A DNA stretch of 62,663 bases, the filler included, from an uncultured Myxococcia bacterium (GTDB lineage: Bacteria > CAZTWC01), in the NCBI GenBank assembly GCA_964617105.1. It is 11 parts of 11 records of this genome, joined end to end, with 100 filler letters (N's around TTAATTAATTAA, not from the genome) between each part and the next. Parts side by side here need not be neighbours in the genome. Positions count along the whole stretch, not along the records: positions 40,355 to 45,887 come from CAZTWC010000254.1; 10 more parts are not named here. One strand, written 5' to 3'. A model generated the notes under the pieces. That model made no database searches. It was not told the origin of the DNA and worked only from the letters and a program-made list of their open reading frames with translations. Positions 1 to 62,663 of this stretch are shown piece by piece. Made by a program: the position numbers and the translations under genes. How positions within the stretch are numbered: the first letter of the stretch is position 1; each line of letters starts with the position of its first letter.

Positions 1-204
1 GAGTTCGGTCAAAATTAGGGTAGTCGAAAAAAATGGCTTTTTCGGTGATGTAGGACAGTGTAGTCAATTTCCACACAGATCAAGTCTTCTCCAGAGGTTC
101 CATGGGTCTTTAAGAAAACCAGATTTCCTGGTATTATTTATGGTATCATTTAATTTTTCCATTGGTGATGGGTTCCTGATTTTTTTGTTAGTAATGGGGT
201 CTTG

Positions 205-2358
205 TTATTCCCATTGTAAATTGGTCTGTTTAATTTGGTCTAAGATGTTTATCATCCGGTTTTTTTCTTGCTGGGCCAGGGCTTTTTTACCGGCCAGTAT
301 ATAAAGACGTAAGGTAGCGGCGCTAATAAATTTTAGACAATTGTAAGTTGAAATTGTCTGGGGACGGTCATTCAATTTCAAATGGAATTGCTTTCTCTCT
401 GCCTGTAAATATTGGAAAATTTCGGTCCAATCTGCCAATGCTGGTGGCCAGGTACGCAATACTTTGTCCAGTAATTGAAATGATATTGGTAAAGGTTTCA
501 AGGTATTGGCCTTTTTAATTAAAGTAATTATCTTATGGGCAGGAGAAAAGTTAGGGCCGATTGTACCTTTGTGGTTGCCGGGAATTTTGGAAGATATTTT
601 AGATGCCAGTTTTTGACCTACTGGAGTATAAATAGCCATGGCTTTGCTCAAATATTTCAGGTGAGGCGCCGGGAAAGATAGTTTTTCCTCCAATAAATTT
701 ACCGCCAGATGGTTACCAATTTCAGATTTACTATCAGCCAGGATTATGGCCCGGTTGTCCAGGTAGATCACTGTCCAGCTAGCACCAGGGCTATATAGCA
801 GTTCATTGACCAGGGGGATATGTCCCTGGAGCGATATTAGCACCAGGTTGATATGATTTTTTGCTAATAGTTTTTGGGCATTCTGACCTGCAACCACTTG
901 TAAATAGAGTTTAAAATCTGTTTCCCGGTATATTTGTTGAGCCCGGCCTCCAACAGCCAGTTTTAGGGCGGGATATTGCCAGCGTATAAAACCTTCCCAC
1001 TGCCAATCGGCAAAGATTCTCCCTTTTATCTGATTGTCTCTTAAAAAATCTACTGGACTGGAAGGTAGATCTGCAAAAGCAACCATCCGTTTGAATAACT
1101 CCGGCTGGGAGGTTAAATTTTGACTGGCCTGGAGAGGGTTGTCTGGATGATAATGACGCCACAACTCAATAGATGAAGAGATGCAAAATATTAGGAATAA
1201 CAGAAACAATATGAAGGGCAAATATGGCTTGAAACGGAAAATAACCGTAGTTTTGGCTGGGTCCAATATAGTCGATTTTATCAGTCGGGCCAATCTGGGG
1301 GTCAGGGCTATCAAGGCAAAGGGGATAAAACGGCGGTGTAAAATAGTCATAATTACCAGCAAACCCAGAAGAAAAAAGTCAAAAAGCACTATTTCCAGTT
1401 GTGGTTGCCGGTCAGGTATTTTGGGGTTTGGAAAGGCCGGCGAATTTGTCTGGCTGAAATTCTTTAAAGAGGTAACTATTTCTTTTGCTAATGGGAGAGT
1501 CACCAGTAAAAATAGCAGTAAAAATTCCCAGGATCCTTCTTGTAGCGGGGTTTGAAAAAAAGGCTGCCATTCATTGCCGGATTGCCACATGGAATTGCCG
1601 GCTACGCCTAAGGAGTGGGTTAGGTTCCAGTTTAACCATATATCCTGGCTTTTAATAGCTTTGAAGATGTGAAAGGGGGTGAACAGACCAGCCCCGGCCA
1701 GGGCTATGAAAAAGGGGAGCAATCCAAGATTTAATTTGGTGAAAAATTTGATTATACTATTGCCTCTATAAAACCCGATAAATAATCCTGGCAGGCATTG
1801 ATGAAAGACAAACAGGAACAGCACAATCAGCCCCAGCATAAAACCGCCGTGCATATTAGCCCAGGCAATAACCAGCCCGGCAGCCAGCCATATCAGGTGT
1901 TTTTTTTGACGGCAACAATCCAAAAGATAGAGAAGCATAGAGAAGATTAGCAGCGAAAAGAGGTTTGGCCTTAAATCTATTTGAGAACGGAAACAAAAGA
2001 TGACCAGCCCGGCAGCCAGAATTCCGGCCGGGGGCGGCGCACCCCGTTGGTAAGAATAAAGGATTAGACATAGTGCCAGCCAAACCAGGCAAACCATTTT
2101 TAGCAACAATAGCACCCATTCACCACCCAGATAAAAAGTTATATACAGCAGTAGGTGGCTCCCCCAGTTTTGGTTAATCCAGATCCGGCTTTGAGTCAAA
2201 AATGACCATTGGTCTGCCTGGGCAATTATTCCCTGAACAATATCTCGGCCGGCAGCCAATCCGATATAGAGATCACCCACTCCGCGTGGCTGGGCCCAGG
2301 CCAGGATTAAGAAAATGAATAGTATCAAAAGGGGGAAGAATAAGCCGGTATTTTTCAT
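205..2358 (-). CDS. Polytopic membrane protein, probable GT-C-fold glycosyltransferase-like
   Basis: 717 aa with many hydrophobic segments. Motifs GDLYIGLAAGRDI, WINQNWGS, LRPNLFS and WANMHGGF. Soluble C-terminal domain. Adjacent to a mannosyltransferase-like gene. Confidence 0.55.
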   Translation of the reverse strand: MKNTGLFFPLLILFIFLILAWAQPRGVGDLYIGLAAGRDIVQGIIAQADQWSFLTQSRIWINQNWGSHLLLYITFYLGGEWVLLLLKMVCLVWLALCLILYSYQRGAPPPAGILAAGLVIFCFRSQIDLRPNLFSLLIFSMLLYLLDCCRQKKHLIWLAAGLVIAWANMHGGFMLGLIVLFLFVFHQCLPGLFIGFYRGNSIIKFFTKLNLGLLPFFIALAGAGLFTPFHIFKAIKSQDIWLNWNLTHSLGVAGNSMWQSGNEWQPFFQTPLQEGSWEFLLLFLLVTLPLAKEIVTSLKNFSQTNSPAFPNPKIPDRQPQLEIVLFDFFLLGLLVIMTILHRRFIPFALIALTPRLARLIKSTILDPAKTTVIFRFKPYLPFILFLLFLIFCISSSIELWRHYHPDNPLQASQNLTSQPELFKRMVAFADLPSSPVDFLRDNQIKGRIFADWQWEGFIRWQYPALKLAVGGRAQQIYRETDFKLYLQVVAGQNAQKLLAKNHINLVLISLQGHIPLVNELLYSPGASWTVIYLDNRAIILADSKSEIGNHLAVNLLEEKLSFPAPHLKYLSKAMAIYTPVGQKLASKISSKIPGNHKGTIGPNFSPAHKIITLIKKANTLKPLPISFQLLDKVLRTWPPALADWTEIFQYLQAERKQFHLKLNDRPQTISTYNCLKFISAATLRLYILAGKKALAQQEKNRMINILDQIKQTNLQWE

Positions 2359-2361
2359 AAG

Positions 2362-3450
2362 TTAAGCCACCCACAGATTTATGGCAAATCTATAGATAAA
2401 AAGCCCTTGTAGGGTAGCCATCAAGATGGTGAAACCGTATATTAGCGGTTGGTTATGCCGCCACTTTTGTACCAGGGTCATGGCTAAAAAGGGAAATGCC
2501 AACAGAGCATAGCGGCTGTATGCCATACCTTCGCCCATTAAGGCGGGAACCAGTACCAACCCCAGATATATCAGCAACCAGAAACGCTGACCCTGGGATG
2601 CCACAGGAATAATGCCGGCCAGCATGGCCGCAAATCCGCCGGCAAAGCCAGCTACATTAGCCAGGCCCAGGGAGAGGTTAGTCCGACTGGTTTTAGCCTC
2701 CATCGGTCGCAGGTATTGCCACAACAGGGCAACAGCCAGGGCAAAGGGCAGGATTAGTCCCTGGGGTCGGCAGATAGGTAGAAGTATGGCAAAAGGGATG
2801 CTATGATAGGAGTTTTTCACCTGAAAATAGTAAAGAAAACCGAACAGTAGAGATAAGAACAGCGCCTCTGTATAGATGGTGGTCAAGTAAAAGGCGGTGG
2901 GAAAACAGAGCACTAGCAGGAAACCTTGCAGACACCGCCCTGCGGGTAAATTTTGAACCCGGCTGATTCGATAAAAGAAATAGAAAAACAGCAGGCAAAA
3001 CAAACTGACCAGCAGGTATCCTGCCCTAAAGTAACCGCCCGCCAGGGGAGCCGCCAATCGGATTAGTGCCGGCAATAGGGGATAGAGGGCTGGTGATTCT
3101 GGTTGCACTTTGGCGTAGGTTTTATAACCGTATTTGGCTATAGCCAGATAGTGTTGTCCATCCCAGTGACTGAAAGGGGAAGGCAGAATTTTAGCTGGTG
3201 AAGGCTTACGTTGAAGGAAGGCCTCCTTGTATTGTAAATGATAGTGGAAATTCCAGGAGTTGAAGATTATTGGAGAGGAGAAATAGGCCATGGTTAAAAA
3301 CAGAAAAATGGCAATTTTCCAGAAAAAAAATATTAGTAGAAGATGTTTATAAGGTTTGATCTTATTAAGGATTCGTGCAAAGGAGGGAAGAGGATGTTTT
3401 TTTATCTTAGGTTCAGCGTCCATGCTGTTAGCGGCGGGCTCAGTGTCCAT
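2362..3450 (-). CDS. PIG-V-like membrane mannosyltransferase family protein
   Basis: WDGQHYLAIAKYGY...ALYPLLPALIR and YTEALF motifs, multiple TM segments. Start uncertain (ATG at 3450 or 3423). Confidence 0.7.
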   Translation of the reverse strand: MDTEPAANSMDAEPKIKKHPLPSFARILNKIKPYKHLLLIFFFWKIAIFLFLTMAYFSSPIIFNSWNFHYHLQYKEAFLQRKPSPAKILPSPFSHWDGQHYLAIAKYGYKTYAKVQPESPALYPLLPALIRLAAPLAGGYFRAGYLLVSLFCLLFFYFFYRISRVQNLPAGRCLQGFLLVLCFPTAFYLTTIYTEALFLSLLFGFLYYFQVKNSYHSIPFAILLPICRPQGLILPFALAVALLWQYLRPMEAKTSRTNLSLGLANVAGFAGGFAAMLAGIIPVASQGQRFWLLIYLGLVLVPALMGEGMAYSRYALLAFPFLAMTLVQKWRHNQPLIYGFTILMATLQGLFIYRFAINLWVA

Positions 3451-3454
3451 GCTG

Positions 3455-4459
3455 TTAGCGTAGGCCTTGTTTTTTAAGGTAATCAATTACCATGGCTGGA
3501 TAATCGGTTATAATACCATCAACCCCTACTTTTATTGCCTGTCTCAGGTATTTTTCATCGTTTATGGTCCAAGTGGCGACCTTTACACCCGCTTTTTGGA
3601 GTCGCTGGACCTCTTTTTTTATCAGCAGTTGTTTACCTATTGAGGCAATATCTGCCTTGATTGATTTGACCGCACCCAACATATCCAGGAGTTGGTAATC
3701 TTCAAAAAGTTGGGCGGTTTTAATCTGGGGCTGTTTTTGTTTCACCAGGGCCAGGGTACGGTAATCAAAAGATTGGATTGTCACCCTGGAAGCCAATCTT
3801 TCCTCGGCGATTACTTTCAGCAATAGTTCTACAAAAAGGTCTGGAGATGCGGTTTTTTGTTCGGGAAAAAGATTTTTAACCTTGGTTTCAATATCAAATT
3901 TTACCTCTTTTTTTCCCAATTGTTTTACCAGACGAAAAACCTCTTTTAAAGTGGGAGGAGAGGTGCCGGGTATCTTTTTTTGATGGGGGAAGTTTGGATT
4001 TATTTGGTTTACTTTCCCTCCGCAGTCATACTGTTTAACCTGTTTTAGAGTAAGGTTTTTAATCAAGGCCATGGGGCCTTGCGGGGCAGGATTTTTTCCT
4101 TTAAAGGTGCAATTTTGAGGGGAAAAAGCAGGGTCGTGACTCAAGACAATTTGTGAGTCTTTGGTTATCATCACATCCAACTCCAGCACATCCACTCCAA
4201 CTTTTAGTGCATATTTAAAGGCGGGCAGGGTGTTTTCCGGATATTTGCCCCGGGCACCACGGTGCCCTTCCACCCAAATCTTTTTTTTACTTTTGAAACC
4301 GTTCTGTTTTTTAGTTTGGGAACGTTTAACCGTATTTTTAGTCCTGGCCTGGGAGGATGACCAAAATAATTGCCCAACTATAAGGGCGGTAAGGCAGAAG
4401 AAGAGGATCGCAACCTGTATTAGTTTATGGTAAATGGTTTTATTGTTGCTGGATAACAT
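3455..4459 (-). CDS. Glycerophosphodiester phosphodiesterase (GDPD family), N-terminally anchored
   Basis: GHRGARG.YPENT, ELDV, SHD, DIETK, IQSFD, WTIND and GIITDYP motifs. Confidence 0.92.
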   Translation of the reverse strand: MLSSNNKTIYHKLIQVAILFFCLTALIVGQLFWSSSQARTKNTVKRSQTKKQNGFKSKKKIWVEGHRGARGKYPENTLPAFKYALKVGVDVLELDVMITKDSQIVLSHDPAFSPQNCTFKGKNPAPQGPMALIKNLTLKQVKQYDCGGKVNQINPNFPHQKKIPGTSPPTLKEVFRLVKQLGKKEVKFDIETKVKNLFPEQKTASPDLFVELLLKVIAEERLASRVTIQSFDYRTLALVKQKQPQIKTAQLFEDYQLLDMLGAVKSIKADIASIGKQLLIKKEVQRLQKAGVKVATWTINDEKYLRQAIKVGVDGIITDYPAMVIDYLKKQGLR

Positions 4460-4574
4460 TGATAACTACTCTTTTTATTTAGTGTAAGTACCTTCAAGAT
4501 TTGATGAAAACACTTTAAATTAGATTACCTCTAATATAAATTTTTAACAAGAAAAAATCTAGATCTATTAAGGC

Positions 4575-4808
4575 TTATCCCCCCCCACTCATTAGTAGAA
4601 AATTCACCTCCTGGTCAGGTTTGATTGTAGTTTCTGGAGAGCATTTTTCTCCATCGATAACAATCTGCACCCATTTCATCTCCTGGTCAGTATAACCAAG
4701 TTGTTGCACCAGGTCACTAAGAGAGCAATGGTCCGGAACTTCAATCTCCCGGGAAACCTGGGGCCAGGGTCTGCGCATCAAACCGAAAAAAGTAACAGTT
4801 ATTTTCAT
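4575..4808 (-). CDS. MoaD/ThiS-family sulfur carrier protein
   Basis: 77 aa, ubiquitin-like size, MKITVTFFG start and C-terminal SGGG. Confidence 0.85.
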   Translation of the reverse strand: MKITVTFFGLMRRPWPQVSREIEVPDHCSLSDLVQQLGYTDQEMKWVQIVIDGEKCSPETTIKPDQEVNFLLMSGGG

Positions 4809-4985
4809 TGTATTCTGGTAAAACTTTTCTTGAAATTTTAAACTCTTTTGCTTATAGTTAATTGTCGTCCTAAAATGTACTTCATCGCAGCAGAGAACGG
4901 GGTAGTTATCTTGTGGGCAGCAACATTTGTCAATTGACTTTTAGCAATATTACCATAAGTTGCCAATTCTTTTCAGGGATTTTTT

Positions 4986-5760
4986 GTGGACTTGTATAAT
5001 AGATTAAAAACCAGAATTCATGACCAGGCCAAAGGTGGCGGCACCCTGGTAGCGTTTTCTGGAGGGGTGGACAGCACCTTACTGTTAAAGGCAGCGCTAG
5101 ATGCCCTTTCAGGTAATGTGCTGGCGGTTACTGCCCATTCTGCTCTCCATCCAGACCGGGAAATGAAAATAGCCGCCAGTTTGACGGAAAAAATGGGGAT
5201 TGAACATTTGGTTGTCCATAGTCAAGAGATGGATATTTTAAAATTTCGGGCTAATCAACAAAATCGCTGTTATTTGTGCAAAAAAGAGTTGTTTACCACC
5301 TTTAGAGAAATAGCTGGGAAGCGGAGTATATCTTTGGTGCTGGAAGGGAGCAATAGTGATGACCAGAACGATTATCGTCCTGGGATGAAGGCGGTCAAGG
5401 AGTTGGGAATTGGTTCCCCATTTCTGGACATGGGGATTACAAAAGAGCAGATCCGTAGTATGGCCAGGAAGTTGGACATCTCTGTATGGGACAAACCCTC
5501 TTTTGCTTGCCTGGCTTCCAGAATTCCTTATGGCCAAGAGATAACCTCTGAGCGGTTGAAACGGATAGAGGCGGCAGAAGATATTTTACTGGCCCATGGC
5601 TTCACTCAGGTTAGGGCCAGAGATCATCATCCGGTTCTTCGTATTGAGGTGTTGCCGGAGCAGATAGAATTTTTTGCCCAAAAGATTAATAGGGAAAAGA
5701 TAGTGCAAAAACTTCGAAAGATTGGCTATCCTTATCTATCTCTGGATTTGGAAGGTTTTC
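4986..5760 (+). CDS. larE: ATP-dependent sulfur transferase LarE (3' end cut at contig end)
   Basis: PP-loop AFSGGVDS, RCYLCK, DYRPG, ACLASRIPYG, QVRARDH and LDLEGF. Confidence 0.9.
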
Positions 5761-5860
5761 NNNNNNNNNNNNNNNNNNNNNNNNNNNNNNNNNNNNNNNN
5801 NNNNTTAATTAATTAANNNNNNNNNNNNNNNNNNNNNNNNNNNNNNNNNNNNNNNNNNNN
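5761..5860. other. Artificial contig linker (N44-TTAATTAATTAA-N44), first of ten
   Basis: Identical 100-nt linkers at 5761-5860, 11550-11649, 17335-17434, 23108-23207, 28857-28956, 34597-34696, 40255-40354, 45888-45987, 51498-51597 and 57086-57185. The core has stops in all six frames. Separate internal scaffold gaps lie at 30772-30802, 37038-37079 and 48685-48750. Confidence 0.98.
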
Positions 5861-7691
5861 CGGAACTGCATGTTCTCTCTAATTGTTCGTCAATTTTTCC
5901 ATCACAGTTGTTGTCTTGGTCATCGCAGGTGATTTCTGTCTTCTCGTATTCACTGATCTGGTGGTAATCAGGCTCTATCCAAACCCCTTTGATACAGATC
6001 TGTTTTTGTCCAGTGCAAACCCCTTTAATTAACTTGGCATCGGGATAAACCATATCCTGGTCATCTGTATCAATCTTGCCATCTCCATCATTGTCTTTTT
6101 GGTCACAAATCTCTTCCCGAGGCACAACTTTTATTCTCACCACATCGGGGGCGCCAAAATCTTTGCCATCCCCAACCGCCAAAGCCACCTCGAACAACCC
6201 AGGTTTGTCACCGGGAAAACTGGCCATATTTTTATTGCGATCAACTATTTTGGCCTGGCTTCCAGAAGGTTTTTGGACAAAATACCAATGAAAAATTAAG
6301 TTGTTATCCTTATCATCGGGATCATAACTTTTAGAGCCGTCCAACTTAATTATTTGCCCGTAATCTTGTTCCTGATTCTCTCCGGCATCAGCCACTGGGG
6401 GGCGGTTGCCATCCACCTCTACGTATTCCCGGCAAATCTCCATATCCGGGTCGTATTTAAACCCCAAAGGATTGCACCAACAATAACTGTCCTCATCTTT
6501 ATTAACGATGCCGTCATTGTCGTTGTCACAGTCCACCGTAACATCGTTGCAACTTTGATCTTTGCTGCTTTGATCTTTTATCCCATCTCCGTCACAATCA
6601 GGGGCAGCCACTTTTTGATCCTCTTTATCCTTATCTTTATCAGTATCTTTTCCATCTTGCCCATCTTGTGGATCGTCAGTTTTCTCTTTCTCTTTTTTCT
6701 TGGGATAGATGTTATTCACCTTGGTTTCTTCTTTGTCCAACACCACCACGTTGGCCACGAAACCGTTATACTCCTCACTAAGTGGTTTTCGCAGCAAACC
6801 AGCCAACAGGGACTGCGATTTTTCATCTCTATCAATAGTTCCGTGGGCTTTTAACATGAAAATACCCTGGGGAACATCCTCTATTTGATATTTACCATCG
6901 TTGCCCACCTGAAAAGGACCGATTTGCTTTTCTCCTCCAATAAGGGTCACCTGTAGACCGCCATAATTTGAGACTCCAGGAATTACTATCTTACCAACAA
7001 CGCTACCCTTGGCCTCAGGGTCGTATTTCATCATCACTTTATCATTTATGGTCTTGCTCTGACCAACTTCGGTGCTAATATTACGCAATACCCCTATTCC
7101 TAAGTGGGGCCGGTTGATAGCTGCCGCCACCAGTACATAGTCACCCTTGGGAACCCGTTTGAGAGAAAATTTGCCATCCATGCCGGTAAAGGCAGACCAG
7201 GAGGTGTTGGCCAGCACCACTTTTATTCCCAACTTGTCACCACTTTCAAAGGGCACCACTTCTCCTTTGATATCTCCGGCTTTGGCCACCACAATAGGCC
7301 CCAGATCAACCGCATCCCCATCTTTGACAATAATGTTTCTTCGCCGCATCTGCAGAGCCCATTTCTCCTTCGGCTCATCAGGGTGGGTGCACTTGATATG
7401 AACGGTGTGAGAATCGATTTTTTCCTCTGCTGCTGGCACATTATGCATCTTGAACTGTCCCTGAGCATCGGTGGGCACGGTTAGAGTTGTTCCCAGCAGG
7501 TGGATTAGACACCCGGATAATAGATGTCTCTTTTGAGCATCTTCATAGACAATGGTGCCTTTAATTACCCCAGGCTGACTCTTTTCTATAGGATTATCAA
7601 AATCGAATCGGCAGGATATGAAGGATATGAAGGATATAAAGGATATGAATGAAAATAACCATAATTGGGGAAAAAATGTTTTGGTTTTCAT
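5861..7691 (-). CDS. Large lipoprotein with carboxypeptidase-regulatory-like beta domains, Asp-rich Ca-binding repeats, a PKD-like domain and Cys-rich repeats (3' truncated)
   Basis: Lipobox FISC. Motifs DCDGDGIKD, DNDNDGI, NRPPVADAG...LDGS.SYDPD, EICDQKDNDGDGKID and CDDQDNNCDGKIDE. Confidence 0.7.
7614..7649 (-). repeat. 4 x 9-bp tandem repeat (GGATATGAA) encoding (SFI)n in the signal peptide
   Basis: Copies at 7614, 7623, 7632 (one mismatch) and 7641, directly before the lipobox Cys codon. Confidence 0.9.
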
Positions 7692-7753
7692 AATTATCTC
7701 GTAAATTGTAGGATGGACACTAGTGCACTAGATAAACAACTAATTTTCAATAT

Positions 7754-8842
7754 TTAGCGCATGGCTTTCTTTTTGGCAACCAGTTTTTTGGCCGTAGTGG
7801 TGATAACCGAATGGGTCCCTCTGGTTTTGGAGATGTTTATTAGATCTTTAAAGTTTAAGGTGGGTAAATATCGAAGCGAAAGGGAAAGAGGAGTTTTGGG
7901 ATTCTTAACCAGAGCCGATTTGACGTGATAGTTTTTAATCCACTCTTTATTGGTTGCTATCCTTCTAACCACCTCTTCGTTTAAATTTTTATTTTTGGCA
8001 TAATCGCAGACTTCATGTTCGGTTAATTTTGGGTTATCCAAAACCGAGCAGGCAATTACTTTGTTGGATGAAGAGATAAGAGCCCGGCGGGTTTCCCGGT
8101 TGCCCATTGCACCCAATTTAATCCTCTGAGCCACGCTTAGCAGTTTTATTTTTGACAACAGAGATTCTCTTTTAACCTCAGTATTTTCACCCTCTTCAAC
8201 CAGTTCCTGCGGAAGTTCTTCAGCCCCCTTTTCCTCTTCTTTTTGGTCAGGCTCTTCTCTTCTCTTCTTTTCTGTAGCAGGGGCTTCTTCTGGTTCTTTG
8301 CTGATTTCCCCCGGGGCTTCAGTCCAGGGGAGGTTATGCTCTCGGGCAAAATCATGTAATTTTTCTGTGGTAGCCTTGCTCAGGTTACCGCCCGATATCA
8401 AGGCGGGTAACAATTCCCTGCATCTAATCAGCCGCACTTGGTTTTGGGCGATTATCTCTGCGGTGTCTTTGCTCACCTGGCCGGCCAACCATACTATGGT
8501 GTTATCATGGCAATTCTTATTGAGAACAATATGCTCAAGAAAAAGCGGAACTCTGGTCAGGCAGACCTGGGCAGCCAGATGCAGCACTTGGGGGGAGTCT
8601 ATCCCACCTGTAGCGGCTTCAGCCATATTCGCGGGCATTTGCTCTAAACTATTTATAGCCTCAGAGCGTAATTTTTCCTCTTGCTCTGAAGCCATTATCA
8701 GTAAAAGAGCCAGGATTTCATCGGGCGCCAGAGGTGCCATCATTTTGGCTGCCATAAGGCGCATGGGCATTGGACAGGAAGGCTCTAAATAGGGCTTTAT
8801 CTTTTCTGGTAAATGATGTCGTTCTATTTTCATAACCGGCAC
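7754..8842 (-). CDS. Conserved hypothetical helical-repeat protein
   Basis: 362 aa, two helical domains separated by an acidic linker. C-terminal IATNKEWIKNYHVKSALVKNPKTP resembles deltaproteobacterial proteins of unknown function. Confidence 0.6.
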   Translation of the reverse strand: MPVMKIERHHLPEKIKPYLEPSCPMPMRLMAAKMMAPLAPDEILALLLIMASEQEEKLRSEAINSLEQMPANMAEAATGGIDSPQVLHLAAQVCLTRVPLFLEHIVLNKNCHDNTIVWLAGQVSKDTAEIIAQNQVRLIRCRELLPALISGGNLSKATTEKLHDFAREHNLPWTEAPGEISKEPEEAPATEKKRREEPDQKEEEKGAEELPQELVEEGENTEVKRESLLSKIKLLSVAQRIKLGAMGNRETRRALISSSNKVIACSVLDNPKLTEHEVCDYAKNKNLNEEVVRRIATNKEWIKNYHVKSALVKNPKTPLSLSLRYLPTLNFKDLINISKTRGTHSVITTTAKKLVAKKKAMR

Positions 8843-8848
8843 TAGATA

Positions 8849-10951
8849 TCAATCATCATCATCTTCGTCATCAACTTTGCTCTCTTTGATAATTTTTTCT
8901 TGAAGTTGAGCAGGCACCTCTTCATAGTGGGAGTGCTGCATGGTGAAAATTCCCTGGCCACTGGTCATAGACGTGAGATCTGGAGAATATTTCAACACTT
9001 CAGCCATGGGCACCTGAGCTTTAATTATCTGATTTTTCCCCTGAGTATCCATGCCTAACACTTTACCCCGGCGGCTGTTGAGGTCACCGATAATATCGCC
9101 CATAAACTCTTCCGGCACGGTAACTTCCATGGTCATAACCGGTTCTAGTAAAGTGGGCTTAGCCTCTTTGGCGGCAAGTTTAAAGCCCTTAGACCCGGCA
9201 ACTTTAAAGGCCATCTCTGAGGAGTCTACATCGTGGTATTTGCCATCAAATAGACGTACCCTGATGTTTTCCATAGGAAATCCGCCCAAAACACCCTTTT
9301 CCATGGCTCCAATGATCCCTTTTTCCACAGCTGGGATATACTGGCGGGGGATAGAGCCACCCACAATATTATCCACAAATTCAAAGGGTTCCTCAGCATC
9401 ATAGGGCAAGGGCTCAAGGTCGATATAACAGACGCCGAACTGTCCCCGGCCTCCGGTCTGTTTTTTATGTTTCCCTTCTATATTGGTAACCTTTTTCTTA
9501 ACAGTTTCACGATAGGGTACTTTAGGTAGAGCCAGAGTCACTTCCACCCCAAATTTGCGTTTCATTTTATCCACTATCACTTCGATATGATTTTGTCCCA
9601 TTCCTGATAAGATTAGATCTTTGAATTGCTCATCGCGGGTTACCACCAGGGTGGGATCTTCTTCCTTCAACCGGTTTACCGCATTGGCGATCTTATCTTC
9701 ATCACCCTTGCTTTTGGGCTTAATCGCAAAGGATATAGCCGGCGGTGGTGAAGATGGCAGGGAATACAATACCTGGTGACTATCATCACACAGAGTATCT
9801 CCGGTTATAGTCTCTTTTAATTTGGCTACGGCCAGGATATCCCCTGGAACAGAAGCCTGGACTGCCTCAGGTTTTTTTCCGAACAGTTGCAATATTTGTC
9901 CAAAACGCTCTTTGCACTGTTTTTTTGAATTATAAACCACAGAATCGGGGTTTAAAATACCGCTTAATATTTTAAATACCGATAATTTACCAGCATAGGG
10001 GTCCACAATAGTTTTAAAGACCAGAGCGGCAAAAGGCTCATCAGGAGAAATTTTCCTTTCTATCTCTTCTTCGCTTTTGCAGTCAATGGCTGTGATAGAT
10101 CCAGTCTCCAAAGTAGATGGGAAATAGTTTACCACCAAATCTAAAAGAGGAGTTATGCCGATATTCTTAGAGGCTGACCCGCAGAGAATGGGAAAGATTT
10201 GACGTTTTTTAACCGCTTTTTTTAATCCTTCCAAAATTTCATCTTCATTCAACTCCCCCTCTTCAAGGTATTTTTCTAGTAATTCATCATCGGTTTCAGC
10301 AATATTTTCAATTAATTTTTCCCGAGCGCTCTCCACTTCGTCCATTAAATCGGCAGGGACTTCACCCTCTTTAAATTCTCCGGTTCCGTCATTTTCATAC
10401 ACATAACTTTTCATCTGCAGCAGATCCACAATACCGTTAAAATTAGCCTCTTGTCCAATGGGCAACTGGAGCGGAGTAAAATGGGCAGACAGATTTTCAG
10501 AAAGATCGGCCACGGTTTTTTCAAAATCGGCCCGCTCCCGATCCATTTTGTTGATAAAGGCTATACAGGGCAGGGAACGATCAGAAACATTTTGCCACCT
10601 TTTATAGGTCTGGATCTCCACACCATCAACAGCACTTACTACCAGCACAGCACTATCAATAATTTGGATGGAGTTGATGGTATCGGCTAAAAAGTTTATA
10701 TCCCCCGGAGTGTCAACGATATTTATTTTGTGTTTTTTCCACTCCAGCCAGGCAATACTGGCATTTATTGACATCACCCGGTTTATTTCTTCTACATCAT
10801 AATCAAAAATGGTATTTCCTTCTTCCACTCTGCCCTGGCGGGTGGTAGCCTTTGCAGAGAACAGCATAGCCTCTCCCAGAGAGGTTTTACCAGCTCCCTT
10901 ATGGGCCAACAGTCCTATGTTCCTCAAATTTTCGGCATTATAGCTTTTCAT
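8849..10951 (-). CDS. fusA: Elongation factor G-like protein (EF-G paralog, EF-G2 type)
   Basis: AHKGAGKT, DTPG, NKMD, GMGQNHIE, PYRET, KQTGGRGQFG, DGKYHDVDSSEMAF and LLEP. Switch I reads RVMSI instead of RGITI. Not in a str operon. Confidence 0.9.
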   Translation of the reverse strand: MKSYNAENLRNIGLLAHKGAGKTSLGEAMLFSAKATTRQGRVEEGNTIFDYDVEEINRVMSINASIAWLEWKKHKINIVDTPGDINFLADTINSIQIIDSAVLVVSAVDGVEIQTYKRWQNVSDRSLPCIAFINKMDRERADFEKTVADLSENLSAHFTPLQLPIGQEANFNGIVDLLQMKSYVYENDGTGEFKEGEVPADLMDEVESAREKLIENIAETDDELLEKYLEEGELNEDEILEGLKKAVKKRQIFPILCGSASKNIGITPLLDLVVNYFPSTLETGSITAIDCKSEEEIERKISPDEPFAALVFKTIVDPYAGKLSVFKILSGILNPDSVVYNSKKQCKERFGQILQLFGKKPEAVQASVPGDILAVAKLKETITGDTLCDDSHQVLYSLPSSPPPAISFAIKPKSKGDEDKIANAVNRLKEEDPTLVVTRDEQFKDLILSGMGQNHIEVIVDKMKRKFGVEVTLALPKVPYRETVKKKVTNIEGKHKKQTGGRGQFGVCYIDLEPLPYDAEEPFEFVDNIVGGSIPRQYIPAVEKGIIGAMEKGVLGGFPMENIRVRLFDGKYHDVDSSEMAFKVAGSKGFKLAAKEAKPTLLEPVMTMEVTVPEEFMGDIIGDLNSRRGKVLGMDTQGKNQIIKAQVPMAEVLKYSPDLTSMTSGQGIFTMQHSHYEEVPAQLQEKIIKESKVDDEDDDD

Positions 10952-11114
10952 CCTGCGACCATCCTTTCATTGAAATAGAAATAAACGATTAGATTTGATA
11001 ATATTATATGTAACGAATTTTTGTTAAACACAATGGAAAGTCAACTACAGTCCCATAAAACGGGTAAAAAATCAAGCTCATAAATGCGAGTTACCTGAAA
11101 CCGATTTATCTAGC

Positions 11115-11143
11115 TTGACATTGCCACAATTATTTGGTAAAAA
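11115..11143 (+). promoter_or_regulatory. Sigma70-type promoter for tRNA-Leu/Lys
   Basis: TTGACA (11115-11120), 17-nt spacer, TAAAAA preceded by TGn, 16 nt before the tRNA. Confidence 0.6.
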
Positions 11144-11159
11144 TATTGCCCTTCTAGGC

Positions 11160-11246
11160 GCCGGGGTGGTGAAACTGGTAGACGCAGTGGACTCAAAATC
11201 CACCGGGCTTATGCTCATGGGGGTTCGATTCCCCCCTCCGGCACCA
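11160..11246 (+). tRNA. tRNA-Leu(CAA)
   Basis: GCCGGGG/CTCCGGC acceptor stem, anticodon arm GTGGA-CT-CAA-AA-TCCAC, long variable arm, GTTCGATT and encoded CCA. Confidence 0.95.
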
Positions 11247-11257
11247 AAATCAAATTA

Positions 11258-11334
11258 GGGCTTGTAGCTCAACCAGGTAGAGCAGCGGACTCTTAATCCG
11301 GAGGTTGAAGGTTCGATTCCTTCCAGGCTCACCA
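11258..11334 (+). tRNA. tRNA-Lys(CTT)
   Basis: GGGCTTG...CAGGCTC-ACCA, anticodon loop CT-CTT-AA and GGTTCGATTCC T-arm. Confidence 0.95.
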
Positions 11335-11342
11335 GTAATATC

Positions 11343-11376
11343 AAGGGGTTAGACGAAATGTCTGGCCCCTTTTTTT
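11343..11376 (+). terminator. Rho-independent terminator after the tRNAs
   Basis: AAGGGGTTAGAC-GAAAT-GTCTGGCCCCTT hairpin followed by a T run. Confidence 0.7.
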
Positions 11377-11381
11377 GTTGG

Positions 11382-11414
11382 TTGACCAAAAATTGACCAA
11401 AAATTGACCAAATA
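11382..11414. repeat. 3 x 11-bp direct repeat TTGACCAAAAA (possible integrase arm-type sites)
   Basis: Copies at 11382, 11393 and 11404 (last is TTGACCAAATA), about 50 nt downstream of tRNA-Lys. Confidence 0.7.
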
Positions 11415-11649
11415 TTGTCTAGGAACAAAATGAAAAGAAAACAGGGAAAATAATTTTTCCTTTAATTCCAATATGTTGTAAGTTTTTGTCCCAGTGTAAA
11501 ACATATCCGAAGGTCTTTAATTTGGTTTTCTTAAGTAATTTTAACCCATNNNNNNNNNNNNNNNNNNNNNNNNNNNNNNNNNNNNNNNNNNNNTTAATTA
11601 ATTAANNNNNNNNNNNNNNNNNNNNNNNNNNNNNNNNNNNNNNNNNNNN

Positions 11650-12643
11650 CTGCGCCAATGGCATCCACTAGTTGGTAAAGGTTGTGGGGCTCAAAAAAGG
11701 CGGTGATCAAAAAAAGTCCGCTATCTACCGGACTGAAGGCGTAAGAGAAAATATCGTTGGCCAGGGCGGCCTTATACTTGGTTTCCATTACCAGATGAGA
11801 ACTTTCTCCCTGGCCCAAAATAATGGCCAGAATATCCAAGGCACAAATATCCTGGTGGGTGATTTCGGGGATATGCCAGGCCATCTGGAGTTGACCTTCG
11901 TGGACATCGTCAAAGATGATACTACTTCGGGTGGAGGTTTGGGGCGGTTCCTGCGGCCTGGTACGCTTCAGGTTTGGACGGTTTTTAAGGGGAGCGAAAA
12001 GTCTGGCGATTTTTTCGATGACAATTTGAGTTTCAAAATCACCAGCCACCACCAACACCATATTATTGGCTACATACCAGTCATGGTAAAAATTAAGCAC
12101 CTTTTCTCTGGTAAATGAATTGATAGTTTTCTCGGTGCCGATAATTGAATAGCGGTAAGGGTGCTGGCTATAGGCCAGAGAAAACAGTTCATCACCAATT
12201 TTTCGATCCGGCAAATCGTGGTCCCTCTTGAGTTCCTCCAGGATTACCACCTTCTCTTTTTGTAACTCCTCTTCTAAAAAACTGGAGTTTAAAATGGCGT
12301 CCGCCATAATATCCAGTCCAATATCGAACTGGTTACTGGTGAGGCATATATAAAAGACGGTCTGATCCAGGGAGGTCCAGGCATTAATCTCTCCTCCGGC
12401 AGCCTCCACGGTTCTGGCTATTTCGCCCACTCCCCGCTTGGATGTGCCCTTAAACAGCATGTGTTCGTGCAAGTGGGCCAGTCCCCGCTCGTCTTTTTTC
12501 TCATCAGCACTGCCTGCTTTGATCCAGGTTTGGAAAGTTACTACGCTGGCAGCATGATTTTCCATTAAAAGAACAGTTAAACCATTTTCTAAAATATATT
12601 TTGCTGTCCCTCGGTAATTTTCAATAAATTTGATTCTACTCAT
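11650..12643 (-). CDS. M16 family (pitrilysin-like) zinc peptidase, 3' truncated
   Basis: GSADE...GLAHLHEHMLFKGT (HxxEH) and INAWTS. Confidence 0.93.
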
Positions 12644-14142
12644 TTTTTTTCTCTAAGTATATCGGTGGAGTCTTGAAAAATTTTAACATCGTCAATCATA
12701 TCGCGATTTATCTGCTCTATTACTTCAATATCTACCTCCATCATCTTGGCAATCTCCTGGCAAATATTTTCAGGTACATCAAACTCTTCCAGGGATATAC
12801 CAACGCTGGTGGTCAAACGGTCAGCAAATTGAACCGCAGTGATGATCTCTTGTTCTGAAGTTTTTTCCTGGTTAAGTTTTTCCTGGTGGTGGAAAAAATT
12901 AACTTCCTTTAACCACTGGGTAAAGCCCCATTTATCTAAAAGCATTCCGCCTGCCTTTTGGTGGATATGCTTAGATAAGTGACCGAGCACCAACTCTTCA
13001 AAGCATTTTTCATCGGTAATTGCCAGATCCAGGATTATTTTTGGGGTTACCACAAAACCAACATCGTGTAACAGACCGCAGAGAAAAGATTTTACCTGGG
13101 GCCAATTTTTTTCTTTGGCCAGACCCAGGCAAAAAAGACCACAACCAAGGGCGTGGGACCAGATTTTATCGTAAAAAAGGTTAAACAGTCGATGGGCATG
13201 AGCGCTGTTACTCTTCTGGTCTATGGCGGGCGGATAATAGATAGAGTTAAATACGAGATACAAAATGACTAAAACAGTTAGACTTTCCGGACCACAGTTT
13301 GATTCGATATCTTCCAGGGAGGTCATTTTTTTTTCTGATCGAAAAAATGATAGATTGGAGATGGGAATAATTTTGGGGGCCAAATTGTTTTGGTCTGACA
13401 ATAATTGGAGCGGAGCGAAGTTTTCATCTTCGCTTTGATTGATAAGTTTTATTATAAGTTGCAGATGGTTTGGCTCAATAATGTGAAAGGGCAATTTTCC
13501 CTGGCTAATAATTGTTTTAATTTTGGGCAACAGCAGTTTGGCAACCGATAACAGGGTTTCCCTTTTATCTTCGCTAAATTCCTGTTGAATGTTTTCGTCA
13601 GCCGCATCACTAATCACGAATTTCGAATCTTCGGTTTCATCAATTTCGCTAAAGAGGTTATTGCAGTGCCGGCAGACCCGAGTGGCTTTCAATAGGTAGT
13701 TGCCGCATTGGGGGCATTTTTTCATTCTGCCCTTAACGTATATTTGTTTTTCCGCTAATAGAGCCAAGACTATTTTGGATAGCAACTCCTGTCCTACGTA
13801 AGGTTTATTGACAAAATCATCAGCACCCAGCGAGAGCGCTTTGTCCACGTTTTCTTTGTCGGTCAGGGCAGAGAGAATGATAATGGGTACTTTCTTAAAT
13901 CGTTCAACCTGGCGGATTTTTCCGCACAAAACAAAGCCGCTGGTGTCAGGAAGCATCAGGTCCATCACAATCAGGTCCGGCATTTGTGAAGAGAGATAGG
14001 AGAAGGCCTCTTTACCATTCATGGCAATATCCACGTTAAATTTACTTAGAAGTTGAAAACGTAGGGTATCACTGATCATTTTGTGATCTTCTATCACCAA
14101 CACGGTTTTCTTGGTGGGGTCTTTTTTAGTTGTTTCATTCAT
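12640..14142 (-). CDS. Response regulator with REC, zinc-ribbon and HDOD domains
   Basis: REC: VIEDH, DLIVMDLMLP, KP. Zinc ribbon: CPQC...CRHC. HDOD-like: WSHALGCG, FLCGLLHDVG, FHHQ. Confidence 0.8.
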   Translation of the reverse strand: MNETTKKDPTKKTVLVIEDHKMISDTLRFQLLSKFNVDIAMNGKEAFSYLSSQMPDLIVMDLMLPDTSGFVLCGKIRQVERFKKVPIIILSALTDKENVDKALSLGADDFVNKPYVGQELLSKIVLALLAEKQIYVKGRMKKCPQCGNYLLKATRVCRHCNNLFSEIDETEDSKFVISDAADENIQQEFSEDKRETLLSVAKLLLPKIKTIISQGKLPFHIIEPNHLQLIIKLINQSEDENFAPLQLLSDQNNLAPKIIPISNLSFFRSEKKMTSLEDIESNCGPESLTVLVILYLVFNSIYYPPAIDQKSNSAHAHRLFNLFYDKIWSHALGCGLFCLGLAKEKNWPQVKSFLCGLLHDVGFVVTPKIILDLAITDEKCFEELVLGHLSKHIHQKAGGMLLDKWGFTQWLKEVNFFHHQEKLNQEKTSEQEIITAVQFADRLTTSVGISLEEFDVPENICQEIAKMMEVDIEVIEQINRDMIDDVKIFQDSTDILREKK

Positions 14143-14291
14143 TAAAAATTACCATCTATTAATGGAAGTTGACAAATATTCAAAATATTATAAAATTTCC
14201 ACCATCTTATAGCAAGTACTTTATACCTATAATCAGCAATTAACTCGCTGACGTGGGTAGTAAAAGTGGTTTATTTTCAGAGGTTTTAGAG

Positions 14292-15056
14292 ATGGAATCA
14301 ACAGTAATATATATTTTAACAGCCTTTGAGGAGGAGATGCAGGGGATTAAAGAGATCCTTGACCGGGAGTATAAAAATAACAAATTGCGGTTTGAGTATT
14401 TTTTAACCGGCGTAGGTGAGCCCTCCTCAGGATTTTTTAACCATTTGTCTGAAAAAATAGAGAGGGAAAAAGTAGATTTAATAGTGGGGACCGGTTGTTG
14501 TGGAGCATTGGTGGATTGGTTGCTGCCTGGGGACCTGATTTTACCAGGGAAGATACTGATTGGACAGGAAAAAGATGCCTGGCAGGCCGAGCAATCCATA
14601 CACCAACAGGTTTTAGTGGCGGCGGAACGAACCAGCCGCCGCTGTTTTTCAGGAACTATCTATACCTCTCGCCAGGTTATCGATAAATTGGAAGACAAAA
14701 AAGATATTTTCCAAAAATTGGATGCCATTGGGGTAGATATGGAATTATACTATCTAGCCAATTTTACCAAAGAGCGCGGCATTCCCTTTTTGCCTATTAA
14801 ATACGTTGCCGATACCCTGGATCAATCTTTGCCATCATCGGCTTTTCTAAAAAGATATTTTCAATTATCCAGAAAAAAAGATAGCCCCCTGATTAAATTA
14901 AAAAAAACCTATTTAATTGCCACAAATCTCAGGAACACCATAAAAACTGTCCGGCTCAGGACCAACTTGAAAAAAGGTATCGATTCCCTGGCCATTGTAT
15001 TATCTGCGTTTTGTCAACCCTGCATTAAAATGCCGGGAGTTAAACCCCGGACATGA
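14292..15056 (+). CDS. Nucleoside phosphorylase / MTA-SAH nucleosidase-like protein (PNP_UDP_1 fold)
   Basis: TAFEEE, TGVG, GCCGAL...PGDLI, GVDME and KYVAD. Confidence 0.7.
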   Translation: MESTVIYILTAFEEEMQGIKEILDREYKNNKLRFEYFLTGVGEPSSGFFNHLSEKIEREKVDLIVGTGCCGALVDWLLPGDLILPGKILIGQEKDAWQAEQSIHQQVLVAAERTSRRCFSGTIYTSRQVIDKLEDKKDIFQKLDAIGVDMELYYLANFTKERGIPFLPIKYVADTLDQSLPSSAFLKRYFQLSRKKDSPLIKLKKTYLIATNLRNTIKTVRLRTNLKKGIDSLAIVLSAFCQPCIKMPGVKPRT

Positions 15057-15260
15057 ACCCGGGAATTCTTTTCGTTCTTAAAAATTATAATCCCTCTCAT
15101 CATTAATAATACCCTTGACCATTAATTATAATACTGATAAATAAATAATCTTTATTTTTGAATAGATAGTAATTATAGATATTACACTTGGTTTTAACAA
15201 TGGTAAATTCTCGGACGGGAACTACATGTCTGTATTTATCATAATTTGGAGGATAAAATA

Positions 15261-16802
15261 ATGAACTTGAGTAAAGTGGTGTGGATAGTATTTTTATTGT
15301 TTTTAGTGACAAGTATGGGATGCACTAAAAAGGTAGAGCCTGAAAACCCAAAATACTGGCTCACCCAGATAGGAGACAAAAAAAACCATAAAGATGCGGT
15401 TAGCAACTTGATCCGCTTAAAAGACAAAAAGGTGATTCCAGAACTGATAACCATGTTGAAACAGGGCAAATACATGGCCGATATAGTCCATATTATCAGT
15501 GAAATCGGCGCTGCCTCCAATATGAATTCCTTACTGGGGGTATTGAACTACAAAGTTGGTCGGGCCATGGATACGGCTAGTAAAGACGCCAACCGGGCCA
15601 ACCAACGGATCGCTGATGCTGTAGCCAGGTTTAATTATAAAAAAGGGGAAGGAGCGATGATTAAGTTGCTGGATGCTCGAGATCAATACGTCCAGTTATC
15701 GGCCATCAAGGCATTGGGAGTAATTGGTGGCAACCAGGCAGTGGACAAATTGGTAAGTTTAGCCATGGATGATTATACCCATGTTTTTATCAATAAACAT
15801 GTAATTATTGCTCTGGGCGCTATAGGTGATTCCAGGGCAATACCGGCTTTGATTAGAAATCTGTTTGTAGAAAGAAAAGGGGTTAGTTTCTACGGAGAAA
15901 CCTCTATCGCCCTGTTTAAAATGGGTGCTTTGGTAGTGGATCAACTGATAGATGTCTTAAATGGAAAACACGAATTAATCGCCAAATTGAATGCGAAAAA
16001 ACCGATAGTAGAGAGCGCCTACTTTATCAAAGCAGCGGTGATATTAGGTGATATTGGCGACAAGAGAGCAGTCCCCCATTTACTTAAAAGACTTAACTAT
16101 GAATTTATCGGTGAAGAGGGGATGGAGCAGCAGCCAATGACCTTGATGGTAAGAATGAATACCGCTTCTGCCTTAGGCCGAATGGGGATAAAAGAGGCAG
16201 CCGCACCTATTGGCAAAATGTTGAAAATTACCGAGCCCACCACCAGGAAGACCTATTCTGATGCCTTGAATATGATCAATGAAAAGAAGGTGATACCCAG
16301 TATGTTTAAGGCTCTAAGAACTGGAGAGAACACCGCCAGACACGCTGTACTTCAGGCTTTAACCAAAATAGGGGACGAAAAAGATTTGGACAAGTTGAAA
16401 AAGATATTGGCCAAAGAAAAAGATGAGAAATTGAAAAAAATGTACAAAAGGGAGTTTGTTCGGTTGGAGGCCTACGATAAATGCAAGCAGGATATGGGCT
16501 GCTGGATTAAGATTCTGAACGATGTCAATGAAAATTGGAGGGTTCGGGAAAGGGCGGCCTTTGAATTAGGCAGAAGCGGGAACCAACAGGTAATAGATCC
16601 CCTACTGAAAAATATCAGCACCCAGGAAACTGATGTTCGATTTGCTATTATCTGGGCTCTGGAGCAATTGAAGCCTATGAAAGGTTTATCTCAGTTGGAA
16701 AACCAGTTAAAGGCAGAGAAAAAGAAGGTGGAAACCATTAGAATCAATGAGGATTTGAAGCGACTGGTGATTAAAATGAAAGGCTGGGGAGCCACCTCAT
16801 AA
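15261..16802 (+). CDS. HEAT/PBS-lyase repeat lipoprotein
   Basis: GGAGG RBS, lipobox SMGC, repeated ALG.IGD.RAIP.L units. Confidence 0.85.
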   Translation: MNLSKVVWIVFLLFLVTSMGCTKKVEPENPKYWLTQIGDKKNHKDAVSNLIRLKDKKVIPELITMLKQGKYMADIVHIISEIGAASNMNSLLGVLNYKVGRAMDTASKDANRANQRIADAVARFNYKKGEGAMIKLLDARDQYVQLSAIKALGVIGGNQAVDKLVSLAMDDYTHVFINKHVIIALGAIGDSRAIPALIRNLFVERKGVSFYGETSIALFKMGALVVDQLIDVLNGKHELIAKLNAKKPIVESAYFIKAAVILGDIGDKRAVPHLLKRLNYEFIGEEGMEQQPMTLMVRMNTASALGRMGIKEAAAPIGKMLKITEPTTRKTYSDALNMINEKKVIPSMFKALRTGENTARHAVLQALTKIGDEKDLDKLKKILAKEKDEKLKKMYKREFVRLEAYDKCKQDMGCWIKILNDVNENWRVRERAAFELGRSGNQQVIDPLLKNISTQETDVRFAIIWALEQLKPMKGLSQLENQLKAEKKKVETIRINEDLKRLVIKMKGWGATS

Positions 16803-16803
16803 T

Positions 16804-17334
16804 ATGCAAGAAGATATCAATGAATTGCTGGTTCTTTGCCAGGAGCAGCAAAACAAGATAGAGGAGTTGGAGTGGCAGAATCGACTGCAAAATGTGGTTT
16901 TGGATCATAGTTCCGACTGGGTCTTTCTGCTGGAACAGGAAGGAGCGGTGATCTATTGTAATGGCGTGGCTAAAGAGCATTTTGAGATAAACGATGATTC
17001 TCTGGGACACACCCACCTTTCATTTTTTTGGTGTGGCGCTGCCCTGGATAAGGTTGCCGTTGCCCTGGATATCATTTTGGCTACCAAAAGTAGTGTTACG
17101 GTAGATGTTTCTGGCTGCGGAAAAGAGCCAAACCATTACCATATGAAGTTGACCTATATCGGTGTTGAAGATAGTAACTATGATATTCTGTGCGTCACCA
17201 GGAATGTTACCAATCAGAAGGTCTTTGAGCAGGAACGGCAGAGGATGGAGGATGAACTGATTAAGCATCGGGATTATCTAGAGGAGATGGTTACCGAGCG
17301 TACCAGGGCGTTGACCTTGGCTAATCAATATACT
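16804..17334 (+). CDS. PAS-domain sensor protein N-terminus (3' truncated)
   Basis: PAS-like segment ending CVTRNVTNQK, then the coiled coil LEEMVTERT typical of histidine kinases. Confidence 0.7.
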
Positions 17335-17434
17335 NNNNNNNNNNNNNNNNNNNNNNNNNNNNNNNNNNNNNNNNNNNNTTAATTAATTAANNNNNNNNNN
17401 NNNNNNNNNNNNNNNNNNNNNNNNNNNNNNNNNN

Positions 17435-18269
17435 ATCCGATGCCTTTCCAAAAGGATATCTGCCCCGGCCGGCTCTACCACTACACTGGTTGAAAAAACC
17501 GGATGGTGAAAATCCAAAAATTTTGAAAAAACGCAACTGGCTGCTGGTCAGAGCGTTATCTAACCCGCTTGTCGAGATGTTGCCAGATTGCCGGAGTTCA
17601 AAAGAGATTGTCGCCAGTTTTACTACTACGAGCAAAGTTTCGACATCAACAACCACCTTCTGTTTTACCCATTCACAATCGCATAACAGTATCAATCGAT
17701 TAACTGGAACAACTGGTGAAGATGGATTCGCTCCCTATATTCAGACGCAATTATGGTTTTATCCTCAAATATCACTGGATTGTTATATTTTGCTGGATAC
17801 AGACCGGTTGCCTGAAAATGAACTTAAAATTTGCCTGGAAGATATAGGAGCAATCGGATTTGGTCGTGATGCCAGTATTGGACTGGGCAAATTTGAAGTA
17901 AAATATTTAACCATTAGTCCACTATCTGATCAAAAAAAAGCGGATGCTTGTCTGACTTTGGCGGCATGTGTCCCACAAGGGCTGGGCTATGAGCAACAAT
18001 GCTGTTTTTACCAGACTTTTACCCGGTTTGGCCGCCATGGTGATCTTGCCGCTATCAGTGGTAAAAACCCTTTTAAAAATCCCATATTGATGGCCAGGGC
18101 AGGGGCTGTATTTGGAATTATGCCACCTGAAACAGGCTTTATCGGTCAGGGTTTAGGAGATAACAGGATTTCAAAAGTGATACCAGAGACAGTTCATCAG
18201 GGTTATTCGCCAATAGTGGCGGTGTTACTTTCAGAACCAATGGCAAAATCTATGGAGCAGGTGCAATGA
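17435..18269 (+). CDS. csm4: Type III-A CRISPR RAMP Csm4 (5' truncated)
   Basis: Frame open from the contig start: SDAFP.GYLPRP, HNSINRLTGTTG, GFGRDASIGLGKF, TRFGRHG and NPFKNPILM. Confidence 0.88.
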
Positions 18270-19930
18270 GAAATATTAACTCGAATTTTATTAAACACTA
18301 TCATCTTTATTATACGCCATTGTCGCCAATGCATATCGGCTGTAACGAAACTTATGAGCCGACCAACTATGTAATGGATGACAATGCCCTCTATGCCTTT
18401 GACACTCAAAACATTTATTCCTCGTTTTCAGAAAGCGAGAAAGACGAATTTTCAACTATGGTTTCAGGGAAAGTCGATGCGAATCTTTTGAAAAGAGTGC
18501 AGATGTTTTTTTATAAAAAGCGGAAGATAATAAGAGCTAAATCTAAGCATACAATACCAATCTGCGATGGTGTCGCTAATTTGTATCGTTCAAGAATAGG
18601 TCAGACTGCGCAACGTGAGGCAGATGGCAAATCGGTATTTAACAAACTGGAGATCGAACGGACATCCTATAATCGGGCGGATAACCGGCCAATGTTTCCC
18701 GGTAGCAGTATCAAAGGAGCAATTAGAACGGCACTATTAGACAAAGTCAATAATGGAAAACCCAGGCAACATTTCAAAGAAAAAAACTATCAGTTGCAAC
18801 AACGTTTGTTTAAGTATTCAGGGCAAGAGATCCACAAAGATCCAATGCGCCTGCTGAGTATTTCCGATGCTATCTGGCAAAATAACGATGATTTACCTGG
18901 CAGTGAAGTTATTTTTGCCGTCAATCGCAAACAAAATCCTGTGTCAAAAGATGGCCGGTCGATTCAGTCGATGGCAGAAGAAAAGGGTCTACATCAGTCT
19001 CTCGAATGTATATCGCCTTTTCGTTGTCCGGCACTTACGGGAACAATCACTTTGCAAAATACGGACAGCCTGGGAAATAATTATAACAGTTTGTTACCGG
19101 CTAATTCTTTGCGTTGGTCTATCGAGGAGATATCTCAGGCCTGCAACGATTTTTATTTGCCGATATTTATCAAAGAGATTGGATTGCTCCACCACCACCA
19201 ATATTTGGATTCTAAATGGTACCGGGTTATTAGTGATTTGATGGAAAAGAGGTTAACAAAGGAGATAGAAGAAAACCGGGTGGCATTACTGAGAATCGGT
19301 CGCCACAGTGGTGCCGAATCGGTTACATTAAATGGGGTGCGTCAAATTAAAATTATGCAGGGTTTTAAAAAACAACCAAAATATAAAGATAAACCCCAAA
19401 CTATTTGGTTGGCCTCACCATCAAGGGATGAGCAGGCAAAAATGGTCCCCTTTGGCTGGGTGCTGGTGGAATTTGGTGACTCAAATCAATGTGAACCCAT
19501 TTTTGACCCACAATATTTTAAAGATTATATCGACAAAAGCATAAAGTGGCAAAAAATACAGGAACAAAAAAAGGTTGCTGGGCTGGAGGAGGAGAAAAAA
19601 CGAGAGCAGGCTCAAAAAGAGATACTCGAGCAAAAAGAGAGGGAACAACAGAAAAAAGCGGAACAAAAACGGCAACTGGCGCAAATGACGCCATTGCAAC
19701 GGGAGATTTTAGAGATTTGTGAAAAGGAACAAAATCCACCCAGTATCTTGTTCAACAAACTGGACGCAGGACATTGGACAAGTAGTGATGACCAGCAGAT
19801 AGTGGCCAAAAAAATAAAAGAGTTATGGCAAATACAAGGCATATGGAATCCAGACTTCAGTGGAAAAAACAAAAATAAACTAAAAAAGAAAAAACGGTGT
19901 CTAAAAGTGCTAAAATATCTTGGCGGTTGA
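18266..19930 (+). CDS. csm5: Type III-A CRISPR RAMP Csm5 with C-terminal extension
   Basis: TPLSPMHIG, FPGSSIKGAIRTA, DPMRLLSISD, LRIGRHSGAESVT and PFGWV. Confidence 0.9.
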   Translation: MRNINSNFIKHYHLYYTPLSPMHIGCNETYEPTNYVMDDNALYAFDTQNIYSSFSESEKDEFSTMVSGKVDANLLKRVQMFFYKKRKIIRAKSKHTIPICDGVANLYRSRIGQTAQREADGKSVFNKLEIERTSYNRADNRPMFPGSSIKGAIRTALLDKVNNGKPRQHFKEKNYQLQQRLFKYSGQEIHKDPMRLLSISDAIWQNNDDLPGSEVIFAVNRKQNPVSKDGRSIQSMAEEKGLHQSLECISPFRCPALTGTITLQNTDSLGNNYNSLLPANSLRWSIEEISQACNDFYLPIFIKEIGLLHHHQYLDSKWYRVISDLMEKRLTKEIEENRVALLRIGRHSGAESVTLNGVRQIKIMQGFKKQPKYKDKPQTIWLASPSRDEQAKMVPFGWVLVEFGDSNQCEPIFDPQYFKDYIDKSIKWQKIQEQKKVAGLEEEKKREQAQKEILEQKEREQQKKAEQKRQLAQMTPLQREILEICEKEQNPPSILFNKLDAGHWTSSDDQQIVAKKIKELWQIQGIWNPDFSGKNKNKLKKKKRCLKVLKYLGG

Positions 19931-19984
19931 TACGCTAATAATTCCGCAACGACAATATGCCTTTTGCCATCAGTTCTACCATAT

Positions 19985-20032
19985 TGTCATTTCGCTTGTG
20001 CCCGCGCAGCGGGTAACCGAAGGGAGAAATCT
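19985..20032. repeat. REP-like palindromic element between csm5 and cas6
   Basis: TGTCATTTCG-[CTTGTGCCCGCGCAGCGGGTA]-ACCGAAGGGAGAAATCT with internal hairpin CCCGC-GCA-GCGGG. Its GGGAG is positioned as the cas6 RBS. Confidence 0.4.
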
Positions 20033-20035
20033 TAA

Positions 20036-20977
20036 TTGATCTACGGAAACTACCATTTTACATGTCAACTGGAGAACAAGGCGATATTGCCAAAATTCAA
20101 GGGTTCAACATTTAGAGGACCTTTTGGGCATTCTCTAAAAAAGGTGGCCTGCTCAACCGGTCAAAAAGATTGTGTTGAATGTATTTTAAATAGTCACTGT
20201 ATTTACACCAAAGTGTTTGAATCAAAAGTGCATTCCAATGACAGGCACGATAATTTTTTGCCGCACCCATATGTAATCGAACCGCCAGAAACCACAAAAA
20301 CAGTGTTTATGCCGGGTGATAATTTTACTTTTAATCTACTTCTGTTTGGGGAGATCAATCAGCAATTGCCATATTTGATCTATGCTTTTCAGAAGATGGG
20401 GGTAATGGGTATCGGCAAAAAAATATCGGGTAAACGGGCGCAATTTATTATCAAGCAGGTAACCTGTGATGAAAAGGTTGTTTATTCAGGAGAATCTGGT
20501 CAAATGGTCACCAACAATTATACTAAAAACGAATTGACTTTTACCGCTGAAACAATTGCCGAAAGTAACAGAGATAAACATCTGAAAATAGATTTTATTA
20601 CCCCTTTGCGAATAAAATTTCAAAACAGGTTTGTGCCCGAAGTCCCATTTCCTTTTCATGTATTGGTAAGAGCGATGTTAAGACGGATGTCATCTCTAAT
20701 GGAAAAATATGGCGGTGGCAAGCCAGAAATAAATTACCAGGAAATAGTGGCCAGGGCGGAGGAGATCAAAATTGCAGAATCAAATCTCAACTGGCAAGAG
20801 ATAACCAGATACTCCAGTCGGCAGGAGAGTAAAATGTTAATCGGCGGTTTAATGGGAAATATAACCTATCAGGGGAAGTTGGCTGAGTATATAAAACTGA
20901 TCGATTTTTGCCGACACACTCACCTGGGAAAACAGACCAGTTTTGGATTGGGCAAGATAAGTTATCAGGTGTTCTAG
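20036..20977 (+). CDS. cas6: CRISPR pre-crRNA processing endoribonuclease Cas6
   Basis: GSTFRGPFG, C..C.L...C.Y motif, PHPYVIEPP, TPLR and C-terminal Gly loop HLGKQTSFGLG. Confidence 0.92.
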   Translation: MIYGNYHFTCQLENKAILPKFKGSTFRGPFGHSLKKVACSTGQKDCVECILNSHCIYTKVFESKVHSNDRHDNFLPHPYVIEPPETTKTVFMPGDNFTFNLLLFGEINQQLPYLIYAFQKMGVMGIGKKISGKRAQFIIKQVTCDEKVVYSGESGQMVTNNYTKNELTFTAETIAESNRDKHLKIDFITPLRIKFQNRFVPEVPFPFHVLVRAMLRRMSSLMEKYGGGKPEINYQEIVARAEEIKIAESNLNWQEITRYSSRQESKMLIGGLMGNITYQGKLAEYIKLIDFCRHTHLGKQTSFGLGKISYQVF

Positions 20978-21009
20978 CGATATTTACAACTAACGACAAG
21001 GCCAGAATT

Positions 21010-22098
21010 ATGTCAACAATATATGTGGTATCTGATTATGGAAGATTGGTGAAAAAAGGCCAGGTTTTGCAACTAAAAAGGGAAAACGATGTGATAAAAA
21101 CTGTTTTTCCTTTTAAAACAGAGCAACTGTTGATAATTGGTAAAATCGAAATTACCAGTCCGGCTTTGCGGCTGTTGATGCGACATAAAATCGACGCCAT
21201 ATTTTTGGGAAGCAACGGACGATTTAATGGTAAAATCGCCTTTCAGGCCGGTAAAAATGTCTTTTTGCGGCAACAGCAATTTAAATTATTGGATGATGAA
21301 AAATTTAAATTAAGTCTGGCAAAATCAATTGTTAAAGGGAAGTTGAAAAATCAACTCAGTTTTATGCAGAGGATCATCAGAAAAAGTCACTTTGGCGGTG
21401 TCTCCAAAGGGATAATTTCTAAAATGAAAAACACTCTGGAGAAAGTAAACAGTGTAGATGATATTGACAGACTACGCGGCTACGAAGGAATTGGGGCCAG
21501 GTATTTCTTTTCGGTTTTCAAGCACGCTATTATTCAGGATTGGGCGGTATTCAGCGGCAGAAGCATGAATCCGCCGCAAGACAATGTCAATGCCGTATTG
21601 AGTTTTATATATACCATGATTCTCTTTCGGGTTGATGCCGCCATAGAGACAGAGGGTTTTGACAGTTATGCCGGCTATTTCCACTGCCTTGATTATGGAA
21701 AACGCTCACTTGCGTTTGATCTTATGGAGGAATATCGAACACCAATTGGTGATATGCTTACTGTATCTCTTTTTAACCTGGCCATCTTAAAGCCGGATGA
21801 TTTTCATGAGGTAATTTTTTCCGAAGACAGTGATAACTATCCCCTTTCGCTAGAAGAAGGTGGTCATGATGATGAGTCAAAGTCAACGGTGTTTCGGCAA
21901 AAACGGGGTGTACTATTGACAAAAGATGGCCTCAAAAAGGTAATTACCCATTTGGAGAAAAAGATCAACTCCACTATCTATTATCAGCCATTACTTAAGA
22001 AGATCACCTACAAAGTGTTAATTCATGAACAGGTCAAACACTTTAAACGTCTTTTGACCGGCCAGGAAAAAGAATATAAACCTTTGGTAATAAAGTAG
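21010..22098 (+). CDS. cas1: CRISPR-associated endonuclease Cas1
   Basis: LRGYEG.GAR.YF, PP.D.VNAVLSF.Y, GYFH and SLAFDLMEEYR. Start placed at ATG 21010. Confidence 0.95.
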   Translation: MSTIYVVSDYGRLVKKGQVLQLKRENDVIKTVFPFKTEQLLIIGKIEITSPALRLLMRHKIDAIFLGSNGRFNGKIAFQAGKNVFLRQQQFKLLDDEKFKLSLAKSIVKGKLKNQLSFMQRIIRKSHFGGVSKGIISKMKNTLEKVNSVDDIDRLRGYEGIGARYFFSVFKHAIIQDWAVFSGRSMNPPQDNVNAVLSFIYTMILFRVDAAIETEGFDSYAGYFHCLDYGKRSLAFDLMEEYRTPIGDMLTVSLFNLAILKPDDFHEVIFSEDSDNYPLSLEEGGHDDESKSTVFRQKRGVLLTKDGLKKVITHLEKKINSTIYYQPLLKKITYKVLIHEQVKHFKRLLTGQEKEYKPLVIK

Positions 22099-22162
22099 GG
22101 ACGACGTCCCACAGGGATGACCGTTGGCCTCATGTGTCGCCCTGACATTGTACAAGATAACC

Positions 22163-22438
22163 ATGATTTACATGATATGCTACGATATAAGTAACCCGAA
22201 AAGGTTAAGAAAAACAGCTAAAGTTTTGGAAAATTTTGGCATCAGAATTCAGTACTCTTTTTTTCAATGCGAGATAAAAAAAAATCTTTTGCAGAAATTA
22301 ACCAGGAGAGTTCTGGTTGAGATTGATCTTAACGAAGATTATTTTTTTATTTATCCCCTCTGCGAAGACTGTAGTAGAAAACCTCTAACCGATGGAACCG
22401 GCAGCGTGATCAAAATCGAGGCTTTTGAGATAATATGA
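22163..22438 (+). CDS. cas2: CRISPR-associated endonuclease Cas2 (copy 1)
   Basis: ICYDISNPKRLRK..KVLENFG.RIQYSFF and IYPLC..C. Confidence 0.92.
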   Translation: MIYMICYDISNPKRLRKTAKVLENFGIRIQYSFFQCEIKKNLLQKLTRRVLVEIDLNEDYFFIYPLCEDCSRKPLTDGTGSVIKIEAFEII

Positions 22439-22716
22439 GGCACTGGCTGATAATATATGACATCAGAGATCCAAAACGACTTCGAAAAGTTGCCAAAATG
22501 ATGGAAAACTATGGTGTCAGGGTGCAAAAATCAGTTTTTGAGGTGGAGGCAAAAGATCAAATCATCAAAGAGATGCGCTCCAAAGTGCAAGCACTAATTG
22601 AAGAAGAGGACTTTGTGGTATATTTTAATCTGTGTGAACGAGACTGGCAAAAAAAGATCAAGTACGGTCCAGATAAATTTGAAGAGACAGATGAAAAAGA
22701 TTACTATATCCTCTAA
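22435..22716 (+). CDS. cas2: CRISPR-associated endonuclease Cas2 (copy 2)
   Basis: IIYDIRDPKRLRKVAK.MENYG.RVQKSVFE. ATGA overlap with copy 1. Confidence 0.92.
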   Translation: MRHWLIIYDIRDPKRLRKVAKMMENYGVRVQKSVFEVEAKDQIIKEMRSKVQALIEEEDFVVYFNLCERDWQKKIKYGPDKFEETDEKDYYIL

Positions 22717-23060
22717 AAAGCAGTTCTTTGGCAATTTAATATTTGTTGTTAATGTGTTACAATATTGGTGTTGTAAAGATAAACACAACTCAATTGATTG
22801 CGCCAACCTGTTTGGACAAAACAATAATCTGTATGAATATTGCTGCCACGGTCTTGATTATTCAGCCCATCAGGCTATTATTACAGTGACAATATTCCAG
22901 CAAGGTTGGCGCATTTCTAACTACCACAAGTATATCAACTATTTAGGGGGGACTTTATGAAGAAAAATTTCAACAAAAAACAACTAATATTTCCAACCAA
23001 CCCAAAGGTTGGCGGAAACAACCAAATTTCATCAACGATATCACTGTGTTTGAATGTGTA
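22717..23060 (+). promoter_or_regulatory. CRISPR leader
   Basis: AT-rich region between cas2 and the repeat. Contains three (A)GGTTGGCG motifs and the IHF consensus TATCAACTATTTA at 22933-22945. Confidence 0.75.
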
Positions 23061-23107
23061 GTATTAGAATTACCGACCTGAATAAAGGGATTGAGACTCA
23101 ATTTCTG
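23061..23107 (+). CRISPR. First CRISPR repeat (37 nt, GTATTAGAATTACCGACCTGAATAAAGGGATTGAGAC) plus 10 nt of spacer; array cut by the contig end
   Basis: GT... start and GGGATTGAGAC end typical of CRISPR repeats, directly after cas2 and leader. Only one copy is visible. Confidence 0.75.
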
Positions 23108-23207
23108 NNNNNNNNNNNNNNNNNNNNNNNNNNNNNNNNNNNNNNNNNNNNTTAATTAATTAANNNNNNNNNNNNNNNNNNNNNNNNNNNNNNNNNNNNN
23201 NNNNNNN

Positions 23208-24008
23208 TTGAATGGCTTCAGTCAGTTGGGGGATGGCTCCAGCCAGGATCGAAACAAACCGAAATTACTGCTTGGTTTCTGGCACCAGGTGGCAGCGGGG
23301 TGGAACCATACTTGCGCCATCCAGGATAACAACTCTCTTTGGTGTTGGGGAGATAATCAAAAAGGGCAATTAGGTGATAACAGCACCCGTTCGCGAACGG
23401 GGCCCCTTAAATTAGCCGGCCCGGCAAAGTATGATTCGGTTTCTTGCGGGTACAACCATACTTGCGCCATTGATGATCAGGGGCAACTCTGGTGCTGGGG
23501 CAATAACGTCAATTATCAAGTGGCCAAGAGAAAAGATATAACTCTGCTAAAACCGCAGTCTGACAGCAAAGATAAATGGGTGCAGGTTTCTTGCGGGCAC
23601 AGCCACACTTGTGGCATTAAGGCTGACAATAGTCTTTGGTGTTGGGGGGACAACACTAACGGGCAAGTGGGCAGCACTGCCAATAGTGAACACCTGGATA
23701 TGACCAAGGTGGACAATGGTGGCTCCTGGTCTATGGTTTCCGCTGGTCATCACCACACCTGCGCCATAGATAGCAAAGGAATTTTATGGTGTTGGGGCAA
23801 AAACAGTTTTGGCCAGGTAGGGCAGGGCGATACTTCTGACCGTAGCTTGCCCAAGGCTCTAAGCAAAGAGTTAAAGTGGTTAGGAGTCGCTTCTGGCCGT
23901 GAACACACCTGCGCCATTAAAGATGACGGCAGCCTCTGGTGCTGGGGAAAAAAATTGGGTGAACTCTCCGGATATAACGCTACGCCAGAGCAGGTATTAT
24001 CGCCTTGA
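23208..24008 (+). CDS. RCC1-repeat (beta-propeller) protein, 5' truncated
   Basis: Five repeats of V.aG..HTCAI...sLWCWG.N..GQ.G. Confidence 0.92.
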   Translation: MNGFSQLGDGSSQDRNKPKLLLGFWHQVAAGWNHTCAIQDNNSLWCWGDNQKGQLGDNSTRSRTGPLKLAGPAKYDSVSCGYNHTCAIDDQGQLWCWGNNVNYQVAKRKDITLLKPQSDSKDKWVQVSCGHSHTCGIKADNSLWCWGDNTNGQVGSTANSEHLDMTKVDNGGSWSMVSAGHHHTCAIDSKGILWCWGKNSFGQVGQGDTSDRSLPKALSKELKWLGVASGREHTCAIKDDGSLWCWGKKLGELSGYNATPEQVLSP

Positions 24009-24795
24009 GCAGGGTGATGAACTTGTCTTTTATCCTATCCCCAGTCTCTTTTACCTCCTGGTGAGAGAGTTTTTCTCCGCTAATGCCAGCCGCCAGGTTG
24101 GTGATACAGGAGATGCCCAAAACCTTGATACCGGCGTGATTGGCAACTATAGCCTCCGGCACGGTTGACATTCCCACAGCATCGGCGCCCAGAGTGCGCA
24201 GCATCCTCACTTCTGCCGGTGTTTCATAGGTAGGGCCGCTGAGAGCGAGATAGATCCCTTCTTGTAAATCGATGCCGGCTTCTTTGGCTTTATTGCGGGC
24301 GATTTGCCGTAACTCCCGGTCATATGCACAAGTCATATCGGGAAAAATAGGCTCGGTCTTATTGCCTATAAGAGGATTGGTTCCCATCATGTTGATGTGG
24401 TCATTTATCAGCATCAGGTCTCCCGGTGTAAAAGATTGGTTGATACCACCGGCGGCATTGGTGATAATAACCTTTTCAACTCCAATCTTAATTAGGGTGG
24501 CGATGGGGATGGTTACCTCCTCTATGGTATAGCCTTCATAATAGTGGAGCCGGCCGCACATTATTGCCAGGGGCGTCTGGTCCAGGTGCCCAAGGTGAAG
24601 ACGGCTGGCATGTCCGGCCAGGCTGGCGCGGCCAAAATGGGGCAGCACCATGTAGGGGATAGTCACTTTATCCTCACGCATGCTGTTGGCAAAAGCATCC
24701 AGGCCAGAGCCTAAGATTATTGCCAATTTGGGTTTTAAAGTAGAATATTTTTTTATGGCTTTAACATTTTTGATTATTTTTTCTTGCCTGGTCAT
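23980..24795 (-). CDS. punA: Purine-nucleoside phosphorylase (trimeric type)
   Basis: ILGSGL, GRLHYYEG, TNAAGGIN, GPTYETPAE, VGMSTVPE and ITNLAAG. Confidence 0.95.
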   Translation of the reverse strand: MTRQEKIIKNVKAIKKYSTLKPKLAIILGSGLDAFANSMREDKVTIPYMVLPHFGRASLAGHASRLHLGHLDQTPLAIMCGRLHYYEGYTIEEVTIPIATLIKIGVEKVIITNAAGGINQSFTPGDLMLINDHINMMGTNPLIGNKTEPIFPDMTCAYDRELRQIARNKAKEAGIDLQEGIYLALSGPTYETPAEVRMLRTLGADAVGMSTVPEAIVANHAGIKVLGISCITNLAAGISGEKLSHQEVKETGDRIKDKFITLLKAIIPALA

Positions 24796-24856
24796 AAATT
24801 CTCCTTAGCGCCTACAATCTCTGAAAAGTAAACGCAATTTTTATAAAATACCCTGT

Positions 24857-26398
24857 CTAAATCAAAATTCCCGCTATACAGGCTGACATATAGGCGGCCA
24901 GAGATCCTGCAGCCATAGCCCGGAAACCAAGTTTGGCCAGGTCCTGTCTTCTGGAGGGGGCGATGCCGCCAATTCCGCCAATTTGAATAGCAATAGAACC
25001 CAGATTGGCAAAACCGAGCATGGCATAAGTGGCGATAATAGCCGCTCTTTCACTGATTATAACCTTCCCGCCATTGACGATTTCGCCCAAATGGGAGAAA
25101 GAGATAAATTCGTTGAGAATTATTTTTTCCCCAAGCAAGCCGCCGATTATAGTTGCGTCTTGCCAGGGAATACCCATTACAAACGCCAGAGGCGAAAGGA
25201 TAGTGCCGATAATTTTTTGCAAGGTCAAATCCAGCCCCACCAGGCTGCCCAGATAATTAATGCCATAGTTGAGCATGGCTACCAGAGCAATAAAGGCCAA
25301 CAGCATAGCCGCTACATTGAGTACCAGAGTCATTCCTTCACTCGCTCCCCGGGCAGCAGCGCCAATCACATTAGAATCAACTTTTTCCACCTCAAATTTG
25401 CTTTGCCCCATGGTTTTAGGCACCTCCTCTTCTGGCCAGAAAATCTTAGCGCAGACTAAACCTGCCGGAGCATTCATTATGCTGGCAGCCATCAAATGGC
25501 CGGCAATATCAGGGAAATAGCCTTTGAGCATACCAACGTAGGCGGCCAGCACTCCACCTGCCACCGTAGCAAAACCACCGGTCATAATGGCGGTCAATTC
25601 ACTCATGGTCATCGTTTTAACAAATGGTTTGATCACCAGAGGCGCTTCAGTCTGTCCCACGAAAATATTGGCGGCTGCCGACATCGATTCCGCCCCGGAG
25701 AGCCTCATGGTTTTCTGCATAACCCAGGCCATTACCCTAACCACTCCCTGCATTACTCCCAGGTGATAGAGCACCGACATCAGCGAGGAGAAAAAGATGA
25801 TGGTTGGCAGCACCTGGAAGAGGAAATTGGCCATGGCGCTATCTACCTTGCCACTGACAAAACTTTTGACTAAAAAGTTGGTGCCTACCTCGGTAAATTG
25901 TAAGAGTTGCAAAAACACGCTATTGATGGCGGAAAAAAATGGCCGGCCAAAAGGGGTGACCAGAATAAACAGGGCAAAGGTAAATTGCAGTCCTACCCCC
26001 CACAGAACCAGTCTAAAGTTAACCGCCCGGCGATTGTGAGAAAATATAAAGGCGATAGAAAGCATCACTATTAGCCCGAAAAAACTGATAAAGCGCAAAT
26101 AAATGGGAGTAGGCTCAATTCTAACCCGTCCTTTGGCAATTTTTAAAGTCCCCCGGGGTTGATCTGATTTTTTTTGCCCCACAGTTTCCTGATTCTCGCC
26201 TGGCGGTTTGCTGTCAGCATTTTCTGCCCCAGAAACAGTCCCTGCCTCGGCATTTGTTTCAGTCCAAGAACCAGTCTCTGTCCCTGCTTTTGCTGATGCA
26301 GATGATTCAGCGGAGCTATAATTTTGGATGCCCAATGTTATAAGCGACAGGCACACTACAATTAAAAGTATAGAGATTCTATTTATAGATTTTAACAA
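24857..26398 (-). CDS. nupC: NupC/CNT-family concentrative nucleoside transporter
   Basis: VLPTIIFFS, NIFVGQTEAP, GFATVAG, LNEF, GFANLGS and APSRR. Confidence 0.93.
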   Translation of the reverse strand: MLKSINRISILLIVVCLSLITLGIQNYSSAESSASAKAGTETGSWTETNAEAGTVSGAENADSKPPGENQETVGQKKSDQPRGTLKIAKGRVRIEPTPIYLRFISFFGLIVMLSIAFIFSHNRRAVNFRLVLWGVGLQFTFALFILVTPFGRPFFSAINSVFLQLLQFTEVGTNFLVKSFVSGKVDSAMANFLFQVLPTIIFFSSLMSVLYHLGVMQGVVRVMAWVMQKTMRLSGAESMSAAANIFVGQTEAPLVIKPFVKTMTMSELTAIMTGGFATVAGGVLAAYVGMLKGYFPDIAGHLMAASIMNAPAGLVCAKIFWPEEEVPKTMGQSKFEVEKVDSNVIGAAARGASEGMTLVLNVAAMLLAFIALVAMLNYGINYLGSLVGLDLTLQKIIGTILSPLAFVMGIPWQDATIIGGLLGEKIILNEFISFSHLGEIVNGGKVIISERAAIIATYAMLGFANLGSIAIQIGGIGGIAPSRRQDLAKLGFRAMAAGSLAAYMSACIAGILI

Positions 26399-27699
26399 TG
26401 GATCACCTCTTTGATCAGTTTGGGCGGTTGTACAGGCTGGGAAGTGATCTGGTAGGCGTCAATTATCATCTCCTCCACCTCCTGCAACCGGTTTTCGTCG
26501 TTTACATAGGCGATTAAAAGAGGTTCCTCTTTTTCAACCCGATTACCAATTTTAGCCAAAACCTCAAAACCTACTGATGGATCCACCTGGTCTTCAACTT
26601 TTTGCCGTCCGGCACCCAGCAATATAGCGGCCATCCCCATTTTCTCCGTATCTATGGCCTCCACAAAACCAGGATTACGGCTTTTTATAGCAACTTTTCT
26701 ATTGAATTTGGGCAGCAGGTCATAGTTATCCACCACACCTTTATCTCCTCCCTGGGCTTCCACCATTTGTTTAAATTTGTCAATAGCCCGGCCATCTTTA
26801 ATGGCCTCTAACATTATCTCTCTGGATTTTTCCTGGTCGGATTCAATTTCAGCCATGGAGAGCATAAGGGAACCTAACTGAAGGGTTAGTTCCAAAGTAT
26901 CGGCGGGACCGGAACCGGTTAAAACTTCTATGGATTCAATCACTTCCAGGGCATTTCCCACCATCCGCCCCAGGGGCTGGTTCATATCGGTTAGCAGGGC
27001 AGAAACTTTTTTACCCATTCTCTGGCCGATGCCCACCATGGTATGTGCCAGTTCCCGGGCCGTAGCCATATCCTTCATAAAGGCGCCGCTGCCAACCTTG
27101 ACATCCAGCACCAAACCGTCTATCCCCTCGGCCAGTTTTTTGCTCATAATACTGGAAGAGATCAGTGGTATAGAGTCTACGGTAGCGATCACATCCCTGA
27201 GAGCGTAAAGTTTTTTGTCCGCTGGCACAATATTCGCAGTCTGTCCAATCAGGCAGAGACCGATATCTTCCACCAGTTGAGCGTATTTTTTTTCATCCAA
27301 ATCTACTCTAAAACCAGGGATCGACTCCAGTTTATCCAGAGTTCCACCGGTGTGGCCCAGGCCTCGCCCAGAGATCATTGGCACTTTAACTCCCAGGCAG
27401 GCCACCAGCGGCGCCAGGATAAGAGAGATTTTATCGCCAATTCCACCAGTGGAATGTTTGTCAATTTTGGCTCCAACCATATAATTCAAGTCGATAACCT
27501 GTCCGGAGTTTAGCATGGCCTGGGTCCAGTATTGCAACTCCTGCTGGTTAAAGGAGTGGAGGAAGATGGCCATCAGCAGGGCTGCCACCTGATAATCGGG
27601 GATCTCTCCTTTGGTATATCCGCTGATAATAAAATCGATCTCCTGCTTGGACAATTGTCCCTTGTCACGTTTTTTCTTAATAATATCATAGGTCAGCAT
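26392..27699 (-). CDS. pdp: Pyrimidine-nucleoside/thymidine phosphorylase
   Basis: DKHSTGGIGDK, SGRGLGHTGGTLDKLESIPG, PADKKLYALRD and SIMSKK. Confidence 0.95.
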   Translation of the reverse strand: MLTYDIIKKKRDKGQLSKQEIDFIISGYTKGEIPDYQVAALLMAIFLHSFNQQELQYWTQAMLNSGQVIDLNYMVGAKIDKHSTGGIGDKISLILAPLVACLGVKVPMISGRGLGHTGGTLDKLESIPGFRVDLDEKKYAQLVEDIGLCLIGQTANIVPADKKLYALRDVIATVDSIPLISSSIMSKKLAEGIDGLVLDVKVGSGAFMKDMATARELAHTMVGIGQRMGKKVSALLTDMNQPLGRMVGNALEVIESIEVLTGSGPADTLELTLQLGSLMLSMAEIESDQEKSREIMLEAIKDGRAIDKFKQMVEAQGGDKGVVDNYDLLPKFNRKVAIKSRNPGFVEAIDTEKMGMAAILLGAGRQKVEDQVDPSVGFEVLAKIGNRVEKEEPLLIAYVNDENRLQEVEEMIIDAYQITSQPVQPPKLIKEVIHC

Positions 27700-28856
27700 A
27701 AAAACTTTCTCCAGTAAAATCAGTTTTAATTCCAAAAAAATCGGCTATGGTGCAGGCCAGATCGGTAAAACCCTTTCTGGTACCCAGGTTTTTTCCGCGT
27801 GGATTACCCTTTTTATCAAGTTTCCATACCAGCAAGGGGACATATTCACGAGTGTGATCAGTATGAGCGCTAAAGGTTGGATCACAGCCGTGATCTGCAG
27901 TAATAATTAATAGATCTTCTCCGGTTAGTTTAGCCAACAGCCGGGGTAAAAACCGGTCGAATTCCTCCAGCGCCTGGGCATAACCCTGGGGATTTCGCCG
28001 GTGGCCATAGAGCATATCAAAATCGACCAGGTTGGCAAAAAATAGGCCATCTTTCTCTGTGTCCAAAAGGTTTTCGATTGTTTTTAGCCCGTGTTGGTTG
28101 CCCTGGGTATAGTGGTTTTGAATGACACCGCGTCCAGCAAAGATATCAATGATTTTTCCAACGCCGGTAACTTTTATACCATGCTCCAGAAGTAAGTCCA
28201 GCAGGTGGGGTGGCGGCACCATGGAATAGTCGTGGCGGTTGGTGGTGCGTATGAAATTACCCTCCTGGCCGATAAAAGGTCTGGCAATAACCCTACCTAC
28301 TCGGTATTGATCCAGGAAATGGCGGCATTCCTGGCAAATACGGTAGAGCTCCTCCAGCGGAATTTTCTCTTCGTGAGCAGCGATTTGAAATACACTGTCC
28401 GCTGAGGTGTATAAGATGGCGCGGCCGGTTTGCAGGTGTTTTCCACCATATTGCTTGATGATTTCGGTACCTGAGGCAGGACAATTGGCCAAAGGCTTAT
28501 GACCGCTTACGGCTTCATATTTAGCAATTATATCCCGAGAAAATCCTTGGGGAAAAAGGGCAAAGGGTTCAGTTAAGACCAGACCCATCATTTCCCAGTG
28601 ACCAGTGGTGGTGTCCTTGCCGGCAGAGAGTTGAGCCATGCGACCATAACTGGCCTTGACCAGGTGATCCTCCAACGGTTTAATCCCGTTTAAATGAGCA
28701 ATATTACCCAATCCCATCTGTTCCAGGTTTGGCAGGTGAAAGTCGTTCATCAGTTGGGCCAGATTACCCAGGGTGTTGCTGCCCTGGTCCAGGTAATCAC
28801 CAGCATCGGGTAAAGCGCCTATACCAACCGAATCCAACACAATCAAAACAACTCTT
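27686..28856 (-). CDS. deoB: Phosphopentomutase (start cut at contig edge)
   Basis: LDSVGIG, GKDTTTGHWE, YTSADSVFQIAAHE, NLVDFD.LYGHRR, TADHGCDP and HTREYVP. Confidence 0.96.
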
Positions 28857-28956
28857 NNNNNNNNNNNNNNNNNNNNNNNNNNNNNNNNNNNNNNNNNNNN
28901 TTAATTAATTAANNNNNNNNNNNNNNNNNNNNNNNNNNNNNNNNNNNNNNNNNNNN

Positions 28957-29997
28957 GCCAATACCGTATCCCCTTACCAATCGCAGTACTCTATCTTCAA
29001 CATTATCATCTTCTGGCTCATCCTGGTCCAAATCTATTGGCGCCTGCCGTATTCTGGCCTTTTGGCAATTTTTGTTGCGCAGAGTTTCGCTCAAATTGGT
29101 AAACTGGCTGCTCAACTGGTTCAGGTACACGATAATCCCCTTACCCTCCTGGGTAATTTTTTCCATGGAACCTCTTAGCAAATTACCACAACCACAACTG
29201 CCAAATACATCGCCTAAAACACATTCCTTGTGAACTCTGACCAATACCGGCTCATTCTCTTGAATATCCCCTTTGGCCAGGCACAGGTGCTGCCGTTTAT
29301 CACTATCAACATTGGCGCTGTAGGCTATAGCCCTGAATGGCCCCCAATTGGTATCGATTTCAGTTTCCATCTCCCGATAAACCAGGGATTCATGTTGCAT
29401 CCGGTATTTTACTATATCGGCGATGGAAACAATGGGAAAATTATGTTGAGTAGCAAATTTTTCCAAATCGGGCATCCTGGACATGGAGCCATCTTCATTC
29501 ATTATTTCGCAGATAACCCCGGCTGGATTGCAGCCTGCCAACTTGGCAAGGTCTACTGAGCCCTCGGTTTGACCGGTTCTTACCAGTACCCCACCCTTTA
29601 GAGCCCGCAAGGGAAAAACATGACCGGGCCGGGCCAGGTCTTCAGGTCTGGTATCTTTGTGGATGGCGGTCAATATGGTTTTAGCCCGGTCAGCGGCGGA
29701 GATACCGGTGGTAACTCCTCTCCGGGCTTCAATAGATACAGTAAAACCAGTTTTATATGAGGAAGTATTGTGAGAAACCATCATGGGCAGGTCCAATTCC
29801 CGGATTTTCTCTTCGGTAAGAGCCACACATATCAAGCCGCGACCGTATTTGGCCATAAAATTAACCGCCTCGGGGGTGACAAATTCAGCAGCCATACAGA
29901 GATCGCCCTCGTTTTCCCGCTCCTCATCATCCACCAGGATAACCATTTTTCCCTGTCTAATATCATGAATGGCTCTTTTTAGCTTTTCGAACAACAC
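28957..29997 (-). CDS. ribB: DHBP synthase fused to a degenerate GTP cyclohydrolase II domain (RibBA/RibBX), 3' truncated
   Basis: [40 protein letters not shown] and CEI. The second domain (VRVHKEC) lacks EGRG. Confidence 0.88.
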
Positions 29998-30021
29998 CAC
30001 ATTCTCCCTAAATTGATTGGT

Positions 30022-30115
30022 TAGTGTCCGTCCGACCCTATTTTCCAGACCGAAGGCCTGAGAGCAGGATCCCGAGGCAATTCTCGCGACCAAGTTAATT
30101 CTCGGACGGTAACTA
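30022..30115. mobile_element. Putative MITE with 14-bp imperfect terminal inverted repeats
   Basis: TAGTGTCCGTCCGA...TCGGACGGTAACTA. A related copy lies at 41406-41493. Confidence 0.6.
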
Positions 30116-30159
30116 TTTATAATCAAGTATCAGTTTATAATTTTAGCCTAATAAGTCAA

Positions 30160-30837
30160 TTAAAATCCATGTTTTTTCAAAAAATCAGCGCTTAAATTGC
30201 CGCTATGTCCCTTTTCTCGGCTGCCGGCCACAAATGGCGCCGCCATCTTATACAGATATTTACCGATTATATCGCCTTCCAAATTAACCAGATGACCAAC
30301 TTTTTTATCCTGTAAATTGGTCCGTTGCAAGGTGATGGGGATAAGGGCAAGTTGAAAAATATTTTTAGTAACTCGATTTAAGGTCAAACTCACGCCGTCA
30401 ATCGCTATGGAACCCTTTTCCACCAAATATTTCTCTATACAGGCGCCATTGATATCCATAAAGCAAGTTTTATCCCGAAAAATTATGCCAGTGATCTCAC
30501 CAACCCCGTCCACATGCCCCAGCACCAGGTGACCATCCAGCCGTCCCCCCATTTTCAAGGCTCTCTCCAGGTTTACTCTGGTGTTGGAGGTTAATCTGTC
30601 TACGGTGGTTCGGCGGCGTGACTCCTCAGAAGCCTCTACCGTGAAACAGCCAGTGCCTTTTTCTATTACCGTCAGACAGGCCCCGTTTACCGCAATACTT
30701 TCCCCCAGGCTAATCTCAGACAAATTAAAATTGCTCTGGATAGTTAAAAATTTGCTGTATTGCGATGTGGTNNNNNNNNNNNNNNNNNNNNNNNNNNNNN
30801 NNATGGCTCCCACATCTTCGATCAGACCGGTAAACAT
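30160..30837 (-). CDS. ribE: Riboflavin synthase (alpha chain), contains a scaffold gap
   Basis: MFTGLIE, SIAVNGACLTV, VNLERAL, GHLVLGHVD and KGSIAIDGVSLT. Confidence 0.95.
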   Translation of the reverse strand: MFTGLIEDVGAXXXXXXXXXXXTTSQYSKFLTIQSNFNLSEISLGESIAVNGACLTVIEKGTGCFTVEASEESRRRTTVDRLTSNTRVNLERALKMGGRLDGHLVLGHVDGVGEITGIIFRDKTCFMDINGACIEKYLVEKGSIAIDGVSLTLNRVTKNIFQLALIPITLQRTNLQDKKVGHLVNLEGDIIGKYLYKMAAPFVAGSREKGHSGNLSADFLKKHGF

Positions 30838-30921
30838 TGGTTATGCTCCTTGTATCCTGTCATACTCCACCAGTCGCTCCTTGCCGGCCCACCAAATCAC
30901 CTGGCAATCTTTCGATATCTG

Positions 30922-32040
30922 TCACTTGATATGGCAATCGTGAATCTGGGGTCGACCGCATACCAGTAAATTATCTTCAATCCGGGTAATTTGCAACTCT
31001 TTTAAACGGAGTGCTTCAGCCACACTGTCAAATCCCTGGCCCTGGAATATCGATGGTGCCTCTGTTCCACCAATTAAAATTGGGGCGATAAAAAGCATCA
31101 TTTTATCAACCAAACCATTTTTCAGCAGGTTGGTTCCCAAATATCCCCCTCCCTCAACCAGTATAGAGGTAATAGATTGAGCGCCCAGACAGCCCAGAAT
31201 CTCCTCTAAATTTAACAACCCCTGGCTACTAGATACTTCCTCGATTTTCACCGAGCCATGGTGATATTGGTTTCCTCTGGATCCCATACCTTGGCTGGTA
31301 AAAATTATGGTTTTTGATTTTGATGAGGTAAACAGATTTGCATCCTTTGGAGTAGAAAGGAGCGGGTCGAGAATCACCTTAACCGGCTGCTTGACTTTCC
31401 GTTTGACGACCAGGCGGCAGGAAAGACGAGGATTGTCTTGCAGCACCGTATTGGTGCCCACCATTACGGCATCGTGCGCCATCCTCATTCGGTGAACGAT
31501 ATGCCGGGATTTGGGATTGGATATCCATTTTGAATCACCCTGGCAAGTGGCAATTTTGCCATCCAGACTGGCCGCCAATTTCAGGGTTATGTAAGGTAAA
31601 CCTGTGGTGATATATTTTTCAAACCAGGCGTTTAACTTTTGACAACGTTCAGCCAATATACCCGATTTGACTTTAAGCCCGGCTGCTTGTAATTTTTGGC
31701 TGCCCTGGCCCTGGACATGCGGATTAGGGTCCAAAGAGCCTATAAACACTTTGGATATCCCACTTTGGATAATGGCCTCGGTGCAGGGACCGGTTCTGCC
31801 ATGATGGTTACAAGGTTCCAGATTTACATAAAGAGAACAGCCCTGAGCCTTGAAGTCCATTTTTTTTAAGGCTTCAACTTCGGCGTGAGGCAGTCCGGCC
31901 CGTTTATGATAGCCCCGGCTTAACACCCGGCCATCTTTAACAATCAGGGCTCCCACCATTGGATTGGGACTGGTTTGCCCCTCCCCTTTTTGGGCCTGCT
32001 TGATGGCAGCGGCCATAAATTTTTCATGTTCAGAAAGCAT
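30922..32040 (-). CDS. ribD: Bifunctional deaminase/reductase RibD
   Basis: PNPMVGA, HAE, LEPCNHHGRTGPC, SLDGKIA and VEGGG. Confidence 0.96.
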   Translation of the reverse strand: MLSEHEKFMAAAIKQAQKGEGQTSPNPMVGALIVKDGRVLSRGYHKRAGLPHAEVEALKKMDFKAQGCSLYVNLEPCNHHGRTGPCTEAIIQSGISKVFIGSLDPNPHVQGQGSQKLQAAGLKVKSGILAERCQKLNAWFEKYITTGLPYITLKLAASLDGKIATCQGDSKWISNPKSRHIVHRMRMAHDAVMVGTNTVLQDNPRLSCRLVVKRKVKQPVKVILDPLLSTPKDANLFTSSKSKTIIFTSQGMGSRGNQYHHGSVKIEEVSSSQGLLNLEEILGCLGAQSITSILVEGGGYLGTNLLKNGLVDKMMLFIAPILIGGTEAPSIFQGQGFDSVAEALRLKELQITRIEDNLLVCGRPQIHDCHIK

Positions 32041-32515
32041 TGCCTTTTCCGTCCCCCCTTTGACCGGATTTGGCAAGTTCCTCCATTATTGTCTGAAATT
32101 CATTGATGTCCTTAAACTGTTTGTACACGCTGGCGAACCTAACATAGGCCACTTCATCGATCACCGGCAACTCTTTCATAATCATTTCGCCGATGATGGA
32201 ACTGCGAATCTCTTTGCCATCTGAATTTTGTAGTAACTTTTCCACTTTGTCCAGCAAACTATCTATAATGTTGATGCTAACATTCCGTTTTTCGCAGGCT
32301 TTAATAAGACCTTTACGCACTTTCTCGCGATTAAAAGGCTCCCTCCTGCCGTCCCGCTTAATGATGGATGGCATTATCTCCATCACGGTTTCGTAAGTAG
32401 TAAAACGGCGCTGGCATCCCAGACATTCCCTTCTTCGCCTGACACTATTGTTTTCATTGGTGTCCCGGGAATCCACCACCTTGTTTTCGATATATCCACA
32501 AAATGGACACTTCAT
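32030..32515 (-). CDS. nrdR: Transcriptional repressor NrdR
   Basis: MKCPFC, VVDSR, RRRREC..C..RFTTYE, ATP cone and [10 protein letters not shown]. Confidence 0.97.
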
Positions 32516-32994
32516 AAGACTTTATCCCCCTGATGGTATTCAACTTGGATCACTTGCAGTCCCGCTTCTTTCATCAGGTCTTTAGAAAGATCATCACCGT
32601 ATCCCTCAACATAATAAACCTGATTAATGCCGGCATTAACAATCATTTTCATACATATACTACAAGGAAAAGTGGTGCAGTATATGGTTGAATCCTTTAT
32701 GGAAATACCGTGGACAGCTGCCTGGATAATTGCATTTTGCTCGGCGTGCAAACCCTGACACAGTTCGTGATTTTTGCCGCTTTCAATAGACAACTTTTCC
32801 CGTAGGCAACCGGTATCGCTGCAATGTTTCAATCCTCTGGGCCTACCGTTATACCCGGTAGTTAAAATCTGCCGGTTTTTTACTAGTATTGCCCCCACTT
32901 TTCTACGAAGGCAGGTTGATCGGGACCTGGCCAATAAAGCAAATTGGATAAAATACTGGTCCCATGATGGACGCGCTAGATTAAGGTCAGTCAT
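32512..32994 (-). CDS. dCMP deaminase family protein
   Basis: [30 protein letters not shown] and PCSIC. Confidence 0.92.
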
Positions 32995-33054
32995 AAATCG
33001 TAACCATTTACCTTATAAAATATTAGACAAAATTCTTAATCTCCAAATTAGGTA

Positions 33055-33498
33055 CTACTCCTTCTCCGGGGCTCCATTGATCTTCAAAATCCTTCTTACA
33101 TGCCGGTCATCCCCTGAAAAATTGGTGTTAAACCAGGAGATAGTGATGGACCAGGCCGCCTCGGGACCGAGAATCCTGCCGCCTAGTACCAAAATATTGG
33201 CATTGTTGTGTTCCCGGGCTTTACGGGCCATCGCTTCATTAAAACAAAGAGCCGCCCGTAAATGCTCATAGCGGTTGGCGGCAATGGATATCCCCACTCC
33301 GGTGCCGCAAAGAAGAATCCCCTGGCTGTTACTATCTTCAACCATCAGGTCCGCCAACTTGCGGGAGATATCTGGATAGTCAACTGCATCAGAGGAATAG
33401 CAGCCAATATCCTGGTAAGGACGCCCCGTATTTTTTATTTTGAATATTAAAAACTCTTTTAACTCAAATCCACCGTGGTCACTACCGATATATAGCAT
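33055..33498 (-). CDS. rpiB: Ribose-5-phosphate isomerase B
   Basis: GSDHGG, DYPD, CGTGVG, AREHNNAN and RHVRR. Confidence 0.95.
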   Translation of the reverse strand: MLYIGSDHGGFELKEFLIFKIKNTGRPYQDIGCYSSDAVDYPDISRKLADLMVEDSNSQGILLCGTGVGISIAANRYEHLRAALCFNEAMARKAREHNNANILVLGGRILGPEAAWSITISWFNTNFSGDDRHVRRILKINGAPEKE

Positions 33499-34596
33499 TT
33501 ACAGTCCTTTTTTACCAGATTGCCAACGTTTAAATACCAAAACCGCATTGGTGCCGCCAAAACCAAAGGAGTTGGAGATAGCGTATTGAAAACTGCTCTC
33601 CCTCACCTTGCCGGTGTTATAGTTCAACTCCAGGCACTGCGGATCCGGATTATCCAGGTTTATATTGGGAAGCAACACTTGCTCCTGCAACGCCTTTACT
33701 GTAAAAATCGCTTCCACCGCCCCGGTGGCGCCCAGCATATGGCCGGTCATCGATTTGGTTGAGGATATTGCCGGCCCCTCTTTGGTCGGTGCCGTGAGCA
33801 TTGATATATCCCACATCTTTCGCCTCTATACCCGCATCGAGCAAGGCCTTTTTCATACAGGTTACAGCTCCGGCCCCTTCTGGCGATGGTGCGGTAATGT
33901 GATGGGCATCACCGTTGAAGGCATAACCCTTTATTTCAGCTAATATATTAGCCCCTCTTGATTCAGCGTGCTCCAGGGATTCCAACACCATAACTCCAGC
34001 GCCTTCAGCCGGCACAAAGCCATCACGGTCCCGGTCAAAAGGTCTAGATGCGGCCTGAGGTTCATCATTCCTGGTTGAAAGAGCCCTCATGGCGGAAAAA
34101 CCACAAATTCCCAGGGGAGTGATAGTGGCTTCACTGCCACCACAAAACATCATCCTGGCAATCCCTTCTCTGATAACACGAAAGGCTTCGCCAATAGAGT
34201 GTGCTCCAGCCGCGCAAGCCGTGGAATGGGAAAGATTTGGCCCCCTGGCTCCCAGCATAATAGCTACCTGACCACTAGCCAAATTGGGAATAGCCCTGAG
34301 AACAAAATATGGTGTTACTCTCCTGGGGCCCCGTTCTTTATAGACCTGATAACACTCTTCTATACTAGACAGGCCTCCGAAACCAGAGCCAATAAATACT
34401 CCAACCTGATCTCCTCCATTTACGGGCAAATCCAGAAAAGCATTCTCATGAGCCATTTTGGCCGCTGCACAGGCCAACTGGATAAAACGATCCATCTGCT
34501 TGACAGTAGCGGCCGGGACAAATTGGGACGGATTAAAACCCTTTACCTCTCCGGCTATCCTGGTACTAAAAGATGAGGCGTCAAAACGGCAGATCC
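33499..34596 (-). pseudogene. fabF: Beta-ketoacyl-ACP synthase II split by a deletion/frameshift near 33787 (5' truncated; may be an assembly error)
   Basis: [24 protein letters not shown] and YINAHGT in one frame. [14 protein letters not shown]...SNSFGFGGTN in another. Confidence 0.8.
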
Positions 34597-34749
34597 NNNN
34601 NNNNNNNNNNNNNNNNNNNNNNNNNNNNNNNNNNNNNNNNTTAATTAATTAANNNNNNNNNNNNNNNNNNNNNNNNNNNNNNNNNNNNNNNNNNNNATGA
34701 AGCAGGAACTAAGCCGTGTACAGATTTGTACACATTTTAGAGAACGGCA

Positions 34750-35451
34750 ATACTAAAGTGCAATTCCAGTGTTTGCCTGGTGGATATCTGTCACCAGGTA
34801 CCCAAATATAAGATTAAAACTGCTGCCTTTCTGGTGAACCAGGCTTTGCCCTTTTTTCCAGCCGGCACTATTCATCTGGTGGTGGTAGACCCCGGAGTGG
34901 GAAGCGCCAGAGCACCTATTGCTGTCAAGGCGGGTGAAATGTTGGCGGTAGGACCGGATAATGGGGTATTGTCCCCTTTTCTGCAGGGGGATTACCAATG
35001 TTACCGGCTGGAAAACCCCGACTATATACTTCCTCAAATAAGCCCCACCTTTCACGCCAGGGACATTTTTGCTCCCATGGCAGCTCATTTGAGCCTGGGT
35101 GTTCCTATTTCTGAGTTGGGACCCCTTCACCAAGATCCTCTACGGCTGGCGCCACTGCAGGTTACAGGTCAAGGCCAGTTGCAGGGGGAGATTATCCATA
35201 TTGATGATTTTGGCAACCTGATTACCGATATCCCCGGTCATTGGTTTGAAGAGGGACGCTCCCACCTTTTATTCAGGGAGTTGAAGTTTTTAAATAAACA
35301 GAAGTGCTATTCTGGAGTGAATCCGGGAGAGTTGCTGCTGGTGGAAGGCAGTGGCGGCACTTTAGAGATATCTGTCAGTCAGGGTTCAGCCTGTACCAGG
35401 TTTCAGCCCCCTGCCTCAACCGGAGAGAAAGTGATACTCCATCCGTGCTAA
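34750..35451 (+). CDS. SAM hydroxide adenosyltransferase / chlorinase-fluorinase family (DUF62), N-terminus missing
   Basis: HLVVVDPGVGS.R, GPDNG, SPTFHARDIF, IDDFGNL and LEISV. In-frame stop at 34738 and no LTTDFG motif. Confidence 0.85.
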   Translation: MLKCNSSVCLVDICHQVPKYKIKTAAFLVNQALPFFPAGTIHLVVVDPGVGSARAPIAVKAGEMLAVGPDNGVLSPFLQGDYQCYRLENPDYILPQISPTFHARDIFAPMAAHLSLGVPISELGPLHQDPLRLAPLQVTGQGQLQGEIIHIDDFGNLITDIPGHWFEEGRSHLLFRELKFLNKQKCYSGVNPGELLLVEGSGGTLEISVSQGSACTRFQPPASTGEKVILHPC

Positions 35452-37900
35452 TCGAAATCAGTCCCAATTGATCGGTGCGTAAAATCTTACTTCCCAAAAA
35501 ATTATAGGTTTCCACTACCCGAGGGCGAGGGAAATTGAAGTTGTGATGCCGGCCGCACTGGATTACGGCGAATTGGGGCTTGGCCGCGTATAAAAAATCG
35601 CGGTTTAATGATGTTTCGCTGCCATGATGCGGCACTTTCAATACTGTCACCGGCTCTTTGATAAGCGGTGCTACAATTTTTTGTCCCTCCTCCTCTATAT
35701 CCCCGGTCAAAAGGAGTTTGAACTGTCCATATTGAATTTGTATCACCAGGGAGTTATCGTTCAGGGAGAGTTGGGGGTAATAACCAGGCTGGTTTGGGGG
35801 GCGTAAAGGATGTAGTACCTTCAGGTTGACCCGGCCAATACTAAATTGGTTAAAAGATTTGTTAAAACGGAGAAAACTGGTGCCCTGTTTTTTTAATAAA
35901 TTTATTAAGTGGTCATATTTATTCCATTCAACTGTCTGGTCACTGTGTATGAACCATTGGACAGGGAAAATTGAAGCCGGAGTTAAAAGACCTAGCAGGT
36001 GATCAGGATGGGGGTGACTGAGCATCATAAAATCTATTTTGGTCACTTGTCTGGTCAGCAGAAAGGGAAGGATGTGCCGTTTTCCAGTGTCCAAACGGCC
36101 GCGGTAGTCGCCACCTCCGTCTATCAGCATATTTTTTCCGTCAGGGAACTCGATGAACACCGCGTCCCCATGTCCTACCGCCAAAAAGTGGATATTCATT
36201 TTTCCGTCGTTGGGCTGGAAAAAACTTATTTCGACCCAGAAAAGCAATCTCCCTAACAGCCAAACCAGGAGCAACAGCCAGGTAATTTTGCCTCCGGTTA
36301 ATTTTAATTGTTCTTTTAGATTTACCAGTAAGCCCAGCAAGAGATAGTAGAGTAAAAGTTCCCAAATAGGGGGTGGAGGCAAATAGATAAAGGAGTAGGG
36401 TATGGCCACCACTTTTTGACAAAACCAAATAAGTATCTCCACCCCCTTTAGGGCGGCAAACAAAAAATATTGGGCCAGGCAGGGAGAAAAAAAAGAGATT
36501 ATCCCGGCTGCAGATGCCCAGGGAATTATCCAGAATGATACCAAAGGAATGGCGGCAAAATTGGTAATTTGCCCGATTAAAGGGACTTTAAAAAAGAAAT
36601 AATGGATTATGGGCAGGGTGCAAACAAAGGCGCACCAGGTAGTAAAAAGAATTTGCCATAAAAAGAGAAGAACTCTTTCTATTATTCCTCGATGGCCATA
36701 ATTGCCGGGCTTATCAATGGTTGTTCCGGCCAGGCACACCAAGCCATAGGTGGCGAAAAAACTGAGCAAAAAACCGACATCATCTATACGTTGATGGTTT
36801 TGCAGTAAAAGCGCCAGGGCGGCCAGAGTTAAAAAGTGGGAACTTTTGCTTTTCAAACCAAGCAGGGGTTGCAAATAGAAGAGAATAGCCATTATAGCCG
36901 CTCTAACCGTGGAGATATGTGCCCCGGTAAATAGGGTATAAAAGATTATTATTGGGATTTGCGCCAGGGAAGTGAGAAATGGGGCTGAGAAGCGGAGTAA
37001 AAGTGCTGGAAATAATTTTAATATCCGTTTTAGCAGGNNNNNNNNNNNNNNNNNNNNNNNNNNNNNNNNNNNNNNNNNNAAATGGGCGGTGGTTATCATC
37101 AAGAAGAGGTGAAAACCGGAAATAGCCAGCAAATGGGCTATACCAACCGAACTTGTCAACTCCCTGGTTTCTGGCTTCAGAGTGGAGGTCACACCGCATA
37201 AAAGCGCTAATATAATCGCCCTTTTTGGGTTTATAAACTGGCCGGCTAAGATAAAATCTGTCAATCTCTTTTTTATTATATAGAATTTACCAGCAATTTT
37301 TTGCCAAAGGGACAATGTGGTGGTCAGAGTTAATGATTGGCAGGAGATCACCTGGCCGGTGAGAAGAATTTTCTTTTTTGCCAGAAAGGCGCTGTAATTG
37401 AACCCCCCTGGATTCATTTGAGTTGGAGGGAGATAGAGTTTAGCCTTTATTATCAGTCTGGAATAAGGTTCAATCGCCGGCATACCTTTTTTAAAATACC
37501 CGGTTAGCAGTATTTTTTTCTCTACCTGAAATTCCTGGTCTTGAAAAAAAAGCCGTTCTGCTTGAAACACAAATCTCTGCCCGCCCAAAATAGGCAGGGG
37601 AAAACTGCTGCAAATTCCTTCCATAACCACCATTTTTCCATCCACCTGGGAGAAGATTGAAGTTTTAAGGGCGGCGGCCTGGTGATTTGGCGGCGATGGA
37701 TGGCTCCAACCTAAAAACAGGGCAAACAGGCAGGGGAGATAGATATGTCCCCGTTCATTTAAATTTTGGTGTGCATAGAGATAAAACAACGAAATCCCCC
37801 AGGCAGGAACCAAGAAAAGAGGATTTCCCGCAGAAGTGCTGATTAGCAGTCCGGCAGAATAAAATAGGAGAAGGTTAAGCAGTATTTGGTGGTAGAACAT
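35375..37900 (-). CDS. comEC: DNA internalization competence protein ComEC/Rec2 (contains a gap)
   Basis: NPGGFNY, HLLAISGFH, GFLLSF, VGHGDA, LIDGG, SHPHPDH, NDNS, TGDIE and KVPHHGS. Confidence 0.95.
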   Translation of the reverse strand: MFYHQILLNLLLFYSAGLLISTSAGNPLFLVPAWGISLFYLYAHQNLNERGHIYLPCLFALFLGWSHPSPPNHQAAALKTSIFSQVDGKMVVMEGICSSFPLPILGGQRFVFQAERLFFQDQEFQVEKKILLTGYFKKGMPAIEPYSRLIIKAKLYLPPTQMNPGGFNYSAFLAKKKILLTGQVISCQSLTLTTTLSLWQKIAGKFYIIKKRLTDFILAGQFINPKRAIILALLCGVTSTLKPETRELTSSVGIAHLLAISGFHLFLMITTAHXXXXXXXXXXXXXXXLLKRILKLFPALLLRFSAPFLTSLAQIPIIIFYTLFTGAHISTVRAAIMAILFYLQPLLGLKSKSSHFLTLAALALLLQNHQRIDDVGFLLSFFATYGLVCLAGTTIDKPGNYGHRGIIERVLLFLWQILFTTWCAFVCTLPIIHYFFFKVPLIGQITNFAAIPLVSFWIIPWASAAGIISFFSPCLAQYFLFAALKGVEILIWFCQKVVAIPYSFIYLPPPPIWELLLYYLLLGLLVNLKEQLKLTGGKITWLLLLVWLLGRLLFWVEISFFQPNDGKMNIHFLAVGHGDAVFIEFPDGKNMLIDGGGDYRGRLDTGKRHILPFLLTRQVTKIDFMMLSHPHPDHLLGLLTPASIFPVQWFIHSDQTVEWNKYDHLINLLKKQGTSFLRFNKSFNQFSIGRVNLKVLHPLRPPNQPGYYPQLSLNDNSLVIQIQYGQFKLLLTGDIEEEGQKIVAPLIKEPVTVLKVPHHGSETSLNRDFLYAAKPQFAVIQCGRHHNFNFPRPRVVETYNFLGSKILRTDQLGLISISTDGVSLSLRLRQGAETWYRLNPD

Positions 37901-38040
37901 AATGGCGCTATTAAAGCAAACACTGTGCCAAAGCCCGATAAAAATATTATTGAAAAAAAATTTGACGATGTGGTTAGGTGTAGTATAGTTACTTACATGC
38001 ACAGCATGACACTTCATTACAGATTGGCCCGGAGAGAAAA

Positions 38041-38286
38041 ATGGTAAAGCGGATTTTATTGATAATTTCAACCGGATTTCTTTTAAACGGTTTTTGCCTG
38101 GTAAACCTGGGACTGGTGCAAAATGTGATGGCTTCTGTTCCCAAGGTGAGCAGTAAACATTTTAATCGAGAAATCGTGGAATTGATCAAGAGACAGAAAA
38201 TTGAGATCAAAATTCTGCCTGGAGATAAAAAAGTCAAAACCTTGAAGGAAGATAAATATTTTTGCCGACTTTTTGAAAGTGAATAA
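38041..38286 (+). CDS. Small hypothetical protein with signal-peptide-like N-terminus
   Basis: GGAG RBS, 81 aa, hydrophobic N-terminus ending VMA. No recognised domain. Confidence 0.4.
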   Translation: MVKRILLIISTGFLLNGFCLVNLGLVQNVMASVPKVSSKHFNREIVELIKRQKIEIKILPGDKKVKTLKEDKYFCRLFESE

Positions 38287-38555
38287 TTTTAACGAAAAGG
38301 AGAGATACCATTTTTCTTTTCACCTGGTATGTCCTTCCCCAAAGTGTTCTCGGGTCAAGGCAAATGGTATTTCTCCCCTCCCCCCCACCTCCCCCTACTT
38401 CCTTTAATCTTTTATCAGAAAACTGCTTGCTTTTTCATCAACTTTTAGGGTAAATTTAGTAGTTTCATGTCCATTCGGATACTAGGGTAATTTCCTGATA
38501 AATATTGATGATGTCAATTTTAAAATAAATTTGGATAGCAGGTGGAAATAGAAAT

Positions 38556-39335
38556 ATGGTTTATTCGCTGATAGATTACAACCAAAAAGAGAAAATGAGG
38601 CAGAATTGCCAGCGGATTAGCAAAAAGATGTCTCAATTGGATTCCCTGAAAAAGCGATTTCCGGAAAGATGGAAAATTTTCAACCAAAATTATGTGGTCA
38701 GCTACATATACCACGAGCACGCGCTGGAAGGGATTGTCCTTACTTATGAAGAGATCCTTCAGGCGCTGGCTGATGAGGAAAGGGCATCGGACAATAAGCA
38801 GTTTATCAGTATCAGAAACCTGAAAATGGCCCTGGAATTTGTCCAGAACAAAGCCTGCGGCCAAAAGGAGAAGATGACTCTGTCCATGATAAAAAATATC
38901 CACGCTATCATGGTGCAAGATATGCCCAAGATTCAACCGGGTAGATATAGAAAAGAGATGCCTATACACCGGACCTATTTTCATGTTATTGCCCAGCCTT
39001 CACGCATCTCCTACCAGTTGCGTAAGTATATTGATTTTTTAGACAGCAGTGATATTCGTTCTTATGATCCGGTAAAGCAGGCTGCCAAGGCTCACATAAG
39101 ACTGATTAAAACTTTCCCTTTTCCTGATTACTCTGGAATAATATCACGGTTGGTAATGAACTTTATCCTTATGCGTTACAACTATATACCAATTATTATT
39201 TTGTCCCAAGAGCGGCAAAGATACTATGAGGCCTTGCGCAATCCTCATATCGGTTTTCGCACTATTATTGCCGAATCTTTAGAAAATTGTATAGACAATG
39301 CCGCCAGATATATAAAAAGTAATATTGAATATTGA
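38556..39335 (+). CDS. Fic family protein with a degenerate active-site motif
   Basis: IYHEHALEG, IKNIHA, PGRYR and FPFPDYSGIISRLVMN (compare HPFxxGNGRxxR), then RQRYYEAL. Confidence 0.8.
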   Translation: MVYSLIDYNQKEKMRQNCQRISKKMSQLDSLKKRFPERWKIFNQNYVVSYIYHEHALEGIVLTYEEILQALADEERASDNKQFISIRNLKMALEFVQNKACGQKEKMTLSMIKNIHAIMVQDMPKIQPGRYRKEMPIHRTYFHVIAQPSRISYQLRKYIDFLDSSDIRSYDPVKQAAKAHIRLIKTFPFPDYSGIISRLVMNFILMRYNYIPIIILSQERQRYYEALRNPHIGFRTIIAESLENCIDNAARYIKSNIEY

Positions 39336-39379
39336 AAACTGAAATTACCGGCAGTTACGAGAAATAAAAGGAGAGATTG

Positions 39380-40254
39380 ATGAAGCCCATATACCTCGAT
39401 AACAATGCCACCACCCCAGTAAAGCCCGAAGTGCTGGAAAAAGTCATGCCCTTTTTAACCGAGCATTTTGGCAATCCTTCCAGTGCTCATTGGGCGGGAA
39501 GAGCCGCCAAGGATGCGGTAGATGAAGCCCGTGGGCAAATCGCCGATCTACTAAAATGTAAATCAAGGGAGATAATCTTTACCAGTGGCGGTTCTGAATC
39601 GGACAATTTTGCTATCAAAGGCACCTATTTTTCACGGCAAAAAAAGGGCAATCATATTATAACCACGGCAGTAGAACATCCGGCTGTTTTAAGCACCTGT
39701 AAATATATGGAGCGGATAGGCTCCCAGGTTACTTATTTGCCAGTGGATAAAAAAGGCCGCCTGGACCTTGACGATTTGAAACGGGCCATCACTTCGGAAA
39801 CAGTTTTAATTTCCATTATTTTCGCCAATAACGAAACCGGTGTTCTGTCGCCGATTGAGGAGATTGGAAAAATAGCTAAACAGAGGGGAATTCTCTTTCA
39901 CACTGATGCGGTACAGGCCATAGGCAGAATTCCCATTGACGTTGAACAGATGAATATTGATATTTTGAGTTTGTCTGGCCATAAACTAGGGGCAGTAAAA
40001 GGGATTGGCGCTATTTATGTTAGACATGGGACCAAACTATTCAACTTGATTCATGGCGGCCATCAGGAATTAGGGCGCCGGGCAGGTACAGAAAATGTTC
40101 CTGGCATCGTAGCTCTGGGAGAGGCTTGTAGGTTGGCAGGTAAAAATTTCTTTGGTGAAAACCAGAGGCTGGCTGCCTTACGGGACAGATTGGAGCAAGG
40201 TATTTTAGAGAGAATTCCCGAAGTTATTGTGAATGGTGATCCAAAGATTCGTTT
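39380..40254 (+). CDS. iscS: Cysteine desulfurase NifS/IscS (3' truncated)
   Basis: YLDNNATT, GNPSS, FTSGGSES, ANNETG, HTDAVQ, SGHK and RAGTEN. Confidence 0.93.
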
Positions 40255-40355
40255 NNNNNNNNNNNNNNNNNNNNNNNNNNNNNNNNNNNNNNNNNNNNTT
40301 AATTAATTAANNNNNNNNNNNNNNNNNNNNNNNNNNNNNNNNNNNNNNNNNNNNT

Positions 40356-40409
40356 TCCCACGGTTCTCACGGCTCCCACGGTTCTCACGGCTCCCACGGC
40401 TCCTGGTAG
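40356..40409 (+). CDS. hxsA: C-terminus of a His-Xaa-Ser repeat precursor peptide (...SHGSHGSHGSHGSHGSW*), 5' truncated
   Basis: tcc cac ggt tct cac ggc tcc cac ggt tct cac ggc tcc cac ggc tcc tgg tag. Repeat variation is only at synonymous third positions. Same contig as hxsB. Confidence 0.85.
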   Translation, partial: SHGSHGSHGSHGSHGSW

Positions 40410-40411
40410 AT

Positions 40412-41344
40412 CTATTTTTGGGCGAGCCCTAAGAACGAATATAACTCCTCATCACCAAATCGTTCCAAATACTCTGCACTTATTCCCGAACAACTATTTT
40501 TTTGGGTACACTGGATACATTTATTTGAAAAGGGTTCCGTAGAAAGGGGGTCGGGTTGAAGGTAAACTTCTTTAGTATCCCACAATTTCTTCTGGGGAAG
40601 TTTTCGGTTATCAGGTGATAAAATCAGGCAATGGGGCATACCGCTGACCTGGAGCCATAAACTTTTTTTATGGAACGAGTTGGCCGCTATATTCAGTTGT
40701 TTTTTTATCATTCCCAGCCGGGGAACATATTGTAGAAAACTCAATTTGTCATTTTGATATGGTTGCAGCATCTCAATGTTTAAAGTTGAAATCCCGATTT
40801 TTTTTAAAATAGGTATCCACAAGAGGAGATTGCGATAATTACAACGGGTAAGTACCTGGGTAACAGTGATAGATGAAGTGTTTTTGGCCAGATTGAGAAG
40901 TCCTTTAATGGTTTGATTAAAACTACCATTTACCTGGGTATGAAACTGGTGAATATCGGCACTGGGCCCATAAATTGTAAAGATGTAGTGGTTTACTCCC
41001 AAATGGAATAGATGCTCTGCAAAGGTGGGATAGGCCAGCCGGCGTCCATTGGTATGAAGACAAATATCTACAAAGCCAAGATCTTTGACGGTTTTAAGGA
41101 GTTTATCCAAATTATCATACAGGGTTGGTTCCCCTCCGGTTAGCAGCACTTTTGAGATTCCGGCTGAAGCAGCCGCCTTTAATTGATTTTCAAAATCAGC
41201 CAATCCAGGGGTATCGCCGTTCCTTTCGGTCTCATTTCCATAACGGTTCAGACAGAAAAAGCAGTGATTATTACAGGAAGTTGGCAATTTAAGGACAACC
41301 ATCTGGCTGTCTGGTTTGGTTGAATTAGATTTATTGAGATTCAT
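40412..41344 (-). CDS. Radical SAM protein, HxsC-like paralog 1
   Basis: CNNHCFFC, TGGEPT, TNGRRL, MPHC and C-terminal CIQC...CSGI..YL..FG.EEL. Confidence 0.8.
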   Translation of the reverse strand: MNLNKSNSTKPDSQMVVLKLPTSCNNHCFFCLNRYGNETERNGDTPGLADFENQLKAAASAGISKVLLTGGEPTLYDNLDKLLKTVKDLGFVDICLHTNGRRLAYPTFAEHLFHLGVNHYIFTIYGPSADIHQFHTQVNGSFNQTIKGLLNLAKNTSSITVTQVLTRCNYRNLLLWIPILKKIGISTLNIEMLQPYQNDKLSFLQYVPRLGMIKKQLNIAANSFHKKSLWLQVSGMPHCLILSPDNRKLPQKKLWDTKEVYLQPDPLSTEPFSNKCIQCTQKNSCSGISAEYLERFGDEELYSFLGLAQK

Positions 41345-41405
41345 AAAGAGTATAGTTCAATATCAAATTTACAATTATGATTTTGCCTGCTATGATCTTG
41401 CCAAT

Positions 41406-41493
41406 TAGTGTTCGTCCGAAGGCCTGAGGGCAAGATATAGAATCGATCTTAGGCAATTTATCTTTTTTAGTCAATTTTATCTGACGGACTTTA
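41406..41493. mobile_element. Degenerate second copy of the MITE-like element
   Basis: TAGTGTTCGTCCGA...TCTGACGGACTTTA ends. Shares CCGAAGGCCTGAG.GCA.GAT and AGGCAATT with 30022-30115. Confidence 0.55.
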
Positions 41494-41497
41494 TCTT

Positions 41498-42388
41498 ATG
41501 CGCGCCCTGATTAAAGTCGGTTACCAATGTAACAATAACTGTGTTTTCTGTCACAGCCAGGGATTAGAGCCCAAACTTGGACCCAACTCTCTTGTATTAG
41601 CCAAGATAGAGAAGGCTGTGCAAAAGGGGGCAATCATGGTTGCCTTTTCTGGGGGAGAGCCAACCATTCGTCCGGAGTTGGTAAAATGGGCAAAATATTG
41701 TCAGCAAAGAGGGATTGCTATTGGGCTGATAACCAATGGACGGATGTTGTCATATAAAGAGTTGACTCGAGAATTGGTAGATTTAGGGCTAAAGTATGTC
41801 CATATCGGGCTGCATGGCGCTACTGCCAGGCAACACAATAGTATAGTGGGCAGTGAATCTTTTAACCAGGTTTTACCGGCCATTGAGAATCTGGCTAAAT
41901 TAAAAGTGGAGTTGGTGCTTAATACAGTTATTACTCCCTTGAATTTGAACAGTTTGGTTGATATTTTCAATCTGTTGAGATCTTTTCAGGGGATCGGTTT
42001 AAAATTTTCTATGGCTGAACCAAAAGGCGCCGCCTATACTACCATGGAAAAAGTGGTGCCTCACCTGAAAAAGGCAGCGGAAAAAGTGATAGAGGTATTT
42101 ACTTATGCCCAAAAAAGGGCCAATGGATGGCGGCTTTGTTATGAGGGCATACCTTTTTGTCTTCTTAAAGGCTGGGAACATCTCTATGGCGGATTGCGTC
42201 AACATGGTTTCTACATGATGTCCGAAGCCTATGAGACCGCATTTTATCCAGTAGATGACCGGAATAAAATGAAGACAAAACGATGTGAGAACTGTACCCA
42301 TTACGAAAAGTGCCCCGGTCTATACACAAATTACTTTGAAACTTATGGCGATAATGAATTGCAACCTTATACGAGGCTTTCAAAATGA
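41498..42388 (+). CDS. Radical SAM protein, HxsC-like paralog 2
   Basis: CNNNCVFC, SGGEPT, TNGRML, IPFC and CENC...CPGL..YF..YG.NEL. Confidence 0.82.
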   Translation: MRALIKVGYQCNNNCVFCHSQGLEPKLGPNSLVLAKIEKAVQKGAIMVAFSGGEPTIRPELVKWAKYCQQRGIAIGLITNGRMLSYKELTRELVDLGLKYVHIGLHGATARQHNSIVGSESFNQVLPAIENLAKLKVELVLNTVITPLNLNSLVDIFNLLRSFQGIGLKFSMAEPKGAAYTTMEKVVPHLKKAAEKVIEVFTYAQKRANGWRLCYEGIPFCLLKGWEHLYGGLRQHGFYMMSEAYETAFYPVDDRNKMKTKRCENCTHYEKCPGLYTNYFETYGDNELQPYTRLSK

Positions 42389-43839
42389 ATCCAACTACTT
42401 TTAACGCCCGCCAGATTGAAGACAATTACCTGATAACCAATATGGTAGGCCAATATCTTTTTTTAAACCAGGCTGAATATGAGAGTTTTTATAGAGGTGA
42501 GGTAGAAGCCGATTCAGAACTGTGGAACCGCTTGAAAGATAGCAATTTTATAGAAGATTTGGTGGACCAGAATGAGTTACAGCAGAAATATCAGGACCGT
42601 AAAACCTTTTTGGCCCATGGCCCTACCCTGCATATTTTTGTCCTCACTCTCAGGTGTAATCAAACTTGCCTCTACTGTCATGCCAGCCGAACCAAAGAGA
42701 AGAGTTCAAGCGGCACTTATGATATGAATGCAGATACCGCCCGTCAGGCGGTTGATTTGGCCTTTAAAACCACGGCACCATCTTTTACCATTGAATTTCA
42801 GGGGGGTGAACCTCTGCTGAATTATCCTCTGATTAAACAAATCGTTGCCCAGGCAAAAGAGAAGAACAAAACTCTTCGGCGGCTGGTTGAGTTTACCCTG
42901 GTTTCAAATTTGGCAGCCATGAATGAAGATATTCTTCAATTTATACTAGATAATCGTATTCAGGTCTGCACCTCTATAGATGGCCCAAAAGAGTTACATA
43001 ACCAGCAGAGAAAAATGGCAGGAGGAGATGCTTTTGACCAAAGTGTCAAGTGGATCAAGCGTATAAACCAGGCCTATCAAAAACAGGGGTTGTCATCTGA
43101 TGTTTACCATGTTGAGGCTCTGATTACTGTTACCAGCAAAACGCTTAAATATGCCCGGCAGATAGTTGATACATACCGGGAACTGGGAGTAAACGCCATC
43201 TATCTCCGGCCCATGGACCCCTATGGCTTTGCCGCCAAAAATAAAGGCGACCTGGTCTATTCCATTGATGACTACCTGGCCTTTTACCATGAAGTGGTGG
43301 ATTATATTATAGAGTTGAATTTACAGGGTGAGCAGATGCTGGAGAGAAACGCCGCCATATTTCTAACTAAAATATTGAGTGGCAAAGACCCTAATTTCCT
43401 CGATATCCGCTCTCCATGCGGAGCCGGCATAGGACAGGTTACCTATAATTATGACGGAAAAATATTCACCTGTGATGAAGCCCGCATGCTCTACGAGATG
43501 GGAGATGACTTTTTTCAGATAGGTGATGTATCTGAATGTTCATACAACCAGATTATTGATCATCCCACGGTGCGCTCTATGATTATCGCCTCCAATTTGG
43601 AAGGGGTTCCCGACTGTTATCATTGCGCCTATTATCCCTATTGCGGTGTCTGTCCGGTTCATAACTACCATACTTCCGGCAGTATTCACGGGCTGATGGG
43701 TTCCAGTTCCTGGTGTAAAATTCATAAGGGTATTCAGGATTACCTGTTTAAAAAACTTTTAGCCAGAGATGACAAAACTATCGAGATCTTCAATCGTTGG
43801 ATAGAGGTGAGAAACCGGGATCACTATCTGCACGGGTAG
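42385..43839 (+). CDS. hxsB: His-Xaa-Ser system radical SAM/SPASM maturase HxsB
   Basis: YLITNMVGQYLFL, GPTLHIFVLTLRCNQTCLYCHAS, IEFQGGEPLLN, DIRSPCGAGIGQ, TCDEARM and SPASM CYHCAYYPYCGVCP. Confidence 0.9.
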   Translation: MNPTTFNARQIEDNYLITNMVGQYLFLNQAEYESFYRGEVEADSELWNRLKDSNFIEDLVDQNELQQKYQDRKTFLAHGPTLHIFVLTLRCNQTCLYCHASRTKEKSSSGTYDMNADTARQAVDLAFKTTAPSFTIEFQGGEPLLNYPLIKQIVAQAKEKNKTLRRLVEFTLVSNLAAMNEDILQFILDNRIQVCTSIDGPKELHNQQRKMAGGDAFDQSVKWIKRINQAYQKQGLSSDVYHVEALITVTSKTLKYARQIVDTYRELGVNAIYLRPMDPYGFAAKNKGDLVYSIDDYLAFYHEVVDYIIELNLQGEQMLERNAAIFLTKILSGKDPNFLDIRSPCGAGIGQVTYNYDGKIFTCDEARMLYEMGDDFFQIGDVSECSYNQIIDHPTVRSMIIASNLEGVPDCYHCAYYPYCGVCPVHNYHTSGSIHGLMGSSSWCKIHKGIQDYLFKKLLARDDKTIEIFNRWIEVRNRDHYLHG

Positions 43840-44771
43840 AACTCCTCCCAGCCATAGTGCTTGATATAGGTGCCCCATACCCCGGGGCAGACTTTATCAT
43901 ATTTACACTCTCCACAACTATTTTGTTTAACTCTGTAGAGTTTGTCCAACTGTGCTCTGGTAATTGGTTTTTCCAATGATTCATTTGGCTTAAAATGTTT
44001 GTGTTTTTCTACGTATCCCCGGTTGTAATCAGGGATAGATTCAGTGAGACAAAGAGGAATATCTACTAAAAAGGCCTGTGGTTGTTGCTCCTGGCACTGT
44101 TTTAAAAATAAGGACATTTGTGAGGCAGTATTGGTATATGATGGGAATAGCCGCTCAAAATGGGAAGCAGCCCGGCCTTTGGGCTGCATAACATTGAAAA
44201 TAATCTGGTCAACGCTCTTATTGCGCAAAAAGTGATAAATCTCTCCTAAAAACGGCAGGTTGCGTTTGGTAATAACTGTGCTGGTATGCAATTTTATCCC
44301 ATAGTTTTTAAGCCGGCTTAGATTTTCAAGTCCCAAAACCGTATGGCCAAAAGCACCTTTGGTTCTCACCAGAGAGTCATGCAGTTTGGCCTGGTGTCCA
44401 TGTATGGAGATATAGAAAAAATTGATACCCGCTTTGATCAATTTTTTACAGTAATCAAGATAGGCCAGCCGCCGGCCATTGGTCATAATACTGCGCCGAA
44501 TGTACCCCAAATTTTTAGCCAGGTTTGCATACTTTGGCAAGGATTCCACCAGAGTAGGCTCGCCTGAGGTGAAACATACCTCTTCACGGGACTGGGTTTG
44601 GGTGAGAATCTGTTTGACCAGCTCCGGGGTCAGGGAGGAATTAACTTTGATGCGCTCTTCACGGTCAGATTCCATGCAGAATATGCAGTTGTTATTACAA
44701 ACCGGACCAATATTTATATGGAGGCGTTCCTGCCCGGAGGTTATCCGTTTTATGATATTGTTTTTAGCCAT
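43824..44771 (-). CDS. Radical SAM protein, HxsC-like paralog 3
   Basis: CNNNCIFC, TSGEPT, TNGRRL, IPLC and CGEC...CPGV..YI..YGWEEF. Confidence 0.82.
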   Translation of the reverse strand: MAKNNIIKRITSGQERLHINIGPVCNNNCIFCMESDREERIKVNSSLTPELVKQILTQTQSREEVCFTSGEPTLVESLPKYANLAKNLGYIRRSIMTNGRRLAYLDYCKKLIKAGINFFYISIHGHQAKLHDSLVRTKGAFGHTVLGLENLSRLKNYGIKLHTSTVITKRNLPFLGEIYHFLRNKSVDQIIFNVMQPKGRAASHFERLFPSYTNTASQMSLFLKQCQEQQPQAFLVDIPLCLTESIPDYNRGYVEKHKHFKPNESLEKPITRAQLDKLYRVKQNSCGECKYDKVCPGVWGTYIKHYGWEEFYPCR

Positions 44772-44854
44772 TTAATAACATCAACTAGAATTGTTGCACA
44801 TATAGACGAACTATAACTTACATATTGGGTTATTGCTATAGCAGAATTGAGTCA

Positions 44855-44899
44855 CTGGAAACCTTTATCTTGATTTTTGTGGGCGACAAGTGTGAGTAG
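44855..44899 (+). pseudogene. Remnant paralogous to the 3' end of the PD-(D/E)XK gene at 45573-45614
   Basis: Encodes LETFILIFVGDKCE* versus LKTFILIFVGDKCE. Confidence 0.65.
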
Positions 44900-45019
44900 G
44901 TGATTCATCAAACCCTGGCTGGAATCACCAATTACCTTGTTTCTTCGAGAAATCAGGGGACATAGAGATTGAATTATTGAAATTGGACCCCTATCATTGG
45001 CAAGTCCGTAATGAACCAC

Positions 45020-45116
45020 GGCGATCGCAAGGGTCTTCCCTACAATCGATTGAACGAACACAGCGATATCACCAACCCATCCGTTCAAAAAATTGCCGTA
45101 GGGGCGGTTCGCGAAC
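45020..45116. repeat. Pair of GTAG-type REP-like palindromes
   Basis: GGCGATCGCAAGGGTCTTCCCTAC (45020-45043, GTAG on the minus strand) and GTAGGGGCGGTTCGCGAAC (45098-45116, truncated). Confidence 0.55.
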
Positions 45117-45635
45117 TTTTTTATCCACATAATCGAGGAAAGAACAAAAGTCAATATTGATACAACAAAACTAGACAATTGTATCTTTGAAATTTCTCAA
45201 AATGGAAATATCATGCCCCTGATAAAAATGGTAGAGAACTTCCTGCACAGCCTCTCTTTCCGCGATTTTCAGAAATTTGACGAAAAGTATGTCAAATTGG
45301 CCATTTTTGCCTATCTATCCCTGACCAACCTCTATATTACCAAAACCGAATACGAAGTCGAAGACGGCTATATCGACCTGGCACTTTTGGAACGCTCCCC
45401 CTACGATGTCAATTACCAATTTGTCTTTGAATTAAAATATATGAAAAAGGCGGATGCCGAAGATGACAAGAAAAGAGAGAAAGAGAAAAAGAGAAAACAG
45501 ATTCTTTTCAACGATGCCTTGAAAAAACTGCAAAAATATCGCCAGTCGGATCAGTTTTTAACCATGAAAAACCTGAAAACTTTCATCCTGATTTTCGTTG
45601 GCGACAAATGTGAAGTCTGTGAGGAAGTGACATGA
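45117..45635 (+). pseudogene. C-terminal fragment of an AAA-ATPase-like / PD-(D/E)XK nuclease gene
   Basis: LSFRDFQKFDEKYVK, TEYEVEDGYIDL and FELKY. The frame is open upstream only to a stop at 45099 inside the REP-like sequence. No ATPase domain. Confidence 0.7.
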
Positions 45636-45987
45636 TTGCCCTCTCGCAGCAACAATTACCTCGATTTTCGACTTCGAAAAAGAAGTCTAGCAGCCACATC
45701 CAACCCCCGGTTAATCAGCGGTTGGTCAGCCGAAAACTAAGTAGGCTGTCGTCAACCAGAATCGCCCATACACCAGCGGCAATATCACCGTGACCGATCC
45801 TGTGTCCTATTTTCGGGAGGGTTAAAAACCGTGTTGTGTATGTCCCGGTGTAAAAGAGGATGAATATCGGCAGATGGCATTTTGTGGNNNNNNNNNNNNN
45901 NNNNNNNNNNNNNNNNNNNNNNNNNNNNNNNTTAATTAATTAANNNNNNNNNNNNNNNNNNNNNNNNNNNNNNNNNNNNNNNNNNNN

Positions 45988-47009
45988 AGGCCAGCGCCAT
46001 ATAAAATGCCCCGCTCCACATTGGAAATGGAGCTGGAAATGTAGTCGGAAGTGTCAAACCGGGCCTGTAGTTGAATATTGTCCATCTGGTGGTTGATCCG
46101 TTTTGCCTCTGCCCTAACCATCCCGGCCACTTCAACCGTATTGGCATCAGACAGTTTAGACACCGAAAGTCTGATTCCCGGTTTGGCATCGATAAAAACC
46201 GCATTCACTTTATCCTGGTGGGAATCTTTTACCTGAGCCAGGTCTCTCACCCGCACCGGAACACGGTTACGGGAAGTGACAATCACATTTTCCATCTGCT
46301 GCACCCGTTGGTAGCACCCAATAGTACGGATGATTACTCTCTTTCCCCGCTGGAACATGTCACCGGCTGGCAAGTCCACGTTGTCCCTACGGATGGCGGT
46401 CGCCACCTGGCCTGCAGTTATGCCCAGGGCCGCAAGCCGCTCCGCCTTCAGGTCAATGTGTATCTCCCGCTTAACGCCGCCCCGGATGTCTACCGCCGCA
46501 ACTCCAATTACCCGCTCCAGCCGCGGTTTGATCTCCTCTTCCGCCAGTTGACGCAGCCGCCATGGTTCCATCTGGCCCGAAAGAGTCAAATACATAATCG
46601 GAAAAGAGGAGAGGTCGAACTTGAACACCACCGGGGTGGTGGCCTCTTCGGGCAACCTGCCTCTGATCCTCTCCACCGCAGCCCGCACATCGTTGAGAGC
46701 GCTCTCCAGGGTGGTGCCCCAGGCAAAGGATAACGACACCCTGGCCCTCCCTTCGGTGGAGGTGGAGGTGATTTTTTCGATCCCCTGAATGGTGCTGACC
46801 GCCTCCTCCATTGGCCGGGTAAGCAAATTTTCGATCTCCTCCGGCCCCACTCCAGGATAGGATGACACCACTGAGATGGATGGAAAATCGATCTCGGGTA
46901 GCATATCGATAGCCAACCTGGAGAGAGATACGCCTCCCAACAAGAGGATTACAATAAATGCCATAAAAGTTGTAACCGGTCTTTTGACCGCAAGTTCAGA
47001 TATCTTCAT
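45988..47009 (-). CDS. RND efflux permease (AcrB/MdtBC family), 3' truncated
   Basis: AVKRPVTT, P.IDFP, YPGVGPEEIE..LTRPMEE and LPAG. Confidence 0.93.
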
Positions 47010-48199
47010 TTTGGGTTTATCACCAGCACTTTGACGCCATCTTTTAGTGAGTTCATCCCAGCTACCACTACCTGATCGCCCTGCTTAAGGCCGGAGAGGA
47101 TCTCGCCATGCTCTCTTTGCACCATACCAATTTTTACCGGGGTTAAAAAAACTTTATTATCCTTTACCACAAAAACTCCAGACTCCGGCTCACCACTCTT
47201 ACTGTCTGATAAAGGGACATCTACCAGGGCATCCAGGGGCAAAATTAAAACCTGACTCTTTTTCCGAAATCCTAAATATACCCGACAGTACATTCCCGGC
47301 ATCAAATCTCCCTTTTTATTGGGAAACTCCACCTCCACACTGGCAGAACGGTTGGCCGCCTGGATCACCGGAGAGAGGCGGCAGCGGCTCCTGGCCTGAA
47401 ACTGCTGTCCGGGAAAAGCATCTACCAATAGTTTCAAAGTTATCAACCCCTCTTTAATCAAGCCCTTTAGTTGAGCCAGATTGCGCTCCGGCACGTTGAA
47501 ACGCACCACCACAGGATCGTCTCTGGTGATCTCCAGAACTGCCACCCCTGGATTTACCAGGTTGCCGGGATCCAGATAACGAGCGCTCACCACTCCATTA
47601 AAAGGAGCCTTTAGTTGAGTCTCCTCTTTTTGCGCCGATAGTATATTTACCCGGGCGGCCGCCTGTTCCTTCAGGGCTTTGGTCCATTCCAGAGAAGCCC
47701 TGGATGCCTTCTCTTTAAACCTGAGGTTATCCATGGCCTGGGGGGTGATTAATTTTCCCTTTTCCAATTTCTTACTACGCTGAAGTTGACTGGTAATACT
47801 GGCCAGATCCACTTCAGAGCGTTTTACCGATGCTATGGCCACCTTTAAGGCAAATTCGGCCTCCTGAAGTTGAGCCGCCAACTGGCCATTTTCTATTTTT
47901 ACCAAAACCTTCCCTGATTTTACTTTTTCGCCCATTTTGGCGACAACTTTTTCCAGGCGCCCGGTGATGCGGGAAGATATTTTTGCGCTTTTAAAAGAGA
48001 TCAATTCGCCGCTAAAAACCAGGTCACTCTCTAGATCTCCCCGGCCAATACTCTTCACCTTGACCGCTGGAACACTATTTTTTTTCCCTTTACCCGAAGA
48101 GCCTCCCTGGGTATCCTTTTTTTGGCAAGAGACCATAAACAGCATTAGTCCCACTAACAACCAGGGCAAAAATTTGTTAAAATATCTTTGATTTACCAT
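47006..48199 (-). CDS. RND periplasmic adaptor (MFP) lipoprotein
   Basis: Lipobox MVSC, LKAPFNGVV, LMPGM and GL..GD.VV. Confidence 0.92.
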   Translation of the reverse strand: MVNQRYFNKFLPWLLVGLMLFMVSCQKKDTQGGSSGKGKKNSVPAVKVKSIGRGDLESDLVFSGELISFKSAKISSRITGRLEKVVAKMGEKVKSGKVLVKIENGQLAAQLQEAEFALKVAIASVKRSEVDLASITSQLQRSKKLEKGKLITPQAMDNLRFKEKASRASLEWTKALKEQAAARVNILSAQKEETQLKAPFNGVVSARYLDPGNLVNPGVAVLEITRDDPVVVRFNVPERNLAQLKGLIKEGLITLKLLVDAFPGQQFQARSRCRLSPVIQAANRSASVEVEFPNKKGDLMPGMYCRVYLGFRKKSQVLILPLDALVDVPLSDSKSGEPESGVFVVKDNKVFLTPVKIGMVQREHGEILSGLKQGDQVVVAGMNSLKDGVKVLVINPK

Positions 48200-48235
48200 T
48201 TATTTTACCCTTTCCCCATAGCCCAGGGATTACTT

Positions 48236-49628
48236 CTAATCTGCCATAGGATTTAATCCCAGGGCTTTGAGTAGATCCAATTTTTTCAGAGAGAGACCGA
48301 GCCGGCTGGATACTATCTCAATTTCGGCCTGTTTTGAGTCCTCACCCGCCTCTAAAAGTTCCAGATAGGTAGCCAAGCCAGCCCGGTACCTGGCCAACAC
48401 CAACTCTCGATTCTGGCGGGCCAAATGCAATTTGCGTTTATTTGTACCTACTGCTCTTTGGGCAGTGTCAATATGCCGCAAAGTCCGGCGTATCTCCTGC
48501 TGGATACCCCGCTCCAGAAGGCGCCGCTCTAAAAGCAGTTTTTTGATCCCCAAAGATCGCTGATTTTTATCTAAACTGCGCTGCCCCCCGTTGTAGAGAA
48601 CCCACTCCAGCGATAAAATAAGATCCCAGCGAAAATTCTCACCGGTCCAACCCTGGGTTTGACTATAGCGATAGTTACCATTCANNNNNNNNNNNNNNNN
48701 NNNNNNNNNNNNNNNNNNNNNNNNNNNNNNNNNNNNNNNNNNNNNNNNNNGATGGGAGGTAATCTAGCCATTGGTTCTGTAAACCACGGCGAGCAGATTT
48801 TATTTTCAGGCTTACTGCATCCAAATCTGGCCGTTGGTTTTTAGGATCAAGAACGGTTTTTGCAGGCAGTTCAGGCTCCTCCACTCGAAAAGGCTGGGGC
48901 TGGTCGGTTAGAAAGGAGAGGTAATCCATACTCTCAGCCAAATTACTTTGGGCGGCATCGGCCTGATTATTGGCGCTAAGCAGTTTAATCTCTGCTCGTT
49001 GCACATCAATTTGCAAAGCCTGGCCAGCCATATTACGCAATTTGGCTGCCTGTAGATGTTCATCCGCAACTTTTAACGATTCCCGGGCGGCGGTTAAATA
49101 ATTTTCTGCTGCCAAACAAGCCAAGTAGGATTTGGTCACCTTAAAAGCCAATTGCCTTTCCCGCCAGCGGGCTTCTTTGGCGGCCGCCTCCCGGCCAGGA
49201 TAGGCTTCCATCACCTTGGAGATGGCAGAACCTCTAAATAAAGTGGCAGACAGAGTTAAATTGCCGGCCATAGAATAATACTGCTGCAGGGTACGGTTGT
49301 CAAAGGATACCTCCTGGTTGTTGCGGGTTAAATTGCCGCGAATAGCCAGATAGGGCATAAAGGCCGCCCAGGCCTTTTCCACTGTCAAGGCTTCCTGTTG
49401 ATACTGAGTCTGGGATATCTTCGCCTGCTCAAAATTTTCTTGGGCTGCCGACAAAGCCACTTTTAAAGTAAGAATAATTCCGGTTTTGGTTTTGGGGTTC
49501 TGGACGCTGGCAGGTGGGGAGGGAGATAATGGTTCGGCAAAACCATTCAGAGAGTAAAAAAAAATCAGAAAAAAGAGCGACAGGTAACTTCCACAGCATC
49601 TCTCTTTGTATATATTGGTATCTTTCAT
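48236..49628 (-). CDS. TolC-family outer membrane efflux protein (interrupted by gap 48685-48750)
   Basis: Two OEP halves (WAAFMPYL / WLDYLP) and RYRAGLATYLELLEA. First gene of the RND operon. Confidence 0.85.
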
Positions 49629-49649
49629 GCTTTTGCTGTTTTCGTAGTA

Positions 49650-50198
49650 TTATATCTCTACGGTTGAGAACCAATCTGTCTTACGAACCGAATCGGTGCG
49701 GGCGATAATCACTTCGTTGGTAGCGCTAATAAAAATTATTTTCCGGGCCTGCCGTTCACCAACATCCTGGTAATTAATAATAAGACCCTTTTTTAATAGT
49801 ACCTTTTTGGCGATTTCGATATTGGCGGCAGCCAACGCTTTTTGTTTTTGGTTTGCCCAATCGGGACAGCCGCCGCCATAAACACCGATTATATATCTAT
49901 CCCTTTGGGCTGCTCGGACGTTAATATTTTTTAACATTGCCCAGATAGCAGGAAGTCCGAATATTGGTGTACCGGGCTGATCTTTTCCGGGTTTTGGTTT
50001 GATAAAATGGCAAAGCCCTCCTTTTTTATTGGTTAAGTCAAAGATGGTAACCACGACGGATGATGTGGCCATAGCGCCAATAGCAGTATTGGTGTCAGGA
50101 ATAACAATTGTTCCTGGTGCAGCCATGACCTGCTGCTCGGGAATATTTTTTTGATTACGTAAAAAATTGTAATCTATTGGATCGTTCTTGCGGCGCAT
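49650..50198 (-). CDS. cheD: CheD-like protein, catalytic Cys apparently replaced
   Basis: VVTIFD...GGLCHF, YGGG, NIEIA and QDVG..ARKI. ATSSV aligns with canonical LGSCV. Confidence 0.7.
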   Translation of the reverse strand: MRRKNDPIDYNFLRNQKNIPEQQVMAAPGTIVIPDTNTAIGAMATSSVVVTIFDLTNKKGGLCHFIKPKPGKDQPGTPIFGLPAIWAMLKNINVRAAQRDRYIIGVYGGGCPDWANQKQKALAAANIEIAKKVLLKKGLIINYQDVGERQARKIIFISATNEVIIARTDSVRKTDWFSTVEI

Positions 50199-50324
50199 GA
50201 AAATATTCTCCCTAACAGTAAAACTCTTCCTAGGCCGTATTTGTGCACTCTATTACCCTGTCATCAGTATAGAGGAGAATCATATCTCCAAAGGATAAAA
50301 ATGGCAAAGGTTCCCGGACGGCAA

Positions 50325-51218
50325 CTAGTTCGTTCGGGAGTAGATCAAATAAGTAATATCCTGCAAATTCTGGCTGGATACGGGAATAGATGCCAGCGAG
50401 GCTATGGATCCCTGATAGAGTCGATCTATTTTCCGGCGGGCCTCTTCTACCCCCTCCATTATGGGATAGGTCAATTTAGCCTCCGCACCTGAGGCTTTCA
50501 TATCCTCCTCCAAATCCAGCAGGTCATCGGTTATTTGAAATAACATCCCTAATTTTTCACTATAATCCTGCAAACTCTCTAAAGACTGTTTTTCAATGCC
50601 CGCCGCCAGGGCGCCGCAGAGAACCGCCGCCTTAAAAAGAGCCATGGTTTTTAGCCTGTAGGTAAACTCCAAATGAGCCCTACTATCCTGTTGTTGATGG
50701 TCAAAGTAGATATCTCGGACCTGCCCGCCCACTAAACCATTGAACCCAGCCGCTTTAACCAGTTCAATAATAACTTCTGCTGAATTCAGGCTGCTGCCCG
50801 CCATCAATCCAAAAGCCTCGGTCAGGTATCCATCGCCCACCAGTACTGCCATAGCGTCACCATACTTTCGGTGAAGAGTAATTTGTCCCCGCCGCTGGTC
50901 ACTGTCATCCAAAGCAGGGAGATCATCATGCACCAAAGAATAGTTGTGAACCAATTCAATCGCCGCTGCAATTGGCATAATGGGATGCTTAAAATCTTTT
51001 ACTGGCTGGCCGGAAAAAGTTTCAAAGGAGACTATGGTCAAAATAGGACGTAAACGTTTACCTCCATTTAAAATAGCATGTTTTATTGCATCAAGACATT
51101 CAGTCCCGTTTTTCATCTCTTGGGAAAGGCAATTATCAATAAAATGGGAAAGAAAATCGTTCACTATTACTTTCTTATCTTTTAAAAACTGACGAATTTT
51201 CTCTTCATCTACCTTCAT
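50325..51218 (-). CDS. ispA: Short-chain polyprenyl diphosphate synthase (FPP/GGPP synthase)
   Basis: GGKRLRP, SLVHDDLPALDD..RRG, GQ, KT and FQITDDLLD. Confidence 0.9.
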   Translation of the reverse strand: MKVDEEKIRQFLKDKKVIVNDFLSHFIDNCLSQEMKNGTECLDAIKHAILNGGKRLRPILTIVSFETFSGQPVKDFKHPIMPIAAAIELVHNYSLVHDDLPALDDSDQRRGQITLHRKYGDAMAVLVGDGYLTEAFGLMAGSSLNSAEVIIELVKAAGFNGLVGGQVRDIYFDHQQQDSRAHLEFTYRLKTMALFKAAVLCGALAAGIEKQSLESLQDYSEKLGMLFQITDDLLDLEEDMKASGAEAKLTYPIMEGVEEARRKIDRLYQGSIASLASIPVSSQNLQDITYLIYSRTN

Positions 51219-51363
51219 AACTATTATTCCTGCTCTTTTTTCTCGGGCATACGGATTCTAGAAATGCATAATAAAATGATTATTAAAATATGGCAAGATA
51301 TTTGATGTTGGAGGCTTTTGGAAATTATTTTAGAGTATTGCCAGGGAAAAGGAGGGAGATAGA

Positions 51364-51392
51364 GGGGGGCGGTCTGCTTTTCCGCCCCCTAC
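51364..51392 (-). terminator. GC hairpin (terminator or GTAG-type REP)
   Basis: GGGGGCGG-TCTGCTTTT-CCGCCCCC-TAC. Confidence 0.45.
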
Positions 51393-51597
51393 CCTTTTGT
51401 TTTTAGAAAAACAAAAATTCAGGCTAACTCTACCCTATAAGGTTCAAGGCCATTTGCGGAGCCGAATTTGCCTGCGCTAACATGGAGACACCAGCCTNNN
51501 NNNNNNNNNNNNNNNNNNNNNNNNNNNNNNNNNNNNNNNNNTTAATTAATTAANNNNNNNNNNNNNNNNNNNNNNNNNNNNNNNNNNNNNNNNNNNN

Positions 51598-52257
51598 ACC
51601 GAAAAAAGCCGCCAACCTGTTAAGACGGTATATATCTACTCTGTATACAACCGGGTATGGCACTGGATTATGGCGGCAGGCATTATTATCCTGATCATTA
51701 CCGGTGCGAAAATACGTTATCCCGAAATCGCCATGTTCCTGGACTTCTCTTTGGCGGTCTATATCCACAAGATAGTGGGAGTGGTGGTTGTTCTCAATGG
51801 CTTTTTAGCATTTTTCCATCACCTGGTTACCGACGAAAAATGGCAGTTTATCCCCTCTCCACCGCGGAAATTTATCCAGGAAATTGTTCTGCAGGTTAAA
51901 TTCTATACCTGGGGTATATTCCAGGGCGAAGATTACCCCTCGCCTAAAACGCCAAAGAACAGACTAAATCCATTGCAAAAAATTGTCTATCTTTCATTCT
52001 TAAATGGTCTCTTGATGCTCCAGGTTATAACCGGCACCTTGATGTTAACCTCAGATTATTGGAGCACAGCGTTCGATACAATTGGGGGGATGACCATGGT
52101 GAACTCTGTTCATGCTTTTCTGACCTGGGCTTTTTTGTGCTTTTTACTCTTACACATCTATATGTCAACCACGGGCCATACTATTTTTTCCAATATCAAG
52201 GCCATGATCCTGGGCTGGGAAGAGGTCAAAATCCGTGATTTGGAAAAGGAGGGATAA
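51598..52257 (+). CDS. Di-heme cytochrome b subunit (Ni-hydrogenase/PhsC-like), 5' truncated
   Basis: Frame open from the contig start. YSVYNRVWHW, IHKIVG, RLNPLQK.VY and VHAFL...LLHIYM.TTG. Confidence 0.85.
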   Translation, partial: TEKSRQPVKTVYIYSVYNRVWHWIMAAGIIILIITGAKIRYPEIAMFLDFSLAVYIHKIVGVVVVLNGFLAFFHHLVTDEKWQFIPSPPRKFIQEIVLQVKFYTWGIFQGEDYPSPKTPKNRLNPLQKIVYLSFLNGLLMLQVITGTLMLTSDYWSTAFDTIGGMTMVNSVHAFLTWAFLCFLLLHIYMSTTGHTIFSNIKAMILGWEEVKIRDLEKEG

Positions 52258-52262
52258 AGAAA

Positions 52263-52778
52263 ATGGAAAAACCAGAAAATTATCTAAGCCCCTATTTGGC
52301 AGGCCTGGTTTTAGGGGTAGTCCTTTTTTTGGCCTTCCTCAGCACGGGAAACGGCCTGGGCGCATCGGGCGGCATGAACCGGGTGCTGGTATTTATTGAG
52401 GATAAAATCGTACCCGACCATGTGGACAGGGTCTCTTTTTTGGCCAAGATGGCTGGCGGCGACAAAAATCCCCTGGACAAGTGGACGGTTTTCATGTTGG
52501 CGGGCACCCTCCTCGGTGGTTTTATATCAGGACTCTTTCACAAGAGGCTAAAAATTGAAATCAGAAAGGGACCGCAGATCTCCAATTTGACCAGGTTAAT
52601 ACTCGCCTTTGGCGGTGGGGCTATAATGGGTTATGGAGCCCGGTTTGCCAGGGGCTGCACCTCAGGCCAGGCTCTCAGCGGTGGAGCTGTCCTTTCAGTT
52701 GGCAGTTGGGCTTTTATGTTTTCTGTTTTCATTTCCGCCTATGCCCTGGCCTGGTTTTTACGGAAGATTTGGAATTGA
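52263..52778 (+). CDS. YeeE/YedE sulfur-compound (thiosulfate) transporter family protein
   Basis: PYLAG, GLGASG and GARFARGCTSGQALSG. Confidence 0.88.
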   Translation: MEKPENYLSPYLAGLVLGVVLFLAFLSTGNGLGASGGMNRVLVFIEDKIVPDHVDRVSFLAKMAGGDKNPLDKWTVFMLAGTLLGGFISGLFHKRLKIEIRKGPQISNLTRLILAFGGGAIMGYGARFARGCTSGQALSGGAVLSVGSWAFMFSVFISAYALAWFLRKIWN

Positions 52779-52788
52779 GGAGTTATTT

Positions 52789-54024
52789 ATGTTGCCATTA
52801 ACCATGGAAGAAACCCTTGGAAAAACGGGTGCCTATTTAGTATATATGTTTATTGGTGGAGGTCTGGGCGCCTCCCTGGAAATGGCTGGATTTGGCGACA
52901 GCCGCAAATTGGCTGCCCAATTCTATTTCAAGGATATGACGGTCTTAAAAGTTATGTTCACAGCCATTATTTTTGCCATGCTTTTAATCTTTATCTCTTA
53001 CCGCCTCGGTTTTCTAGATTATAATGTTATCTGGGTCAATCCCACCTACCTTTTTCCCGGAATTGTAGGCGGGCTGATAATGGGAGTGGGTTTTATCGTC
53101 GGCGGTTTTTGCCCGGGCACTTCCCTGGTGGCAACGGCAACACTCAAACTGGACGGTTTGTTTTTCTTTCTTGGCTGTTTGTTTGGTATTTTTGTCTTTG
53201 GCGAAACCATCAGTTCTTTCGGCGAATTCTGGCATTCCAGTTTTCTGGGGCGTTTCACTCTTCCCCAATGGCTGGGTCTTGACACCGGAACGGTTGTCTT
53301 TTTGGTAGTTTTAATGGCTTTGGGCATGTTTTTCGGGGCAGAATACCTGGAAAAAATCTTTGGAGATCAAAATGCTTGCCAGTTCATTGGAGTTGGCTGC
53401 CTAAAACCCCTTTCCGCCCTGACAATTGTACTGGCAATTATGGTGATGGTCATTGGAGAGCCTACTGCCCTGGACAAGTGGGAGTGGGTAAAAGAACAAA
53501 AACAGGAGACATTGAAAAAGAGGGCGGTTTATATCCACCCTGCCGAATTGATGGCCTTGCAAAACGACTACCAAATCCATCTAATGGTATTGGATATGCG
53601 CAAGGAAGCTGATTATAATATTTTCCATATCATCGATTCTAAACGGGTCACTTTTGATAAACTCGATAATTTCTCCTATGTCGCTGAACTTCTCAACCAG
53701 CCCAAGAACACCATATTCGTGCTGGTGGCCAATGATGAAGATTTGAGCACCTTAGGTTGGAAAATGCTGGTGGCCCAAAACCTGCCCAATGCCTATATTC
53801 TCGAAGGAGGCATAAATTATTGGCTCGACCTCTTTTTAAAGGGCAAAACCGGCGCCTATGTCCCTGCAAAAGAAAAAATCGGACAAATGAGGCACTCCTT
53901 TGACCAGGTGGTGGGAGACAGCATTCCAGCAGCCAAACCAGATCATGAACATTTTTCGAAAATATCGTTCACCAAAAAAGTCAAACTGGAGCAGCAACGG
54001 GTGTTTTCAGGGGGATGTGGGTGA
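52789..54024 (+). CDS. YeeE/YedE family protein fused to a rhodanese-like domain
   Basis: LEMAGFG.SRKLAAQFY.KDMTVLKVMF and GGFCPGT. C-terminal LDMR...FHI..S, YILEGGIN.W, ending GGCG. GAGG RBS. Confidence 0.85.
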   Translation: MLPLTMEETLGKTGAYLVYMFIGGGLGASLEMAGFGDSRKLAAQFYFKDMTVLKVMFTAIIFAMLLIFISYRLGFLDYNVIWVNPTYLFPGIVGGLIMGVGFIVGGFCPGTSLVATATLKLDGLFFFLGCLFGIFVFGETISSFGEFWHSSFLGRFTLPQWLGLDTGTVVFLVVLMALGMFFGAEYLEKIFGDQNACQFIGVGCLKPLSALTIVLAIMVMVIGEPTALDKWEWVKEQKQETLKKRAVYIHPAELMALQNDYQIHLMVLDMRKEADYNIFHIIDSKRVTFDKLDNFSYVAELLNQPKNTIFVLVANDEDLSTLGWKMLVAQNLPNAYILEGGINYWLDLFLKGKTGAYVPAKEKIGQMRHSFDQVVGDSIPAAKPDHEHFSKISFTKKVKLEQQRVFSGGCG

Positions 54025-55366
54025 CCAGTTTTCCTTCTGACACATAATAGGTCTGCCCCTCCTCCAGGTTAGCCTGGTCTGAGGAGATGGTGGTCAGGAG
54101 CCGTCCCGGTTCATCGATTATGGTGCAAAAATTGGGGATGGCCCGTCCAGGAGCTACAGTCACCCGGGCTCCCAGTTTCACTCCATGGCCCAGGCAACAG
54201 CCCATATAAGGCGTGCCAATACTAACCGGGCTGCCCTGGTGCATCACTTTTACATTGCCTTGAAAAACTGCATCAGCCAAAGCAGCGGTGGAGGTCAAAA
54301 ACACTTTTCGCCCCAGCAGGCTCAACTGCACCTTGTGATTAGATAGAGTTGAGTCGGGATAGCAGACACAGTTGACCATGCACAGGTTCTTCAGAGCAAG
54401 ACAATTGGGGGCCAGCACCGAGTTGTGGATTTTGGCATTATCGCCAATTCGGCAGCCATCGCCAATAAAAGAACCTTTAATCATAGCGCCGGCGCCAATA
54501 GTGACATTATCCCCTATCATAGAGGTTTCCAAATAGGCCGTGGGATGGATATCGCATCTCTTCCCAAATACCTTCAAAGACGCTCTCAGTTTATGCCGCT
54601 TTTTCAGGGGCATTTTTATTAGCATCCCCATAGTCCAAAGCCGATTTTTTCGGCAATATTCTCCCCACTCCATCACTGCAGCCAACTGGTTTAGGCGAAA
54701 AATATGCAGCCAATGTTGGATATGCATGCAAAAGGAGGCCGATATACTGAAAGTTTTTCCCCGGTATTCGGAATCACCACCGACCCCCTGAAACAGAGCT
54801 GGAGCCAGGTCAAAATAGCGGATATCCACTTTGGACCGCTCACAGATCTGCATCAAGTTGTAGCGCACTTTATCAAGGCCTGAGGTATCGATTTGGGCTA
54901 AAGAACAGTTTTTTAGAAAAAAGAGGTCATAACTCACCTGTCCCGGAATACTGCGGTCAACTTCTTGTAATGGCAAGGAAAAGTCGATCATAGTATTGGA
55001 GGTGCCGAGTATATTGGCGGGGTTATTGTCAAAACCTTCCGCCAGGCTCTTAGAGTTCTGATAACTGTGCTTAAGGGTAAGCATTTGCGATTTTTCAGCG
55101 TTTTTTAGGCCGCCCAAAAACTTCTTTAATAACTTCTTTGAACAAAACACCCAGTCAAAGATCAGCAAGCAGCCTTTTTGCAAGTCTGCATCAGCCACCT
55201 GAGAGATATGATGGATAGAGATAACCTCGCCCCCCACCAATTCTGACAACACTTTTTGCATGTAACTCCCCATGGTCTGATGAACATAGAGAGATTCAGC
55301 CACTGAATCGCCAAAAGGCGCAATAGCAGTGCCGGTTTTAAGTATATAAACGTTCATTTTACCCAA
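53981..55366 (-). CDS. Left-handed beta-helix (hexapeptide repeat) protein
   Basis: IHPTAYLETSMIGDNVTIGAGAMIKGSFIGDGCRIGDNAKI and GARVTVAPGRAIP. Confidence 0.7.
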   Translation of the reverse strand: MGKMNVYILKTGTAIAPFGDSVAESLYVHQTMGSYMQKVLSELVGGEVISIHHISQVADADLQKGCLLIFDWVFCSKKLLKKFLGGLKNAEKSQMLTLKHSYQNSKSLAEGFDNNPANILGTSNTMIDFSLPLQEVDRSIPGQVSYDLFFLKNCSLAQIDTSGLDKVRYNLMQICERSKVDIRYFDLAPALFQGVGGDSEYRGKTFSISASFCMHIQHWLHIFRLNQLAAVMEWGEYCRKNRLWTMGMLIKMPLKKRHKLRASLKVFGKRCDIHPTAYLETSMIGDNVTIGAGAMIKGSFIGDGCRIGDNAKIHNSVLAPNCLALKNLCMVNCVCYPDSTLSNHKVQLSLLGRKVFLTSTAALADAVFQGNVKVMHQGSPVSIGTPYMGCCLGHGVKLGARVTVAPGRAIPNFCTIIDEPGRLLTTISSDQANLEEGQTYYVSEGKLVTHIPLKTPVAAPV

Positions 55367-57035
55367 TCCTTACCAACCCATGCTTCAAGGCCCAGGTCAG
55401 ATGAAAAGATATCTTGGCCCGGGGCACAACTCCGTTTTTACCAACCCGTTCTACCAGTTGCCCCAGAGTGACCGTCCTCCGGCAGTAAAAAATTATCTGC
55501 CGCAGCAATTCCAGGTCTATGTGTTCTTCCAGGTCGCCCAGCACCCAGGGTTTACGGCGGTTTTTCAAAAAATCGCCGCCAAACGAAGTCTGGGTAAATC
55601 GATCCTGGTCCGCCAATTCTCTGGTGGGATAGTGAGAAAAGAGGTGAGGATAGTGGTAATAATAGGGAGAAATAGGCGCCCCAGCGTCAATCTCCGGCCG
55701 CTGGTAGTTTGCCGCCTCACTTTTAAGCCTCTGCCACAATTCAAAATACTGCTCAATTACTCTGGGCCAGGCATATTTCTGCTCTACCCTATCCCGCCCC
55801 TGCTGGCCCATATCCTGGCGCAACTGGGTGTTGAGAATAAGTGTTTTCAGCCTCTGTTGGAAAACCTCCAAATCCAAAGCAGTATTTTGGGCAAACAGCA
55901 GGTGAAGGTAGTTTTCTCCGCGATAATAGATGGATTCTGAGTGATCGCAATCAGAAGCAGTCCAAAAGGTGGGAATTAAAAAACCGTTTACCCCCTCCTT
56001 GACCGTATCCTTGTACCCGTTAAAATCTGAGGCCACCACCGGCAATCCCGAAGCCATGGCTTCGATTACCGTCAAGCCAAAAGTCTCCTGCAAATTATCA
56101 GAAGGCGAAACAAATATATCGGCCGCCCGATAGATATCCGGTTTTTTCTCCTCCTCAAAATCAATCAAAAATTTGATATTGTTCTCCACCGAAAACCGGG
56201 CAGCATACTTTTTTATAGCGTCTGGATATTGGCGGTGCTGCACAGAACCAGCCAACAGGAGGGTGAAATCAATTTTATCGCCCAAATCCTTTTTCAATTG
56301 GGCCAACAGGCAGACCAGAGGAAAAATATCCATCTTAGTATAATAGGTGAATCGGGAAAGGCTCAAAATGATGATTCCATCTTTAGACAAACCCAAATTC
56401 TGCCGCGCCTTTTGACGGTCTCCGGGGCAAAATCTATCCTGATCCACTCCCAGAGGGATACGGTTCAATTGACCTTGAAAAGAGAAATTACCGCCCGAAT
56501 GCTCTGCCAGTTGTTCTGAGTATAGTTTGAATATTTTATCCACAAAAGATACCGCGGCATTGCTAGTACACACCACACTGTCAAAAGGTCTTGGACCACC
56601 GCAGATAAGTTTTAACAGCGGACCGGGCAGCCAGTTACTCAGAGTATGAGTTACGGCGGTAATGGGAAACATATGGGCAGCGTACCGGTTACGCATAAAG
56701 GTAAGGTCTGCATAATCGGTATATATATCACTTAGATGCATAACACTGTAGTCTACCTCTGCCATAGCCTTGGCAAACTGGGAAGTGGGCACCAGTTTAA
56801 TCCTTTTTTTCAACTGCTGATCTTGAAAAATATCCTGGTAAACATCAGAGAATTTCTGCATCTCTTTCAGGTTGGCTAAAAAGAAATGATACTCATCAAT
56901 AGGAGCATATTTCAGCATAGCCCGCATAAATTCACTATTAGCCACAAACCTTCCCACTATCAGGCTCTTATTTTTATCCTCTCCATACTGATGAAAAGTC
57001 TCTTTACCGGCAAATATAAACGGCTTTTTTTCCAT
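55359..57035 (-). CDS. Glycosyltransferase family 4
   Basis: IPLGVD..RF and ADIFVSPSDNLQETFGLTVIEAMASGLPVVASD. Confidence 0.92.
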   Translation of the reverse strand: MEKKPFIFAGKETFHQYGEDKNKSLIVGRFVANSEFMRAMLKYAPIDEYHFFLANLKEMQKFSDVYQDIFQDQQLKKRIKLVPTSQFAKAMAEVDYSVMHLSDIYTDYADLTFMRNRYAAHMFPITAVTHTLSNWLPGPLLKLICGGPRPFDSVVCTSNAAVSFVDKIFKLYSEQLAEHSGGNFSFQGQLNRIPLGVDQDRFCPGDRQKARQNLGLSKDGIIILSLSRFTYYTKMDIFPLVCLLAQLKKDLGDKIDFTLLLAGSVQHRQYPDAIKKYAARFSVENNIKFLIDFEEEKKPDIYRAADIFVSPSDNLQETFGLTVIEAMASGLPVVASDFNGYKDTVKEGVNGFLIPTFWTASDCDHSESIYYRGENYLHLLFAQNTALDLEVFQQRLKTLILNTQLRQDMGQQGRDRVEQKYAWPRVIEQYFELWQRLKSEAANYQRPEIDAGAPISPYYYHYPHLFSHYPTRELADQDRFTQTSFGGDFLKNRRKPWVLGDLEEHIDLELLRQIIFYCRRTVTLGQLVERVGKNGVVPRAKISFHLTWALKHGLVRIG

Positions 57036-57185
57036 CTTTTATCCTTAGGGCTCCCTAAAAAATAACTTCATAGTAGCGTACTGCANNNNNNNNNNNNNNN
57101 NNNNNNNNNNNNNNNNNNNNNNNNNNNNNTTAATTAATTAANNNNNNNNNNNNNNNNNNNNNNNNNNNNNNNNNNNNNNNNNNNN

Positions 57186-57234
<49 letters not shown>

Positions 57235-57252
57235 ATAAAAAACTTACATATT

Positions 57253-57327
57253 TGGTGGGCGGAACTGGTTTCGAACCAGCGACCCCCGGCTTGTAAGGCC
57301 GGTGCTCTCCCGCTGAGCTACCCGCCC
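57253..57327 (-). tRNA. tRNA-Val(TAC)
   Basis: Minus strand GGGCGGG...CCGGC-CT-TAC-AA-GCCGG...GGTTCGAAACC...CCGCCC-ACCA. Confidence 0.95.
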
Positions 57328-57348
57328 GCACAGGTATGAGCGTAGAAA

Positions 57349-57377
57349 TATATACAGTACCTAAACCTCGTTGTCAA
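57349..57377 (-). promoter_or_regulatory. Sigma70-type promoter for tRNA-Val/Asp
   Basis: Minus strand TTGACA-17 nt-TATATA. Confidence 0.6.
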
Positions 57378-57397
57378 GACAAAAACTCGGTTATTTT

Positions 57398-58321
57398 TTA
57401 GATTACCTCAATATAATTGTTGTCCAACAAATATTGCAACTCTTGTAAGACATCGGCATCGCTTATTTTGCTGTTGTCCAAAATATCTTCCAGCGCACCA
57501 AAATTGTATACCAACTGCAAAATATCCAGCTGATCCGGCGAGAGTTTATTTAACTTTGCATCCATGGGCAAGGGCAGGTTTAATCCTTCTGAAAATTGGG
57601 GGATAATTTTTTTTATCTCATCATATTTATTTACCTGCTTTAAGCCGCTATCCAACAGTTGTTCGCAATCCTCCTCTATCTGCTCAAGAAAAACTTCTTC
57701 ACCCAGAGGTTTAAGTTTATAACCACCCTCCTGGAAAAGCAATATCCGGTAGAAAGATTTGTGGGGAGTTAGATCTTTATTGGATTGTAATTGAGCATAA
57801 ATTATATTGCCATTCTTAAAATAGATTTCACCCTGGTCTTCGGAGCCGTCAATATTTAATATCCCTGAAGTATGGGAGGCTTTATGAATTCTCAATAGTT
57901 CTATCAACGGCATATCGGTGAGATTGCCAGAGTTGATATCCATCTGGTTGTCTTGTGAGTCGGCCACTTCAGTCATCTGTCCACCGCTTTTCTGTTCCGC
58001 ACCGGCAACTTGAATCTGTAATATAGAAGTCCCGATGAGAATTCTATCACGGTCTTTCAACTTGGCCTGTTTGATACGTTCTCCATTGACAAAGGTGCCA
58101 TTGGTGCTACCCAGGTCAGCGATGGCGATTTGCTGATCCATGAAGGTAATTTTAGCATGTTTGCGAGATACCATATCTTCCACCAGCACCACATCCAATT
58201 CACTGCTTCTACCGATTATGATATCCTTGCCAGGAACCAGGTTAAATTCTCCACCTTTGTACTTACCGGCAATAAAAGAGAGGACAAATTGATCAGCGGT
58301 TTGTGGTGTAGCAGGACTCAC
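57398..58321 (-). CDS. FHA domain + DUF4388-like domain protein
   Basis: IGRSS...VSRKHA...DLGSTNGTFVNG and SGNL.DMPL.ELL...SGIL...G.IYF.NG.I. Confidence 0.85.
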   Translation of the reverse strand: MSPATPQTADQFVLSFIAGKYKGGEFNLVPGKDIIIGRSSELDVVLVEDMVSRKHAKITFMDQQIAIADLGSTNGTFVNGERIKQAKLKDRDRILIGTSILQIQVAGAEQKSGGQMTEVADSQDNQMDINSGNLTDMPLIELLRIHKASHTSGILNIDGSEDQGEIYFKNGNIIYAQLQSNKDLTPHKSFYRILLFQEGGYKLKPLGEEVFLEQIEEDCEQLLDSGLKQVNKYDEIKKIIPQFSEGLNLPLPMDAKLNKLSPDQLDILQLVYNFGALEDILDNSKISDADVLQELQYLLDNNYIEVI

Positions 58322-58441
58322 GGCATTTCTCCTAAAATTATCGAGTTGACCCTAAAACTATCATGTTGACAACAACAAGGTGGCTTTTATGGATGGATAT
58401 TTGTTTATATTAACGTTAAATTATTAAAAAATCAACGATAA

Positions 58442-59260
58442 TCAGCCATCTTTCTCTCCCAAAAGTTTTTGCGCTGCTTTTAAAGAATCGCTACCAGAAT
58501 ATTTTTTCTGCAGTTGAATGAGTATCTTTTGGGCGGCTTCTGTTTCTTCTCTTTTCAATTGAAGTTCCAGCAATTCCAACAAAATTTTTTCTTCGGGATA
58601 AATATCCGAATATTGATTTTTAATTATTTCCAACCGCCAGAGAGCGCCGGTATACTTTTTCTTTTTGCGGTAAAAATCAGCCACATAGTATTCAAAATCT
58701 GCCAATTTGCGGCGGCAAATACGGCGGTTATCTTTGGCTTCTTTGGTGTATTTACTCTGGGGATATTTTTCCAGCAGAAAATCAAAACTTCTTAGCGCAT
58801 TATGAGTAGCGGCCATATCTCTTTCGTATGAGGGAGGCAAAATCACCCAAAAATCGGCGGGCATTTGTTCAAAATAGGCCAGGCTGATCTTAAACAAAGC
58901 ATAGGGAATTTGTTCATGCTTTGGATGCATCCTGGTAAACATCTGATATTCATCTATGGCTAATAAAAAATCACCCTTTTTAAAGTAACAATCACCTATT
59001 TTCAACTCCGCTTTTACCGCATAAACCGAATAGGGAAACTGATTTTTTACCTGGTTAAAAGTTTTTATGGCACTGATGTAATTATTATCCTCAAAAGCCT
59101 CTAAAGCCTGCTGGTATTTTAGTTTGGCAGTTAGAGAATAGGAGCTTTTTTTCACACTCTTATCTACCTGAGAACAGTTTATCAATAATGTCAGGTAAAC
59201 CAGCAGACCTAAACTAAATGTCCATTTAGGAAATAAATTAATTTTCACTACTATCCTCAT
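58442..59260 (-). CDS. bamD: Outer membrane protein assembly factor BamD
   Basis: Lipobox LINC, FPYS.YA, F..MHP.H....YA, ERD, YP.SKY and LA..E.YVA.FY. Confidence 0.88.
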   Translation of the reverse strand: MRIVVKINLFPKWTFSLGLLVYLTLLINCSQVDKSVKKSSYSLTAKLKYQQALEAFEDNNYISAIKTFNQVKNQFPYSVYAVKAELKIGDCYFKKGDFLLAIDEYQMFTRMHPKHEQIPYALFKISLAYFEQMPADFWVILPPSYERDMAATHNALRSFDFLLEKYPQSKYTKEAKDNRRICRRKLADFEYYVADFYRKKKKYTGALWRLEIIKNQYSDIYPEEKILLELLELQLKREETEAAQKILIQLQKKYSGSDSLKAAQKLLGEKDG

Positions 59261-59272
59261 CGGCTCTATTTT

Positions 59273-59635
59273 TTATAAAAACGAGGCCACTTTTTTAACA
59301 AAATCATCAGGATCGCTGGTTTTGGGCATATATCCATCAGCATTGGTGTTTTTGGTCAACTGAATCAATTCATCTAATGGTATCGACGAGTGGTAAACCA
59401 TTTTTAGACCCGGATAGCGTTTCTTGATAATGGGGAGCAATTGGCCTCCTCCCAATCCGCCTTCCATCTCCACATCCATTAATATAAGGTGTGGAGCGAA
59501 ATTACCGATCATTGAGGTTAAAAGCCCCCAATTTTTACAGATTTGCACTTCATAACCTTTAGCCTGCAAATATTTTTTGGAGGCTGCCAATATCACATCA
59601 CTGTCGTCCACTATTAATATCTTTTTCTTTTCCAT
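59273..59635 (-). CDS. Single-domain response regulator
   Basis: ILIVDDS, LILMDVEM and ADGYMPK. Confidence 0.88.
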   Translation of the reverse strand: MEKKKILIVDDSDVILAASKKYLQAKGYEVQICKNWGLLTSMIGNFAPHLILMDVEMEGGLGGGQLLPIIKKRYPGLKMVYHSSIPLDELIQLTKNTNADGYMPKTSDPDDFVKKVASFL

Positions 59636-59920
59636 ATCTCTTTCCCTAAATATTTTTCAGATGTCATTTACAGTACCTACATAGAGAGAATCCAAAGTCA
59701 AGCTCAAAATCTTTGCCTAAATTTTGTGTCCATTTAAGAAATCCCTTTGGCGGCAAATTTGCACTGCGGTACAGTCGGTCAAAGTGGGGATGACAAATTT
59801 TATTATTGTGATTGTGATTATAATATTTTTCAATTATCCAGATACCGTGATATACTCTATCGATGATGGGTATGATATTAAACTTTGAAATATCTTTGAT
59901 TTTAGTTTTTGGAGATAAAA

Positions 59921-62101
59921 ATGGGTAAATTATTTTCTATAGTAGGTTTTTTAGCCCTTCTGGCGCTCATATCATGCTCCTCCGGCTCTGGTCAGGTTGG
60001 CAGTGGCGAAGAAGAGCAACTAGAAACCGTAGTGGTTCCAGAGGGAAAAAGCGATAACTTCTTTTCCAAATCCGCCAAAGAGTACTACCTGGAGGGGAGA
60101 ACCTCGGTTACTTTGGGGGAACAGTTTGCCGACGCCAACCCTGAGGAAAAAATCAAGCGGGTCAAGGAGTTGATCCCTCTGAAACAGGTTGTGATTGGCT
60201 GGTTCCTAAACCAATATGTAGCCCCAAAAAGCCACGATGCCAGCAACAAAGATTACGGTGGTTTTAATGCTCTAACCAAAAACGGCTCTTATGAAGATAT
60301 GGATATCCAGCAGGATGATAATTTGACCTTTAGTTTTACTTTTCGCCAGGAGATAGCTGGAAATAAATACTTGATTCAGCGTTTGCCTGCCCAAAAGGGT
60401 AATGATGGCCGGTTCTATTTCAAATTGGCAGTGGGCAAAATCTCCAATTACGAGATGACTCAGCTTAGGACCAACGAAGAATGGTATAGAAAGTCTCCCT
60501 GGAAAAGTTTTGATCCCAACAAGGTGGATGAATCAAAAATAGAGTGGCTCGAACTCACCATCTGGGAACAACCTAGAACAAAAGATGCCTGGATCGACTA
60601 TAACAAACTTTTTAGCGATGGGAAGTTGACCATTGGGATCCATTTTGGCTGGGACTATCATGATGAATACCATATAAAGCACTCCAAGGAGATCTATAAC
60701 TGGCTGCTGAGCATTGGATACAAATCGCCGGAGAGCACTATTGCCGAGTATGACCGGAACAGCGGCCCTTTGACCCGGACCATCAAGGCCAACGGCCAGG
60801 AAGTTGAGGTACAAATCAGCATCTATTGGGGAGAGAAGGGGAAAGAAACCGATCCTGATACCGATCTGGGCGGAAAAATCCTTGAAGAGGATATGATCCG
60901 GAGTTTTGCTACCCGGGAGGTGATCATTTTCAGCGGTCATTCTGGCCCTTTTTACGGTTTTGCCCTGGCAAACTGGAGAAAAACCTCTGAAGGCGACCTG
61001 GATGATGCCAAAATTCCCTTTTTACAGATGCCAAAGGAGGTCTACCAGGTGGTAATGGCTGACGGCTGCGAAACTTACGCCCTGGGTGAAGCTTTTTTCC
61101 TGAACAAATCCAAACCCGGCCTTTACAACCTGGATATTATCACCACCACCAATTATTCCAACGCTTCCTCCTCCTCCGCGCTCAAAAATTTAATATCTGC
61201 CCTGGCTGGCACCGAACAGAGAAGTGAAGATCATATAGCTATCACATACGGAGGACTGCTACTGGATCTGGGTCGTTCCACTTACCGGAATCCCGCCATG
61301 TACGGAATCCACGGCATTGATGACAATCCCCATGGCCACCCTTATGGCGTGGCGGCCAACCTCTGCCAGACCTGCAAACGGAATTCTGACTGTGGTGGCA
61401 AAGGCAACAAGTGCGTAAAAATAAATGGCGCCGAGAAAGTGTGCGCCTTTGAATGCACGGCCAATGATGGTTGCCCTACCGGGTATGGTTGCCGAAATGT
61501 AGCCCAGGGATATACCATTGAGTCAAAACAGTGCCTGCCAGTTAAACTGAGTTGCTATCAACAAAACAAACCAGAGGCGATAGAACCCCAGCAAAAAGAC
61601 GGATTGATGATCAATGAGGTTCTGGCCGATCCTCCCAACCGCAAAGATTCGGATCTAGTCGACCCCAATGGCGATGGAAAAATCACCGCCACCCAAGATG
61701 AGTTTGTGGAGATTTTCAACAGCGGCCAGGAAGATATAAACCTCACTGGTTTTATTCTGTCTGACCGGGTGATGGATCGCTTCACCTTTCCCGGTGGCGT
61801 CACCATAAAACCGGGCGAAGTAGTGGTGGTATTTGGTGGCGGCGATAGAGATCGATTTAGCGGTTTCCAGGGGATCCAGGTTTTTACCGCCTCTAATGGC
61901 CTGGGCTTGAGTAACAAAGGGGACATCGTAACCATTCGCGACCAGAAGGGTAATGTGGTAGACCAGGTGGTTTATGGCGCAGAAGGGGGAAAGAATCGCT
62001 CCCTTACCAGATCTGAGGACGGCCAACCTGACTCCACCATGGTCCCCCACCCCAATACCCCATTTTCTCCTGGAAAAAAGGCGGATGGCAGTGATTTTTA
62101 A
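59921..62101 (+). CDS. Lipoprotein with an unknown N-terminal domain, Cys-rich segment and C-terminal lamin-tail-like domain
   Basis: GGAG RBS, lipobox LISC, GKSD, FSGHSG, ADGCET, C..C....DC...C and INEVLADP...DEFVEI.N...LSN.GD...FSPG. Confidence 0.75.
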   Translation: MGKLFSIVGFLALLALISCSSGSGQVGSGEEEQLETVVVPEGKSDNFFSKSAKEYYLEGRTSVTLGEQFADANPEEKIKRVKELIPLKQVVIGWFLNQYVAPKSHDASNKDYGGFNALTKNGSYEDMDIQQDDNLTFSFTFRQEIAGNKYLIQRLPAQKGNDGRFYFKLAVGKISNYEMTQLRTNEEWYRKSPWKSFDPNKVDESKIEWLELTIWEQPRTKDAWIDYNKLFSDGKLTIGIHFGWDYHDEYHIKHSKEIYNWLLSIGYKSPESTIAEYDRNSGPLTRTIKANGQEVEVQISIYWGEKGKETDPDTDLGGKILEEDMIRSFATREVIIFSGHSGPFYGFALANWRKTSEGDLDDAKIPFLQMPKEVYQVVMADGCETYALGEAFFLNKSKPGLYNLDIITTTNYSNASSSSALKNLISALAGTEQRSEDHIAITYGGLLLDLGRSTYRNPAMYGIHGIDDNPHGHPYGVAANLCQTCKRNSDCGGKGNKCVKINGAEKVCAFECTANDGCPTGYGCRNVAQGYTIESKQCLPVKLSCYQQNKPEAIEPQQKDGLMINEVLADPPNRKDSDLVDPNGDGKITATQDEFVEIFNSGQEDINLTGFILSDRVMDRFTFPGGVTIKPGEVVVVFGGGDRDRFSGFQGIQVFTASNGLGLSNKGDIVTIRDQKGNVVDQVVYGAEGGKNRSLTRSEDGQPDSTMVPHPNTPFSPGKKADGSDF

Positions 62102-62132
62102 CAGAAATTGGCTACCATTTAGACAAAATTAG

Positions 62133-62663
62133 ATGAAACTGAATTTTACCAAACTGCAGGGCCAGGGCAACTTCTATTTTATCCGTCATGGCCAGAGCAT
62201 CTGGAATATTGACAAAAAAGTGCAGGGACGCAATGATGTCCCCTTAACCGAAAAAGGTGAAGAGCAAGCACGCGCCACTGGAGTGTGGCTCAAAGATAAA
62301 GATATCACTCACATCGCCACCTCTCCCTTATATAGATGCCGCCAAACCGCCGCCATAATTGGCAATGAAATTGGAGCCATACCAATAGAGTCCCGCCAGG
62401 AGTTGCTGGAGGTGGACACCTCAATTTTCAGCGGTCATTCGCTGGAAGAGGTGGCCGTGCTATATCCGGAACAGTGGGAAAATTTCATGCGCTATTCCTG
62501 GGAAGGCGTTGATGGTGCCGAAAAAATAGATTCGCTAAAAAAACGATGTATCGTCCATTGGCAATACTTAATGGATCTATTTAAACAGGGCAATCAAAAT
62601 ATCGTATCAATTACCCACGCCGGCTGCCTGCAGTGGCTGATTAAAGTCACCCTGGGGTCGGCT
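62133..62663 (+). CDS. Histidine phosphatase (phosphoglycerate mutase-like) family protein, runs off the window
   Basis: Not in the ORF track. MKLNF...YFIRHGQSIWN...QGRNDVPLT..G..QA, TSPL.RC.QTA and ITHAG. Confidence 0.9.
   Translation, partial: MKLNFTKLQGQGNFYFIRHGQSIWNIDKKVQGRNDVPLTEKGEEQARATGVWLKDKDITHIATSPLYRCRQTAAIIGNEIGAIPIESRQELLEVDTSIFSGHSLEEVAVLYPEQWENFMRYSWEGVDGAEKIDSLKKRCIVHWQYLMDLFKQGNQNIVSITHAGCLQWLIKVTLGSA

Follow-up and report, generated by a model that had tools for sequence, protein, structure and literature searches.

A probable divergent and rearranged fragment of a type-4 His-Xaa-Ser peptide-maturation system in a marine bacterium

Results

The window analyzed here, a stretch of 62,663 nucleotides, consists of 11 contigs (C247-C257) of a MAG joined through 10 spacers of the form N...TTAATTAATTAA...N. 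The cluster is confined to a single contig, C254 (window positions 40355-45887; 5,533 bp, free of N); genes located around 39.4-40.3 kb or past 45.9 kb belong to other contigs and are therefore not its neighbors. The MAG is fragmented, spans 4.07 Mb, and is 96.5% complete with an estimated contamination of 3.35%. C254, a short contig with low coverage, has a GC content of 42.3%, similar to that of the remaining window. The host is a marine bacterium of 42% GC and unplaced lineage, whose RpoB does not exceed 70% identity to any of the matches listed. Coordinates and strands agree with the layout given in a preliminary description of this DNA, in which the precursor gene converges on rSAM1, rSAM2 and hxsB follow on the forward strand, and rSAM3 returns on the reverse strand.

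The contig opens inside the 3′ end of an HxsA4-type precursor gene (40356-40409, + strand). Positions 40356-40406 encode the 17 residues S(HGS)5W, followed by a TAG stop at 40407-40409, just as had been described from the sequence (an HGS-repeat tail ending in Ser-Trp and a stop), and the underlying DNA is an 18-nt unit present in 2.4 copies with 100% match. Because the frame is open up to the first base of C254, the gene must have been truncated in assembly, leaving 17 codons visible. Barring one spurious out-of-frame HLS run, the tail is the only H-x-S run of at least three units in the genome. It matches positions 77-93 of the 93-position HxsA4 model NF038313 at 21.5 bits, under the cut-off of 55 with only 17 residues assembled, and TIGR03979 (HxsA) has no match in the genome at E ≤ 10.

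In NCBIfam, the type-4 Hxs cassette comprises HxsA4 (NF038313), HxsC4 (NF038332), and HxsD_rel (NF038315) together with HxsB (TIGR03978), and it occurs mainly in Myxococcota, for example Chondromyces, Polyangium, and Nannocystis. We compared C254 with 80 HxsC4 loci, nearly all from Myxococcota. Assignment of the C254 peptide to this cassette is favored by the tail being the genome's only match to the HxsA4 model and by the scores of three full-length precursors from relatives on the same model (89-121 bits). Precursors at related loci are about 100 aa long; their leader is acidic, their HGS repeats number 4-20, and Trp is the last residue. The ...HGSW terminus is present in all 47 of 47 HxsA4 ORFs. 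Their leaders have a median net charge of -5 across the last 60 residues and no hydrophobic stretch, also in keeping with a type-4 assignment, and full-length HxsA4 relatives score 17 bits or nothing on TIGR03979 and lack the hydrophobic N terminus. Counting against the assignment, the 5′ part of the C254 precursor (leader, start, and repeat number) was not recovered from other MAG contigs or public runs.

The gene hxsB (42385-43839, + strand) encodes a 484-aa radical SAM/SPASM maturase. Its score of 550.2 bits on TIGR03978 (cut-off 370) makes it an equivalog, which supports the type-4 assignment and upholds its earlier classification as an HxsB-type radical SAM/SPASM protein; the genome has no second HxsB. 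PF04055 matches all four C254 enzymes, HxsB having an additional weak SPASM match. The protein is 48-55% identical to HxsB from type-4 loci and 37% identical to canonical plasmid HxsB, carries CxxxCxxC at residues 91/95/98 and eight C-terminal cysteines, and has CteB (5wgg, E 3e-19) and anSME as its nearest solved relatives.

On the 3′ side of hxsB, and convergent with it by a 16-nt overlap of 3′ ends, lies the gene for rSAM3, an HxsC4-like radical SAM enzyme of 315 aa (43824-44771, - strand). The protein falls within the HxsC4 clade (SH-aLRT 100), as expected of a type-4 enzyme, with the proteins of loci L009 and L010 as its sister (95), and it is 47-58% identical to the HxsC4 proteins of the 80 loci. 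Its score of 452.8 bits on NF038332 is under the curated cut-off of 500, a point against the assignment that we attribute to a shorter variable loop, since the match breaks into two parts and pLDDT is low over residues 255-275. Eight cysteines (C25, C29, C32, C66, C241, C286, C289, and C295) are invariant across 36 homologs. An AlphaFold2 model (pLDDT 87.6) resembles the folds of SuiB, SkfB, MoaA, BlsE, and viperin, a generic resemblance with TM ≤ 0.65 and identity ≤ 20%, and a structure search found no solved structure of an HxsC-type enzyme.

The two remaining enzymes are encoded by divergent genes. rSAM1 (40412-41344, - strand; 310 aa; PF04055, 69.9 bits) is a divergent HxsC-like radical SAM enzyme whose gene is convergent with that of the precursor, an arrangement also seen in L009 between an rSAM1-like gene and HxsA4. 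Its best NCBIfam models are HxsC4 (94.5 bits) and HxsC (90.9 bits), both well under cut-off. It is a near-orphan protein: nothing exceeds 38% identity in the best 150 of 1.84 billion representatives, barring one 98% fragment, and its top matches there are proteins of 600-1,400 aa with 2-5 tandem HxsC-like domains. The C254 enzymes, by comparison with those tandem proteins, are single-domain genes, and the core of the cluster looks like the HxsC4/HxsA4 type of myxobacteria. In the tree, rSAM1 sits on a long branch (1.36) in an 8-row clade (SH-aLRT 98) with HxsC4-adjacent proteins of L009, L058, L071, L020, L056, L037, and L078; orthologs at ≥100 bits occur in 6 of the 80 loci, again favoring the type-4 assignment. 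Between rSAM1 and rSAM2 is a divergent intergenic region of 153 bp (41345-41497), which holds the best promoter-like match of C254 (10/12, + strand, 41368-41396) and two further matches on the - strand, such sites not being more numerous in total than expected by chance (17 found, 13.5 ± 4.3 expected).

rSAM2 (41498-42388, + strand; 296 aa; HxsC4 143.8 bits, HxsC 81.9 bits) is orthologous to the radical SAM portion of radical SAM-methyltransferase fusions of about 600 aa, with the methyltransferase absent here. A Pfam scan of three such fusions from type-4 relatives found a Radical_SAM and a class I methyltransferase domain in all three, and rSAM2 is basal in the fusion clade (SH-aLRT 100, 14 rows). 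Further support for a type-4 system comes from the rSAM2-like proteins (38-44% identity) at 19 of the 80 loci, 15 of which have HxsA4, and from the overlap of the rSAM2 stop with the hxsB start. The description of rSAM1-3 as three smaller paralogous enzymes stands insofar as all are related to HxsC, with HxsC4 and HxsC as their best models and no grouping with cofactor enzymes; they are not recent paralogs, being 25-29% identical pairwise over their full length and belonging to three separate, well-supported orthogroups. On TIGR03977 (HxsC, cut-off 267.9), rSAM3 scores 100 bits and the best protein in the genome 108.9. The combination of CxxxCxxC, a P-x-C cysteine, and a C-terminal CxxCx5C, all carried by rSAM1, is common to all HxsC-like proteins including canonical HxsC, which likewise suits the type-4 assignment, and the radical SAM and auxiliary cluster sites of the four enzymes are predicted from their PF04055 matches and cysteines.

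Synteny across the related loci bears on the assignment in both directions. An HGS-repeat ORF is present in 46 of the 80 loci and HxsB in 30, and the order HxsB>HxsA4>HxsC4 is found in 21 of the 26 loci with all three genes, whereas none of these 26 has the C254 order. In other genomes, orthologs of the small enzymes are encoded no more than 8 kb away from HxsC4, HxsA4, or HxsB, and the accessory enzymes form stable, old orthogroups that recur near HxsC4. Fifteen of 47 loci with full flanks have neither HxsA4 nor HxsB within 8 kb, which weighs against the assignment and means that HxsC4 is not strictly tied to the precursor; also adverse is that the surroundings of type-4 loci yielded no conserved protease or exporter. 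HxsD_rel lies inside the locus in five of five Myxococcota genomes tested, a regularity that supports the type-4 system, but in our genome HxsD_rel (NF038315) has no match at E ≤ 10 and HxsD (TIGR03976) none at E ≤ 1, two results against the assignment that apply to a 96.5%-complete genome in which the DNA upstream of the precursor is unassembled. With a custom HxsD_rel HMM, the lowest E among all 90,451 stop-to-stop frames was 7, for a frame off C254. HxsD_rel may be located in the unassembled DNA upstream of the precursor, where L009 has it.

The count of four radical SAM enzymes in the preliminary description is too low. At least five more HxsC-like genes, whose physical linkage to C254 is hypothetical (a point against the assignment), are found on contigs C58, C191, and C288, and HxsC-like genes are also present on C465; the four contigs have a GC content of 41-46%. 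That four is an undercount follows from the closest relative genome (G044), where a single 26-kb cluster contains at least 10 radical SAM genes. Between positions 19.5 and 45.3 kb of one of its contigs are HxsC4, HxsD_rel, HxsA4, and HxsB together, a further argument for the type-4 assignment, along with orthologs of rSAM1, rSAM2, and three of the additional genes (C58_564, C58_311, and C288_743). GC content is ≥58% in 80 of 80 related loci; two metagenome loci (L099 and L100) hold a low-GC system with many HxsC-like radical SAM genes and an HxsB of 40% identity.

Discussion

Gene identities, orthology, conserved synteny, and cysteine sites suggest that C254 carries a divergent, rearranged fragment of a type-4 His-Xaa-Ser peptide-maturation system, a reading to which we assign a probability of roughly 75%. 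C254 resembles type-4 loci in its true HxsB, its HxsC4-clade enzyme, its (HGS)n-W tail, and its accessory HxsC-like orthogroups, and differs from them in the HxsC4 score under cut-off and the missing methyltransferase half of rSAM2. What is unusual is the gene order, the lack of a detectable HxsD-type gene, and the 42% GC host of unplaced lineage. The cluster is a real divergent example and not a new kind of system: the proposal of an expanded Hxs variant holds in that several HxsC-related enzymes stand beside a poly-HGS peptide, but the variant is already in NCBIfam and is no new expansion of the canonical system.

We infer each chemical step, the pairing of enzymes with substrates, and the biological role as follows. 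The substrate would be a ribosomally made peptide of about 100 aa whose acidic, non-secretory leader precedes an (HGS)n core ending in Trp; HxsB, a maturase of the SPASM type that would hold two auxiliary Fe-S clusters, would recognize it. HxsC4 and other HxsC-family enzymes, each with a radical SAM cluster and a four-Cys auxiliary site, would abstract H atoms at His, Gly, or Ser of the repeats to give successive crosslinks or C-additions, and methylation would be possible too wherever a methyltransferase fusion exists. rSAM1, rSAM2, and the HxsC-like enzymes on C58, C191, and C288 would serve this system as accessory tailoring enzymes. A RiPP-like product, namely a modified peptide that depends on its leader, is more likely than a periplasmic protein anchored to peptidoglycan as canonical HxsA is, although the lack of a conserved protease or exporter nearby weakens a classical RiPP reading. 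The His-centred crosslinks and metal binding suggested in the preliminary description are speculative. As to role, a secreted or metal-binding natural product seems the best guess at slightly under even odds, followed by something else altogether and then by antiphage defence.

The preliminary description, which named no firmly established product of the canonical system, is outdated in that a function has since been published. Canonical HXS (HxsD-HxsB-HxsC-HxsA; TIGR03976-03979) is reported to be an antiphage system that blocks phage DNA entry, with a +8 Da modification of HxsA mapped to an SHRSS repeat and HxsA processing that genetically requires the active-site cysteines of both HxsB and HxsC (Li et al., Nat Commun 2026, PMC13128918). 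According to the same report, changing any single HxsA repeat to AAA in E. coli abolishes defence, the signal peptide and the peptidoglycan-binding domain are both required, and 99.7% of canonical systems are in Pseudomonadota. The two systems have in common the HxsB family, a His-x-Ser repeat substrate, and a second radical SAM class with the same cysteine architecture, and the need for enzymes to mature a repeat protein may be a further likeness. It is conceivable, if rather unlikely, that C254 encodes a functional equivalent of canonical HXS, in which the HGS-repeat product, once matured, would leave the cytoplasm and keep phage DNA from entering. Such a role would suit an HxsB that is an equivalog by score, HxsC-like enzymes with the cysteine architecture of canonical HxsC, and the reported status of His-x-Ser repeats as the functional element of E. 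coli HxsA (PMC13128918). Several differences argue against it. Canonical HxsA (192 aa in an Aeromonas example) combines HRS/HSS repeats with both a signal peptide and a peptidoglycan-binding domain, whereas HxsA4 relatives have an acidic leader in place of the two elements reported as required (PMC13128918) and pure HGS repeats without the Arg-rich pattern. The assembled genome has no HxsC equivalog and no HxsD. The conserved neighbors found at type-4 loci are not defence genes, and PADLOC, in a 2023 release that predates HXS, returned only weak generic viperin cross-hits. The systems also differ in their HxsC proteins: canonical HxsC (three sequences) forms a clade separate from the small C254 enzymes, is extended at the N terminus by a domain of some 100 aa that these lack, and occurs once per system, unlike the several paralogs here. 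Among SPASM/twitch RiPP maturases (CteB, SuiB, SkfB, and anSME), HxsB aligns to CteB and anSME, and the fold matches of HxsC4 are generic.

Two other explanations are very improbable. That rSAM1 and rSAM2 are unrelated cofactor or housekeeping enzymes beside hxsB by chance would fit their scores far under all curated cut-offs, MoaA and haem-synthase matches at 55-84 bits, and the lack of a close rSAM1 ortholog in the best 150 matches, but it conflicts with their HxsC4 and HxsC best models, the HxsC-type P-x-C and CxxCx5C in both, clades consisting solely of proteins within 8 kb of HxsC4, the probable translational coupling of rSAM2 to hxsB, and the parallel arrangement in L009. That C254 is a myxobacterial contaminant or chimera binned into the MAG, or a decaying remnant, would accommodate the estimated contamination, the nearly exclusive occurrence of HxsC4 relatives in Myxococcota, and the finding of no HxsC4 in 40 other genomes taken as nearest kin, and is hardly credible given a GC content that fits the window and the four other contigs instead of the related loci, further HxsC-like genes on those contigs, four intact radical SAM ORFs with every conserved Cys kept, and a precursor truncation that coincides exactly with the contig end.

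Taken as a type-4 fragment, C254 belongs to a branch catalogued as database models only, and our literature search found no publication on type-4 Hxs. The function of the canonical system was itself published only recently (PMC13128918). We speculate, with considerable doubt, that type-4 Hxs is not a phage-defence effector but works like an assembly line: the HxsC-family orthogroups would each contribute one distinct radical step per HGS triplet and so convert a plain (HGS)n-Trp peptide into a new polymer rich in imidazole, with crosslinks or heterocycles along the repeats (e.g., a metallophore or redox-active peptide). On this view the marine lineage would have a reduced variant without the HxsD-type partner or methyltransferase half. 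With its precursor truncated on a 5.5-kb low-coverage contig, C254 is a poor specimen, and cultured strains of Polyangium, Nannocystis, or Chondromyces whose cassettes are complete offer a better start. C254 extends the type-4 branch beyond high-GC Myxococcota to a marine lineage without close sequenced kin, and HxsD_rel and the methyltransferase half may be dispensable, subject to the assembly gap upstream of the precursor. Because its repeat substrate is very simple and its radical SAM enzymes are many, the type-4 system is a good place to learn Hxs chemistry on His-x-Ser.

The locus and its truncated precursor

The 62.6 kb of the window consist of the 11 contigs C247-C257 of a metagenome-assembled genome (MAG; 489 contigs, 4.07 Mb, 96.5% complete, 3.35% contamination), sorted by length and not forming one genome stretch. 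Because the contigs are joined by 10 spacers (N...TTAATTAATTAA...N, at window positions 5761-5860, 11550-11649 and so on to 57086-57185), genes on opposite sides of a spacer are not neighbours. Internal N runs of 31, 42 and 66 bases also occur in C252, C253 and C255, for example within a ComEC-like ORF near 37,000. The whole finding is held by C254 (40355-45887, 5,533 bp), where the gene calls reproduce the order and strands of the four radical SAM genes in the preliminary description. The gene for rSAM1 (40412-41344, minus strand, 310 aa) converges with the precursor gene, the stop of rSAM2 (41498-42388, plus strand, 296 aa) overlaps the start of hxsB (42385-43839, plus strand, 484 aa), and the 3′-end of rSAM3 (43824-44771, minus strand, 315 aa) overlaps hxsB by 16 nt; all four products match PF04055. 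Elsewhere the contig carries a doubtful ORF of 108 aa, which matches no family, and, beside the Hxs genes, a stand-alone PD-(D/E)XK protein of 140 aa (45213-45635, plus strand; PF08011 PDDEXK_9, 68 bits) for which no tie to the Hxs system was seen in relatives; neither is counted as a system member. Promoter and terminator scans of C254 gave matches not above chance. The contig is present in 8 marine or seawater metagenome runs from 2 studies. At its 3′-end (45720-45887), the summed depth of public-run contigs jumps from about 4 to 24-25 in runs X1 and X2 and to 8-9 in X3 and X5, and several loose ends of such contigs fall at 45631-45833, which suggests a repeat or conserved element there.

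The precursor is represented by its C-terminal tail, S(HGS)5W at 40356-40406 followed by TAG. The frame is open up to the first base of the contig, and the precursor gene is therefore cut by the assembly. The DNA encoding the tail is an exact 18-nt tandem unit, a repeat of the sort that interrupts short-read assemblies. NF038313, the model for the His-Xaa-Ser repeat protein HxsA4, has this 17-residue tail as its sole match in the genome (positions 77-93 of the 93 in the model, 21.5 bits). In a search for the missing 5′ part, no other contig of the genome had an H-x-S run or at least 15 nt in common with the start of C254, and no suffix-prefix overlaps were found between any contig and the ends of C254 or of four further contigs of this genome (C58, C191, C288 and C465). 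Logan contigs from 4 of the 8 runs were short, with a depth of 3-5, and none extended past 40355, a lack of cover that is uninformative.

Family assignment and architecture of the enzymes

The preliminary description had proposed an HMM search against the His-Xaa-Ser models, and this search placed HxsB as an equivalog, the small enzymes best on HxsC4 or HxsC, and the tail on HxsA4. On its score of 550.2 bits against TIGR03978 (cut-off 370), HxsB is a clear equivalog, and it is the sole HxsB in the genome. The best model for rSAM3 is NF038332, "radical SAM protein HxsC4," at 452.8 bits, under the curated cut-off of 500; on canonical HxsC (TIGR03977, cut-off 267.9) it reaches 100 bits only. The best models for the other two, HxsC4 and HxsC, are matched far under their cut-offs by both rSAM1 (94.5 and 90.9 bits) and rSAM2 (143.8 and 81.9 bits). 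Family-model searches found no canonical HxsA, HxsC or HxsD in the genome, and neither HxsD nor HxsD_rel was detected by NCBIfam models or when all 90,451 open frames were scanned with a custom HMM. If there is an HxsD-type gene, its likeliest place is upstream of the precursor, in the unassembled stretch.

In all HxsC-like proteins, canonical ones included, the radical SAM motif CxxxCxxC is accompanied by a "P-x-C" cysteine in the middle of the protein and by CxxCx5C at the C-terminus. The cysteines invariant in 36 HxsC4 homologs (C25, C29, C32, C66, C241, C286, C289 and C295) would fit one auxiliary Fe-S site. Canonical HxsC differs in having about 100 aa more at its N-terminus, a domain absent from all type-4 enzymes. 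HxsB has eight C-terminal cysteines of the SPASM type and aligns to the thioether maturase CteB (5wgg) and to anSME. A fold search with the AlphaFold2 model of rSAM3 (pLDDT 87.6) returned generic radical SAM folds only (BlsE, DesII, viperin, MoaA, SuiB and SkfB, TM ≤0.65).

Type-4 loci in other genomes

Among 5.8 billion proteins rSAM3 has 881 relatives; the best 120 of these are 49-58% identical, and those with names among them carry the name "radical SAM protein HxsC4" and come from Chondromyces, Polyangium and Myxococcales MAGs. Scanning one genome per species gave 142 encoding loci. The 80 retained are almost all from Myxococcota (Polyangiaceae, Nannocystaceae, Sandaracinaceae, Kofleriaceae and "Deltaproteobacteria" MAGs), with one bin labelled Chloroflexota. 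Two loci, L012 and L013, have identical radical SAM ORFs beside HxsC4, one in a bin labelled Myxococcales and the other in a bin labelled Chloroflexota. The isolate names of both bins start with "AMX-MBFR," and in one of them the contig has probably been mis-binned. An HGS-repeat ORF is present in 46 of the 80 loci, HxsB in 30 and an rSAM2-like gene in 19. In loci that hold HxsC4 together with HxsB and a precursor gene, the order is HxsB>HxsA4>HxsC4 in 21 of 26, whereas the order on C254, A> <r1 r2> B> <C4, was found in 0 of these 26; the GC content of C254 is 42%, against at least 58% in all 80. HxsD_rel (NF038315) occurs in exactly one copy in each of five genomes tested, each time within the locus; in four it directly precedes hxsB, and in the fifth (locus L009) it directly precedes hxsA4.

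Full-length precursors of relatives (n = 3) score 89-121 bits on NF038313 (cut-off 55). All 47 precursor ORFs of related loci end in Trp, and the 46 that are unmasked contain between 4 and 20 HGS repeats (median 13). The leaders of these 46 are acidic (the median net charge of their final 60 residues is -5), lack a hydrophobic segment, and share the conserved pattern LPxF...(Q/E)RxISxRA..NAD...QHCS. Some Sandaracinus-type loci have two HxsA4 genes upstream of HxsC4, adjacent and with 12 and 17 repeats in L043 (7289-7936) and L048 (7295-7942), and about 1.2 kb apart in L052 (5649-7965), where the first is mostly masked. Another genome has two adjoining HxsC4-like matches of about 285 bits (G185:C2:1338715-1340755), in open frames 553 and 566 aa long, which may represent fusions or a further pair of paralogs. 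Clustering of the non-radical-SAM neighbours in the 80 loci revealed no conserved protease or exporter; the clusters found (unannotated ORFs, a Ser/Thr kinase, a MopE-like protein, an HD-domain protein and an acyl-CoA dehydrogenase) each occur in at most 12 loci, ORFs overlapping hxsB being set aside.

HxsC4 was found in 1 of 121 genomes sampled from the "phylum" of genome G041 (G041 itself) and in 4 of 61 from its "order," too sparse for a genome-level co-occurrence test, which was dropped. The C-terminal half of the host RpoB is at most 70% identical to any match listed, the named ones among these being Deltaproteobacteria, Myxococcota, Binatota and Planctomycetes MAGs, and HxsC4 was found in 0 of 40 genomes taken as nearest kin, all related at the "same domain" level only.

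Ancestry of the small enzymes and extent of the cluster

rSAM1, rSAM2 and rSAM3 are 25-29% identical to one another and 21-26% identical to canonical HxsC. In a maximum-likelihood tree of 81 HxsC-like domains (quick IQ-TREE search, LG+G4, rooted on three canonical plasmid HxsC sequences), rSAM3 lies within the HxsC4 clade (SH-aLRT 100) beside L009 and L010 (95), rSAM2 is basal in a 14-row clade (100), and rSAM1 falls in an 8-row clade (98) on a branch of 1.36, a length that makes its placement less sure. By this tree the three are separate old orthogroups. Relatives of rSAM2 are about 600 aa long, and the three scanned (L041, L058 and L009) are fusions of radical SAM and class I methyltransferase domains; rSAM2 of C254 differs from them in ending at 296 aa without the methyltransferase. 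The search of 5.8 billion proteins with rSAM1 returned itself, one 98% fragment and then at most 28% identity over most of the length, and 1.84 billion representatives yielded 97 proteins at E ≤1e-30, with none above 38% identity among the 150 matches listed; judged by these searches, rSAM1 is without close kin. Many of its listed relatives are proteins of 600-1,400 aa with 2-5 tandem HxsC-like domains. A metagenome scan added 5 distant relatives only (24-28% identity), of which 2, on contigs L099 and L100, are part of another Hxs-like system, one of low GC. In this system (L099 6627-7055 and L100 6458-6919, GC 0.38-0.39), the precursor combines a hydrophobic segment at its N-terminus with HGS repeats that end in ...SSGW, HxsB is 40% identical to that of C254, and several radical SAM genes resemble those of C191.

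Further HxsC-like genes lie on three contigs of this genome outside the window. C191 encodes a 627-aa radical SAM and methyltransferase protein (439-2322) and, at its 3′-end, the C-terminal piece of another HxsC-like gene that runs off the contig; C58 encodes proteins of 564 aa (1-1695, 5′-end cut) and 311 aa (1696-2631); and C288 encodes a 743-aa protein with a long N-terminal extension (2458-4686) beside an 817-aa B12-radical-SAM-like protein (2-2455). Downstream of its radical SAM genes, C58 has a PIN-like ORF and ORFs that, judged by their first 60 residues, resemble two FtsX-type permeases and an ABC ATPase. No contig-end overlaps linking C58, C191 or C288 to C254 were found. Orthologs of their genes lie near HxsC4 in Myxococcota loci, and in the closest relative (G044, which holds L009) one contig carries an expanded Hxs cluster at 19.5-45.3 kb, with a C191-like gene, HxsC4, a gene like that for the 564-aa protein of C58, an rSAM2-methyltransferase fusion, HxsD_rel and HxsA4, and with an rSAM1-like gene, a gene like that for the 311-aa protein of C58, another radical SAM gene, a gene like that for the 743-aa protein of C288, and HxsB. 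The four radical SAM enzymes of the preliminary description are all on C254 but undercount the set in the genome, and its three paralogs are all HxsC-like but stem from separate orthogroups.

Discussion

The canonical system (Li et al. 2026, PMC13128918) is an HxsD-HxsB-HxsC-HxsA antiphage system that stops DNA entry; 99.7% of such systems are in Pseudomonadota, and 99.6% share one gene order. HxsA requires a signal peptide, a peptidoglycan-binding domain and all five basic HxS repeats, its processing requires the cluster cysteines of HxsB and HxsC, HxsD is bound by HxsC, and a +8 Da change was mapped to an SHRSS repeat (PMC13128918). Type 4 could have this same antiphage role, a reading that we hold as a minority possibility since its precursors, in contrast to canonical HxsA, are without the export and anchoring parts and resemble leader-core RiPP precursors; PADLOC gave weak viperin cross-hits only. 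For the same reason, we consider it likely, with a probability of roughly 0.75, that type 4 acts through maturation of its repeat peptide by radical SAM enzymes.

The locus is real and was described correctly in the preliminary description, but it does not represent a novel type of system. Matches to the HxsA4 and HxsC4 models mean that a "type 4" Hxs set had already been defined by NCBI curators, and similar loci occur in Myxococcota; no paper naming HxsC4, HxsA4 or HxsA2 was found in the literature searched. The C254 locus is a variant of this catalogued, unstudied type-4 Hxs system, one that is divergent, has a rearranged gene order and is incompletely assembled.
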